DNA of 64,000 bases, from positions 9,548,001-9,612,000 of the forward strand of contig OX597823.1 in assembly GCA_951406725.2 (NCBI GenBank). The letters are read 5' to 3'. Numbering within the stretch: position 1 is the first letter of the stretch; each line of letters begins with the position of its first letter. Under the pieces are notes generated by a model, which was not told where the DNA came from, did no database searches, and saw only the letters and a program-made list of their open reading frames with translations. Position numbers and translations under genes: made by a program. This DNA is from Octopus vulgaris (Eukaryota). Positions 1 through 64,000 of the stretch are shown here, piece by piece.

Positions 1-142
1 TCTCAGAACGTAAAAAGCTACAGTAACACCCCCCTCCTTTGTGGTTAGCCATATTGAGATGGCTATTATACTTAACATTTCTAAAAATGCTTATATAGTT
101 ATTTCCCTTACAAACCCGAGCAACGCCGCGCGATACTGCTAG
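1..142 (+). mobile_element. Non-autonomous Helitron, 3' end (cut by window edge)
   Basis: Subterminal GC hairpin (CCCGAGCAACGCCGCG) then CTAG|T; collinear with the complete copy at 13893-14286. Confidence 0.85.
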
Positions 143-289
143 TCTTTTATACAATATCTTCCTCGACAAAAACGTAGATCACTTGTGCTTGTATGAATCC
201 TTATTTTGCAATCCCACTAAAAGCGCATACACTCTGTATTCAATAAGTTATTGTTTATAAAGTCACAATTGTTAAGAGTAAAATCAAAG

Positions 290-1100
290 AAACCGACTCA
301 CATGCTCTAACGGAACTTAAGCATCCAAAGCTATCCGTGTGAACTGTCTTTCGTATTAAAAGAAATGTTGATCATTGTTCATAGACACAGACTTGGTTAC
401 AACTCTATGGAATTAGTTTATAGTGTACAGTTGAGGCATGGTGGGGAAACAGTTGTAAGATATCTGATGTATTTGTTCAACCTCGTTTGATAGTAGGATG
501 AGCTAAAAGTTAACTGGAGTCATGCAATGGTGCTTCTACAACACAAGAAAGGTAATCATGCGGACTATAACTGTTGGGTCATTTCACTGTTGTCCATGCC
601 TAGCAAAGGGTTTAAAGGAGATTGATGCTGCGTTGAGAGAGGAGCCAGGTTTTCCGGATTGCAAGTTCTGTGTGGAACTGTTGTAGATGTTGCTGAAAAT
701 AATTGAGCAAAGCAGAGAGCAAAGAGATGGATGAATACAAGTATCTGGGTATTTTGGAGTACAACAAAATGAAGGAGAATGAGTTGAAGTAAAGCTCCAA
801 GTAAGAATATCTAAGGAGAACCAAATTAATTATGGAAAGTACACTCAATGGAAAGAACAATATCAGGGCAATGAATACATGGCCTATCATCTGTGATATA
901 ACGCAGGTGTTGGTAAATGGACAAAAAACTAACTTGAAGAACTGGATAAGAAAAACAGGAAAGTGATGACAGTGAACAAGAAACTGCATCCTAAAAGAGA
1001 TATCGATAGATTGAATGTGCTTAGAAACAAGAGAGAAAGAGGTTTCATAGAATGAAAGCATGTGTTGTCAATGAGGAAAGCAATCTGGAGTCAGGGTGAC
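290..1100 (+). pseudogene. Decayed R4/Dong-type non-LTR retrotransposon, RT/thumb region
   Basis: Broken + frames read YKYLGILE, EYLRRTKLIMESTLNGKNNIRAMNTW and HPKRDIDRL..R..RG, typical post-RT motifs of R4/Dong elements; many stops. Confidence 0.7.
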
Positions 1101-1415
1101 TTATATCAGTGAAGGCGAGAACAGCAGTGGCAATGGAATAGTAATGTTACTATAGTCGTCATATACACAGGACGCTACATACATACTTTCGTAAATACAT
1201 AGATACATGACACACACATACACAGATGGGGTGAGGAATACGTAGCTTTAAGTTACGAGGGATAGGTGCCACTTCTGGTGTCAATCGGTAAGAAATACTC
1301 ACACACAGATATATATATATATATATATAAATATACATACATGCATACATACTTACATATGTCTACTATGCATTATTTTAAACTCGTGATCACCTATGTA
1401 TACATTTTTATATAT

Positions 1416-1716
1416 GGAGGCACATGACCTAGTGGTTAGAGTAGCGGATTCGTGGTTGAGGGATCGCGGGTTCGAATCTCAGATCGGGTGATGTGTGTGC
1501 TTATGAGCGAAACACCTAAGCTCTACACGTTTCCGGCAGAAGGTAATGTCGAAATTCTGCTGACTCTTTTAGCACAACTTTCTCTCACTCTTTCCCCCTG
1601 CATCTTGCAGCTCACCTGCGACGGACCGGCGTCCTGTCAAGGTGGGGAACCTATACGCCAAGGAAACTGGGAAACCGGCCCTATGAGCCAAGCTTGCACG
1701 AGAAGGAGCAAACATT
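1416..1716 (+). mobile_element. tRNA-derived SINE (family C variant)
   Basis: tRNA-like head with A box (TGACCTAGTGG) and B box (GGTTCGAATC); head shared with copies at 10.6, 21.2 and 47.4 kb. Confidence 0.8.
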
Positions 1717-1735
1717 TGTAAATGAGTGTGTGTAT

Positions 1736-1774
<39 letters not shown>

Positions 1775-2519
1775 TGTGTCACACCCTATAACTGTCTAAC
1801 CCGATACTTTTTAAGGGTCCGTCATGTTGCTGTCATATATTGTGAGATTTTTAAATTACGTCAAATTCCAAATTTTGTACATTGAAATAAGTTTTCACGT
1901 TTAATCCGATCTTGTTATCCATTTGTTCCAGAAAAGTTACAGAAAAATGTTACTGAGGCTTAACGTGTAATCAACTTTACGTAATCACGAAACAGGATTT
2001 GGACGTTGGTAGTTTCTGCATGATAGCTGTCTATCACGTAATGAAAGCAAAATCATTAGAAGGAAGAACTTTTATTAAACAAACGAAAGCAAAGCATTAC
2101 GACTACCAAAGTTGGGAGAACTTCTGAAGTTTTAATGAATAACGTCAAGTGAAACGATCAAACAGACATGTAAATAATTTAAACAGAAAGAAAATCCTCA
2201 GTGAAGTTTTTTGGCGAAGAATTTCACAAATCTGTCCTGATTAAGTGGCATAGTTGTCGGGAAAGACATGCCCTGACATGGAATAAATAAAAAATTGTAT
2301 AAGAGATTCTCTTGTAAAAATTGCCTGGCAACGATGAGCTGTTTAGATAGTCCCAAATAAATTCAAAAGATTGTCTTGACTTGTACCTCCATCAACTTTA
2401 TTAAAACTATCAAATTAAACGCTTCTGATTTGCTGGATTATTTGAATGTATTTTTGTAACGCTCTTACCATTTTCCCTGCCGTAGCTTTCAGTTATTACA
2501 TTTAACCTTCAAGAAAGAA

Positions 2520-2900
2520 AATAATAGATCAGACATAACAATTATAGATAAGGAAAAGCAAACTTGCTTACTAATCGACCAATCATGACCGTTTGATTAC
2601 ATTTTTGGAAAAGAAGTGGAGGAAAAAATACATTCCCTTAAAATTAGGAAGAAAAATACAATCCCTTAAAATAGGAAGAACTTGTAGTATGAGAGCTGTA
2701 AAGGTCGTGCCTATAAAAATTGTTGTGTTGGGAACAGAAAGCAAAGATGTAGTCAAATGGCTGAAGGAGATTGGAATAGAATGCCCCGCAGAGCTCCTAC
2801 AGAAAGTGTGTCTCTTAGGGACAGCAAAAGTTATCAGGAGGGTTCTAAGCACTTGAAAGACTACTGAAAACTTGTGGATAAGTACGTTGTGGATACCTAA
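2520..2900 (+). pseudogene. R4/Dong-type LINE, C-terminal REL endonuclease fragment
   Basis: RSDITIIDKEKQTCLLID and VVPIKIVVLGT...LQKVCLLGTAKVIRRVLS, homologous to the 4.1 and 37 kb fragments. Confidence 0.8.
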
Positions 2901-3345
2901 ATAGTAACTTGCTACCCACATAAATCGTAGAAGGTGTAGGATCGAACCTGCGTCAAACCATATTATTTTGGTTCTCATATTACAGTTCTCATACTACAAG
3001 TTCTTATTTCCAAATTTAAGGGACTGTATTTTTCCTCCTCTTTCTTTACGATCATAGATTGGTCATGATTTCAAACAGTCATGATTGGTCGATTAGTAAG
3101 CAAGTTTGCTTTTCCTTATCTATAGTTCCGTTATTTGCAAAAGGCCTGAAGATTGTGTGGATATGGGTGGTCCTCATCTGGTCCTTATTTCATCATTCAC
3201 GAGAGGATGAAGTATAATGTCGACATCGGCGGAATTTGAATTCAGTATGTAAGCGCAAAGGACATGTTGTTTTGCATTTTGTGCGGTGTGTTAACAATCC
3301 CATCAACTCAGAAAAAATTATATCATTTTATTATTATTATTATTA

Positions 3346-3902
3346 TTGAGTGAGAGAGTAGTGCATGCCATCAAACTGACACTAGGGTAAAATATACAAA
3401 TCCCAGTATACCCATCATGAATACCCGTCTGATAAGGGTACACTAGGCACATGCATCTCAAACATATGTGCGCGATATGGTTATCTCATATCAAGATAAA
3501 CAGCAGATGACCTTGTAGGTGGGGCCCAGTTAGAATTTTCTTCTGGTCGAGTAACTCATCCTGCTCAAAAGGTCCCTGAATAAGGGTTCCTTAAGGATGT
3601 TGAAAGAACCACCCATGTTTCAAGAAGGGAAATATTCAAACCACAAAGAATCCCTCTCAACACATGGCTCTGATGCTCCCCCGATACTTCTGCTCGTGAT
3701 CAGAGATGCACATATCGTCAGCAACTAAGGGACATGCTCAACTGGTTAAGGCCAAACAACTGACAAGCAAATCTGTGGTATTGAGCAGAATATTTGCTGT
3801 AGCCCATCTTTTATACCAAGACAAAACAACGTACATGATAACACTTCCAATCAGTTAAGATCAGAAGCCATGAGAGCCACTGCCTGGTACTGCATCAGGG
3901 CA
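3346..3902. mobile_element. Unclassified ~560-bp insert within (ATT)n, possibly a non-coding part of a TAA-targeting LINE
   Basis: More GC-rich block with (ATT)n on both sides; no ORF; single copy in the window. Confidence 0.35.
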
Positions 3903-3909
3903 TTTATTA

Positions 3910-3982
<73 letters not shown>

Positions 3983-4342
3983 CATTATTATTATTATTAT
4001 TTAGTAGTTTTATTTTTATAGCGTGCTTTCACTTCACTACCGAGCGCAGCTGTGTGTGCCTTGGGTATGTGCTGTGATTTGTTGTGATGCTCTGATGTTT
4101 ATTGTATGGAAAGTGTTCTGCGTAGGATGTGTGCAGTGCCTAGTAGTGCAATTTTCTGTATGTTATATGTGTTTGTAAGTCCTGGTGTTTTTGTTATGTA
4201 TTTGTCTGAATATTTTTTTATCATGCCTAATGGACCTACTATGATAGGAATTGTTTCTGTTTTCAGATTCCACATTCTAGTTACCTCTATTTCCAGGTCT
4301 TTGTATTTTGAGAGTTTCTCCATTTTATTTAGAGACACGTTG

Positions 4343-4424
<82 letters not shown>

Positions 4425-4453
4425 CATTATTATTATTATTATTATTATCATCA

Positions 4454-4538
<85 letters not shown>

Positions 4539-4639
4539 AATTATCATTATTATTATTATTATTATTATCATTATTACTATTATTATTGTTTTTGTTATTG
4601 TTATTATTATTATTATTATTATTATCATCATTATTATTA

Positions 4640-4723
<84 letters not shown>

Positions 4724-4763
4724 TAATTATCATTATTATTATTATTATTATTATCATTATTAC

Positions 4764-4836
<73 letters not shown>
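3903..4836. repeat. (TTA)n microsatellite, interrupted by a LINE fragment
   Basis: Direct reading; source of the poly-N/I/L/Y ORFs. Confidence 0.97.
4001..4346 (-). mobile_element. 5'-truncated R4/Dong-type LINE 3' end inserted in (TAA)n
   Basis: DNVSLNKMEKLSKYKDLEIEVTRMW...IPIIVGPLG...IQKIALLGTAHILRRTLSIQ* plus 3' UTR; near-identical to 36830-37175. Confidence 0.9.
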
Positions 4837-5366
4837 ATTACTTCGAAAGCGGCATTTGTATTTGCACGTGAGTACACAAACGCACATAAACACGCGCATG
4901 CGAACATACACTCCGTTATTTAAAATCTCAGTCAGTAGCACGAATGTGTATTTGCTAGCCAACAGGTTCACTAGAAATGCTGCGTATTATCACCTCGTTA
5001 AGTTTCTCAGATTGTTTGAGTACTTATAGAAATTCTATTCACAACATTGTCAGTGACACACGTAGATGGAGATTAATGGAGCTCGTAATACTTGGAATAA
5101 TCTAATTATACATTACATTTACTGCATTAATTAGCATTCTGTGCTAGACAAAGCTAAATCATCTGCCTCGCACCTGCACAGAATCGTATCTATGTATTTT
5201 TCTATCCATGCCTTTCATTTATTTTTTTCTTTCTTTCTTTCGCTTCATATCTCTTTCAACACATGTGTTATTTACACACGCATGTATATAAATAAGCAAG
5301 CAAGAACGAGCATGGTTCATATACTACCAAAAAAAAAAAAAAAAAAACACTCATTCATCACATACT

Positions 5367-5439
5367 GGCCGCGTAGCCTAATGGATAAGGCGTCTGACTT
5401 CGAATCAGAAGATTGCGAGTTCGAGTCTCGTCGTGGTCA
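5367..5439 (+). tRNA. trnR-UCG: tRNA-Arg, anticodon TCG (gene or retroposed copy)
   Basis: 73-nt cloverleaf: acceptor GGCCGCG/CGTGGTC, D stem GCCT/AGGC, anticodon stem TCTGA/TCAGA with loop CT-TCG-AA (5400-5402), T stem GCGAG/CTCGT with TTCGAGT loop. Confidence 0.9.
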
Positions 5440-5689
5440 AGTTATTTCTTTAAATGGCGGTGCCCCAGCATGGCCACAGCTCGTGAGCCGAAACTAGATA
5501 AAATAAAAATAAAATAAAAATAAATAAATACGTATATGTGTGTATTCACATGGACAGAGAAAAAATGTATATGTTGTTCTATTTAGGTACATACAAATAC
5601 ATAAGTAAAAACGAATGCATGTATGTATATATACGTATGTATATATACGTATGTATATGAATGTAAGTGTATGTATAAATATGTATGTA

Positions 5690-6090
5690 GGCGTAGAAGT
5701 GGCTGTGTGGTAAGTAGCTTGCTTACCAAGCACATGGTTTCGGGTTCAGTCCCACTGCGTGGTACCTTGGGCAAGTGTCTTCTAATATAGCCTCGGGCCA
5801 ACCAAAGCCTTGTGAGTGGATTTGGTAGACGGAAACTGAAAGAAGCCTGTCGTATATATATATATGTATGTATGTGTGTGTGTTTGTATGTCTGTGTTTG
5901 TCCCCCTAGCATTGCTTGACAACCGATGCTGGTGTGTTTACTTCCCCGTCACTTAGCGGTTTGGCAAAAGAGACCGATAGAATAAGTACTGGGATTACAA
6001 AGAATAAGTCCCGGGGTCGATTTGCTCGACTAAAGGCGGTGCTCCAGCATGGCCGCAGTCAAATGACAGAAACAAGTAAAAAAAAAAAAG
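5690..6090 (+). mobile_element. SINE family A, full length
   Basis: tRNA-like head (GGCTGTGTGG...GGTTCAGTCCC), internal (TA)/(TG) tract, 3' tail GGCGGTGCTCCAGCATGGCCGCAGTCAAATGAC; more than 10 copies in window. Confidence 0.9.
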
Positions 6091-6897
6091 ATAGAGGTTG
6101 ATAGATAGACAGAGTTCTTATTTCTTCTCAGTACTTGTCCGTATGTGCCCAGTATCTTCCGATCCACCTCTCCGTCTGCTTAGTCGTGAAGCTTTCTATC
6201 ATACAAGAATGAGTATCAGATGTGGCGTACATATTTTCAGTTCATCTATAGCATAAACAAATGTGTAAGCGGTATGGCCTCCGGTGTTGTATCCAGATTT
6301 TAATTCGGGCTTATATTAATCAACACCACTTGCAGTTATTTAATTAATGTGCCATGCATTAATCAAAACCCTTCGGGACGTTTAAACTCGGAACAGTGAT
6401 TAAATTAACTAGTTTAACTATTAATCATTGCCGCTGACTTCAAGGCTTCGTAGATGACTCAATTAACAATGTCAGCCAACGCATCCGGGTATTTCACACC
6501 GATTAACGCGTGAAACGTGGATACTGATAATATTCATTGCCAAGCCCCTCGGAAGCTGCTATTCTTGGTTAGTCTATATGGGCTTCAGCGTAAGTATTAT
6601 GCAAAAAGTGTCCAATGAGGTAATTCGAATGCAATTTCATTCAGTCAGTCATGCGTATAGTAAGAAAAGCCAACGGCTTGCAGTGCGCTGTCTGTGACAG
6701 CCGGTATTTCTGCCAGTCATGTAATTATCCGGGTACCGACCATGAGAGTGCGGAAGTTTGATGAGATTCTAAAACTGTAGTTAAGAGTAAATGATGGAAG
6801 TTAATGGTTTTGCTATTAGGGATGATATTAGGACACTGGTCTTAGGGTGAGATATGTAGCACGTCATTAACCGTCGTTGCGAATGTATCTATGAGGT

Positions 6898-6917
6898 ATA
6901 TGATGATGAAAATGTTG

Positions 6918-6961
<44 letters not shown>

Positions 6962-7002
6962 GCTGGTGCTGGTGATGATGATGATGATAATGGTGTTGGT
7001 GG

Positions 7003-7037
<35 letters not shown>

Positions 7038-7043
7038 TTGATG

Positions 7044-7074
<31 letters not shown>

Positions 7075-7170
7075 TGATGAAGATGATGGTGGTGGTGGTG
7101 GTGGTGGTGATAGTGGTAATGTTGTTGGTGTTGGTGGTGTTGGTAGTGACCGTGACGATAGTGATTACAA
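6898..7170. repeat. (GAT)n/(GGT)n microsatellite
   Basis: Direct reading; explains the poly-His and poly-Met ORFs. Confidence 0.95.
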
Positions 7171-7722
7171 TGTCGGCCACAACAGCGGAAACCATATTGA
7201 CAATGACGGTGAAATATTTTTTTCAAATGAAAATAGCATATCAATGAAAAAAGTCGAACAAAGAATTATATAGCCGAAATAAATATATACAAAAGGAAAA
7301 AAAAAGAGTATATGCAGAGAATAATGCTGATACCTACAGGAGCATGAATAGCCGAAAATCGCACATCGCATGGTTGACATGAAGTATTTTCAAGTGAAAC
7401 TGCTATATACGTAAAAGGACAAAAATATGTTTCAAATGACAGAACACAGTCAATGAACTACAGAAAGATCAGTTCGACTTCATAGTATTAGTGTTGATAT
7501 GCGGTATGAATATCACATTGTCTGATATGGTCCTAGGGACGTTATATTTGAAAATATAATCACGACTGAGATGGCTATATTCATGAGATGGCTATATTCA
7601 CGACTGAGATGGCTATAGTCATTGTGTGAGCTTAGCAGTGTGGTTACTTCGTTAAACTGAACTCTATGTGAATTCTTCCTACCTTGAAACCACTGGCGCT
7701 CTCTCACACGCTATTTTTTGAA

Positions 7723-7953
7723 GGCGGCGAGCTGGCAGAAACGTTAGCACGCCGGGCGAAATGCGTAGCCGTATTTCGTCTGCCGCTACGTTCTGAGTTC
7801 AAATTCCGCCGAGATCGACTTTGCCTTTCATCCTTTCGGGTCGATAAATAAAAAGTACCAGTTACGCACTGGGGTAGGTGTAATCGACTTAATCCCTTTG
7901 TCTGTCCTTGTTTGTCCCCTCTGTGTTTAGCCCCTTGTGGGTAGTAAAGAAAT
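7723..7953 (+). mobile_element. SINE family B
   Basis: GGCGGCGAGCTGGCAGAA head, B-box-like GAGTTCAAATTCC, tail TAAAGAAATA; near-identical copies at 19.1, 28.5, 33.3 and 46.9 kb. Confidence 0.9.
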
Positions 7954-8162
7954 ATATATTCATAGGTGTTTTGGATCAAGATTGAATCAGGACTGAACAA
8001 CATAGAAATATTAACAGCAATTATTTATTTGGAACATATATGATGAAACACGTAAAAGGCAATACATTTTGTCTGAGTATATAAGTTGATTGGGTGATTA
8101 CAAATAGTTTTCCTAGCGTGTTTTTGGTTGTTTTGAAATAGAAGGAAACGAGACGTCATACT

Positions 8163-8546
8163 CTCTCTTTTACTCTTTTACTTGTTTCAGTCATTTGACT
8201 GCGGCCATGCTGGAGCACCGCCTTTAGTCGAGCAACTCGACCCCGGGACTTATTTTTCGGTCTCTTTTTGCCGAACCGCAAAGTGACGGGGACGTAAACA
8301 CACCAGCATCGGTTGTCAAGCAATGCTAGGGGAACAAACACAGACACACAAACTCACACACATACATATATATACATATATACGACAGGCTTCTTTCAGT
8401 TTCCGTCTACCAAATCCACTCACAATGCATTGGTCGGCCCGGGGCTATAGCAGAAGTCACTTGCCCAAGATGCCACGCAGTGGGATTGAACCCGGAACCA
8501 TGTGGTTGGTTAGCAAGCTACTTACCACACAGCCACTCCTGCGCCT
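8163..8546 (-). mobile_element. SINE family A
   Basis: Reverse complement of 5690-6090 with a small internal deletion. Confidence 0.9.
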
Positions 8547-9499
8547 ATGTGTATATTTGCAACTGAAATCATAAAAATGTAAAACAAGATTCGAATGGTG
8601 TTCAATAACTCGACGTATCATAAAGTATGGGATAATAAAGAAATATACTGAAAGAAAAAGATAACAAGTCGAGCAATATCTGATCTAATATACAGTTACT
8701 GCTGATGTGGAAACTACTCACAAGAACGATAGCTATTGAGATATACGCATTTATGGAAATGGAGCATCTAATTTCTCAGAAATAGAATTGATGAAAGAGA
8801 TCACAGAGAAAAAAATGATCGATTTATATAGCTAAAGTGAAAGACATTTGCTTGGTGTGTTAGTGGAGGCAACACCACAAGCCTTTAAGATATGCCGGTT
8901 TCATTTGATTTTAATATATTTCTTAAAAAACAGCCTTTTCTTTTCATGAGATTTTGTTGGTTTCCGTGGCTGATACAAGCCGGATTTTGGGAACATTCTC
9001 GGAGATGCGGCTGTTCGTGTCCTTAAAAATGTAGTGTAGCTCTGATATTTCGGAAAACCATTTTTGTTATTATTGGCTCTACTGCGTGATCTCTTTCAGC
9101 TTTCCTAGGAGAAATCCCTTAAACGGCCCTTCTGTAACCCATGTAAATATTGACTTTACTTTTTTGCCCAGAAAAACTCATGGCTTTCCCCCCAGCACAT
9201 CGAACGAGGCATTTCTCTCTTTCCGTCTCTCCATCTTTCTCTCTCTCTCTCTCTCTGTCTCATAGGTCTGGTGTTTACGAGAAGCATTAGGACTTGTAAT
9301 CCCTCGGAGCCCAATATCATCCTAGCTAGAGGTACACTTAACACATATTCGCACTGCTATACATACAAGACGAAAAGGAAAGAATTAACTTTATTTGTAA
9401 TATGCTTGGTTGTACCCCAGCACTGTGACAGTGTGTGACGTAAGAACAAGCGTATCCATCTTGTTCTTAATTTTAAACTAATTCATTGAAAACTAATGC

Positions 9500-9945
9500 A
9501 TAATCGTAATCCCGAGTAACAGAAATGATATCTTGATCAACAGAGGAGAAGGCGGCGGGACATTATCAAACTTCTTTCGTGGATAATAAATAACTCTCCA
9601 TTATATGGTATACAGAGATGTATTTCATATACTTGTATGTATTGTAGGAAGAAATGCGCTGTGCTTCATACGATATTTTATCTCCTCTAATCCTCAGCAT
9701 AACAATGGCCACATTTAGATATCTGCTGAAGGAAATCGCCATTTGCTATTAATGCTATTGTCAGTCTCTGAACGGACTCCGAGATATGGACGATCATAAT
9801 ATATTTACATGATAGAAAAACGCCTACTAGAACACAGTAATGTCGTTTATAATTCCACCAAGACACAAAAATGACCGAATGAATGGTGCCCCAGCATGGC
9901 CGCGGCCTTCGGGCTAAAACATTTTTACGGATTTAAGGATTTAGG
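9500..9945 (+). mobile_element. Probable very decayed CR1-group LINE 3' end
   Basis: Ends in TGGTGCCCCAGCATGGCCGCGGCCTTCGGGCT plus short (GGATTTA) repeats; faint coding remnants upstream (RRRRDII). Confidence 0.4.
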
Positions 9946-10134
9946 ACGAAACTACAATTCGTGGAGGCAAAATGATTAAGACTGAAAACATTAAATTAGT
10001 GACAATGTAGTGGGGGCTAAAAATGCTTGATCAGATCCACTTAAACAAATATGAAAATAAATGAGTCAATATGTCAGCCATGAGTTTACAGGAACATTAT
10101 GTGAGAAGTGATTTTCATTTCCACGGACTGTGCT

Positions 10135-10360
10135 TTTATTCTTTTACTTGTTTCAGTCCTTTGACTGCAGCCATGCTGGAGCACCGCCTTTAGTGGAACA
10201 AATCGACCCCAGGACTTATTCTTTGTAAGCCTAGTACTTATTCTATCGGTCTCTTTTGCCGAACGGCTAATTTACGGGAACGCAAACACACCAAATCGTT
10301 TGTCAAGCAATGGTGATGTTGGTGGTGGAGGGACAATTACCGGCACACAAATACATACAT
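10135..10360 (-). mobile_element. SINE family A, 3' half
   Basis: Matches the family A tail. Confidence 0.85.
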
Positions 10361-10371
10361 ACATAGACACC

Positions 10372-10374
<3 letters not shown>

Positions 10375-10424
<50 letters not shown>

Positions 10425-10426
10425 CG

Positions 10427-10525
<99 letters not shown>

Positions 10526-10530
10526 CAGAC

Positions 10531-10562
<32 letters not shown>

Positions 10563-10597
10563 GGATAGATAGATAGATAGATAGATAGATATAGATA
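10375..10597. repeat. (TA)n-(GA)n-(GATA)n compound microsatellite
   Basis: Direct reading. Confidence 0.97.
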
Positions 10598-10950
10598 TCA
10601 TGGCACTCCGACGGTTACGACGATGAGGGTTCCGGTTGATCAGATCAATGGAACACACCACTCTTAAAATTAACGTGCAAGTAGCTGAGCACTCCACAGA
10701 CACATGCACCCTTAACGTAGTACTCGGGGAGATTCAGCGTGACACAGAGTGTGACAAGGCTGGCCTCTTTAAAATACAGGCACAAGAGAAACAGGAAGAA
10801 AGAGTGAGAGAAAGTTGTGGCGAAAGAATACAGCAGTGTTTGCCACCATTCCCTGCCGGAGCCTCAATAAACACTCACAACACCCGGTTTGGGAATCGAA
10901 ACCGTGATCTTATGACCGCGAGTCCTCTACCTAAGCCACTGGGCCATTGA
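10598..10950 (-). mobile_element. SINE family C
   Basis: Collinear with 47417-47805; tRNA-like head at the right end. Confidence 0.85.
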
Positions 10951-11012
<62 letters not shown>

Positions 11013-11016
<4 letters not shown>

Positions 11017-11759
11017 GGAAATAGTTTTTGAAAAAGTTTTTTTAGCTGCTATTTCTAATGAGTTCAGTATGCGGCAAAGTAATTTATTTTACTAAGCCCT
11101 TTTATATAATGTAATAATTTGAATTCGCCTTAAATGGTCCCTTTGTATACTGAATACTTGGTAAAATTGATTAATTAATTAATTTTACCCTCAATTGTTG
11201 AAATTATAATTCATCTCTCTCTATATAATGCCTCGGATTTTACCGAAAAAAGCAAAGTGTTTGCTGATTTTAACCCACGCTGGTGGAAAGGGGAGAGCAG
11301 AAATTCTTCGCTTGCATATTTGAATTTGCTGGCACTGTTAGTTTTGAGCAGATCTTCAGAAGTGATAACAAGCCGAAAGGGTATGCTCCCACTTTCAGTG
11401 TTTTCAAATCCAAACCAGGGAGTTCTGAGCTGATGATAGAAGTGTCGATTTTGACTAATCTTGAAACGTACGTTCTCAAATAACCTTTGCATTTGATTTT
11501 TTAATGTCTCTACCCCCATACTTTTGTGAGTTGAATTGAGCAAACACTATATGAGAGAGGTTTTCTTTAAGTATTGGAAATAGTTTTTGAAAAAGTTTTT
11601 TTAGCTGCTATTTCTAATGAGTTCAGTATGCGGCAAAGTAATTTATTTTACTAAGCCCTTTTATATAATGTAATAATTTGAATTCGCCTTAAATGGTCCC
11701 TTTGTATACTGAATACTTGGTAAAATTGATTAATTAATTAATTTTACCCTAAATTGTTG

Positions 11760-11763
<4 letters not shown>
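11013..11763 (+). mobile_element. Non-coding element with ~190-bp direct terminal repeats in (TA)n; Penelope pLTR/retrozyme-like
   Basis: 11016-11204 repeats at 11576-11763; hammerhead motif in between; related to 38762-40070. Confidence 0.75.
11426..11478 (+). ncRNA. Minimal type-I hammerhead ribozyme motif
   Basis: TGAG-CTGATGA-(irregular stem II)-GAAA-CGTACG-TT-CTCA; stem I TGAG/CTCA; palindromic stem III. Confidence 0.6.
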
Positions 11764-11803
<40 letters not shown>

Positions 11804-11805
11804 AT

Positions 11806-11965
11806 AGCAGGTTCTTTCAGTTTCCGTCTACCAAATCCACTCACAAGGTTCTGGTCGGCCCGAGGCTATAGTAGAAGACTCTAGCTCAAGATACCACGCA
11901 GTGGGAATGAAACCGGAACAGTGTGGTTGTGAAACAATTTTACCACACAGCCACTCCTGCGCCTA
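11806..11965 (-). mobile_element. SINE family A, 5' half
   Basis: Matches the family A head. Confidence 0.85.
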
Positions 11966-13892
11966 TAAGCCAGTCCTGTGCAACAAAGAAAGTGCAATAC
12001 ACCAGATCCACATGAATAAGACCAGGTTTAAATCTCAGCTGTTGTTACACTCTTTTTCAGCGAAGCAGTAGGATCGGCGTGAATTTGAAGACACAACGCG
12101 CTGCTTGCTCCATGTTTCGAATCTATGATCTAATGATTGTGAGTCCATCACTCTATACCCTCATCTTCATCCCAGATAGAGTATCAATTAGCTGCTAAAG
12201 TGGAATAAATGAATCTGATAGAGTATAGCACATATAATTGGAGGATGAAATTAGAAGAGAGTTGTGTAGAACACAGCTGAAAATACTTGAAATACTGGTG
12301 TCAATGATAATTAAAATACATTAGGAATAAATATAGAAGGCTGTTATAGACTACAGCTTCATAATAAACTAATTGTCGTTGGAGAAATTTAAGGAAAAAT
12401 AAAGGAATCCGAAGACACCACTCAATAGCTGATATAGTTACCATATCCCTCTCTCATTCTCAAGGAAAGCCGGGCCTGTTACAAATAGAAAATATCAGCT
12501 AAGTAACATTTATGAAATTAGAATAGCCAAAGATTGAGTCGCGGAAAAGATTACAAAACGAAAAGATAAACTCTGCAAAGTATACTAAAGCCAAAATTTA
12601 TGATAGCTTAAAGGATACAAAGAAAGTAATTACAACGGAGTGAAATCTACAACGCTCAAACAGTAAAGGAGGGTTTAATTTTAAGTGAGTATGCTCAATT
12701 TTGAGCACTAAATATCAACAATAAATAGAAGGCTAAAATTAAATGCAGAATAAGCGTTCAATACAATGGAAAAGACTACAAGACACAGTACATCTGGCGG
12801 CCCGATCCTTGCCATGTCTGTATATATCGTCACATACGATCGAGTTAGGTAATATGTCGACTTTTAGACATGAAAGTAGATAAGTAGTTTCAGCATCTGA
12901 TGTACAAAATGCAACCATCTCTCAATAAATCTGAGAGAAAAGTCAAAGCTTACAAATAAAGCCATCAAGGACTGCAACGAAAATATGTATACGTTGACAA
13001 ACAGCGCGATCCCATTTTAACTATGTATTACCCAGGAAAATGTTAAGAAAACAACTTTCAAAGAAGAATAATCTGGAGACACAAAAAAATTAGTGGTGTG
13101 TGGGGAGATAATGTGTGAGGTATGAAAGGGGAAAACTACATCCAACAATAATTAAGTCTGTAATTATAAGCGAAAGCAATAAAAATACAAAAATGTCATG
13201 TGAGGTCCAAACAATTACACTGCAACGCTATAATTACAGTCTTCACCCTACACAAGACGCCATTAATTCAGTCGTACAATTAAATAGAGTTCACTATTGC
13301 ACCCGACATTTAGCCTATACAATCAGCACCAAATAAAATAGCACATAACATACAGTTCCATAATCGATTGCTAATCATAAAACAATTAACACAGCACGCA
13401 TTTTATACAATTAGCTTCCAATAATATATCGCAATCTATACATCGTATCTCGAATACAATCACCACCCGACACAACAAAAGATAACGTATTTGACACATA
13501 AGATACTCTGCACATCTACCGCACACAAAATAAAACAATGCCGAGAAAGTCGTTATGTAGTCGATCGACCAGTTAGAGATAATAAAGTAACCCTCACTTG
13601 AACTTATATTCTATATTCTTGGAAAGACGTAGAGGACACTAAGTGATATAAATACAAGTGTGAGATGATGATTTCTGGAATATTTGATCATAAATATGCA
13701 CGATCAGGATTGACCTGGAATTAAATGATAACACCAACACAAATCATCTACACAACCACATCCCGTTAAAAAAATCACAACGTAATTTTGTACAATCGAC
13801 ACTTGATAAAATAACAGCAACACATACATTTCCCCTCACCAAAATAAAACAAATTAAATTACGAGTATTCTACAATATAAAGAGGTAGAATA

Positions 13893-14286
13893 TCTTTATA
13901 TATAAAAGTGAGGTTGTGTGCTGTCTGTCTCCTACGATTTAGATTCCTAACTACTCCCACATTTTGCGGTGCAGTTTAACCAATACCGGGTATCTTATAG
14001 TCGTGATTCATATCGAGCCCTTCTGGGTATTAGCGCGCGTCTACGATGAGTCTACGATTTTAAAAGCAAATTACCATCAAGTTTTCCCGTTTTTAATGCA
14101 TTTTTGGTATATATAAGGGAAGTAACTCTCTAAAAATTTATTATTAAATCTCAGAACGTAAAAAGCTACAGTACCCCCCTCTTGTGGTTAGCCATATTGA
14201 GATGGCTATTATACTTTACATCTCTAAAAATGCTTATATAGTTATTTCCCTTTACAAACCCGAGCAAAGCCGGGCGATACTGCTAG
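13893..14286 (+). mobile_element. Non-autonomous Helitron, complete
   Basis: A|TC start, CTAG|T end, subterminal hairpin CCCGAGCAAAGCCGGG, no TSD. Confidence 0.9.
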
Positions 14287-15293
14287 TAGAAACTATATCT
14301 GAAATATTAAAATAAACACAACTCAGCAAAGCAACGCAGTTACAGTATGGAAACACAATAGGACATAGATAATTCGATGGTGCACTGAGTGATATAATGG
14401 ACTCATGCATAATTTGCTTGTAACCATGATAAAAATATCAGCAGTAATACCACTCGGTTCTAAGATATGCAAAATGCTTGAAATTGAGGTTGTGAAACAA
14501 TGGATAATTTTGATTGTAATACTTGCCCGGCATTTTCTTTCACCAGCCTGCAAAGTGGATGAGAGCTAAGTTGATATCGGCAAGGCTGGAACTGGATTCG
14601 AACTCATAACGCTGAGTAGTACGACTAAAAGCTTTAAGAAATTGCGTCCGACGCTCCAATAACTCTGACAATCTGCCATCATTCCTGCCAGATGATAACG
14701 ACTTGCAGCTGTTCTTGATGATGATGATGATGATGACGATGATGATGATGATGATGATGATTATGATGATGATGATGATGAATGCAACCCACAAACTTGT
14801 TATTTATTGTTGTGAGAGAATATTACACTTTTATATTCACACATTTTTCTGAATAACATTAATGTCGGAGCTGAAGTGAAGCTGAAAAATCCAGGTTTCA
14901 AGAGGCGGAGTCCGAACAGTGGGTGCTTTCCTTTTTAATTCCAACGCGCTATTCTGTATTTCCTCTTTGACAGCAGTGCGTAACCGAACGCATTCAATGC
15001 GTAACTGAGCGCATTAACCATTAACCTGATTCCCGGAATTTATTCATAGAATCGTGTTTACATTTATGGTGCAAAAACATAATAAGGAAAAAATACGGAT
15101 GTACTGAGTATCCTTTTTAAGTAACCTCAGTTGACCTTTTGTGTAGTTTAGAAATGTTATAACGTAGTTGATAATAACATCTAATTTTCTCAGTCTATTA
15201 TAACCGTTCATTTCTCATTATCGTAGGCCTTCATCAGTTCTTCCTGGTTTTAAGGAGAATTAAAACATGAACAATCAATTGTTATGAATATAT

Positions 15294-15504
15294 GGCGGTG
15301 AGATAGCAGAACCATTAGCTAACTGGACGAAATGCTTAGCGGTATTTTGCCCATTGCCACATCCTGAGTTCAAATTCTGCTGAGGTCGATTTTGCATTCA
15401 TCGTTTCGGGGTCGATAAATTAAGTTCCAGTTGCGTACTGGGGTCGATCTAATCGACTGACCCCCTACCCCAAAATTTCAGGCTTTGTACCTATACTAGA
15501 AATG
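15294..15504 (+). mobile_element. SINE family B variant with TSD
   Basis: Family B body flanked by the direct repeat ATCAATTGTTATGAATATAT (15274 and 15505). Confidence 0.85.
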
Positions 15505-15535
15505 ATCAATTGTTATGAATATATATATATATATG

Positions 15536-15853
15536 CTGTTGTGTCTGGGGTGAGTCATTCTCTTTTAGCGCTTTTATGATTTAACACACCCACCGGTAAA
15601 ATTTCAACTTATTTCTTTTATATTTTTCTAAAATTTTCGTTGCGTCTTGCAACCTTTTCAAAACTATTGAAAAGGTTGCAAGACGCAACGAAAATTTTAG
15701 GAAAATAAAAATAAGAAATAAGTGGAAATTTTACCGGTGTGTGTGTTACATTATCAGGCACAAAAAGAAAATGACTCTACCCAGACACAACAGAATGTGC
15801 TTTAACACTCGAACTCGCATAAAGAATTTTGCAAACCAAATCCCAAAACGAAA
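15536..15853. mobile_element. Foldback element in (TA)n (arms about 15536-15662 and 15667-15793)
   Basis: Imperfect ~127-bp inverted arms; degenerate hammerhead-like motif at the apex. Confidence 0.75.
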
Positions 15854-15873
15854 TATATATATGTGAATGTGTG

Positions 15874-15923
<50 letters not shown>

Positions 15924-16135
15924 AACAAACGTTTTTATTTCTCTTTCCATTTCAGAATTACAACTATTAGTGGTTTGGAGTTTAGCTGCTCTTTCTAGTG
16001 AATCGGATGTCCTATTATAGCCATCCCTTATATGTTTGAATGTATATTATATAGTCTATTGACTATTTTTCTCTATCTCACATGACCGCTGGTAGCGGAG
16101 AATTTTCCTAGAATTTTTTGCTACCCTAAAATTTA

Positions 16136-16194
<59 letters not shown>

Positions 16195-16441
16195 TTATAT
16201 ATATAAATATATTTATGTGTGTGTATGCATACATACGTATATACATACATGCATCTGTTTCGGAATGCTTCGCGTTATTTCTTCCGGCTCTTTCCGTTCT
16301 AAGTTCAAATTCCGTAAAGGTCGAACTTCGACATTCATCATTTCCGCGTTTGTTAAAATAAGCATCAGTTGAACACTGGCGTCGATGTAATCGACTCCAC
16401 TCCGCCGCGAAAATGGCTGGCATTGTGCCGAAATGTGAAAC

Positions 16442-16477
<36 letters not shown>

Positions 16478-16479
<2 letters not shown>

Positions 16480-16852
16480 TATGTTTGACTTTTGCTTTAT
16501 GTCTGTACAAGTTGGCTCCAAGTCTCACCCAGAGACCTCAAGAGACAACAGGTTGGAAGTTCTGTGCCATATATTTGGGTTTTTTGTTTTTTTTTGTACT
16601 AGTGAATGTCTAATACATAAAAATAAAAAATAAATGAATAAATTTTAAAAAAAAATAAAAATAAATGAATAAACAAAAAAGTTTATTTTAAACCTTGGGA
16701 TTACATAGAGAGTATTTTGCGTAGGATATGAGCAGTTCCCATGAGCACTATCTTTTGAATTTCTGCCATTTTGGGGTTTCCTGGTATCTGAGTTAGGTAG
16801 CAATCAGTCCCATTCGCTATCATTCCCAGGGCACCTATGACAACAGGTATTG

Positions 16853-16855
<3 letters not shown>
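16478..16855 (-). mobile_element. R4/Dong-type LINE 3' end (second subfamily) in (TAA)n
   Basis: Minus strand reads TIPVVIGALGMIANGTDCYLTQIPGNPKMAEIQKIVLMGTAHILRKILSM*; (TTA)n on both sides. Confidence 0.85.
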
Positions 16856-16926
<71 letters not shown>

Positions 16927-17899
16927 CATTATTATTATTTACTTCAGAAATCAAATAACAAGATATTTATGCATGTTCAACGATAAACAAATTCATCTTT
17001 AAGCCGATATTATTCAACGGAAAGCGGCTTCAGTTAAAATCCTAATTCTAATGAGAGACTACTGTTATTATTGATCCCTATTTTGTACTAAACGGTGTAT
17101 GATTAGAACCACTGGCCAATGTATTTTTTTAAAATTGTTACCCGGCATATATTAAAAATTCTCCGCTTTCTATAAGCAGATGTGCATGACTGTCACCAAA
17201 GTCGATATATTTCTAGTTGAACGGCTGTTAATGGTAAATAGAACAGTGTTTTACTAATTGCGATCCATAATAACGTTGAACCTATGAAAGTGGAAGCAAT
17301 TTTTTCTTTTATTTGTGTTGTAGGCTGTAATGTTTAATAATACGGAGATAAAAATAAAAGTGGTGTTAGTGAGCATGAAATGGTTGAATGAGACGATATT
17401 TCATAAAATTTCTTCGAAATTTGCAACTAGTTTTGGGATAAGGGTCATTCGGTTTATATAAAAGAATGGCAACGATCAGATAGGATGCATACCTGCTGCA
17501 ATAAGTCGAGAGAAGGAAGTTGTTATAAACGACTTTTAGATACACTGTATCATCTCTGTTTAAAATAAGGCATGATGAGGGGAGATATTTGGGGGATGAT
17601 ATCGTCAGCTAAGATTTATTGTATAAAAATAATTAATATTGAATTTAAATACTCATATCTCAGTATTTACATTACGAAAATATTGTTAGCACGTAAAAAG
17701 TTCAGCTTTGAAACGTAGGGGCTGAGAAATAACTACCTGTGTATGATTTAATATACTTTTTATAAAGACGCGGAAGGTGAGGTCTGAGTTTTAACTCCAC
17801 TCCAGTAACGCTGTGTAGGTACATCACATTTAGTGGAAATGAAAACAATATTCAAAATATTCCCTCATTATCAAGTTTAAAATGGCGGATCGATTTAAG

Positions 17900-18980
17900 C
17901 TTGTGCAGTTGATAGTTGTTTTAGCATTTACATTGTTATCCTTGTTTATATTAATCCATTCCGTCATTTTATTGTTGGCTTTTAGTTCAGATGTAAATCA
18001 TAAAGCACATCATAAATTTTGATAATTTGTGGTGATCATCGGTCATATTTCTTTCTAAGATTACACTTTATTTGATGTACGCAATATTCAATGCGTTTCA
18101 TCCTATTTGAAGTATTTAAGCAGATCTCTTTCATCTAATATTTTTTTTCCTTTCAATTTAGTTTATTTTAACATTCTAATATTTCAAGCAGCATATCTCC
18201 TTTGAAATTGGATTAGCTTTACTTTACACTATGCTCACGTTCATATTTACGATGAATATTTCTAATACTTCTGGAATATTATCCAATAGATTGTCATCTA
18301 GTGTTTATAGTTTTACTTCATGCCTTCGCTGGATTGATTCATAAATAGTTTAGTGTTTTCCCATTGCTCTTTGATATATAACCAATTAGATTTCCAAAAT
18401 TATTTTGCAAAATAAATTCAAACAAGTCGCAAAAGAGTGTATCGCGCGGAAAAATTACATTTTAATTCAGCGACTGCTTTCTTAATATTTTCATTTACAT
18501 ATCTGTTCTATTGCAGTGTGTTGCTTATATCGATTTCGATTTGTTCACTAAAGTACTGAATGTTGAAACCATTGTATTAGTAGCAATTATTTTATATTAT
18601 GTTCTATAAGGAAATCAAATACCGTCTAATACACTAGCGAAACAATTGTTTGCTATATAAACGCATTTCTTTGACAAATTAGGTACGAGTAATAAAACAG
18701 CGTCGCAACACTGCTTTGTAAGCGAATTAAGATTTTGGATAAAACGAAATCTAGCTCGATGCCAAGGTGCCAAGTGATCTAATTTATGATGTTATATTTT
18801 TCAGATGATAGTCATTGTTTGTCTATAGTTTAACTTCATAACTTCCCTGTATTAATTTATAAACAGTTTACAGTTTACCCGTTCATCTTGTTTGTACTCC
18901 TGGTATCGTTTCAGAAATGGTGTTAGGAATTAAATTTAAGTAAGTTCCAAAGTGATTCAGTGTTCTGTAAAAATTGAATT
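17900..18980 (-). pseudogene. Possible very old R4/Dong RT remnant
   Basis: Only faint traces resembling the GIFQGDSLSPLLF and NHLFMDD regions near 18330-18470. Confidence 0.3.
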
Positions 18981-19132
18981 TATTATGTGTTGTGTGTAGT
19001 ATAGCTTGTGTTTGCTGGTACATTGTGGTGTACATATTAAGTGTGATGCTATTTTGTTTCCTTTTTATACAAGTACTAACCCAGGACAATGAACTGGTCG
19101 ATATGCAGGTGGTATTTGTTATAGATCGAGCT

Positions 19133-19362
19133 GGCGGCGAGCTGACAGAAACGTTAGCACGCCGGGCGAAATGCTTAGCGGTATTTCGTCTGCGCTACGT
19201 TGTGAGTTCAAATTCCGCCGAGGTCGACATTGCCTTTCATCCTTTCGGGGTCGATAAATTAAGTACCAGTTACGCACTGGGGTCGATGTAATCGGCTTAA
19301 TACCTATATCTGTCCTTGTTTGTCCTCTCTGTGTTTAGCCCCTTGTGGGTAATAAAGAAATA
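19133..19362 (+). mobile_element. SINE family B with 17-bp TSD
   Basis: GGTATTTGTTATAGATC at 19111 and 19363. Confidence 0.92.
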
Positions 19363-19794
19363 GGTATTTGTTATAGATCTTTCTCTTCTGAATACTCAGA
19401 AAGATTTCTTGAACTATCTGCATTTAGTCGACAAAATAGAATCTTATTGAAAGCGCCCGATGGAAGGCAAGATGAAAATTCCGCTGCATTCGAACATGAA
19501 AGTTCCACACGTAAAAAGGGTTTGTCAAAGACAAGACAAGTTATTCTTCGTTAACAAATATTTGAATAGAGCGAATGAAGTATCTAATTATTGCATCTGC
19601 CTTCAAGGTCAGAATTTCATTTTATCGTATTTTTGTATATATGACCGATGTGGCGTTTAATATACTATGTTGTCTTCTAATGCCCTCCAAGCTCCCCACA
19701 TCGTGTAAAACAAATATATTTCAAATGAATGTTTCTCCAGAATCGTCGCTGTTTTCTCAGTGAATCATCTTTTCTATCACCAATAACGTGGAAG

Positions 19795-19948
19795 GAGATT
19801 GTGGCTGTGCTGATAAGAAGCTGGCTTCGCAACGACGTAATCTCCGGTTCAGTTCCACTGCGCAGGAACTTATATTATATCCCTTGGCCGAATAAAGTTT
19901 CGTGAGTGGGTTTGCTAGACGGAAACCGAAAGAAACTTGTCATTTGTC

Positions 19949-19998
<50 letters not shown>

Positions 19999-20032
19999 GC
20001 GCGTGTGTCTGTGTTTGTGTGTGTGTTTGTGT

Positions 20033-20096
<64 letters not shown>

Positions 20097-20240
20097 TTGT
20101 ATTTGTGCTTGTCTCGTTTGACAACTAGTGTTGGTTTGTTTACGGCAATATAACCTAACTGTCCCGCAACAGAAACCGATCGAAGATATGCCAAGCTTTA
20201 AAATAACATTTGAGATCGATTTGCATGATGTAAGCAAACG
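19795..20240 (+). mobile_element. Old SINE family A copy with expanded internal (TG)n
   Basis: Diverged head and tail flank (TG)n at 19960-20090. Confidence 0.7.
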
Positions 20241-20739
20241 ATTAAAGACTAGTTACAATGAGAGGTACATTATAACAAAGACTATCTTATCGTGGAAACA
20301 ATAACCTTGATTAGAAATGCTTTTAAAGATATTTCTAGCAAGATTTCTAAAGCAATATTTATGCTCCTGAGAGAGTTATCTTCCTGATTCGATTTTATCC
20401 CGCATCTTTTCCATTTGCGTTTATTTTCTTTACTCTCAAATGTGGATACTTGTCTATAATACATATTATTATATCATTGCCTTTTCTCTTGCTCTTTTTT
20501 TTTTCAGTTCTGATACGAGGGTTTTGGAATGTTTTGTTTCGAATATTTGGTGCATTCATTCTATTTAAAGCCAAAACTCAAGATATTCAGTTGCAAATGT
20601 GAAAAATATTCAAACGTAAAGCAAGAGAGCAAGGTGCTGCATGATGTGCATCGTATAAGATTAGAAGTTGAATAGCATTATGTAACTGTGCATTATTTCG
20701 TGCTTGAACTAAACTCTAATTGTAGTGTATTCAACTGGA

Positions 20740-21220
20740 TCACATGGATCGGCCAGAATGCCTGGTGCCACCTCAGCTCACCTGGTTACAGCATTCACTC
20801 CATCTCCCACCTACTCTCGCCATTTTCCTCTACGTTGTTCCAAGCATATTTCTTAAATCATCTTCCCACGTGATTGGAGGTCTTCCGAGTGGTCTCTTCC
20901 GTATACGCGGGTACCACTCGGCAACTGCACGGGTCCACAGATAGCCTGTGAGCATTGCGACAGCGTACTTCACACCAGTTCTATCGCCGATCTCCTCGTC
21001 CCGGATCAGATCACTCAGCGAGATTCCCAACATCAACTTTTCCATGGCTCCCTGCGCCGCAGGGATATGTTCTCTCTTCGTCAAGACACAAGTCTCACAT
21101 GCATGTTACACTGCAGGCAAGACTGTGCTGTTGAAGAGATTGGCATGATTTGCCTTGTCTAGGTTCGCCTTCAGCACATCCTTCGCCAAGTTAAATGCTC
21201 TCCTTCTTGCTCTTATTCTG
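20740..21220 (-). pseudogene. RTE-clade LINE, C-terminal fragment
   Basis: LFNSTVLPA..ACETC, MEKLMLGISLSDLIRDEEIGDRTGV, WYPRIRKRPLGRPPITWEDDL. Confidence 0.85.
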
Positions 21221-21226
21221 TAATGT

Positions 21227-21536
21227 GATCACGTGATCACGTGACCGACCAGTCCATCAGATGTTGTTACACATCGCTGGTCACAATGCGTTCGCATTGT
21301 TTTAGCCTTCGAATGACGCCACCCCGCTGGCTAAGTGAGCAGGCCAACAGGAGAAAGAGTGGGAGAAAGAGTGGTGAAAGAGTACAGCAGGGATCACCAC
21401 CCCTGCCGGAGCATCGTGGAGCTTTTAGGTGTTTTCGCTCAATAAACACACACAACGCCCGGTTTGGGAATCGAAACCGCGATCCTGCGACCGCGAGTCC
21501 GCTGCCCTAACCACTAAGCCATTGCGCCTCCACATC
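21227..21536 (-). mobile_element. SINE family C variant with TSD
   Basis: tRNA-like head; TSD CTGTAATGT at 21218 and 21537. Confidence 0.88.
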
Positions 21537-22216
21537 CTGTAATGTATTATATGTAAATTGATCATCCTCTGGACCATTGAAAATGATTCATTTGCACGAT
21601 CAACTGAGTTACCTGCTAATTAGATTAGTATTTTCGTGGTAGAATCGTTGTAGTAAAGTCTTACTTTTTAATTACATGGACTTCCACACAGTTTTTACCT
21701 ACTGAGTTTCACTCATTCGGTTTGGAAGGATAGGAGATCATACAGAAATTATGCTTACTCAAGCTGTTAGATACCGAGGTCGATCCCAGCAGATTTTGTA
21801 ACCATTCGGCCATGTTGAATTCATTAATTTATTCTAGAAAATACGATTTACATAGTACAGATATATGCTATACTTAAGCTGCATAATGTATGATCTATGA
21901 TACATGTTTTTTTTACTATGAATTGTGTATAAGATAAAATATGGTATGAAGTATATTCCTGGCGGAATATATTATTTATGAGTATAGTACAGAGTACGAT
22001 AGAAAATAAATTGCATCCTGCATGATTTATAAGACAGTATACAATGTGTTGCGAAGATAATGAATAATATATATTGAAGATTGATGTGTGATGTGTGCAG
22101 TTTCATTAAGAAAACTATTTCTTTTCTGTTCTATATTTAAGAGATAAGGAATTATGTACATTATTTACGTTATTTACATTTGAGGGATATTCTTCATCCT
22201 CATCTTGTTTGTTGTT

Positions 22217-22262
22217 AACACAGCGTTTCGGCTGATATACCCTCCAAACTTCATCAGGTGTC
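22217..22262 (-). ncRNA. Minimal hammerhead motif (mutated copy)
   Basis: GACAC-CTGATGA-A-...CAGCC-GAAA-CG-CT-GTGTT; U16.1 changed to C. Confidence 0.55.
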
Positions 22263-22309
22263 TTGGGGAAATTTCGAACCTGGGTTCTCATTCCAAAGGT
22301 ATTTTTCGA

Positions 22310-22329
22310 TATTATTATTATTATCATTA

Positions 22330-22388
<59 letters not shown>

Positions 22389-22393
22389 GTTAC

Positions 22394-22457
<64 letters not shown>

Positions 22458-22470
22458 GTTACTATTATTA

Positions 22471-22526
<56 letters not shown>

Positions 22527-22539
22527 GTTACTATTATTA

Positions 22540-22592
<53 letters not shown>

Positions 22593-22605
22593 GTTACTAT
22601 TATTA

Positions 22606-22652
<47 letters not shown>

Positions 22653-22665
22653 GTTACTATTATTA

Positions 22666-22733
<68 letters not shown>

Positions 22734-22735
22734 GT
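22310..22735. repeat. (TTA)n microsatellite with recurring TTGTTACTA interruptions
   Basis: Direct reading. Confidence 0.97.
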
Positions 22736-22923
22736 TCAGATCACTGCTTGGAATCGAACATTGAATCTTGGGGTCAGTAGCCCCCCCCCCCCGCTCTTAA
22801 CGACTACGCCAAATTCCGAGTTCGATTCTAAGCAGTGACCTAAACAACAACAACAACAACAACAACAATAATACCATCAAAAACTACCTTATGAATGAGA
22901 ACCCAGGTTCGAAATTTCCCCAA

Positions 22924-22969
22924 GACACCTGATGAAGGCTGGAGTGTATATCAGTCGAAATGTTGTGTT
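22924..22969 (+). ncRNA. Minimal type-I hammerhead motif
   Basis: GACAC-CTGATGA-A-GGCTG..CAGTC-GAAA-TG-TT-GTGTT; the two copies together give stem II GGCTG/CAGCC and palindromic AACGTT. Confidence 0.7.
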
Positions 22970-23429
22970 ATATAACAAATAAGATGAGGACAAATATCTG
23001 TCAAATGTAATAATGTAAAATAATTCTTGTCCTTACACTGTGATTTAAGAATATTTTCTCTTGTCAGTGAACGAATTGGTTTCTAGTTTTCGATTGAATA
23101 AAGTCTTTGATTAATATTGATATGCGCCGAGCTACGTCATACGTCAAAACTATTATGATAAACTTGTATTTAAGCAACAAAAGATAGGAAGAGAGATTAG
23201 AGAAAACAAGAACAATAGACATAAACAAAGAAATAAAATTTGTGAAATATGATTAAAGAAAGTGAGGAACCACCGAAATAAGGTCTAAAATAATGGTGAA
23301 TGAAGTTTCTCAGTTTTAAGTAGTATTGTGGAAGTGTATTAAAGTGAAGGGTAAGTCTCATACATATAGAGATATTTAAGCTAATATATAAGATGACTGT
23401 GGGACAGAGACAAAAAGATACCACTGATA

Positions 23430-23765
23430 TAATATTGGTTTCAAATTTTGACACAAGGCCAGCAGTTTCGGGGCGGGGAGTAAGTTAATCCAAGTGTTCA
23501 ACCGGTAGTTTTATCGACCCAGAAGAAATGAAAGGCAAAAACCAGTCTCGGCAGAATTTGGACTCAGAAGAAAAAAATCTGGACGAAATGACGCTAAAAT
23601 TTAATCCGGTGAGCTAACGATCTCGCCAGCTCGACGCTGAATAAGAACTAGAATAATAACTAGGCTTACAAAGAATAAGTCCTGGAGTTGATTTGTTCGA
23701 CTAAAGGTGGTGCTCCAGCATGGCCACAGTCAAATGACCGAAAGAAGTAAAAGAATAAAAGAATA
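23430..23765. mobile_element. Old SINE B-like copy (minus) followed by a SINE A tail (plus, 23664-23765)
   Basis: Similarity to the in-window family copies. Confidence 0.7.
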
Positions 23766-24051
23766 TGAGATTGAAACATGGCCGACCTCACACACTTCTC
23801 ATGAAGAATTCCAGGAGTATCCTGAGACCACTGCTGGGACGCTTCCACAAAATAAGAAAGAAAAGCCGTTGGAAGAATCCATCTAAGAATATCTGAAGAA
23901 GGAATATTATTCCGACATATATCAGACTATGGATGACTAAATTACAACAGGTATACAGCCCATTGTCTGTATTATAGTACATTGTTGTACAATTCAAAAC
24001 TTTTATTCTTTACAAACAATACAGAATGCTTCAAGCGAACTACAATACTCT

Positions 24052-24105
<54 letters not shown>

Positions 24106-24237
24106 AAAATAGTGAAGTGTGAAAAAACGACAGAAGGCTTAAATGTTAAAAAATATATATATTTGTGTCAAAATGTCTGGAGAATATTGGAAAAATTTTT
24201 TTCCTTTCCTTAAAATGATATAATTTTAAAATTTTTA

Positions 24238-24277
24238 AAGAAATTACCGGTTTCGCGTGTAGCTTTTCAAATTTCTT
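24238..24277 (-). ncRNA. Minimal hammerhead motif, U3-A8 core variant
   Basis: Mirror copy of 24900-24939. Confidence 0.7.
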
Positions 24278-24428
24278 GTGACGTTATGTTTATATTGCAT
24301 GGAATTATCGTTGTTTTTATTTCCAGGAGATTTCTAAATAAGGGGAGGTAGTGAGTGATTTTTTCCGGTGTAGGGGAGATAATCGCTTAAAAATTTTTTT
24401 TTTTTTTTTTTTTTTTCCTTTTTCCTTG

Positions 24429-24660
24429 TTAATTTCTCTGTGTCAGTATGTTCGGATGGTTGAGTCTGGGTTTGTACTTTTCAATGAAGAATGTTTCCTT
24501 GTTCAGTCTCATTTGTGTTGATGATCCGAAAGCACATTGGCAAAATGGGAAGATTAAAAATTGTGGCAGTAGTTGCTTTGCGCATTTCTCAATGTGCTCA
24601 CTAAAAGGTTTCATTCTATATTCTGGGAATGCAATCTGTTATCGATGCAGTGTGCATCTG
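24429..24660 (-). pseudogene. Penelope-like GIY-YIG endonuclease C-terminal fragment
   Basis: RCTLHR*QIAFPEYRMKPFSEHIEKC...FLIFPF...RLNKETFFIEKYKPRLN matches the PLE H..H..E..I....P.LN pattern. Confidence 0.8.
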
Positions 24661-24899
24661 CAGTGTGCATCAACACAAATGAGACTGAACAAGGAAACAT
24701 TCTTCATTGAAAAGTACAAACCCAGACTCAACCATCCGAACATACTGACACAGAGAAATTAACAAGGAAAAAGGAAAAAAAAATTTTTAAGCGATTATCT
24801 CCCCTACACCGGAAAAAATCACTCACTACCTCCCCTTATTTAGAAATCTCCTGGAAATAAAAACAACGATAATTCCATGCAATATAAACATAACGTCAC

Positions 24900-24939
24900 A
24901 AGAAATTTGAAAAGCTACACGCGAAACCGGTAATTTCTT
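24900..24939 (+). ncRNA. Minimal hammerhead motif, U3-A8 core variant
   Basis: AAGAAAT-TTGAAAA-GC(TACAC)GC-GAAA-CCGG-TA-ATTTCTT: 7-bp stem I, palindromic ACCGGT stem III, GUA site. Confidence 0.7.
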
Positions 24940-25156
24940 TAAAAATTTTAAAATTATGTCATTTTAAGGAAAGGAAAAAAATTTTTCCAATATTCTCCAG
25001 ACATTTTGACACAAATATATATATTTTTTAACATTTAATCCTTCTGTCGTTTTTTCACACTTTACTATTTTCTTATATATTCACCCACGTGCTTTACCAA
25101 ACAAACTTTCTTATCTATATATATATATATATATATATATAAATATATACATATAT

Positions 25157-25667
25157 AATGTGAGGTATACTTGCCATCTCAATATGGCTAACCACTAAGG
25201 GTGGGTGTTACTGTAGTTTGTAGCCCCAGGAGATCATCGTCTCCAGCTGGCTGTAGGCACACTTTCTGTGCTATTATGGTATCTGCAAAGAGAGGTCATC
25301 CCTCTCTCGTAAACTGATACGCCCGGACTGCAGTTTCTAGGTATTGACCTGTCGTCGGCGTACGACAACTACCGGTTTTCGGCACATCTCTTCATCGAAA
25401 ACTGGTGATTGTCGTACGCCAACGACAGGTCAATACCTAGAAACTGCAGTCCGGGCGTATCACTTAGGTTGACAGGGGAGGGATGACTTCCCTTTGCAAA
25501 TACCATAAGAGCACAGAAAGTGTGCCTAAAGTCAGCTGGAGACGATGTTCTCCTGGGGCTACAAGCTACAGTAACACCCACCCATAGTGGTTAGCCATAT
25601 TGAGATGGCAAGTATACCTCACATTGTCGTGCAGTTACTGTTTGTACCTCGTTCAGAGGTTTATTAT

Positions 25668-25671
<4 letters not shown>
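25157..25671. mobile_element. Foldback element in (TA)n (arms 25157-25381 and 25396-25625)
   Basis: ~225-bp diverged inverted arms with a 14-nt loop. Confidence 0.8.
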
Positions 25672-25752
<81 letters not shown>

Positions 25753-25764
25753 CATATATATATA

Positions 25765-26605
25765 CTAGCAGAATTGCCCGGCGTTGCTCGGGGCTGAATT
25801 GCTTGAAAGTACTGTTAATGATTGCACTGAATTATGATGATTATTCAGGCAAATATTGATATAAGTTTACGGTGGGAGATAAGGACTTAACGATCAAACG
25901 TGTGCCTTTGCATTGTTTTGGGGGAACCAAATTTCTGATGAGCATTATAGGGGCACCAACTTTAAGTTTGAGAAAGTGTGGTGGTAGTCCGGGGTGCTCA
26001 AAGGAATTGAGTACCTCTATTGGATAGTTGATGACGTCCTCTGGGTCAGGAGTTGTATCGATAGACTGATATACATAGACTTCCCCAGGAATGAGTTTTA
26101 GCTTTTCATCATTAATATGGTGAGCAGTTTTATTCCTCGGGGCCAGTATAGCCTTTTTGCCAATCCAATCCATATTCTGATAATTAGCTTCTAGATCTGG
26201 GAACACTGCATCTCTGAGATCAGAAGGCGTCTTAACAATGGTACAAATGGAATCGATGGCAATATTACCATTTTCATCCCCTGGTATTTTGCCTTCGCCA
26301 AGTGCAAGGAGGGTGTGAGGAAATGCTGCTGATGTGATATTACGTCGCATATGAGCATATTGGTGTGAAGTTTGAGAGTTACTTCCCTTTATTTAAAAAA
26401 ATATGCATTAAAATGGAAAAAAATGATTTTAAAATATTTGTAAAATCATAGACTCATCGTAGACGCGCGCTAATACCCAGAAGGACTCGATATGAATCAC
26501 GACTATAAGATATCCGGTTTTGGTTAAACTGCATCGCAAAATGTGGGAGTAGTTAGGAATCTAAATCGGAGTAGACAGACACACAACCTTTCTTTTATAT
26601 ATAAA
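25765..26605 (-). mobile_element. Internally deleted Helitron carrying a helicase fragment
   Basis: Hairpin plus CTAG|T at the left end; 5' part matches 13893-14100. Confidence 0.9.
25841..26350 (-). pseudogene. Helitron RepHel Pif1-type helicase fragment
   Basis: LLALGEG, AILAPRN, YPIEVLNS..PGLPPHFLKLKVGAPIMLIRNL..K.C.GTRL are Pif1 motifs of Helitron helicases. Confidence 0.92.
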
Positions 26606-27268
26606 CTAGCAGTATCGCCCGGCGTTGCTCGGGTTTGTAAGGGAAATAACTATATAAGCATTTTTAGAGAGTTACTTCCCTTATAAATTCGGGCTTTCTT
26701 AGCCATTTTTGTTTTCGTGTCTTCAAGCCATGAAGTCGTTGTTCTAAAAGAACGCTGGTTTCCTTCACAACGCATTACGACGTTGATTTCTTTACACTCC
26801 CTTCCCCACAGCATAAGCATTTTTAGAGAGTTACTTCCCTTATGAATTCGGGCTTTCTTAGCCATTTTTGTTTTGGTGTCTTCAAGCCATGAAGTCGTTG
26901 TTCTAAAAGAACGCTGGTTTCCTTCAACGCATTACGACGTTGATTTCTTTACACTCCCTTCCCCACAGCTTCACGAGGGAGGGAAGGGGGAGAAGCAAAC
27001 AGGTGCAGCTGTGAGCGTGGACGCCAACTCCGCCGCCATCGACATACGATGCATTTTATGCATTAAAATGGAATAAAAAATGATGTTAAATTATTTTTAA
27101 AATCGTAGACTCATCGTTGACGCGCGCTAATAGTCAGACGGGCTCGATATGAATCACGACTATAAGATACCCGAATTTGGTTAAACTGCACCGCAAAATG
27201 TGGGAGGAGTTAGGAATCTAAATCGAAGAGGACAGACACTCACACAACTAGAGTTTTATATATATAGA
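26606..27268 (-). mobile_element. Non-autonomous Helitron with internal ~159-bp tandem duplication
   Basis: A|TC at 27268, hairpin plus CTAG at 26606; duplicated units start at 26654 and 26813. Confidence 0.9.
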
Positions 27269-27270
27269 TA

Positions 27271-27951
27271 TTTTCGTCCTAAAAAACTTTGTATGGATTG
27301 AATGGTTACCTCTATGGAAATATATACACGCACATTATACATACATGTGTGTATAGATGAATATATAAATACATTTAAATATCTATATACACATTTGGGC
27401 GATCTTTCTGTTTCTTAGAGATAACTTTAGATCTTATTTCGTCCTAAAAAAATTTGTATGGAGTGAATGGTTACCTCTATGGAAATATATATACACACGT
27501 TATACATACATGTGTGCATAGATGAATATATAAATACATTTATATATCTATATACACTTTTGGGCGATCTTTGTGCTACTTAGAGATAACTTTAGATCTT
27601 ATTTTCGTCCTAAAAAACTTTGTGCGGAGTGAATGGTTACGTCTATGGAAATATATACACGCACATTATACATACATCTGTGTATAGATGAATATATAAA
27701 TACATTTAAATATCTATATACACTTTTGGGCGATCTTTCTGCTACTTGTATATACTTTAGATCTTATATTCGTCCTAAAAAACTTTGTATGGAGTGAAAG
27801 GTTACCTCTATGGAAATATATACACACACATTATACATACATCTGTGTATAGATGAATATATAAATACATTTAAATATCTATATACACCTTTGGGCGATC
27901 TTTCTGCTACTTGGATATACTGTAGGTCTTATATTCGTCCTAAAAAACTTT
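27271..27951. repeat. Tandem repeat, ~165-bp unit, about 4.1 copies
   Basis: CGTCCTAAAAAA recurs at 27275, 27440, 27606, 27771 and 27936. Confidence 0.93.
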
Positions 27952-28220
27952 CCTGTCACACACTCACGCACACGCACACACACACACACACACACACATG
28001 CACCCTCACACACACACACACACGTTAGCTTACAATTTTATTTATATATTTGCGTGTCTATGTGTGTAAAGAGGAAGTGGGAATACAGAATGAAAGAGTC
28101 ACTACAAAAAGTGAATTACTTTCAGTTTAATCGTTGCTCCGTTTGTGTGTGTGTGCGTGTGCGTGCGCTGTAGCCCACACTAAGAAAAGCATTTGACTTG
28201 TACACCACAATGTGAGTTTT

Positions 28221-28389
28221 CTCTAAATTTTGCTTAATTGGGGTTGAAATTTTAAAAACTGGACCTGGCACGACCCGATGCATTCTACTCTTAAAAATGC
28301 TAGGTAAATTGTAATTGAAGAAATCCTATATTGTAGAATTCTATAAGAGACAAAGGGAGGCAGATAAAATCTGCCTTTTATAATAAGAG

Positions 28390-28390
<1 letters not shown>
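28221..28390 (-). mobile_element. Possible Helitron 5' fragment
   Basis: Minus strand starts A|TCTCTTATTATAAAAGGCAG, like the 5' ends of the other Helitrons here; no 3' end seen. Confidence 0.4.
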
Positions 28391-28464
<74 letters not shown>

Positions 28465-28498
28465 TACATATGTGTGCGTGTGTATATATATATTATAT

Positions 28499-28682
28499 TA
28501 TTTCTTTATTGTCCACAGAGGGCTAAACATAGAGGGGACAAACAAGGACAGACAAAGGACATAAGTCGGTTAGATCGACTCCAGGGCGTAACTGGTACTT
28601 AATTTATCGACACCGAAAGGATGAAAGGCAAAGTCGACCTCGGCGGGATTTGAACTCAGAACGTACCGGCAGACGAAATGCC
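28499..28682 (-). mobile_element. SINE family B, 5'-truncated
   Basis: Reverse complement of the family B body and tail. Confidence 0.85.
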
Positions 28683-28691
28683 GTGCGTGTG

Positions 28692-28723
<32 letters not shown>

Positions 28724-29097
28724 TACGTACGTATATATATACATATGTGTTGTATAACTGTTTGCATGTGAGTGTAAATATAGAGACAACTCCCTTAGTA
28801 GCTTAACGGTTACTAGGAGGTTCATTTACCTACAGCAATTTAACAGGTTCACCGGGATATGGAAACTTCGTAATAGTTTCTACCTGAAACAACATTTGAC
28901 AGTAATCGCAATAAATCAGACACAAACGCATATAAATGTCTAAGCATATTTATATTTTATATTGTGAGTGCTTGATAGAAAGACAGAATGTATGTATGTA
29001 TGTATGTATCTATCTATATATCTATCAATCTTCTTTTCTTCTGTTCCTCTTCCCTTTTTTCTTTTTTTTTCTTTTCCTTTTTCTTCTTTTTTTGTTC

Positions 29098-29239
29098 TTT
29101 TTTCCCTTTTACGATCCCTTTTGATCGAAAACCTACGCCACCTTTTTTTTTTCTCCCCCAAAAGAAAAGCTCTACCTTGTAACTTGTCCCATCTGTGTGC
29201 AACCCTGTGTGGCCAATAAAGAAACTTATCTATCTATCC

Positions 29240-29282
<43 letters not shown>

Positions 29283-29458
29283 CATCTATCTATCTATCTA
29301 TCTATCCATCCATCTATCTATCTATCTATCATTTTTTTCCCTTTTACGATCCCTTTTGATCGAAAACCTACCCCACCTTTTTTTCCTCCCCAAAATGAAA
29401 AGCTCTACCTTGTAATTTGTCCCGTCTGTGTCAGCCCTGTGTGGCTAATAAAGAAACA

Positions 29459-29554
<96 letters not shown>

Positions 29555-29556
29555 CC

Positions 29557-29612
<56 letters not shown>

Positions 29613-29613
29613 C

Positions 29614-29650
<37 letters not shown>
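29098..29650. repeat. Two ~125-bp units each followed by (TATC)n
   Basis: 29098-29225 is repeated at 29333-29458. Confidence 0.88.
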
Positions 29651-29669
<19 letters not shown>

Positions 29670-29870
29670 ATCTGTTGTTTAACGGGGAATACTACTTCAA
29701 TCGTGTCTATACCCTTTACTTTCCAAAGAAATATATACGCCTTCCATAAAGTTATATTCCATTAAATATATAACCCAATCTACAATTCATGCATTTACGA
29801 ACAAGACCCGTCTCCGTTTCAAATAAACGTGTTGCTGAGCGTGTGTATCTCTCTCTCTCTCTCTCTCTCT

Positions 29871-29913
<43 letters not shown>

Positions 29914-32074
29914 CGTACGTTATACACACTCACACATATATGGGGAGGGAGAGATATTTATTTATATATTTATGTTTACTATTATTGCACTTCGTTGGGA
30001 AACAATATCTCCTCTAGAGAACTATCTACGCAAAACCATCGAAGATTCCAGACAGATACCAAGTAGTTCCCGATGAATGTAGGCTTAATAAAAAAAGTAT
30101 AATAAATAAACTAGAAGTCAATAAAGTAATGGAATAAGACAAAGAAATAAAAATAATAATAATAACACTCGCAAAAACAAAAACAACGACGATAATAATA
30201 ACACTACTACTACTACAACTACCATTGCTACTAATAATAATATTAATAATAACAACAATAATGGTATGAAAAAATTCATAGTATAACATTAAAAAGAGAA
30301 TAATATCGTCGAAGATTGAAAACATGCAACAATATAAGACATAAAGGCCAGATATATAATTATAGAAGACTTTGGACATATTGAGTTTTAGAACGATATA
30401 GATATGAAATGATAGCTCTGCTGCTGCTGCTGTTGTTTTTGTTGTTGTATTTGTTGCTGCTGGCTGTGTTGATGTCGTTCGTTGTACCGTTGATCGCTGC
30501 CATCGTTGTGTGCGCTGCGAGTTTTACTGCTACCGATGCTCCTGTTGAGTGCTGTAATAATAATGATAATTTCAAACAATAAAGATTATGGTAGCTACGA
30601 TGCTACTGATTATGATGGTGAGGATGCTGATGAAATAAATGGCCGGTGATGATGATGATGATGATGGCGATGAGGGAGAGAATGAAAAGAATGAAATGTA
30701 TATAAGTATAGGAAAAAGGAAGTCGGAGAGAATGGTATGTTATTAAATTTTTTGATATTCATAATGTTGATGCGTTCTTGCAAAAGCTGACGTAGACTAC
30801 GACGATGTGGGTGGGTTACAGCATATAAAATAACAAAGTGATTGCTTTTAGCAATGAAACGTATACGGTAACGATGATTCCCATCCACAGACATATATCT
30901 GTTCATATCTAGACAGTAATCTAAGCGTTGATATCGTTCAGTCTTCCTTAGCAAAGAACTTATGAATGAAGAAGTAAATAAATGAACACTCTTGTAATAT
31001 AAAACCTTTTCAAATACTCTTAATTGACTGGAAAGGATAAGTTAAAAACGCTTTTTATTGAATCAGTGAAAGAAGCGATATAGCGAGTCTCGTCTCTTCA
31101 AGCCTATTGTCTGCATAAAAGTATTAGAAATGTATTTAGAAGTAAATTGCTCCGACTCTGAATGATTCTGCCTTTATCGTTCATTCTGTATATCTTTCTA
31201 CATCTCTCTCTCTCTCTCTCTCTCTCTGTATATTTCTCTTGTATATCTATGTCTTAGATGAAGAGCAGTACCCATGACTGTTTAAAGTTCCCTCAGGGTT
31301 AATGTAAGGGAAATTAAAATAAAATCATTTAACCTAAAACTGCAAATGTGATTCAAATGCTTCTAAAATTGTGAACACTTCTAAAACACCCAATTATCAG
31401 GAGCTGGTGTCGTGCTATGTAATTGATGAAGCCTAAGATCTAAAAATAATTGCGTGTTCTCCGACGGACCTCTACACATCCCTGTCTTCCAAGCTCCCTC
31501 CATAAAGATTTGTTTGACTATAGGCTATGCTAGAAGACCATTAATTATTGTACTACACAGTACAATCGAACAAGTAAACAACATAGTTGCGAATAGCTTT
31601 TGTTATCAGCGTACCAATATTCATTAAAAATTCTGTTTAATGTTTTCATTTTATTCTGCTACCAAATTCTTACTCTTCTCTCAATCATGTAACTAACAAT
31701 ACTCTTAATGAGATCGCAGTCTTACTCATCCTTCGGGTAAACTTACTAAATAGAACGAACGTTGTTTTCTATCATTACTCATATGAAAATAGGTGCATAT
31801 TTTCAATCACAGATAATTAATCAAAGGAAGACTCCACTAGTGTGTCGCATATCTCCTTTTCTCGTCCTGCTCATGTAGTCCTTGACTAACTGAGCTTAAG
31901 GTGAAACATCCCATGGATTAGGATTATCAACCACGGAAGGAGAGGAGCAGATTTTTGTTACTTAGATGAACCCCACCGCCCTTACCAAATATGCATATTA
32001 TCACCAAGACAGGAGATCAATTATGATTTATTCGTGAATCAGAGTTGTTCGAAAGCCAGTGCTCTACTGTATAC

Positions 32075-32488
<414 letters not shown>

Positions 32489-32589
32489 GTGGCGATTGTA
32501 GTGGCGGTTTATTTCTTTATATTAAAAATTTTTATGTATTGATTAAGTCTTTCCTTGTTTGTTTTGCAAAATAGTGGTTTTATCTCGAA

Positions 32590-32619
<30 letters not shown>

Positions 32620-32620
<1 letters not shown>

Positions 32621-32800
32621 GTTAAAGTTAATCCAAACAAGAAAACACAAAAAAAAACCACAACAACGCAAGGTCGGGGAACAAATATAGTATTATTGGA
32701 CGTTTCGAGCGGAGCTCTTCGTCGGAAACATAGGAGAAGGAAAGATCCCGAGAAGAGAAGACAGAGGGAAAAAATCGCCAACGGTACACACGAGGTCACA
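32620..32800 (-). mobile_element. CCGACGA-hammerhead element, internally deleted copy
   Basis: Reverse complement of 56002-56217, lacking the segment after GAAACGT. Confidence 0.8.
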
Positions 32801-32842
32801 TGTATGGTTGTGTGTATGTGTGTCTTTAAAAAATGGGGGTGG

Positions 32843-32882
<40 letters not shown>

Positions 32883-33341
32883 ACATTACTGGATGACACA
32901 GTGAACTGCGACCCAAAGCAATTAAAAGCGAAGGATAGAAATCTAAACGTTGTCCAGATTTTCGTGTTAGCGCCGGACCAGTTGTCACACGTATCGCTTG
33001 GTTCTTTCTCAGATCAAATTTCACTATAGTCTATGGACTGATTGAGTTACACACGGTATCTGGTGTGAGATTCTTTTGTTAATTTTGTTTCAAATGATGC
33101 GGTGCACGTGTGGTTCTATATTCATATATATAAGTATTCAGATTTAAATTAATTCGACATCCCTGCTTCATGTCAAATTTATTGACGTTATCATTTTAAC
33201 ATCTTTCCATTGATACACCGTTTCTTAGGTATCCATCACATCAGACTGGCCATCAAGGTACCAGATTTTTAGTAGAGATTATATGCCTGTTTTATCCGTA
33301 CACAAGAGCGCATCTGTGTGTGAGTGTGTATATATATATAT

Positions 33342-33568
33342 GGCGAGCTGGAAGAAACGGTAGCACGCCGGGCGAAATGCGTAACCGTATTTCGTCTGCC
33401 GTTACGTTCTGAGTTCAAATTCCGCCGCGGTCGACTTTGCCTGTCATCCTTTCGGGGTCGATAAATTAAGTACCATTTACGCACTGGGGTCGATGGAATC
33501 GACTTAATCGCTGTGTCTGTCCTTGTTTGTCCCCTCTGTGTTTAGCCCCTTGTGGGTAGTAAAGAAAT
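33342..33568 (+). mobile_element. SINE family B in (TA)n
   Basis: Family match. Confidence 0.9.
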
Positions 33569-33738
33569 ATATATATGGCTGGTAGGTGAGTGTGTGAATG
33601 TGTATACGTGAAGCTGGTGAATGAATGTATCTATGAGTCTATCTATCTAGCTATCTGTCTGTCTGTCCCATGTCTCTCTCTTTCTCTCTGTTTTTGTCTG
33701 TCTGCCTCTCTCTCTCTCTCTCTCATGATATATGTATA

Positions 33739-33793
<55 letters not shown>

Positions 33794-33797
33794 TCGC

Positions 33798-33973
33798 CAT
33801 GATAGATCGCTAGCCACTACACATTCTTTATTTTCTCTACTTGTTTCTTTCTGTGTTCCTTTCTGTGGGAGAAAGTAGGCTCGAAACGCTAAAGACTTTT
33901 TCACTTCCCGAGCTTTATACTAATACACCTGTTTGCTGCCTACACCACCTGTATTGGTTCTTTTGTGAATTCT

Positions 33974-33977
<4 letters not shown>
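33798..33977 (+). mobile_element. Short (TA)n-embedded element (CTGTNGA hammerhead-like family)
   Basis: Second copy at 53492-53642. Confidence 0.75.
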
Positions 33978-34035
<58 letters not shown>

Positions 34036-34224
34036 ATCCGAGTTTGGTTGTGTATTGATGAATGTATTAATCAATGAAATTCTAAACTCGTCTGATATTC
34101 ACGTTTTATTATTTACAACATTTCCAGTTTTACAATATTATAATAATAGAATATTATACATTTATTGTGATAAAGGTAGTACTTCCAGGCGTATATATGT
34201 ATATATACTTTCATTCATGAGTGG

Positions 34225-34570
34225 AAGAAAAACTTATATAAAATGTAAAACTTATGGATCCCAAAGGAGTAACAAAGATGCATATTGGAATGACAAGCAA
34301 CTCGTTCAAAGAATGATAAGACAACACCTGGCGTCATAAAAGACACGCAACATGCTTATCTAATATGATATGGACAATGAAAGAAGGGAGATAAGTAAAC
34401 TCCATATAAAATGGAACATCATTGCTACAGACAGAAAATACAGAGGACATGATGCCAAGTGTGAACTCTGTACCGCTGAAAAACTAAATATCATACAGTA
34501 AGCAGGTAACATTTGATATTAAGCTTTCTCTCCCGGCATGCACAAGCAATATTTGACACTTAGACACTTT
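34225..34570 (+). pseudogene. Penelope-like GIY-YIG endonuclease remnant
   Basis: Frameshifted: YIKCK..., KMHIGMTSNSFKE, RQHLAS, ATCLSNMIWTMKE, IKWNII...KY....KCELCTAEKLNII. Confidence 0.85.
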
Positions 34571-35037
34571 TAAAAGGAACCACCACCCGCGACATTACCC
34601 TATAAAAATTGAACACACATAGAAGAAATATGAACTCCACATATAGACGAAACATGCCCCTTGACATACTACTACAGCGCTTAAACATACGAATATGAGA
34701 TATACCCAGAATGTAATATAATATAATATAATACATTTACCATCTAATATGACTGTTTTCCCAAAAGTCAAATACAAAGGAGATAACCATTCAAAAGGTG
34801 TCAACGACGTGTAGAACAGCTGGATTTATTGTTTTCGTTACGAGGTTATCTGCGAAGTCAAGACACTGTATTTTCATTCAAAATAGAGACAAGCACCATT
34901 CTTCAATGTCATTGTCTAGAAAGATTGTTGATATATTTTCCTATTTTTCTTAACATGATACCAATGGTAGATTTAATATACAAATAAAGAAATTCAATCC
35001 ACTAATTGAGTACGCATTGTCGTCGTTCCACATTGGC

Positions 35038-35091
<54 letters not shown>

Positions 35092-35104
35092 ATATATATA
35101 CATA

Positions 35105-35192
<88 letters not shown>

Positions 35193-35204
35193 TATATATG
35201 TATG

Positions 35205-35482
35205 CTCTCTTTACTCTTTTACTTGTTTCAGTCATTTGACTACGGCCATGCTGGAGCACCGCCTTTAGTCGAGCAAATCGACCCCGGGACTTATTCTTTG
35301 TAAGCCCACTATTTATTCTATCGGTCTCTTTTGCCGAACCGCTAAGTGACGGGGACGTAAACACACCAGCATCAGTTGTCAAGCAATGCTAGGGGGACAA
35401 ACACACACACACACACAAACCTGAACACGAAACTATGTGGTTGGTTAGCAAGCTACTTTCCACACAGCCGCTCCTGCGCCTA
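35205..35482 (-). mobile_element. SINE family A, internally deleted
   Basis: Tail and head both present, middle missing. Confidence 0.87.
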
Positions 35483-35699
35483 TGTATAACAAAGATATTT
35501 TATTTCATACGGGCAGAAATATAGGAAAAATAGAAGTAGAAAATGCACTGAAAATTTTTGTTAAAATATTTTACGACCTAACAGATTTCATAGTTTACAC
35601 AGATTTTCAAAATGTTTAAAATAGAAATACCTGGCTTATGTCGCAGCTGTCTTTCTTCTGACTAGTGTTTATATGTATATGTATATGTATATATCTAGT

Positions 35700-35771
<72 letters not shown>

Positions 35772-35815
35772 TAATAGTTATCGCCAAGCTAATATGGAGA
35801 TCCATAAAAAATTAG

Positions 35816-35858
<43 letters not shown>

Positions 35859-35860
<2 letters not shown>

Positions 35861-36245
35861 CGCAGGAACATAGTTCCATGGCCAGTCCCACTGCGTGGCA
35901 TCTTGGGCAAGTGTCTTCTACTATAGCCACGGTCCGACCTTTTGAGTGGACTTCATGGACGGAAACTGAAAGAAGCCCGTCGTATATATGTATATATATA
36001 TATATATATATAGGTGTGTGTGTGTGTGAGTATATGTTTGTGTGTCTGTGTTTTTCTCCCCACCATCGCTTGACAACCGGTGCTGGTGTGTTTAGGTCCC
36101 CGTCAAATAGCGGTTCAGCAAAAGAAACCGACGTAATAAGTACTAGGCTTACAAAGCGTGAGTTCTGGGGTCGATTTGATTCGACTAAAGGCGGTGCTCT
36201 AGCATGACTACTGTCAAATGACTAAAACAAGTAAAAGAATAAATG
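35859..36245 (+). mobile_element. SINE family A
   Basis: Family match. Confidence 0.87.
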
Positions 36246-36410
36246 AACATATATATTGGACTTATGATTTTTATGCCGATTAGTGCGTTGACATTGTTAG
36301 TAGAGCCCTGGCACAGTTTCGTATATTTGATGTCATCCACAGTCGGGGTACATTTTTTTCTGCTGGATCTACTTAACGGACTCTGCAGTTTAGTTGAGAA
36401 AGGAATGATA

Positions 36411-36678
36411 ATTTAAGTGACCAGAAGATGGATTTGCTATTACTCTTTATTTTAAACAAGGGTCGTTTCGACCCATCCTACTGCTGTACCTTATGGGTGT
36501 TGTGTTGCATCCACTTTGCAGTCGGGTTCGCACCATGTACATTCATACATAAAGTTATGACTCACTAAAGATCCTGAGTTTTGGCTGTTCAGTTGTCATA
36601 TGTCTCACATGGGTTGAAACGACCGTTCTTCAAAATAATAAAGTTTAATACCAAATCCATCTTCTGGTTACTTGAATT
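36411..36678. mobile_element. Short element with inverted ends abutting (CTT)n
   Basis: 36411-36476 is inverted at 36609-36678; second copy at 48866-49050. Confidence 0.7.
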
Positions 36679-36711
36679 CTGCTTCTTCTTCTTCTTCTTC
36701 TTCTTCTTCTT

Positions 36712-36824
<113 letters not shown>

Positions 36825-36829
36825 CATTA

Positions 36830-37427
36830 TTCAGTAGTTTTATTTTTATAGCGTGCTTTCACTTCACTACCGAGCACAGCTCTGTGTGCCTTGGGTATGT
36901 GCTGTGATTTGTTGTGATGCTCTGATGGTTATTGTATGGAAAGTGTTCTGCATAGGATGTGTTCAGTGCCTAGTAGTGCAATTTTCTGTATGTTATATGT
37001 GTTTGTAAGTCCTGGTGTTTTTGTTATGCATTTGTCTGAATATGTTTTTATCATGCCTAATGCACCTACTATGATAGGAATTGTTTCTGTTTTCACATTC
37101 CACATTCTAGTTACCTCTATTTCCAGGTCTTTGTATTTGAGAGTTTCTCCATTTCTTTTAGAGACACGTTGTCATCTGCCGGTATTGATACATCAATTAG
37201 AAAGCATTTTTTTTCTTCATGATCTCTGACAACTATATCTGGTCTGTTGGCCTTAATTTCTCTATCTGTGTGTATCGGCATATCCCAGAGTATGGTTGCT
37301 TTCTCGTTGTCTGTGACCTTTTCTGGTGTGTGCCTATACCATCTTTTTTCTGTTGTTATTCTATAATGTTGGCATAGCTTACAATGTATGTAGGTTCCAA
37401 CTCTGTCATGTCTGTGAATATATTCCT

Positions 37428-37431
<4 letters not shown>
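36830..37431 (-). mobile_element. 5'-truncated R4/Dong-type LINE in (TAA)n (REL endonuclease)
   Basis: RHDRV...ILWDMPIHTDREIKANRPDIVV...FLIDVSIP (RH and PD-x-D motifs), one frameshift, 3' UTR, (TAA)n on both sides. Confidence 0.93.
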
Positions 37432-37495
<64 letters not shown>

Positions 37496-37981
37496 GTTAT
37501 TATTGTTATTATTATTTTTTTCCTTCTTCAAATTTTCTTCCATTTCTCGCCGAGTGTTTTCTTATTTTTTTCTTATTTTTCTTATTATTATTATTGAACC
37601 CAACATGTAATTTCAATCTTTTCATTGTTTTATAAACAAGACATTCTACTTTACACTTTTAATCACTTGCTTTCCTATTAATACTTCAGATATACTGATA
37701 AGGGTGGTGCACGAAAACTGCTCCATGAACACCAAATTTTGAACACACGAAGCGCGAATTGTTATACGCGGTCGACGGTTTCTCCTCGGATAAGTTATAA
37801 GCTGATACATTGCCTGATTTTATAAATATGAAGCTGAGTTGCAATATAATACTTCAATTTGTCTATCTTAGAAACATTTGATGGCAAGGTGTACTGGCAT
37901 ATTTTTTTAGGGGTGGTATTCACGTAATGACCCTATCTCAATTTTACATATTTGATTGCTCCCTGAATATTTCTGATTCTC

Positions 37982-38405
37982 TTTACTCTTTTACTCTTTT
38001 ACTTGTTTCAATCATTTCACTGAAGCCATGCTGGAGCACCGCCTTTAATCGAGCAACTCGACCCCGGGACTTATTCTTTCGTAAGCCCAGTACTTACTCT
38101 ATCGGTCCCTTTTGCCGAACCGCTAAGTAACGGGGAAGTAAACACACCAGCATCGGTTGTCAAGCAATGCTAGGGGACAAACACAGACACACAAACACAC
38201 ATGCATATATACATATATATAAATATATACATACATATATACGACGGGCTTCTTTCAATTTCCGTCTACCAAATCCACTCACAAGGCTTTGGTCGGCCCG
38301 AGGCTATAGTAGAAGACAGTTGCCCAAGGTGCCACGCAGTGGGACTGAACCCGGAACCATGTGGTTGGTAGACAAGCTACTTACCACACAGCCACTCCTG
38401 CGCCT
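37982..38405 (-). mobile_element. SINE family A, full length
   Basis: Family match. Confidence 0.92.
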
Positions 38406-39050
38406 ATTGGTCATATTTGATCTTTACTTTATGGTAACTATTAAACACTCATTGTAATATAATGCTATTTTCTTTTGTCATTCTCTACTTAGGTGAACCA
38501 TACTTGTTTATCAGTGAATTGAAATCGATTTTTGTCTTGCATATGCTGGAAATATTTTATTATTTTACATTTTTCATGTAGCTTTGATGAAATATTGCTG
38601 TTATTTTTACAGAATGTAAATTCCCAGCTCTTTGCACACTTAAGGTGAAAAACTGAATTTAAATCTCGGTCGTAATTCTTCGGTTACTCTCACTTTCATA
38701 TTATAGAACGAGACTAGCCGAGAAATTTCTTACAATATGTATATATATATATATATATATATCCGTAATAATGAAGGGTGAAATTAATTAATTTGGAATA
38801 ATTATCAATTACAACAAGTAGTCTTCGGCATGTAAAAGCCTCATTCGAGGAAAATTTAAGTAATACTAAGCAATAAAGGGTTTGGCAACGAATTGCCTTA
38901 CCACATACCGAATTTAGAAATAGCAGTCAAAGAGTTATAGCTATTTCTTCTACTAAAAAGGAGATCTCAGTAAAAACAGCAATTGGAAGGCAGACACAAA
39001 CAGGTAAGAGAGAATGAATTGACGGCAATCTATCATACAATTTTAAGTTA

Positions 39051-39151
39051 TCTACGGACGTACGTTTCGAAATCAAGTTTTTAGGAAAGCATAAGAATTA
39101 AATATTAAATAATTCTATCTTACCAAGAACTTCTTTTCTCTTCAGCGTAGA
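39051..39151 (-). ncRNA. Type-I hammerhead ribozyme motif
   Basis: Mirror copy of 39783-39883. Confidence 0.82.
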
Positions 39152-39782
39152 ATACTATAATCATAAATGATTATATATTGAATTTTGAGATACTAGAAGG
39201 CATCAACTCAACTCAGTATCAGAGCGAGCTAGAATCCGCAACTAGTATCACCAAATTCAATGTGTGAATGAAAAGATTGTGTCACCAGCCCCTTCCCACC
39301 CGCGTGTAGCCAAAACAAGATGCTGTGGTCATCTACTGAGATAAAATATGGTTATCCGTAATAATGAAGGGTGAAATTAATTAATTTGGAATAATTATCA
39401 ATTACACCAAGTAGTCTTCGGCATGTAAAAGCCTCATTCGAGGAAAATTTAAGTAATACTAAGCAATAAAGGGTTTGGCAACGAATTGCCTTACCACATA
39501 CCGAATTTAGAAATAGCAGTCAAAGAGTTATAGCTATTTCTTCTACTAAAAAGGGAGATCTCAATAAAAACAGCAATTGGAAGGCAGACACAAACAGGTA
39601 AGAGACAATGAATTGACGGCAATCTATCATACAATTTTAAGTTATCTACGGACGTACGTTTCGAAATCACACATTGAATTTGGTGATACTAGTTGCAGAT
39701 TCTAGCTCGCTCTGATACTGAGTTGAGTTGATGCCTTCTAGTATCTCAAAATTCAATATATAATCATTTATGATTATAGTAT

Positions 39783-39883
39783 TCTACGCTGAAGAGAAAA
39801 GAAGTTCTTGGTAAGATAGAATTATTTAATATTTAATTCTTATGCTTTCCTAAAAACTTGATTTCGAAACGTACGTCCGTAGA
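39783..39883 (+). ncRNA. Type-I hammerhead ribozyme motif with long stem II
   Basis: TCTACG-CTGAAGA-GAAA...TTTC-GAAA-CGTACG-TC-CGTAGA: 6-bp stem I, intact core, GUC site after 39877. Confidence 0.85.
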
Positions 39884-40068
39884 TAACTTAAAATTGTATG
39901 ATAGATTGCCGTCAATTCATTCTCTCTTACCTGTTTGTGTCTGCCTTCCAATTGCTGTTTTTACTGAGACATCCCTTTTTAGTAGAAGAAATAGCTATAA
40001 CTCTTTGACTGCTATTTCTAAATTCGGTATGTGGTAAGGCAATTCGTTGCCAAACCCTTTATTGCTTA

Positions 40069-40114
<46 letters not shown>

Positions 40115-40115
40115 G

Positions 40116-40179
<64 letters not shown>

Positions 40180-40230
40180 TGATGAAACTAAGAGAAAATC
40201 TTTAAATTTATAATTTTAACAACTAAAATC

Positions 40231-40292
<62 letters not shown>

Positions 40293-40297
<5 letters not shown>

Positions 40298-40471
40298 TAA
40301 AGCAGCAGAAAATTCAACAAAATCTGTTACTCTGAGTAACTCAGAGTAACGAGAAACTCAGAGTAACAGATTTTGTTGAATTTTCTGCTGCTTTAAATAA
40401 AGCATATTACTCTACCACTGGTATTTGAGTTCTCTTTTTTCCACTTTGTTTCACATTTATGTGTTTACTCC

Positions 40472-40473
<2 letters not shown>
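40293..40473. mobile_element. Small foldback element in (TA)n
   Basis: 45-bp inverted arms at 40293-40337 and 40356-40400. Confidence 0.75.
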
Positions 40474-40555
<82 letters not shown>

Positions 40556-40556
<1 letters not shown>

Positions 40557-40757
40557 TTGTGTGTCTTTGTTCCGCCAACATCGCTTGACAACCGATGCTA
40601 GCGTGTTTACGTCATCATAACTTATCGGTTCGGCAAAAGCGACCGATAGAATAAGTACTAGGTTTACGAAGAATAATTTCTGGGGACGATTTGCTCGTTA
40701 AAGGAGGCGCTCCAGCATGGCCACAGTGAAATGAATGAAAATAAGTAAAAGAGTAAA
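40556..40757 (+). mobile_element. SINE family A, 3' half
   Basis: Family match. Confidence 0.85.
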
Positions 40758-43700
40758 CGAATTGTAGCATTTGTAAAAATGAGCCATACTCTGTTGAGGT
40801 ATGTAATAATTTAGATCTAGTCCAATAGTGTTACCAGAAAGATGAGCAGTTTTATTGGCAACGACAAAAGTTTTATTAACACGGCAAAATCTTTCGTACT
40901 GACTCGTACTGACTCGTACTGACTCTGCTACTGAAAGTCATCGCGCTTTACAATGGTGAAACTCAAATGTAACATTTCTTTTAAAGATTTTTGATAAGGG
41001 TTTAAGGTTAAACTATACTGACAATCTATATTTGTGTTGGTTATTTTTCTGAAGACTGTTATTTGTTAACATATAATCGGAAGGATTTGAATGTAGAATT
41101 GAATAAGTCTGCATAAATTTCTTTAACATAACAGCGTCTATTTTCACAAGTGAATCTATGCAATAATTGAACTGAGCAAAGTCAGTTATTGATATAAAAT
41201 CTTTGATAAAATTATTTAGTTTGAGAAATGATGAAATGAAATATTAAAACAGCAGTCTATATTGTGTTATATGATGGACGATGAATAGTTGAAACAACCC
41301 ATAGCTTGGAGGCATCTTCGCATATAGAGATTATATTGATTAACTCTATCGATTTCTAAGTGAACAATTGGATGCCTTAGAAAAACTTTCCATTGTTTTC
41401 ATTCCACACCGTGGTTTACATTGTGTTGAAAGTGGTTGACTTAGGTTACTGGATACCAAAACTAAGTAGACTTCTGGCTTCCAGGTAAACATTCATTTAT
41501 GACTAATTAAGAAAAGTTAATTTTTTATATGTTTCTTTTATTGCGTCTATCTCTTTATGTGTCTCTATTCTTGCTTTATATTTATTCCTTATATACACAA
41601 TCGCTTGCGTTTGCTTTCATTCTCGAAAACTCACAAATTCATTTCGGTGAATGTGTGAATATATACACGCACACAGATATGAATATGAATCTGTTTGTAT
41701 TTATGTGCGTACATAAGTCTGTATGTTTTAATGTAAAAAGAAATATTCTGTTAGATATTGACGCTTGCGCGAATATTTATTGATTCTTTTTACTTGTTAA
41801 AATAAATTTCATTTTTAAGAAAAAAAAATCCCGATTTATAATGTGGCAAATCCAACATGCCGAGACATTCATATTTTTCCGGAAGTCTTGGTGTTATATA
41901 AGAACTGTATTACAAGCAACACCGAAGTTCAGTCATGTTTTCTTTTAAGCCAGTGACTTTTAATGATTTTCTTTTCCATTTTCTATTGGCATAAGACCAC
42001 ATATTTGGTATTTAAGGTGTAGCCAGCTACCTCAGCCCCGCACCTGTTTTCAAATTTATAATATTTTATGTTATTGACACATGAATAAGGAAATTCTGTG
42101 ATGATTTAAGGGGGTTTTGAGTTAATAACTTAAATTAACGTGAATAAATCCATCGAAGTATTTTGTTTGGCGCTGCCACTCCACTGCCCTAAATTCTTTC
42201 TTAAATATTGACAGTCAAAGTCGATTTAATTCCAAATACTACTTCCAGAACCTTCATCAAATTATTTCATTCAATTATGTAGTCGTCAAACATTCTGAAT
42301 ATTACTGTTATCAAATACACTTGCACTGATACCCCTTGACAATCATAATCACATCTGCTGTAAGAGATATCTGCATGTAAATTCGTCAGTGCTGGCTCAA
42401 CTCAACCTGAATTCAGCGAAGAATCGGAATATTACACGTGAGTATGAAGAGTCATTAGACAACGCGTTTTATTAGTCCGTCAGGAAATGAATTTGCGTAT
42501 GTTCTTCAATATTTCTCCAAATATCAGATATTTAATTCACGTTTAATTGCAACCCAAGAGCATTCTTTTCACACAACCAAATCCTTTAATCCGCGTGGCG
42601 ATCACACGCTTTTTATGTGATGTCGTATCAGTTCGAAACAGAAACACTCATAGTTTGAATTGTAATTAAGATCAGTTCAATTATGAAATTAATTTTACAT
42701 TAGGTTAGTTTGTAAACGTCTTGCATCATACAATTATCATAGAAATGTAGAATGGGGTCATATTGATATAAGATTACCACAAATGTTAAGATACAGTCTC
42801 ACACTGTTTTCCAAATGTAAGAAATTAAATTAATAAATTTTATGACAAAATGAGGAAAAGGAATTGTCTTCAATTTTTGTTTATTTACGTTGTGTTATAT
42901 TGCTCTTTGTTATATTTTTCGCACTTGTGTATCATTTCCAATTCAGTTTAGAAAGTTTTAATTAAAATATCAAAAGAATTCTAGAAATAAAATAGAGTTT
43001 AACGAAAAATCAACATTATGTAGAAAACAATCATTTAATTAATATTAGAATATCAATTCAACAAGTAATTAAGATCCATATTGATTGTTACATACGATGC
43101 CGTTTTACATGAAGGGAGACTGGGTATAAATTTGAAAACAAGTATAAAAATTAAAAGATAAAATATCGCAAAAAATCAACTTACATGTTAGGAATTTTTC
43201 CCAACAAATGTGAAGTAAACTTGTCATCATATTATTTATATAGTATGATATATATTTCATTTATGCGACATTTCTTTTATAAATTAAGAGGTTTTTTTTC
43301 CCTGTCTGTCGATATTCCAAGCCACTATCTGTTAAATGTATTTGTTTTTTTACATACTTAGAATAAACACTAAACGCAAATAAAGAAGGAAAATAGTTAT
43401 TCCGTTATTTGCTGAGGGAAAGTCAAGGAAAGAGAAAAAAGAAACAAAAGGATAAAAGAAATGTTTCTTGGGTGAGAGAGATACGAGAAAATGAAGGCAA
43501 ACAAAAATAACTGCATTTGGAGAACTTCCATAGAACTGTAATTGGCTACAAACATAATTTCTGTAAGAAAGTTGTCGTCTAAAGCGAGTGAGAGAGATAG
43601 AAGGAGGGAAAACATAGAAAGAAAGAGGGAGAGAGAGAGAGGGAGAGAGAGGGGGAGCAATACTGAATTTTAAGGCTTTGCATGAAGACAGGAAATTGAT

Positions 43701-44536
43701 TCCAAGATAGCAGAAAAGATTGAAATTAGATGTTTAATGACCGATGCCCTATTTAAGAGTTCAGTTCGTATGGTTTATGATTGCAATTCCCTAACGTGTC
43801 TTATACCTAACAGGTATCAGGAGCTAATGCTATGTTTTTATGATAAAATATTGCGTACTACAATGCAAGGGATATACAACAATACAATACAAATATGGTT
43901 AATGTCTTTTCTGATACTGAAAACGGAAATGTATTTTTGGTAACAACTTTTCTGCCGTAAGCCATAAGCTTTGCTACACTGGGATTATTATATTTAGTTG
44001 ACAAGTCAAAAGCAGTAGAATAGCTGTAGCACCGGTCTAGAAACGCTTTATTGTATTAAATTACAACATGTTACACGCTAACGTCAACGATCTCGTGAGC
44101 TGTCTTTTGAGCTTCTAGCATTCTGATACTCGGCAAAATAATCAGAAGTCCATATAGTCAACATGCAAATTACCAACAAACGGTAGAAGAAACAAATGGA
44201 GAACATACAAAATCTGACCAAACACAGTAGATCGTCTCTAAGATGCTGACTTCATATCAGAAAGATACTGGAACGATTGTTGCTCATGGAAATTATTGCA
44301 GGCGACTCATTAATCAAACGATTTGGCGTCCAACGTTCTTATGTATAATATATTTGATTGTCGCATCCCGACATCTTTTGAAAAAAAAATTACCAAGAAA
44401 TCATTAAACACATTGAACAAAATATATAAAAAAATTTAACTGACCATTCACGATATAACATTCAAGATGGCTGTACAAAAGAGAGCAAACTAAATACTCA
44501 AAATACCTTCTATTATAAATATATGGATGTATATAT

Positions 44537-44602
<66 letters not shown>

Positions 44603-44608
<6 letters not shown>

Positions 44609-44985
44609 CAAAAATGGGACGAGCGCAAAGCATCCAGACAGGTAGGTGAAACAAAAAAAAGGCAAACAAAATATCCAGACAGATGATACAATGAAAACAA
44701 CGACGGATCATTCGGTGTTTTCTATCCTCAGTCAAGTTCTAGATTATCTTAACAATTTCGGCTCGTTAAGCTCGAGATTATAATCTGGCCAGGCCCAAGG
44801 AAAAATAAGCTAAGAGCATTACATTCCTTGGAAGAAAGCAGCGAATGTATACGAAAACAAGGATAGAAAAAAAAGAGAAATGTTACACAAATACAAATAA
44901 CAGGACATAATAACAGGTGTCTTTCAACTAAGGACGAATTAAATTAAGCTGGCGTGTGTGGTAGTAAAGCCTTACGGCAGAGACA
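44603..44985 (-). mobile_element. Unclassified repeat ending at (TA)n
   Basis: Diverged reverse-complement copy at 55600-55990. Confidence 0.7.
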
Positions 44986-46028
44986 TACTGTTTAACACGC
45001 ACAGGAAAGAATATAGATGTTGCACGGACAGTAGTCCAACCATGAAAGAAAGGTCAGGCCTAGCCGAACACCGGTCACGTGGGGAGAGAAGATAGAGATG
45101 TAGAGGCAGAGGGATATAAGAATTAAGGAAGAGTATTTGTCTCGAGAAAGCATCACTTATAAACATATATGACGACGCTTAAAGACGCAAAAATACAGGT
45201 TGCAAGATAACAGGAGATTAGATAATAGTGAGGTTAAAAGACACCTTGTGCTCTCCAGAAATGGCAGGTATGGAAATTTCCTTATTTGTTTTCCTTTCCA
45301 AACCTGTCAACTCTGATTTGCACGTAGCATTAATTGACCGTGTTGATATCTAATGTCCGGTTAACTAATGCCTAATGCAAAACCGTTTGGTATGATCGGC
45401 TTGAATAGATCTATAATACTATATGCATTGATACACACACACACACACACACACACACATGCACACATATGTATATATAGACAGAGCGAGGGAGAGAGAG
45501 AGAAGGTGAAAATTGGTAGATAGATAGGTAGTTATATGTACGCAGAAACACGAACATTAACACATGCACACACACGCAAACACAAGTGCACACACACACG
45601 CATTTACACACACACAACACACACATATATATGTACATATTAATGTGTATTGCATTGACATTTCCAATATTATAACTGAAAGTGTGTATTAGTAAACAGT
45701 ATATACTCTTCATTCATTCTGACAGCCAAGTAAATATTGCTTGTAATATCGGTCATATATTGACATTTTCCCAAGAAGCACGTGCCTGTATAAGTATAGG
45801 TCAGAGTGAATCATGCAATACTTCGGGGAGTACTATTGAGAGCTATTAAGATAACTGACGGAACCTGAGCGCTAACCCGGGGCGCAGACTGCCTCTGTAC
45901 AGAACGCGATTTTAGTATATTCTCAAATTAGACTGAATTATATACATACATACAGATATACATACACGCATGCATACAGGCATATATACATATAGGTGAA
46001 TGTGCGAGTATTTCTGAGTGTGTGAGTT

Positions 46029-46083
<55 letters not shown>

Positions 46084-46108
46084 ACGCATGTATGCATATA
46101 TGTATGTA

Positions 46109-46154
<46 letters not shown>

Positions 46155-46195
46155 GTGTGTGTGTGTGTATACGCATATATCTATCTATCTATCTA

Positions 46196-46267
<72 letters not shown>

Positions 46268-46273
46268 CGCATA

Positions 46274-46365
<92 letters not shown>

Positions 46366-46424
46366 CGTGTATTTGAACATAAGGAATTATACTTATACAA
46401 TTATTACATACCTCCGTCACACAA

Positions 46425-46459
<35 letters not shown>

Positions 46460-46851
46460 CCCTCTTATATGTATATGTGCCCGCACACATTGAGATATAG
46501 GGGGCTTAAAAAGGAGAAGATTATACCGAGGTAAAAAGACATACATACATATATACATATATTCATCTTTACAGATATATGCATGTCGGTATATAGGCTT
46601 TCCTTGACATTCTGATAGAATGAACTTCTATAGGAAATGTCATAAATGTAATATCTATCTAATACTGAATTTATCTTGTTTAACATACGTATATGCCAAA
46701 TATAGAGATAAAATTACTACATTATTTTGTTTAGTGTGTAGTTTCATTTTTTCCCCTTCTGTAGACGTTGCAACATTAAGAATGTTTGACGACGTATTTT
46801 TCTTGTCCTTTTCTTTTAAAATGTTTTACCTGATGGTATTGTAGGCTATAA

Positions 46852-47082
46852 AGGCGACAAGCTGGCAGAAACGTTAGCACACCGGGCGAAATGCTTAGCG
46901 GTATTTCGTTTGTCGTTACGTTCTGAGTTCAAATTCCGCCGAGGTCGACTTTGCCTTTCATCCTTTCGGGGTCGATTAAATAAGTACCAGTTACGCACTG
47001 GGGTCGATATAATCGACTTAATCCGTTTGTCTGTCCTTGTTTGTCATCTCTGTGTTTAGCCCTTGAGGGCAGTAAAGAAATA
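46852..47082 (+). mobile_element. SINE family B with 15-bp TSD
   Basis: GGTATTGTAGGCTAT at 46835 and 47083. Confidence 0.92.
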
Positions 47083-47416
47083 GGTATTGTAGGCTATTAT
47101 CAGCGCTCATGGAGATTTACACGTATTTGTGCATAAAGGCTATGTTTCTTTATCCAGTGTATCTGTTTTTTTTTTAAATTTCAGAACTTTAAGGTTATCA
47201 TTTATAAGAGATTCTGTGATATTTTCCACCAGATAAAAAGTGCGACTCTGCTCTTTAATCAAAATATAACCCTAAGAAAATAGAAATTTGCTTTAAAAAG
47301 TGTTGTCCTTGGCCATATTTTTTTAGATACTACATTTTGCGCGGATCCTCATTTTCTAAGAATTTACAGCTCGTTTGGCGAAGCATTTGGTAACTATTTC
47401 TGGTGATATAGTGTAT

Positions 47417-47805
47417 GGATGGAAGCACTCCGTCGGTTACGACGAGGAGAATTCCGGTTGATCCGAATCAACGGAACAGCCTGCTCGTGAAATTAACGTG
47501 TAAGTGGCTGAATACTCCATAGACACGTGTACCCTTAACGTAGTTCTCGGGGATATTCAGCGTGACACAGAGAGTGACAAGGCCGGCCCTTTCAAATACA
47601 GGTACAAGAGAAACAGGAAGTAAGAGTGAGAGAAAGTTGTGGTGAAAGAGTACAGCAGGGATCACCACCATCCCCTGCGGGAGCCTCGTGGAGCTTTAGG
47701 TATTTTCGCTCAATAAACACTCACAACGCCCGGTCTGGGAATCGAAACCGCGATCCTATGACCGCGAGTCCGCTGCCCTAACCGCTGGGCCATTGCGCCT
47801 CCACT
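47417..47805 (-). mobile_element. SINE family C, full length with TSD
   Basis: tRNA-like head; TSD TATAGTGTAT at 47407 and 47806. Confidence 0.92.
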
Positions 47806-48429
47806 TATAGTGTATAACTACTCAACGTATATTACCGTGATGCAAGTCCATGTGAAAAGATATTTTTCCAGATAATCTGATATCATTTTTGCAAATTACC
47901 CATGACAATAACTAGAGGAATATCCTTTCAATTGGTGTAATATAACAGTGAGTAGGGAGATATTTAACTATAAGTAGGATATTAATCAATGAGAGGTATT
48001 ATATACAGTCACATGCGTTTTAGAAAAAGCTTCTAAATCTCACGAATTTCCACTATAATATTCTTCCATTGAAATCAACGTTACGTTGGATAATGTAGTT
48101 TCTGTTATGCAAAGTAAGAAGGTCTGTTAATAATTAATATGCCTATGACTACGTCTCCTCGCTCAGTACTGACTTAACAACAGCAACAACAGAAACAGAA
48201 ACAGCAGCAGCATCACCATTGGATGCAACAACAACAACAAAAACAGTATCAAGAAGAAATGTGTTTACTATAGGCACGTGGCTTGAAATTTTGAAGTAGA
48301 TAATCCGTCTATATCAACCAAAATGTAAAGGCTCCCGATTAAAATGACCAGGGCCTTTTTCAGCAGTTCTAATGATTCTACCCTATCACTTCCCTTAATA
48401 TCAGCAGCAGCAGCAGCAGCAACAGTGGC

Positions 48430-48511
48430 GAGGAAGAGGAGGAGAAGAAGAAGAAGAAGAAGAAGAAGAAGAAGAAGAAGAAGAAGAAGAAGAAGGAAGA
48501 AGAAGAAGAAG

Positions 48512-48542
<31 letters not shown>

Positions 48543-48867
48543 CGGCGGAGAAGAAGAAGCTGGTGGGGGAGGAGGAGGAAGAGGGGGAGTAGAAAAAGAA
48601 GAAGATAGAGGAAGAAGAAGAAGAAAAGGAAGAAGAAGAAGACGAAAAAGGAGGTGGATGAGGAGGAGGAGAAAAAGAAGAAGTAGAAGAGGAAGAAGAA
48701 GAAGAAGACGGCAGAGAAGAAGAAGGAGGTGGAGGAAGATTGGGAGGAGGAGGAGAAGTGGAGGAAGAAGAAGAAGAAGAAGAAGAAGAAGAAGAAGAAG
48801 AAGAAGAAGAAGAAGAAGAAGAAGAAGAAGAAGAAGGAGAAGGAGAAGAAAAAGAAGAAGAAGAAGA
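48430..48867. repeat. (GAA)n/(GGA)n polypurine tract
   Basis: Direct reading. Confidence 0.96.
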
Positions 48868-49290
48868 ATTTAAGTAAGCAGAAGATGGATTCGGTATTAA
48901 TCTTTATTTTGCAGAACGGTCGTTTCGATCCATATAGCAACTGGACAGCAAAAACTCAGGATCTTTAGCGGGAGATAACTTTATGTATGGATGCACCCGA
49001 TGAGACCCCGACAGCAAAGTGGGTGCAACAACACAGCATATTGCACTCAGCACATGAAGACGAACGAAATGCCACTCAGCATTTAGCCCGGCGGCTTAAC
49101 GGGACTGCCAGCTTGCCGCCTTAATAATGATGATGATGATGGTAATAATAGACTTCATGGAGAACGACAACTTAATGGAAAGATGATGCAGTTTAAAGTC
49201 AGGCCCAGCGCATATCACTCAGATAGATGCACTGCCTGAACATGTTTCTGTTTGTGTGTATGTGTGTTTCTGTGTTTTTTATATATGTGA

Positions 49291-50190
49291 AGGAGTGGCT
49301 GTGTGGTAAGTAGCTTGCTTACCAACCACATGGTTCCGGGTTCAGTCCCACTGCGTGGCATCTTGGGCGAGTGTCTTCTGCTGTAGCCCCGGGCCGACCA
49401 ATGCCTTGTGAGTGGATTTGGTAGACGGAAACTGAAAGAAGCCTGTCGTATATATGTATATATATATATCCGCGGGACCACTCTTCCATCTTCCCCTCAG
49501 CTGGAGTCCTTTTTCCTTAACCCCCCCCCCCCCCTTTTTCGTTACACACACGCGCACACATATACACACATTGCTTAAATATATACGTTACTCTTACACA
49601 CATTGAATCTACTCGCCATTAATACTACCACGACACTGGACACACACACACACTACCACTCAACACACGCTGGCACGCTACATACGCCCCCACCCCTTCC
49701 CCTCCCTCCCTTCCTCCTTCCTTCTTTTTCTTACTACTGACCTTTGTCTGCTATGCTGACCACCGTCTCGCCCTACCTCACACGCCTACACACAGACGCA
49801 CACACTAACACATACATATATTTTTTGTTTTTTTATCTCGCCTCACACACACACATACACACACGCACACGCACACACTCACACATACACACACATCTGC
49901 TGTTACCAACCTTGTCTCCACTCTTTTGCCTTTAAAAACCCACTTTGCTCTTGTTATCGTAAACATCCGCCTTTCACCATGTGTAACTCGTAAACACCAG
50001 TCGTTTTTTTTCTCTATCCCTGTTGCCCGCTCTGGGATCTTTCTTTCCTCTCTCTTCCTTCTTTATGTTTCCGACGAAGAGCTCCGCTCGAAACGTCATA
50101 CCACCCTGCTTCCATTTCCTGAGCGCCTATTAATAATAATACTGTAATTGTTCCATTGTTGTTGTGTTTTTTTTGTTTCCCGTTTGGATT

Positions 50191-50269
<79 letters not shown>

Positions 50270-50500
50270 TGTGTGTATATGTTTGTGTGTCTGTGTTTGT
50301 CCCCCTAGCATTGCTTGACAACCGATGCTGGTGTGTTTACGTCCCCGTCACATAGCGGTTCGGCAAAAGAGACCGATAGAATAAGTACTGGGCTTACAAA
50401 CAATAAGTCCTGGGGTAGATTTGCTCGACTAAAGGCGGTGCTCCAGCATGGCCGCAGTCAAATGACTGAAACAAGTAAAAGAGTAAAAGAGTAAAAGAGT
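49291..50500 (+). mobile_element. SINE family A split by a ~720-bp CCGACGA-hammerhead element (49470-50195)
   Basis: Head at 49291-49450, tail at 50280-50500; the insert sits in the SINE's internal (TA)n. Confidence 0.85.
50067..50101 (+). ncRNA. Minimal hammerhead motif, U4C core
   Basis: GTTT-CCGACGA-A-GAGC(TCC)GCTC-GAAA-CG-TC-ATAC. Confidence 0.6.
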
Positions 50501-50909
50501 GTGTGTGCATGTGGTTGTTTGTGCGCGTGCGTATGTGGAAGGAATTATAAAACGTATACTAGTATATGTTATGCATGTTGCAAACTCCATCTGATATCCA
50601 ATTCGAAATTCAAGATATATACACGGCACTATTTATTAAAAAAGAAAATTAAATGCTGGTAGACGCCTACCAGGCGTCTGATGGTGATGAAGTCAGGTAA
50701 AACACTTGCAGACAAATCATTTTAAAAGTTGAAGAGTGTAAATGTATTTATCTGTCTGTCTGTCTGACTGTCTGTATGTCTGTCTGTCTGTCTGTCTGTT
50801 TTTCTGCCTGTTTGTCTGTCTATTATTCTATCTATCGATATTTACCTCTGTCTGTCTTTTTCTCCTGGTCTCTCTCTGTATTTGCTTCTCTCTCACGCGC
50901 TCTCTCTAT

Positions 50910-50968
<59 letters not shown>

Positions 50969-51092
50969 GTTAAAGAGAGAGAGATAAACGCATACATTTC
51001 CACAGACACATGTACACACGCACGTATATACATAAATATAGATATGTGTGTGTGTTTGTATATATTTACATATTTGCAAGTATATATTCATG

Positions 51093-51193
<101 letters not shown>

Positions 51194-51201
51194 GGAATAG
51201 T

Positions 51202-51258
<57 letters not shown>

Positions 51259-51934
51259 GGAATAGTTATATAATATATATATATATATGTTTGTATGTAT
51301 GTATTCTGTACACATGCAACTAAATAATCATAAATATACAAAGACTCACGTATGTGTATATGTATGCGTACGATTTCCTCCTGTGAACAGGTGTTTACGG
51401 CCTAATATAGTGTAGTGTATTGAATATAATAGATGTAGCGGATCTTGCGTCGGAAAGACAGTTATGAAAATGCATTTCCACGTTAAGGAATAAACTCACA
51501 CAAACGACTTTTCTATTGAAAAACATCTGGATAAGTAGAATAATCTGTACTTCATGGTCAGCTTTAGAGATAACGAGCAACAAAACGGAAATTTTATGAC
51601 AAAAGTCTTTATTCATATCAATAATTAACGTTCAAAAAGGTACAAAAGATGCCCGAAGCGAATTAGTTAATATAAAACTACGACCTGTAAATATCGTTCT
51701 TCGCCATCTTTGAATATATCTGATTTGGGCTGGCTTAATTTTCTTCGGATGAGAGCTTTTGAATGTCTGTCTATTGAATAAGTTAAAAGTCTATATATGA
51801 CTCGGCGTTAAGCGTTTGTTTGTTACCAATATTTTATTACATATACGCATGATTTAGTCTTTTGTAAAAAGATTAAAAAAATAACACACGCAGGCTGTTA
51901 CTCGCATGCGCACATATACACACACAAATAAGTG

Positions 51935-51968
<34 letters not shown>

Positions 51969-52157
51969 TATATACATACAGATATATGATGAAACAGAAA
52001 TGCATGAAACTATTGAGATATGTTATCGATCAAATACGCTATTTCGCACACTCGGCGTTTTACAGCTTGCTTAACAAAATATGATTTATACAGTGAGGTA
52101 CACCTATCTTTCGTACACACACACACACGTTGATATAAATTATACATGACAAATCAT

Positions 52158-52216
<59 letters not shown>

Positions 52217-52223
52217 TACATAC

Positions 52224-52256
<33 letters not shown>

Positions 52257-52266
52257 TATATGTATG

Positions 52267-52328
<62 letters not shown>

Positions 52329-52602
52329 TTCAGTGAAAATTTAGATTCGGTTGAATATGGTACTTAAGTTAAAAGCACCATATGCAGCTGAAGATTGCTC
52401 TACATTTTAAAACTGATGTAATACTTGCATTGTTTAATTAAACGAAGTCGCATGAAACGATCGTACTGCCCTACCTTTGGATATCCTCGTTGCTTATTTT
52501 GATTATATATATATATATACATATATGTTTGTGAAAGAGAACAAACACCATGGCATGACAAGCATCACAAGTCATAAAATTATTATTCTTAAATTAGCTG
52601 CG

Positions 52603-52679
52603 GTCTTACAGTTGTTTCCGGGATATCCTAAGTGATAGGCAAGTATGCCTGAGTATGGGGGTATTCTGTCATCAGAGAC
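52603..52679 (-). ncRNA. Type-I hammerhead motif
   Basis: Minus strand GTCT-CTGATGA-C...G-GAAA-CAACTG-TA-AGAC; stem II includes the hairpin AGGCA(TACT)TGCCT. Confidence 0.7.
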
Positions 52680-53438
52680 AAATAGAGAAAATATGAAGGA
52701 TCTACACACGGAACGAACTGGCTACGAGATCTAGACATGAAAAGTTGACTGATAATAAGCAATGAAGTAAAAGTGTAGAGAGTAAAGAAATAAGGAAATA
52801 CAGTTCACAGGTCATTTTCTCCGAGGGTATGGGTGCTAGTTTGCGTGTCCTTCGGTAAAATCCTGCGTAAATCCAGGTATGATTAGTGTTTTCACAGTAT
52901 AAATATCCAGGCAATATTTTGGCAGAAATGGGAATTGGCATGTTCATATTGAGGTGGCTGGTTTGTGAGAGAATGACACTTGAAGTGGCTGTTGAGCAAA
53001 GTGGAGGGAGAAGGAGAAAGAGAAAGAGAAATAAAGAGGAAAAATGGCTAATGAGGAGATACAGAGAGGTATTAGTAGGGTAGACTTTGGGAGTAGAGAG
53101 AAGAGGAGGAATGTAAGTAACAGGGCATTAGCAAGGATTGGTCATTGGGAATGGTTAGAAGAATAAAATAAGGAAAGACATAGGAAAATATAGAGTAAAA
53201 AAATAAGAATAAATATATAAAAAAAGATAAGAAAAATGCAGGAAAATATTTAAAGCAGAAATGAGAGTAAATTGTAAAATAAGGGTACAAATAAAAGAAG
53301 AAGGGGGCGGAGATAATGGAAGATAAAATAAAAGGGATCAAAGAGAATAGGAAAAAGAGATAAGGAGAATAATATAGCCTTTACAGCACTTACTCAGCGT
53401 ATATATTCGTTTAGATCACCAGAGAACTAAAATCCCAT

Positions 53439-53491
<53 letters not shown>

Positions 53492-53494
<3 letters not shown>

Positions 53495-53638
53495 AGATCA
53501 GTAGCCACTACACACTTTTTTTCTCTCCTTGTTTTTTACTGTGTCCCTTTCTGTAGAAGAGCGTAGGCTCGAAATGTAAAAGACTTTTTTTCAATTCCTG
53601 AACGTTATACTAATACATCTGTTTGTTTTGTGAACTCT

Positions 53639-53642
<4 letters not shown>
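53492..53642 (+). mobile_element. (TA)n-embedded element with hammerhead-like motif at 53547-53582
   Basis: CTTT-CTGTAGA-A-GAGC(GTAG)GCTC-GAAA-TG-TA-AAAG; second copy at 33.8 kb. Confidence 0.7.
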
Positions 53643-53687
<45 letters not shown>

Positions 53688-53763
53688 CTACACGCGTAGC
53701 CAGCGGGGTGGCGTAATTTGAAGGCTAAAACAATGCGAAACGCATTGTGACTAGCGATGTTTA

Positions 53764-53850
<87 letters not shown>

Positions 53851-54192
53851 ATATAAATGTATGTATATATATGTATATATAACTAAAATACTCATAGGGC
53901 CGGTCACCTTTCAAAAGACAACCGAAATATCCATTCTGATATTTCGACTTTCACCAACCATAAGCCTGAACTACAGAGACTACCCAAACTTACCTGGTGC
54001 ATACCTTTTTCAAGTACCTGATTCTCTCTGAATCCTCATCGTATTATATATAAATGCTGAGGTTATATATTTAAAATAATATATATATATTTGGAACGCC
54101 TACCCTAGGATTCGAAACAACTATGATGTTTGTTTGGAGTCCTACGCGCGTAGAAACTATCATATAAACCTGTCTGTATCCTTACCTTCATT

Positions 54193-54378
<186 letters not shown>

Positions 54379-54489
54379 ATATATATGGTGCGTCAGGTTT
54401 TTGAGGACGCCTCTTTCAAGAGCTAACTTTCTTCTAACATATTTCTTTTTACCTTAGTTTTCAGATGAATAACATTAAAAAGACTGACT

Positions 54490-55330
54490 CAGCAAATGAA
54501 ATGCCATGCTGTAATCATTGCCCGAAAGCACAATATAGGCACACAGAGATGCCTTGCTCCTTGGAAGTTGTCCAATATTCGAAAGGAGTTGGAAGCTGTT
54601 GGCGGTTATCCAGCATCAGCAACTAAATGCAAAACTCACGCACAGGGTTCTAATAATATCGGAACATATAACTTACAACAAAAAGGCAAAGGAATAATCG
54701 ATAAACCTTCGGAATGTCGGTCAGAACCATTACAAAAGAACTTCCATGTTTCAGAATGCATGTTTCAGAAGAGCTGTGCATGAAGACGTCCGGTACAATT
54801 CGTGTGTGATGCCGTACGGTCAGTTTATGTCGGATATGGGAAACGGAGAACTGTTCGAGCCGTGCAAAGTGCTTGCTAAACACTTTAAAACAACGAGGGG
54901 TTGGAATGCTTGGGTTATTCTCCGATGATAAGTCCCATCAAGCCAAAATGTAAACGGAAGGAACGACAGATGATTGTGTAGAGATCCGAATGAGTTCCCT
55001 ATGTTCCCAGCAACCGCGGTGGTACTTGGATCATGAGCGACGAGTGAGATACGTCTTCTTTTTTTATTTTCTGTCGATTTAGAAGTTTTAGAGAAAGGTG
55101 TAATGTCTACAAGAGAGAGAGAGAGAGAGGAGGATAGAGATGGAAAGAGAGAAAAAAGGGAGAGGAAGGCTGTAAGACTACAACGAGATTCTACAACGGC
55201 TCATAAGGCTTAAACAACCCATGTGTGAATGGGTGCTAATCTTACCATATTCTCCCAGATACATGGCCACCTAGTTCAGCAGACCTCACTCCACTGGACT
55301 CTTTCATATCGGGTATAGTCGAGAGAGAGA
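54490..55330 (+). pseudogene. Decayed Tc1/mariner transposase (probably DD37D/maT-like)
   Basis: Fragments SVRTI...LHVSE...RRAVHEDVRY.S......QFMS, FSD, QRDSTTAHKA and WPPSSADLTPLDSF; many frameshifts. Confidence 0.8.
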
Positions 55331-55599
55331 GAGAGAGAGAGAGAGATCAATCATCAACCCCATAACACGATATAATTTCTGAAGTTATACTAGTACTATG
55401 GCCAAAATTGATAATGTTCATCTGATTCGGGCAGGTCAATGCTATCGAGTCCATATTCAAGCAGTCATGAATGCTAAAACTAGATTCATTGAATATCTGT
55501 GATAAAAGGTTTCTCAAGATTATGTGTACCGATCCACTTTCAAACACAGAGTTTCTTTGATGAGCTACGCATCGTTTGCATTTAATTCTTAGAAATGAA

Positions 55600-55990
55600 A
55601 AGCTCGGCCGTAAGGCTTCATTTCCACACGCACCAGTTTAATTCAATTCATCCTTAGTCGATAGACACCTGCTGTTATGTCCTGTTATTATTTCTATTGT
55701 ATTTTTTATTGTATTTATATTTGTGTAACATTGTCCGTTTTTTTTTCGTCCTTGCTTTCTTCCAAGGAATCTAATATTCTTAGCTTAGTTTTTCCTTGGG
55801 CCTGACCAGTTTGGAGAAATCTCATGAATAATGAGACAAAATTGCGAGGATAATCTGGTGCTTGACTGAAGAAAGAAAACTTCGAATGACCCGTCCTTGA
55901 TTTCTTTGTATCGTCCACCTGGATGTTTTGTTCCTGTTTGTATCACCTAACTGTCCGGATGTTTAGCGTTCTTGTCCCATTTTGTATTTC
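55600..55990 (+). mobile_element. Unclassified repeat (partner of 44603-44985)
   Basis: In-window homology. Confidence 0.7.
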
Positions 55991-56001
55991 ATATGTATAT
56001 T

Positions 56002-56211
56002 ATGTGACCTCGTGAGTACCGCTGCAGATTTCTTTTTCCTATGTCTTCCCTTCTCGGGATCTTTCCTTCTCCTATGTTTCCGACGAAGAGCTCCGCTCGA
56101 AACGTTAGACCCTCCTTCTTCCCTTCTTTCCTGAGCGTCCAATAATACTTTATTTGTTCCACGTCCTCGCGTTGCTGTGTTTTTTGTGTTTTTGTGTTTT
56201 CTTGTTTAGAT

Positions 56212-56217
<6 letters not shown>
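56002..56217 (+). mobile_element. CCGACGA-hammerhead element (motif 56076-56110) ending in (TA)n
   Basis: Near-identical to 59938-60148. Confidence 0.82.
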
Positions 56218-56296
<79 letters not shown>

Positions 56297-57081
56297 GTTT
56301 GTGTACACGCGGGTGTGCTAACGGCAGTCTGTTATTGGGGTGAGAGACATATTTCATGTTTTCAAAACTATAGAATTTGCAAAGTTCACTCAATCCTTCT
56401 ACGTGTGTGTGTGTATGTGTGTATGTGTGTGTGTGTGTGCGCGCGTGTGTCTGTGTGTGCGCACGCGCACACTTGCAACGCAGTGTTAGGCATATCAAAG
56501 AACCTTGAAGGTTTTATTAAAGCATCACGTAATGCACATTAATACATTAACAAATTTTATTTTCCCAACGCCAGCAATCAAAACGTTCTCTAGTTGTCAC
56601 ACCACCGTACTTTGAAATTTTCGGGTTTTTTTCAAAATTTTATATATTTCCGCCCATCTTATGAACAGATCGAAATTATTTTGAATTGACTGTCATATAA
56701 AAATGGGTTTTTGCAATGCAAAAATAACCATTTATTGGATTACTGATAATCAAAACATGTTGCTTTAAAAATATATCAATTTAGGTTTAACATTTTTCAC
56801 TGAAGGAAAGTACAAAGCAAAGTGTGAAAAGGAATTATAAGTAGCGCAAGCCATCGTAATATAACGCTGTTTCTTTGATTTTAATTTTTATTCTGCTGGC
56901 CCCACAAACAAACAAACGACCCCGATGCATAAAATGTCCTACTTTATAAAACTACATTATAGGGCACAGGGCGAAGAAAAACATGTAAAGTCATTTAAAA
57001 AACCTGAACAGAGAATATAACTTTGCAGATTTGTGAAGGGTTATTCTATGTGATTTCGAATGCATTACCCAACATTACTTC

Positions 57082-57159
<78 letters not shown>

Positions 57160-57231
57160 ATGTGTATGAATATATATAAAGATGAATATATATGTATTAC
57201 TTTGGAGTGATCGTTATTTTTAATATTGTCA

Positions 57232-57264
<33 letters not shown>

Positions 57265-57459
57265 TATTTATACATATATATAAATGTACATCAAATGGAT
57301 GTGTTAAAATACTATTCCAGATATATAAAACCCAGCTACACTAACAATACAATAATACTAATATACAAAAACAGCCATACGAATCGTCCAACATACCGCC
57401 ATCATCAGCTGCCCCAGAGATATCATTATGGCTTCGACACCTGGGCAGTATCACCGGAT

Positions 57460-57756
57460 TAAAAGGCAAAGGAATAATCGATAAACCTTCGGAATGTCAG
57501 TCAGAACCATTACAAATGAATTCCATGTTTCAGAATGCGCCATTACAAGAGCTGTGCATGAAGACGTCCGCTACAATTCGTATGTGATGCCGTACGGTCA
57601 GTTTATGTCGGATCTCTACACAACCATCTGTCGCTCCTTCCGTTTACATTTTGGCTTGATGGGACTTATCATCGGAGAATAACCCAAGCATTCTAACCCC
57701 TCGTTGTTTCGTTGTTTTAAAGTGTTTAGCAAGCACTTTGCACGGCTCGAACAGTT
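57460..57756. pseudogene. Rearranged duplicate of the mariner-like fragment
   Basis: 57460-57613 matches 54681-54835 directly; 57608-57756 matches about 54848-54989 inverted. Confidence 0.85.
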
Positions 57757-57941
57757 TAATCCGGCAATGTCAATAGCACTAAAATAGATGGTGTTTGGGA
57801 ACAAACAAAACAAAGAAATCGCAACTTTCAAGCGCATGTACAAATGTATCGGTAAATGATTTCAGCAAGTAAATTACAACAGATTCCTAAATACGCAACT
57901 ATACAGCAAACAATCCGTTAAGTAATACAGATATGTACATA

Positions 57942-57999
<58 letters not shown>

Positions 58000-58000
<1 letters not shown>

Positions 58001-58383
58001 TAGCAGTATCGCCCGGCGTTGCTCAGGTTTGTAAGGGAAATAACTATAAAGCATTTTTAGAGAGTTATAGCCAAAAATTAGCAAAAAAATGGAAAAAAAT
58101 TATGGTAAATTTTTTTTGAGATTTAAAAATGGTGGAGTTGCGTCCCCTAGACAATTTGCGGTTTGTGTTTCTCATTCTCGACCCCATGTCGAATTTATCG
58201 ATTTTTTTCAGAACTGGGGGAACTTTTCAAAATTTTCGCTGCGTTAGTTTTGAATTATGACATTGGGCTATGTGTGTGTCAAGTTTCATCAGAATCGGTT
58301 GAAAGCCGTGGTCAGGGTGAGGGTACAAGCAAACAGACACACAGAAACACGCACAGACAAACTGCCGTTTATATATAGAGAGA
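58000..58383 (-). mobile_element. Non-autonomous Helitron
   Basis: Hairpin plus CTAG|T at 58000 with the same 3' end as the 26606 copy; A|TC start near 58383; different 5' body. Confidence 0.85.
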
Positions 58384-58627
58384 TATGTATATATAAATAC
58401 ATGCACACACACACATACACACACACTCACACACACACACACACACATATTGATAGAAATGGCAAGACAACAAACGAATGAAAGAGACGTCGATATGTAA
58501 ATAGAGGAATTTATCTGTAAATGTAATATGTGACAATTATTCAGTAGCCATGATAAAACTCGGAGTTTTATCATGACTACCGGATAGTTGTCACATATTA
58601 TACTTACACACACACACACACACACAC

Positions 58628-58703
<76 letters not shown>

Positions 58704-58762
58704 CACACATACATTTATCCATATATATATATATAAACATTCACATGTGCTTATATGTGTAC

Positions 58763-58920
<158 letters not shown>

Positions 58921-59937
58921 ATATACACGCACACACACACACACATAGACACACGCACACAAACTTAAGCCCACCCACACGTACGACCACACACAGAAAC
59001 ATAAACGCATATATATGCATAATTAAAAATGGTTGAAGCAATTATATGAAAATGATTTTAAAATCTGATCTGCGCGTGCATCTATCAATATCCGCCCAGA
59101 AATCCATTATGATATCTGCGTAAACAACATTATATCTTGCATTACGTACACGGCTGTGTCAGTAGGGTAAATGTAATTAACTTCACTTCGTGTATCTAAA
59201 TCTTTATTATTAAGTCTTCCTAATAAATTCCACAACGGCCCTCCATATTAAATCCAGTCGGAATCGAAAAGAGAGTGTATTAATTAGAACCTGATATGAA
59301 ATGAAATCCATACATTTTCTCGCTTGTGTAAATGCATACGTTGATATTTGTGTCAATAAATTTATATATATCTTTCAGTTTGTGTATATTGGTGTCTATT
59401 TTGCACGTATGTAAATTCCTGCGCACAGCGTCTCATGCGGAAACACATGCATGTATAGAGAGAAATGAAGGGGCGTAAGATTTGGAGCAGCCTAAACAGA
59501 ACCTTTATTACTGTGCGTTTTGTTTATCTTAAAAGCGAATGTTAAGTTCCAATAGAAAGATTACCGACAATCCGTTAACAAATACAAACTTTCAGCTGCA
59601 ATAAATCAAACATTTGCAAAGATATTTAAACATGATAAATCTAGAAAGTCAGATATCCTAGTACTTAATATTTTCAAATACAGCAAAGCCATCACCTACC
59701 CACCTACACACCACATTCAGTAACTTTACCCTCATTAGTGCGAATTTACAGTAAATTATTCCAAAATGCTAACAGGTGAACTTTAATCTGCCTCAATATA
59801 AAATGATGCTTAGATTCTTACCTCATTTGGATTCGTTATGCTTTACATTCTCTTTTATAAGGCATATGAACATATGGTCATCTATCTATATATATATATA
59901 TATATGTATATGACCATATGTTCACATGCCTTTCAAT

Positions 59938-60144
59938 ATGTGACCTCGTGAGTACCACTGGCAATATTTTTCCTCTATCTTCCCTTCTCGGGATCTTTCC
60001 TTCTCCTATGTTTCCGACGAAGAGCTCCGCTCGAAACGTTAAACCCTCCTTCTTCCCTTCTTTCCTGAGCGTCCAATAATACTTTATTTGTTCCACGTCC
60101 TCACGTTGTTGTTTTTTTTTGTTTTTGTGTTTTCTTGTTTGGAT

Positions 60145-60148
<4 letters not shown>
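59938..60148 (+). mobile_element. CCGACGA-hammerhead element (motif 60010-60044) ending in (TA)n
   Basis: GTTT-CCGACGA-A-GAGC(TCC)GCTC-GAAA-CG-TT-AAAC. Confidence 0.82.
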
Positions 60149-60192
<44 letters not shown>

Positions 60193-60860
60193 TACAATTA
60201 CAGGATCTTTTGGGGGATGTTCCTACTGTTATTTTTATTGTAGTTGTAAATAATGGACCCTATGTTCAGGAAAAACAACTCTAAGTAACTTTTGAGTGTA
60301 TTTCTATTGACGATTTTGCGCTATATACATGACTGAGGGAAGCGTTTATCTATAGAAGTTCAGGAATTTATTTTCCAGCCAAGTTCGTGGTTGTAGGGTA
60401 GGTTGTACCTTTAGATTTTCTTCTGTTTCCGTCTTTTTGGTAATATCTACATTTGGTTCAATATGTAATACTACTCTAATAACACACACACACACACCAC
60501 ACACTCACATATAAGCATATATATATATATATATATATGCTGAACTGTTGAATTGGACGGACGTCTATTTGTTTCTCTCCCAAGTCAGTAGCAAGCTACA
60601 CAGCTTCAAAACTTAACTGACCTTAAATATATATATATTTGTAACCACGTGTTTGCCTACAAACCCGTAAGTACGTTTTCATTTAACTACAAATTGTTAT
60701 ATACACCTGTTTTTCTTTTAATATCCTCAAACAACCAAATAATCAAAGACTCACACCCTTAAGAGAGAACATTTATATATATATACACTTCTTTAACTTC
60801 CAAGAAAGAATATATATATTTTCAAAAATCAAAAGGAAAACAAACAAAAGAAAAACAAAC

Positions 60861-62088
60861 ATGACTAACTTGCAGGCCTGCAACAGACGAAATTGGTCTG
60901 ATAACGAAATTGATGTTTTAATAAACACTTGGTTCTCTCTTTCCCAAACAGAAAATCTAAATGTTTTGTGTTTGAATGAGATTACCGAAAAAACATCACA
61001 AGTGGTCAACACACGATCCGTCAAACAGATTCATAGCAAACTGAAACATATCGAAGTATCTTTCAAACTGACAAAAGGCCATTATAAAAAGCTTCTTCAT
61101 ATTTTCACAGTTCAAGAACAGCAACAGCTAGAAAATCAGCAGCCACAACAACAACAACAACAGAATGAGCCACTACTGGTTCCCAGCACAATGGCTGACC
61201 CTAAAATCGGTCAAGCACAGCAACAACAACAACAGCCACAACAACAAGAACAACAACAGCCACTCCTCAACTCTAGCTTACTAGATAATTCACTAAATGC
61301 CAGTATCTTTTCACCGCTCTCACAGCAACCACCACAATTATCATCATCATCATCACCACCGCTGCCACCATCGTCTTCTATCACCAAAAATACCAACAAA
61401 AAACCAAATAAGAAACCACTGCCCTCTTCCCCCACATCACCACCTCAATACTACTGCAGTAACAAAAACTTAAAGAAACATAGGAAGCAGAATGCGCCCC
61501 CCACGGCACAAACAAGAAATCCCCAAATATGCCGCTATTCACTGCGCCAGAGACTCTGCACAAATAGTGACTGCATCTTCACGCATCTACCCGGCACTAG
61601 ACGCACTACCGGCCAAGGCCAAAGCACGCATCCCACAATAACATCAACACCACCAAATAGTAAATCGAAATTCAAAACACACAACACGGAGTCCCAAAAT
61701 CTGCCGGTATTCCCAACGTGAGAGAACATGTCTGCTGAGTGACTGTCCCTTCACTCATCTTCCAGGGACCCGACGCACAAACAGAAACGGGGCTTCAAGC
61801 CAACACACAAACCTGAATAACAATAAAAATAGAAACACACCATGCTGCAGTAATGCTGGTCCAGTCTTTTCAGGAAGACACAAAAACAACAACAACAAAA
61901 GTGGAAACTACAACCCTATCCAACAGTACAACCACACCTCCAGCCAAAAACTGCTCCCTAAGCAGGAAAATTCTTTTTTAGCCATGTTGAACATGGCAAA
62001 AGAGATACATAAAAACATTCTAGCCATCACTCAACCCCATCCTATGCTATTACCCCAGTGCACCAATTCCCCACATTGCTGCCACTAA
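60861..62088 (+). pseudogene. LINE ORF1: Myb/SANT-like N-terminus, Q/S/P-rich linker, two CCCH fingers (one frameshift)
   Basis: RRNWSDNEIDVLINTW; ICRYSLRQRLCTNSDCIFTHLPGTRRT, then in the next frame from 61699 ICRYSQRERTCLLSDCPFTHLPGTRRT, open to TAA at 62088. Confidence 0.75.
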
Positions 62089-64000
62089 CACACACAAAAA
62101 CTCCAAGCCACCTGCACCAGTCAAAACCAGCCACTACACTAACCTCCACATTCCTACTCAATGCACAAGGTGTCAGCCCTTCCATCAATGCACAAAAATG
62201 GAAGGTCCAATTCATTGAAGACTGGGTTGGTAACCATTCACACCACATCTCTTTCTTCATTCTCACTGAGACCCACCTTGACAACTCCCACTTGGAAGCC
62301 GAAGTGAGAATGAAGAATTTCACAACCATCCGCGCGGATCGTATCGGCAGGAGGAAGGGTGGAACTGCCATTTTCCTGCATGATTCATTTACGGCAGATG
62401 GAAATAGTATATTCTCCAACGGCTACTGTGAATCAGTCACCGTGCACAACAAAGCCAATGACCTGACAGTAATTGGGCTCTATAGGCCGCCCCAAACACC
62501 CATACTGTGCTTTAAAGAATGCCTCAACAGCATTAAGTGCTTTATTCGACAGTGCCATTCTAGCAACATACTCATGATAGGAGACTTCAATCTACCCTGT
62601 GTTGACTGGACTACAAACTGTTTGAAACCAAGCACTCCCGCCTCAACCGCTGACAAAGAAGCAGCAGAGTCACTTTTCGACTTTACGAATGAGTTTTTCT
62701 TGTCTCAACTTGTCCTTGCACCAACAAGACATCAGAACATTTTGGACCTAGTGTTTAGTAACCACACTAACACTATACATAACGTAACAGTGGAAAAAAC
62801 CCTTCTTTCAGACCATGACATGGTTCTCTGTAACATGAAATTCCACCAGCTGAAAGCTAATCCTAGTGACCTCCCTCCAGCCCACCCATTTGACAACATG
62901 GATCTCCATAATGCCAACTGGGATGCAATCAGGAACGAGCTATCACATGTTGACTGGTCCTTTACACATACACACATCTCCACCAACCATAAAACATCTT
63001 GGCAGATCTTTGTAGACACCGTCACAGACATATGTGCAAAACACTCCCCACCAAGACCTGTGAACAAAAAGTGCAGAATCCCCCAAAACAGAAAAACCAT
63101 TATCAGAAAAAGAAAAAGAACAAACAAAAAAATTAACAAACTAAAGTACTGCCAACAGCAACACACACATTCGACGGCTATCGCACTGCTTGAATACAAA
63201 AAATAGAACCTCCAACAATGCATGAAGACCCTCATCAATAACCAAAGATCAGCTGAGGAGAAGTGGGCCATTGAAAAAATCAAACTCAACCCCAAAGTGT
63301 TCTTTTCATTTGCGAGGAAACGCAGGGTCACTGTCTCCACTGTTGGCCCTCTAATTGACGAAACTGGCACTCTCCAAGATAATGCCAAATCCATGGCCGA
63401 GATACTGCAGAAACAATACTGCTCTGTTTTCAGCAATCCTGATATGGCCGATCTGGGCTGTATCAGTGATGTCAACCCCCAACACACTATATCGGACATA
63501 ACGTTTAGTGCCACTGATGTCTTAGCGGCGATAAACGAAATAAAACACAATTCAGCAGTAGGCCCCGATAGGTTCCCTGCTTGTGTCCTGAAGGTGTGTC
63601 GACACCAACTTGCATCTCCCCTTGCTAATCTGTGGAGAAACTCACTGGATGCTGGCTATATTCCAAAAACCTTCTGTCCCAGTCTGTTGTCCCAGTTTTC
63701 AAAAAGGGAAACAAGTCCCTTGCAGTGAACTACCGTCCGATCTCACTCACCTCTCATATCATCAAGGTATTTGAGAGGGTGGTGAGATCTCGAATAACCC
63801 AATTTCTGGAAAGCAACAGACGGCTGATCTCCAACCAACATGGGTTCCGTAATGGAAGGGACTGCCTAACGCAGCTCCTGCATCACTTTGATGACATTTT
63901 GAGAGCTTTGGGAGAGGGCTCCAACACCGATGTCATCTACCTTGATTTCAGTAAGGCCTTCGACAGGGTCGATCACAAGATCCTATTGAAAAAACTATCC
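62058..64000 (+). pseudogene. LINE ORF2: apurinic-like endonuclease plus reverse transcriptase
   Basis: NAQG, TETHL, GGTAIF, LYRPP, GDFNLP, LDLVF, SDH; stop at 63204-63206; frameshift in the A run near 63665; then VVPVFKKG, NYRPISLTS, QHGFR, YLDFSKAFDRVDH. Confidence 0.95.

Follow-up and report, generated by a model that had tools for sequence, protein, structure and literature searches.

A non-coding hammerhead element with the insertion anatomy of Penelope-like elements in the Octopus vulgaris genome

At positions 38763-40072 of the window (the whole 64-kb stretch of Octopus vulgaris DNA that was analysed), a 593-nt repeat is present as 1.53 direct units followed by a 406-nt inverted arm, set inside (TA)n and carrying hammerhead ribozyme motifs. 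This raises the question of what kind of element leaves such a structure, and whether RNA cut out by the hammerhead is its template. As described below, the locus is one copy of a young, dispersed, non-coding and near-identical family with hundreds of members. We are nearly certain that this family is a non-autonomous hammerhead element of the Penelope-like element (PLE) type, and we think it probable, with clearly less assurance, that a PLE enzyme acting in trans copies a unit-length and probably circular RNA.

Anatomy of the locus and its hammerhead

Unit positions are numbered on the hammerhead-sense strand, with q1 at 39355 (minus strand) and q593 at 38763. The locus contains the following features:

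38740..38762, no strand: left (TA)n target tract, the last 3 nt of which are common to the element end
38763..39355, minus strand: full 593-nt unit; its outer end is the distal 3' end, E2
38763..38862, minus strand: the ~100-nt 'tail' (q494-593), absent from the outer end of the inverted arm
39051..39151, minus strand: complete type I hammerhead, predicted cut after C39057
39356..39669, minus strand: 5'-truncated second unit of 314 nt (q281-593), by alignment to the unit
39645..39669, minus strand: 3' half only of a hammerhead (GAAA, palindrome, GUC, 3' strand of stem I), site after C39651
39667..39669, no strand: TCA microhomology at the head-to-head joint of the arms (q281 to q89)
39667..40072, plus strand: inverted arm (q89-493); its outer end is the proximal 3' end, E1
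39783..39883, plus strand: complete type I hammerhead, predicted cut after C39877
39953..40072, plus strand: part of the structured region kept in all sister families, upstream of E1, and a candidate reverse-transcriptase binding site
40070..40101, no strand: right (TA)n target tract

An earlier note on this DNA had described a 593-bp unit as a tandem plus inversion, and the full unit at 38763-39355, the truncated unit and the inverted arm were all found. Its other readings of the anatomy also agree with our measurements: about 1.5 direct units (1.53, or 593 + 314 nt), an inverted arm of about 400 bp (406 nt, 39667-40072), almost identical copies (98-99% between the direct units and 99% for the inverted arm), (TA)n tracts on both sides, and a TCA microhomology within stem II at 39667-39669, which is an overlap of exactly 3 nt at q281-283. 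The note had seen no ORF either; since the longest stop-to-stop frame within the element is only 66 aa, we reject a coding role. GC content is 0.35 across 38001-40000. Because the target is itself (TA)n, a target-site duplication is not readable at this locus. That the locus is an assembly artefact is unlikely because the same architecture is present at 49 of 92 loci of the family. The copies at the locus carry 6 private substitutions per 1310 nt and one length variant, and the insertion is therefore young but not among the youngest; the recent origin that had been proposed for it is supported for the family as a whole.

The hammerhead (q205-305) combines a stem I of 6 bp with CUGAAGA, a stem II domain of 70 nt, GAAA, ACGUACGU and the triplet GUC, and cleavage is predicted to follow C299 (q299). 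It has all parts of a type I core, namely CUGANGA and GAAA, an NUH triplet, stems I-III and the G10.1-C11.1 pair. A permissive descriptor allowing a stem II of up to ~140 nt gave two hits on both strands of the 64-kb window, both of them in this element, and so recovered the intact GUC hammerhead with canonical core, 6-bp stem I, palindromic stem III and ~70-nt stem II that had been read by the earlier note. Stem III is of the 2-bp form with a palindromic loop, and for its self-dimer a folding energy of -11.2 kcal/mol was obtained. By itself, the 116-nt hammerhead region is no more stably folded than shuffled sequences (z -1.2). Rfam searches returned no hammerhead at gathering score across the window, and none at E<=10 over the locus and an older relative described below. 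The long stem II is the likely cause of this miss, and an Rfam match is in any case a match to a library and not a defining property of a hammerhead ribozyme.

Within the tandem, the hammerhead-sense sequence is on the minus strand, which carries one whole hammerhead (39151-39051) and a second of which only the 3' half is present (39669-39645), lacking CUGAAGA. The spacing of the cut sites in the tandem is 594 nt rather than the 593 nt given previously. When the whole locus is folded, on either strand, the CUGAAGA of the complete hammerhead pairs into the inverted-repeat duplex. A tandem without a second core and a predicted fold that buries the hammerhead in duplex make this locus a poor test case; it had been put forward as the best one, but its tandem has a single whole hammerhead that a read-through RNA is predicted to hide. 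We likewise predict that new circles would seldom arise from it. The preprint 10.64898/2026.07.22.740005 calls a copy 'active' if whole hammerheads are present in two consecutive units, an arrangement absent here and present at other family loci. At least two intact hammerheads are found in 43 arms among the 92 loci, and 12 of these arms are in non-inverted loci (L032, L036, L060 and L063, for example), which are better tests than this locus. Circle-junction reads would not be decisive, because the junction of a circle has the same sequence as the genomic tandem junction.

A dispersed family with two 3' ends

We searched the genome (2.8 Gb, 227 contigs) with a 27-mer located just past the cut site, which gave 499 exact matches genome-wide against 0 for the reversed control, and with the unit itself, which gave 171 matches in 40 scored of 2073 candidates. 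From the 27-mer matches we estimate that the genome has roughly 300 loci of the family. The 92 loci analysed are the 40 best-scoring ones and 52 from the first 100 of the 499 pattern matches, with duplicates dropped; very short copies are missing from this second set because the 27-mer was required, and the set is unbiased for score. BLAST pieces of <86% identity were dropped (<89% in one analysis of private substitutions), as were one stray older piece of L068, L292 (a duplicate of L293 with an N gap) and two of three segmental-duplicate copies in L270/L271. Substitution counts exclude q392-398 and the ends of pieces.

Pieces of nearly full length match the window unit at 95-100% identity (median 98.5%, n = 111), and (TA)4 is present within 40 nt on both flanks at 83 of the 92 loci. 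No ORF with reverse transcriptase (RT) and GIY-YIG is attached at any of the 92 loci, and the element contains no ORF; for this reason we do not file the family as an autonomous PLE. It does consist of tandem non-coding units that each have a type I hammerhead, as required of a non-LTR retrozyme.

Two end sites are used by the 141 arms, E1 (q485-503) and E2 (q586-593), which are ~100 nt apart, and the 5' ends of the arms are scattered. Head-to-head inversion is found at 49 of the 92 loci. Forty of these combine an E1 end with an E2 end, none combines E1 with E1 or E2 with E2, and nine have an end elsewhere, while the 43 non-inverted loci end at E1 (31), at E2 (8) or elsewhere (4). With one E1 and one E2 end, one outer end necessarily has ~100 nt that are missing from the other. 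This one-sided tail occurs at 40 of the 49 inverted loci, and is ~100 nt long as compared with 30-40 in PLEs. Four sister families show the same two ends.

The lengths of the two arms are uncorrelated (rho 0.25, p 0.13, n = 40), and either may be the longer (the E1 arm in 20 and the E2 arm in 15 of 40). Their inner ends are a median of 424 nt apart in register, and within 50 nt of each other in only 3 of 40 cases. The joint between the arms could be resolved exactly at 33 of the 49 inverted loci, with 16 overlaps of 1-4 nt, 4 blunt junctions and 13 gapped ones, some of which may reflect nearby substitutions. The two arms thus look like two separate cDNAs, and two separately primed cDNAs joined head to head fit better than the template switch at TCA by which the inversion had been explained. 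At the same time, haplotypes are common to both arms for 103 of 107 multi-piece variants (40 loci). We infer from the strict pairing of E1 with E2 and from this common haplotype that one ribonucleoprotein with two coupled starts made both arms. The combination of tandem, inversion, one-sided tail and (TA)n is the signature of a PLE insertion, which the earlier note had missed.

The RNA unit and its use as a template

The sense unit folds with a z-score of -5.8 as a linear and -5.1 as a circular molecule, into a rod-like form in which the hammerhead stays exposed. Of 63 inherited variants, 13 break predicted pairs where 21 are expected with the spectrum kept (P 0.008), and none of the 63 falls in the hammerhead core or stem I. 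This is contrasted by private singletons, which break pairs as often as chance predicts (54 of 116, 56 expected). An earlier core-versus-singleton test on 40 loci was not significant (1/55 vs 10/103, p 0.10). Inherited variants at family A loci are mostly A>G and T>C (37/63), unlike private singletons (27/116), an excess that could stem from copying errors, A-to-I editing or selection for G-U pairs.

Sister families with the same 3' region number four in the genome and one in the window, with periods of 510 to 603 bp. Among families A-F, stem I differs yet still pairs and the core is kept; the loop palindrome of the sister hammerheads is GUAC/GCGC, their first stem II pairs compensate, and stem II ranges from 26 to 70 nt over the families. 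Between families A and B, 6-11 predicted pairs are compensated and 1-2 are broken on both sides. These compensatory changes argue for selection on RNA structure. Judged from such sequence patterns, the RNA unit and its hammerhead are under selection, and for the hammerhead both the variant pattern and the covariation support it at the level of the family.

The relative in the window (11016-11763) is older. Its 1.3 units have a period of 559 bp and lie between (TA)n tracts; in its hammerhead, stem II is 26 nt long, the palindrome is again ACGUACGU and the triplet is GUU. We also observed unrelated non-coding hammerhead elements, with stem II domains of 59 nt (L078:1-600), 61 nt (L108:850-1500), 97 nt (L135:400-1200) and 43 nt (L185:1800-2300). 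The stem III loops of these four are palindromic or nearly so, and the L135 element is a tandem with a 562-bp period.

As to what is copied, 79 of the 141 arms are longer than one unit and 23 are longer than two, the longest reaching 3510 nt. Variants fixed over at least two unit ranks amount to 271 locus-variant cases (13 private to one locus) compared with 13 partial ones. Because inherited variants occupy every unit, each insertion likely derives from one unit-length template that was read repeatedly. No change at the cut site is seen in 207 of 209 pieces that cross it. Three arms start exactly at G301, 1 nt past the predicted 5' end of the cut RNA (P 0.002 for one position, 0.04 for three positions), which is suggestive only.

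A C/T run at q394-401 (window 38955-38962 and its copies) is alike in 42 of 94 neighbouring units, with a fraction of ~0.38 expected by chance from the state frequencies. Since the run differs between neighbours at chance level, the arrays are not explained by DNA duplication after insertion. Of twelve other base runs, none differs in more than 4 of 147-241 pieces, and a thirteenth (q380-384) has a subfamily insertion; the C/T run is likely a slippage hot spot of the reverse transcriptase. Its same-rank concordance (18/42 vs 27/72, p 0.69) gives no discrimination between circular and linear templates because the run is saturated. Two of the partial variants, at L047 and L276, occupy the same rank in each arm, the pattern expected from a linear multimer template, and 7 of the 13 cases come from L038, which is a mosaic. 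L038 (G000:C5:14399500-14408900) has the longest array, a mosaic of subfamily alleles with many single-base gaps that reflects either template switching between molecules or local polishing error. One DNA-level unit duplication was seen, at L063.

A ligated circle is the simplest explanation of unit-length, scarless and repeated reading, and in our view the most likely one. The unit-length RNA that had been proposed as an intermediate is thus likely for the family, given the fixed variants (271 vs 13). We propose that a tandem copy elsewhere would be transcribed, and that its paired hammerheads would release a 593-nt monomer to be ligated into a circle. A PLE protein would cut both strands of a (TA)n tract, the target that we observe, and the two DNA ends would prime two coupled reverse transcriptions that start within the RNA at E1 (q487-502) and E2 (q588-593), where the arms are indeed seen to end. 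Each enzyme would circle the template for a variable distance, with observed arm lengths of up to ~6 units, and the two cDNAs would then be joined 5' to 5', often via the 1-4 nt of microhomology seen at the junctions. Where only one cDNA is kept a plain partial tandem would result, and the locus studied here would be a two-armed product. In its most specific form this amounts to double rolling-circle retrotransposition, with an enzyme pair on one hammerhead-made circle, two starts 100 nt apart and independent rolling, an idea that we advance tentatively and to which we give somewhat less weight than to its negation.

The closest competitor keeps the same non-autonomous PLE-type element and replaces the circle by a linear template, either an uncut multimer or a molecule on which the enzyme jumps repeatedly, so that the hammerhead only trims the transcript; on reaching the 5' end, the enzyme could jump to the homologous repeat if the transcript has 1.x units, or to the 3' end if it is a cut monomer. 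This reading agrees with the mosaic at L038 and with the variants that L047 and L276 carry at one rank in the two arms. It is also in line with the three arms whose start coincides with the cut site, as expected if the enzyme ran off a linear 5' end, and with the use of uncut RNA as the main in vitro substrate of an anole PLE in the available text of PMC11167929. A linear multimer, however, cannot spread a new variant to all units, and 13 private variants are fixed as opposed to 2 rank-matched partial ones. End-to-end jumps would be expected to leave scars, of which 207 of 209 crossings are free, whereas homology-guided jumping on one linear molecule would leave the same pattern as we observe. 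On balance we hold a linear template to be unlikely, though the least so of the alternatives.

Self-priming, in which a single cDNA folds back at a microhomology and copies itself into the inverted arm, and to which the template switch of the earlier note corresponds, was proposed for Penelope inversions in the portion of PMC3846280 available, and would account both for the 1-4 nt overlaps at 16 of the 33 resolved junctions (of 49 inverted loci) and for the haplotypes common to both arms (103/107 multi-piece variants). The fold-back loops would nevertheless have to be hundreds of nt long (median 424), either arm may be the longer (E1 20, E2 15 of 40), and in 40 of 40 classed cases copying would need to halt precisely at the second of the two fixed ends. 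In addition, 70 singletons are unshared by the same-rank unit of the other arm, although these may postdate insertion. We regard fold-back as improbable. More improbable still, and already largely refuted, is a DNA satellite or minisatellite that was spread and amplified by recombination at the DNA level, or an assembly artefact, the hammerhead then being a relic or a product of chance. The DNA-level unit duplication at L063 is of this kind, and tandems and inversions are hard to assemble; yet the arrays are short, lie on many contigs and combine variable 5' truncation with two fixed 3' ends, the C/T run differs between neighbours at chance level, and the compensatory changes indicate selection on RNA structure.

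Relation to Penelope-like elements and retrozymes

If the family is mobilised in trans, an autonomous PLE might share its repeat. Among 50 GIY-YIG loci, 9 further regions and 32 loci of a second PLE family, for which 150 of 6136 and 150 of 4509 candidates were scored, no autonomous PLE had a repeat matching that of the family. A GIY-YIG scan with a 781-aa family gave no shared repeat, and nor did the flanks of the sister families. The same outcome was obtained when PLE loci were compared with a nucleotide profile built from the conserved 3' region, and with a remote protein profile over 309 sequences. Apparent links to a partner at L117, L077, L096, L226, L045 and L063 were rejected as separate insertions near or in the same (TA)n tracts.

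These searches brought up other elements. Loci L100-L113 (for example G000:C16:20834800-20842000) belong to a young autonomous PLE family with an intact 781-aa RT and GIY-YIG frame, an upstream overlapping frame, ends in (TA)n and, by eye, a putative U3-A8 core hammerhead variant near the 3' end. A second abundant and young PLE-like family (L329-L340, for example G000:C8:57972500-57982400) has open frames of up to 1214 aa in which RT and GIY-YIG motifs were read by eye, and has no repeat common to the 593-nt element. About ten divergent PLE fragments are also present in the genome, with no sequence common to the unit. Within the window, a 5'-truncated PLE end (GIY-YIG C-terminus) forms a head-to-head inverted pair in (TA)n at 24104-25112, with a ~40-nt tail on one side that corresponds to the canonical short-tail form. 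The window further holds a tRNA with a UCG anticodon (5367-5439, above the Rfam gathering score), a vault RNA (7624-7713, Rfam 42.7 bits, cut-off 34), a 470-bp palindromic element that is 89% self-complementary (25157-25625) and a 165-bp tandem (27272-27951). We take the frame at 25841-26392 to be helicase-like, and those at 60687-63728 presumably resemble LINE ORF1, endonuclease and RT.

Craig et al. (PMC8557442), in the sections available, describe PLEs that form partial tandems, have an inverted copy truncated at its 5' end and a tail of 30-40 bp at one end, and target (TA)n, and the accessible text of Arkhipova et al. (PMC3846280) gives the same anatomy. Frangieh et al. (PMC11167929) report, in the text at hand, that in vitro a PLE protein, predicted to be a dimer, cleaves both strands of AT-rich DNA and extends them, starting from two positions inside the RNA that delimit the tail; for the one PLE tested in vitro, hammerhead cleavage was dispensable and uncut RNA was the main template. 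As far as these papers and PMC4209133 describe EN+ PLEs (Penelope/Poseidon, Neptune, Naiad), our family resembles them in its partial tandems, 5' truncation, inverted 5'-truncated copy, tail at one end, microsatellite targets and hammerhead in the repeat. It differs from them in having no ORF, a tail of ~100 nt rather than 30-40 nt, arms of up to 6 whole units, and a canonical-core hammerhead with a long stem II where theirs are minimal. Non-autonomous PLEs are already known (PMC8557442; PMC9977147, in the parts available). By the same accounts, most Chlamys PLEs, of which MRC1 is a non-autonomous example, are without a canonical hammerhead, which this family has, and they generally share 3' sequence with an autonomous partner, whereas none was found here in the PLE families sampled.

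With metazoan non-LTR retrozymes, as presented in the accessible part of PMC7229834, the family shares non-coding tandems with one type I hammerhead per unit, a stem III that is short and closed by a palindromic tetraloop, a low GC content and a monomer with a high degree of self-pairing. In contrast to them, its unit is 593 nt (170-400 nt in PMC7229834 and 51-972 bp in 10.64898/2026.07.22.740005) and it has a 70-nt stem II in place of a 4-bp hairpin; dispersed insertions, head-to-head inversion, a one-sided tail and a (TA)n target also set it apart from retrozymes as described in the text available. A circRNA intermediate and mobilisation by PLEs have already been proposed for metazoan retrozymes (Cervera and de la Pena 2020, PMC7229834; Li et al., 10.64898/2026.07.22.740005), and a circular template for PLE tandems was suggested in PMC4209133 and PMC7229834, in the text available of each without insertion-level evidence. 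The portion of the preprint 10.64898/2026.07.22.740005 at hand reports in vitro cleavage for 1 of 9 Xenopus retrozyme dimers; of 57 Xenopus families, 24 matched 22 elements, 21 of which are PLEs, and that portion lists no mollusc among the species sampled. Unlike the Xenopus retrozymes with matched PLEs, the octopus family has no homologous autonomous repeat among the PLE families sampled. A repeat annotation of Octopus vulgaris counts 31 recently active Penelope-like families, with ribozymes unmentioned in the available part of that paper (PMC13282606).

Searches of the open-licence literature returned no description of this family, and bioRxiv supplements could list related elements. As far as those searches show, novelty lies in the family with its relatives, the stem II of 70 nt, the tail of 100 nt, the one-of-each end rule and the use of insertion-wide variant fixation as genomic evidence for a single-unit template.

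Our analysis suggests no host function for the element. How PLE tandems and inversions form, and what the hammerhead does, are stated to be open questions in the accessible text of PMC8557442 and PMC11167929. The family bears on them with insertion-level evidence, namely the strict one-of-each end rule and the fixation of variants over whole insertions, and it supplies small natural templates of 593 nt, with two mapped start sites and intact tandem loci, on which circular and linear RNA can be compared. The presence of at least six related families, and of several unrelated ones whose stem II domains measure 42-97 nt, suggests that descriptor and Rfam searches undercount animal retrozymes. If double rolling proves true, a single mechanism would explain the tandems, head-to-head inversions and one-sided tail of PLEs, and it would point to a class of long-stem-II retrozymes that current models overlook.
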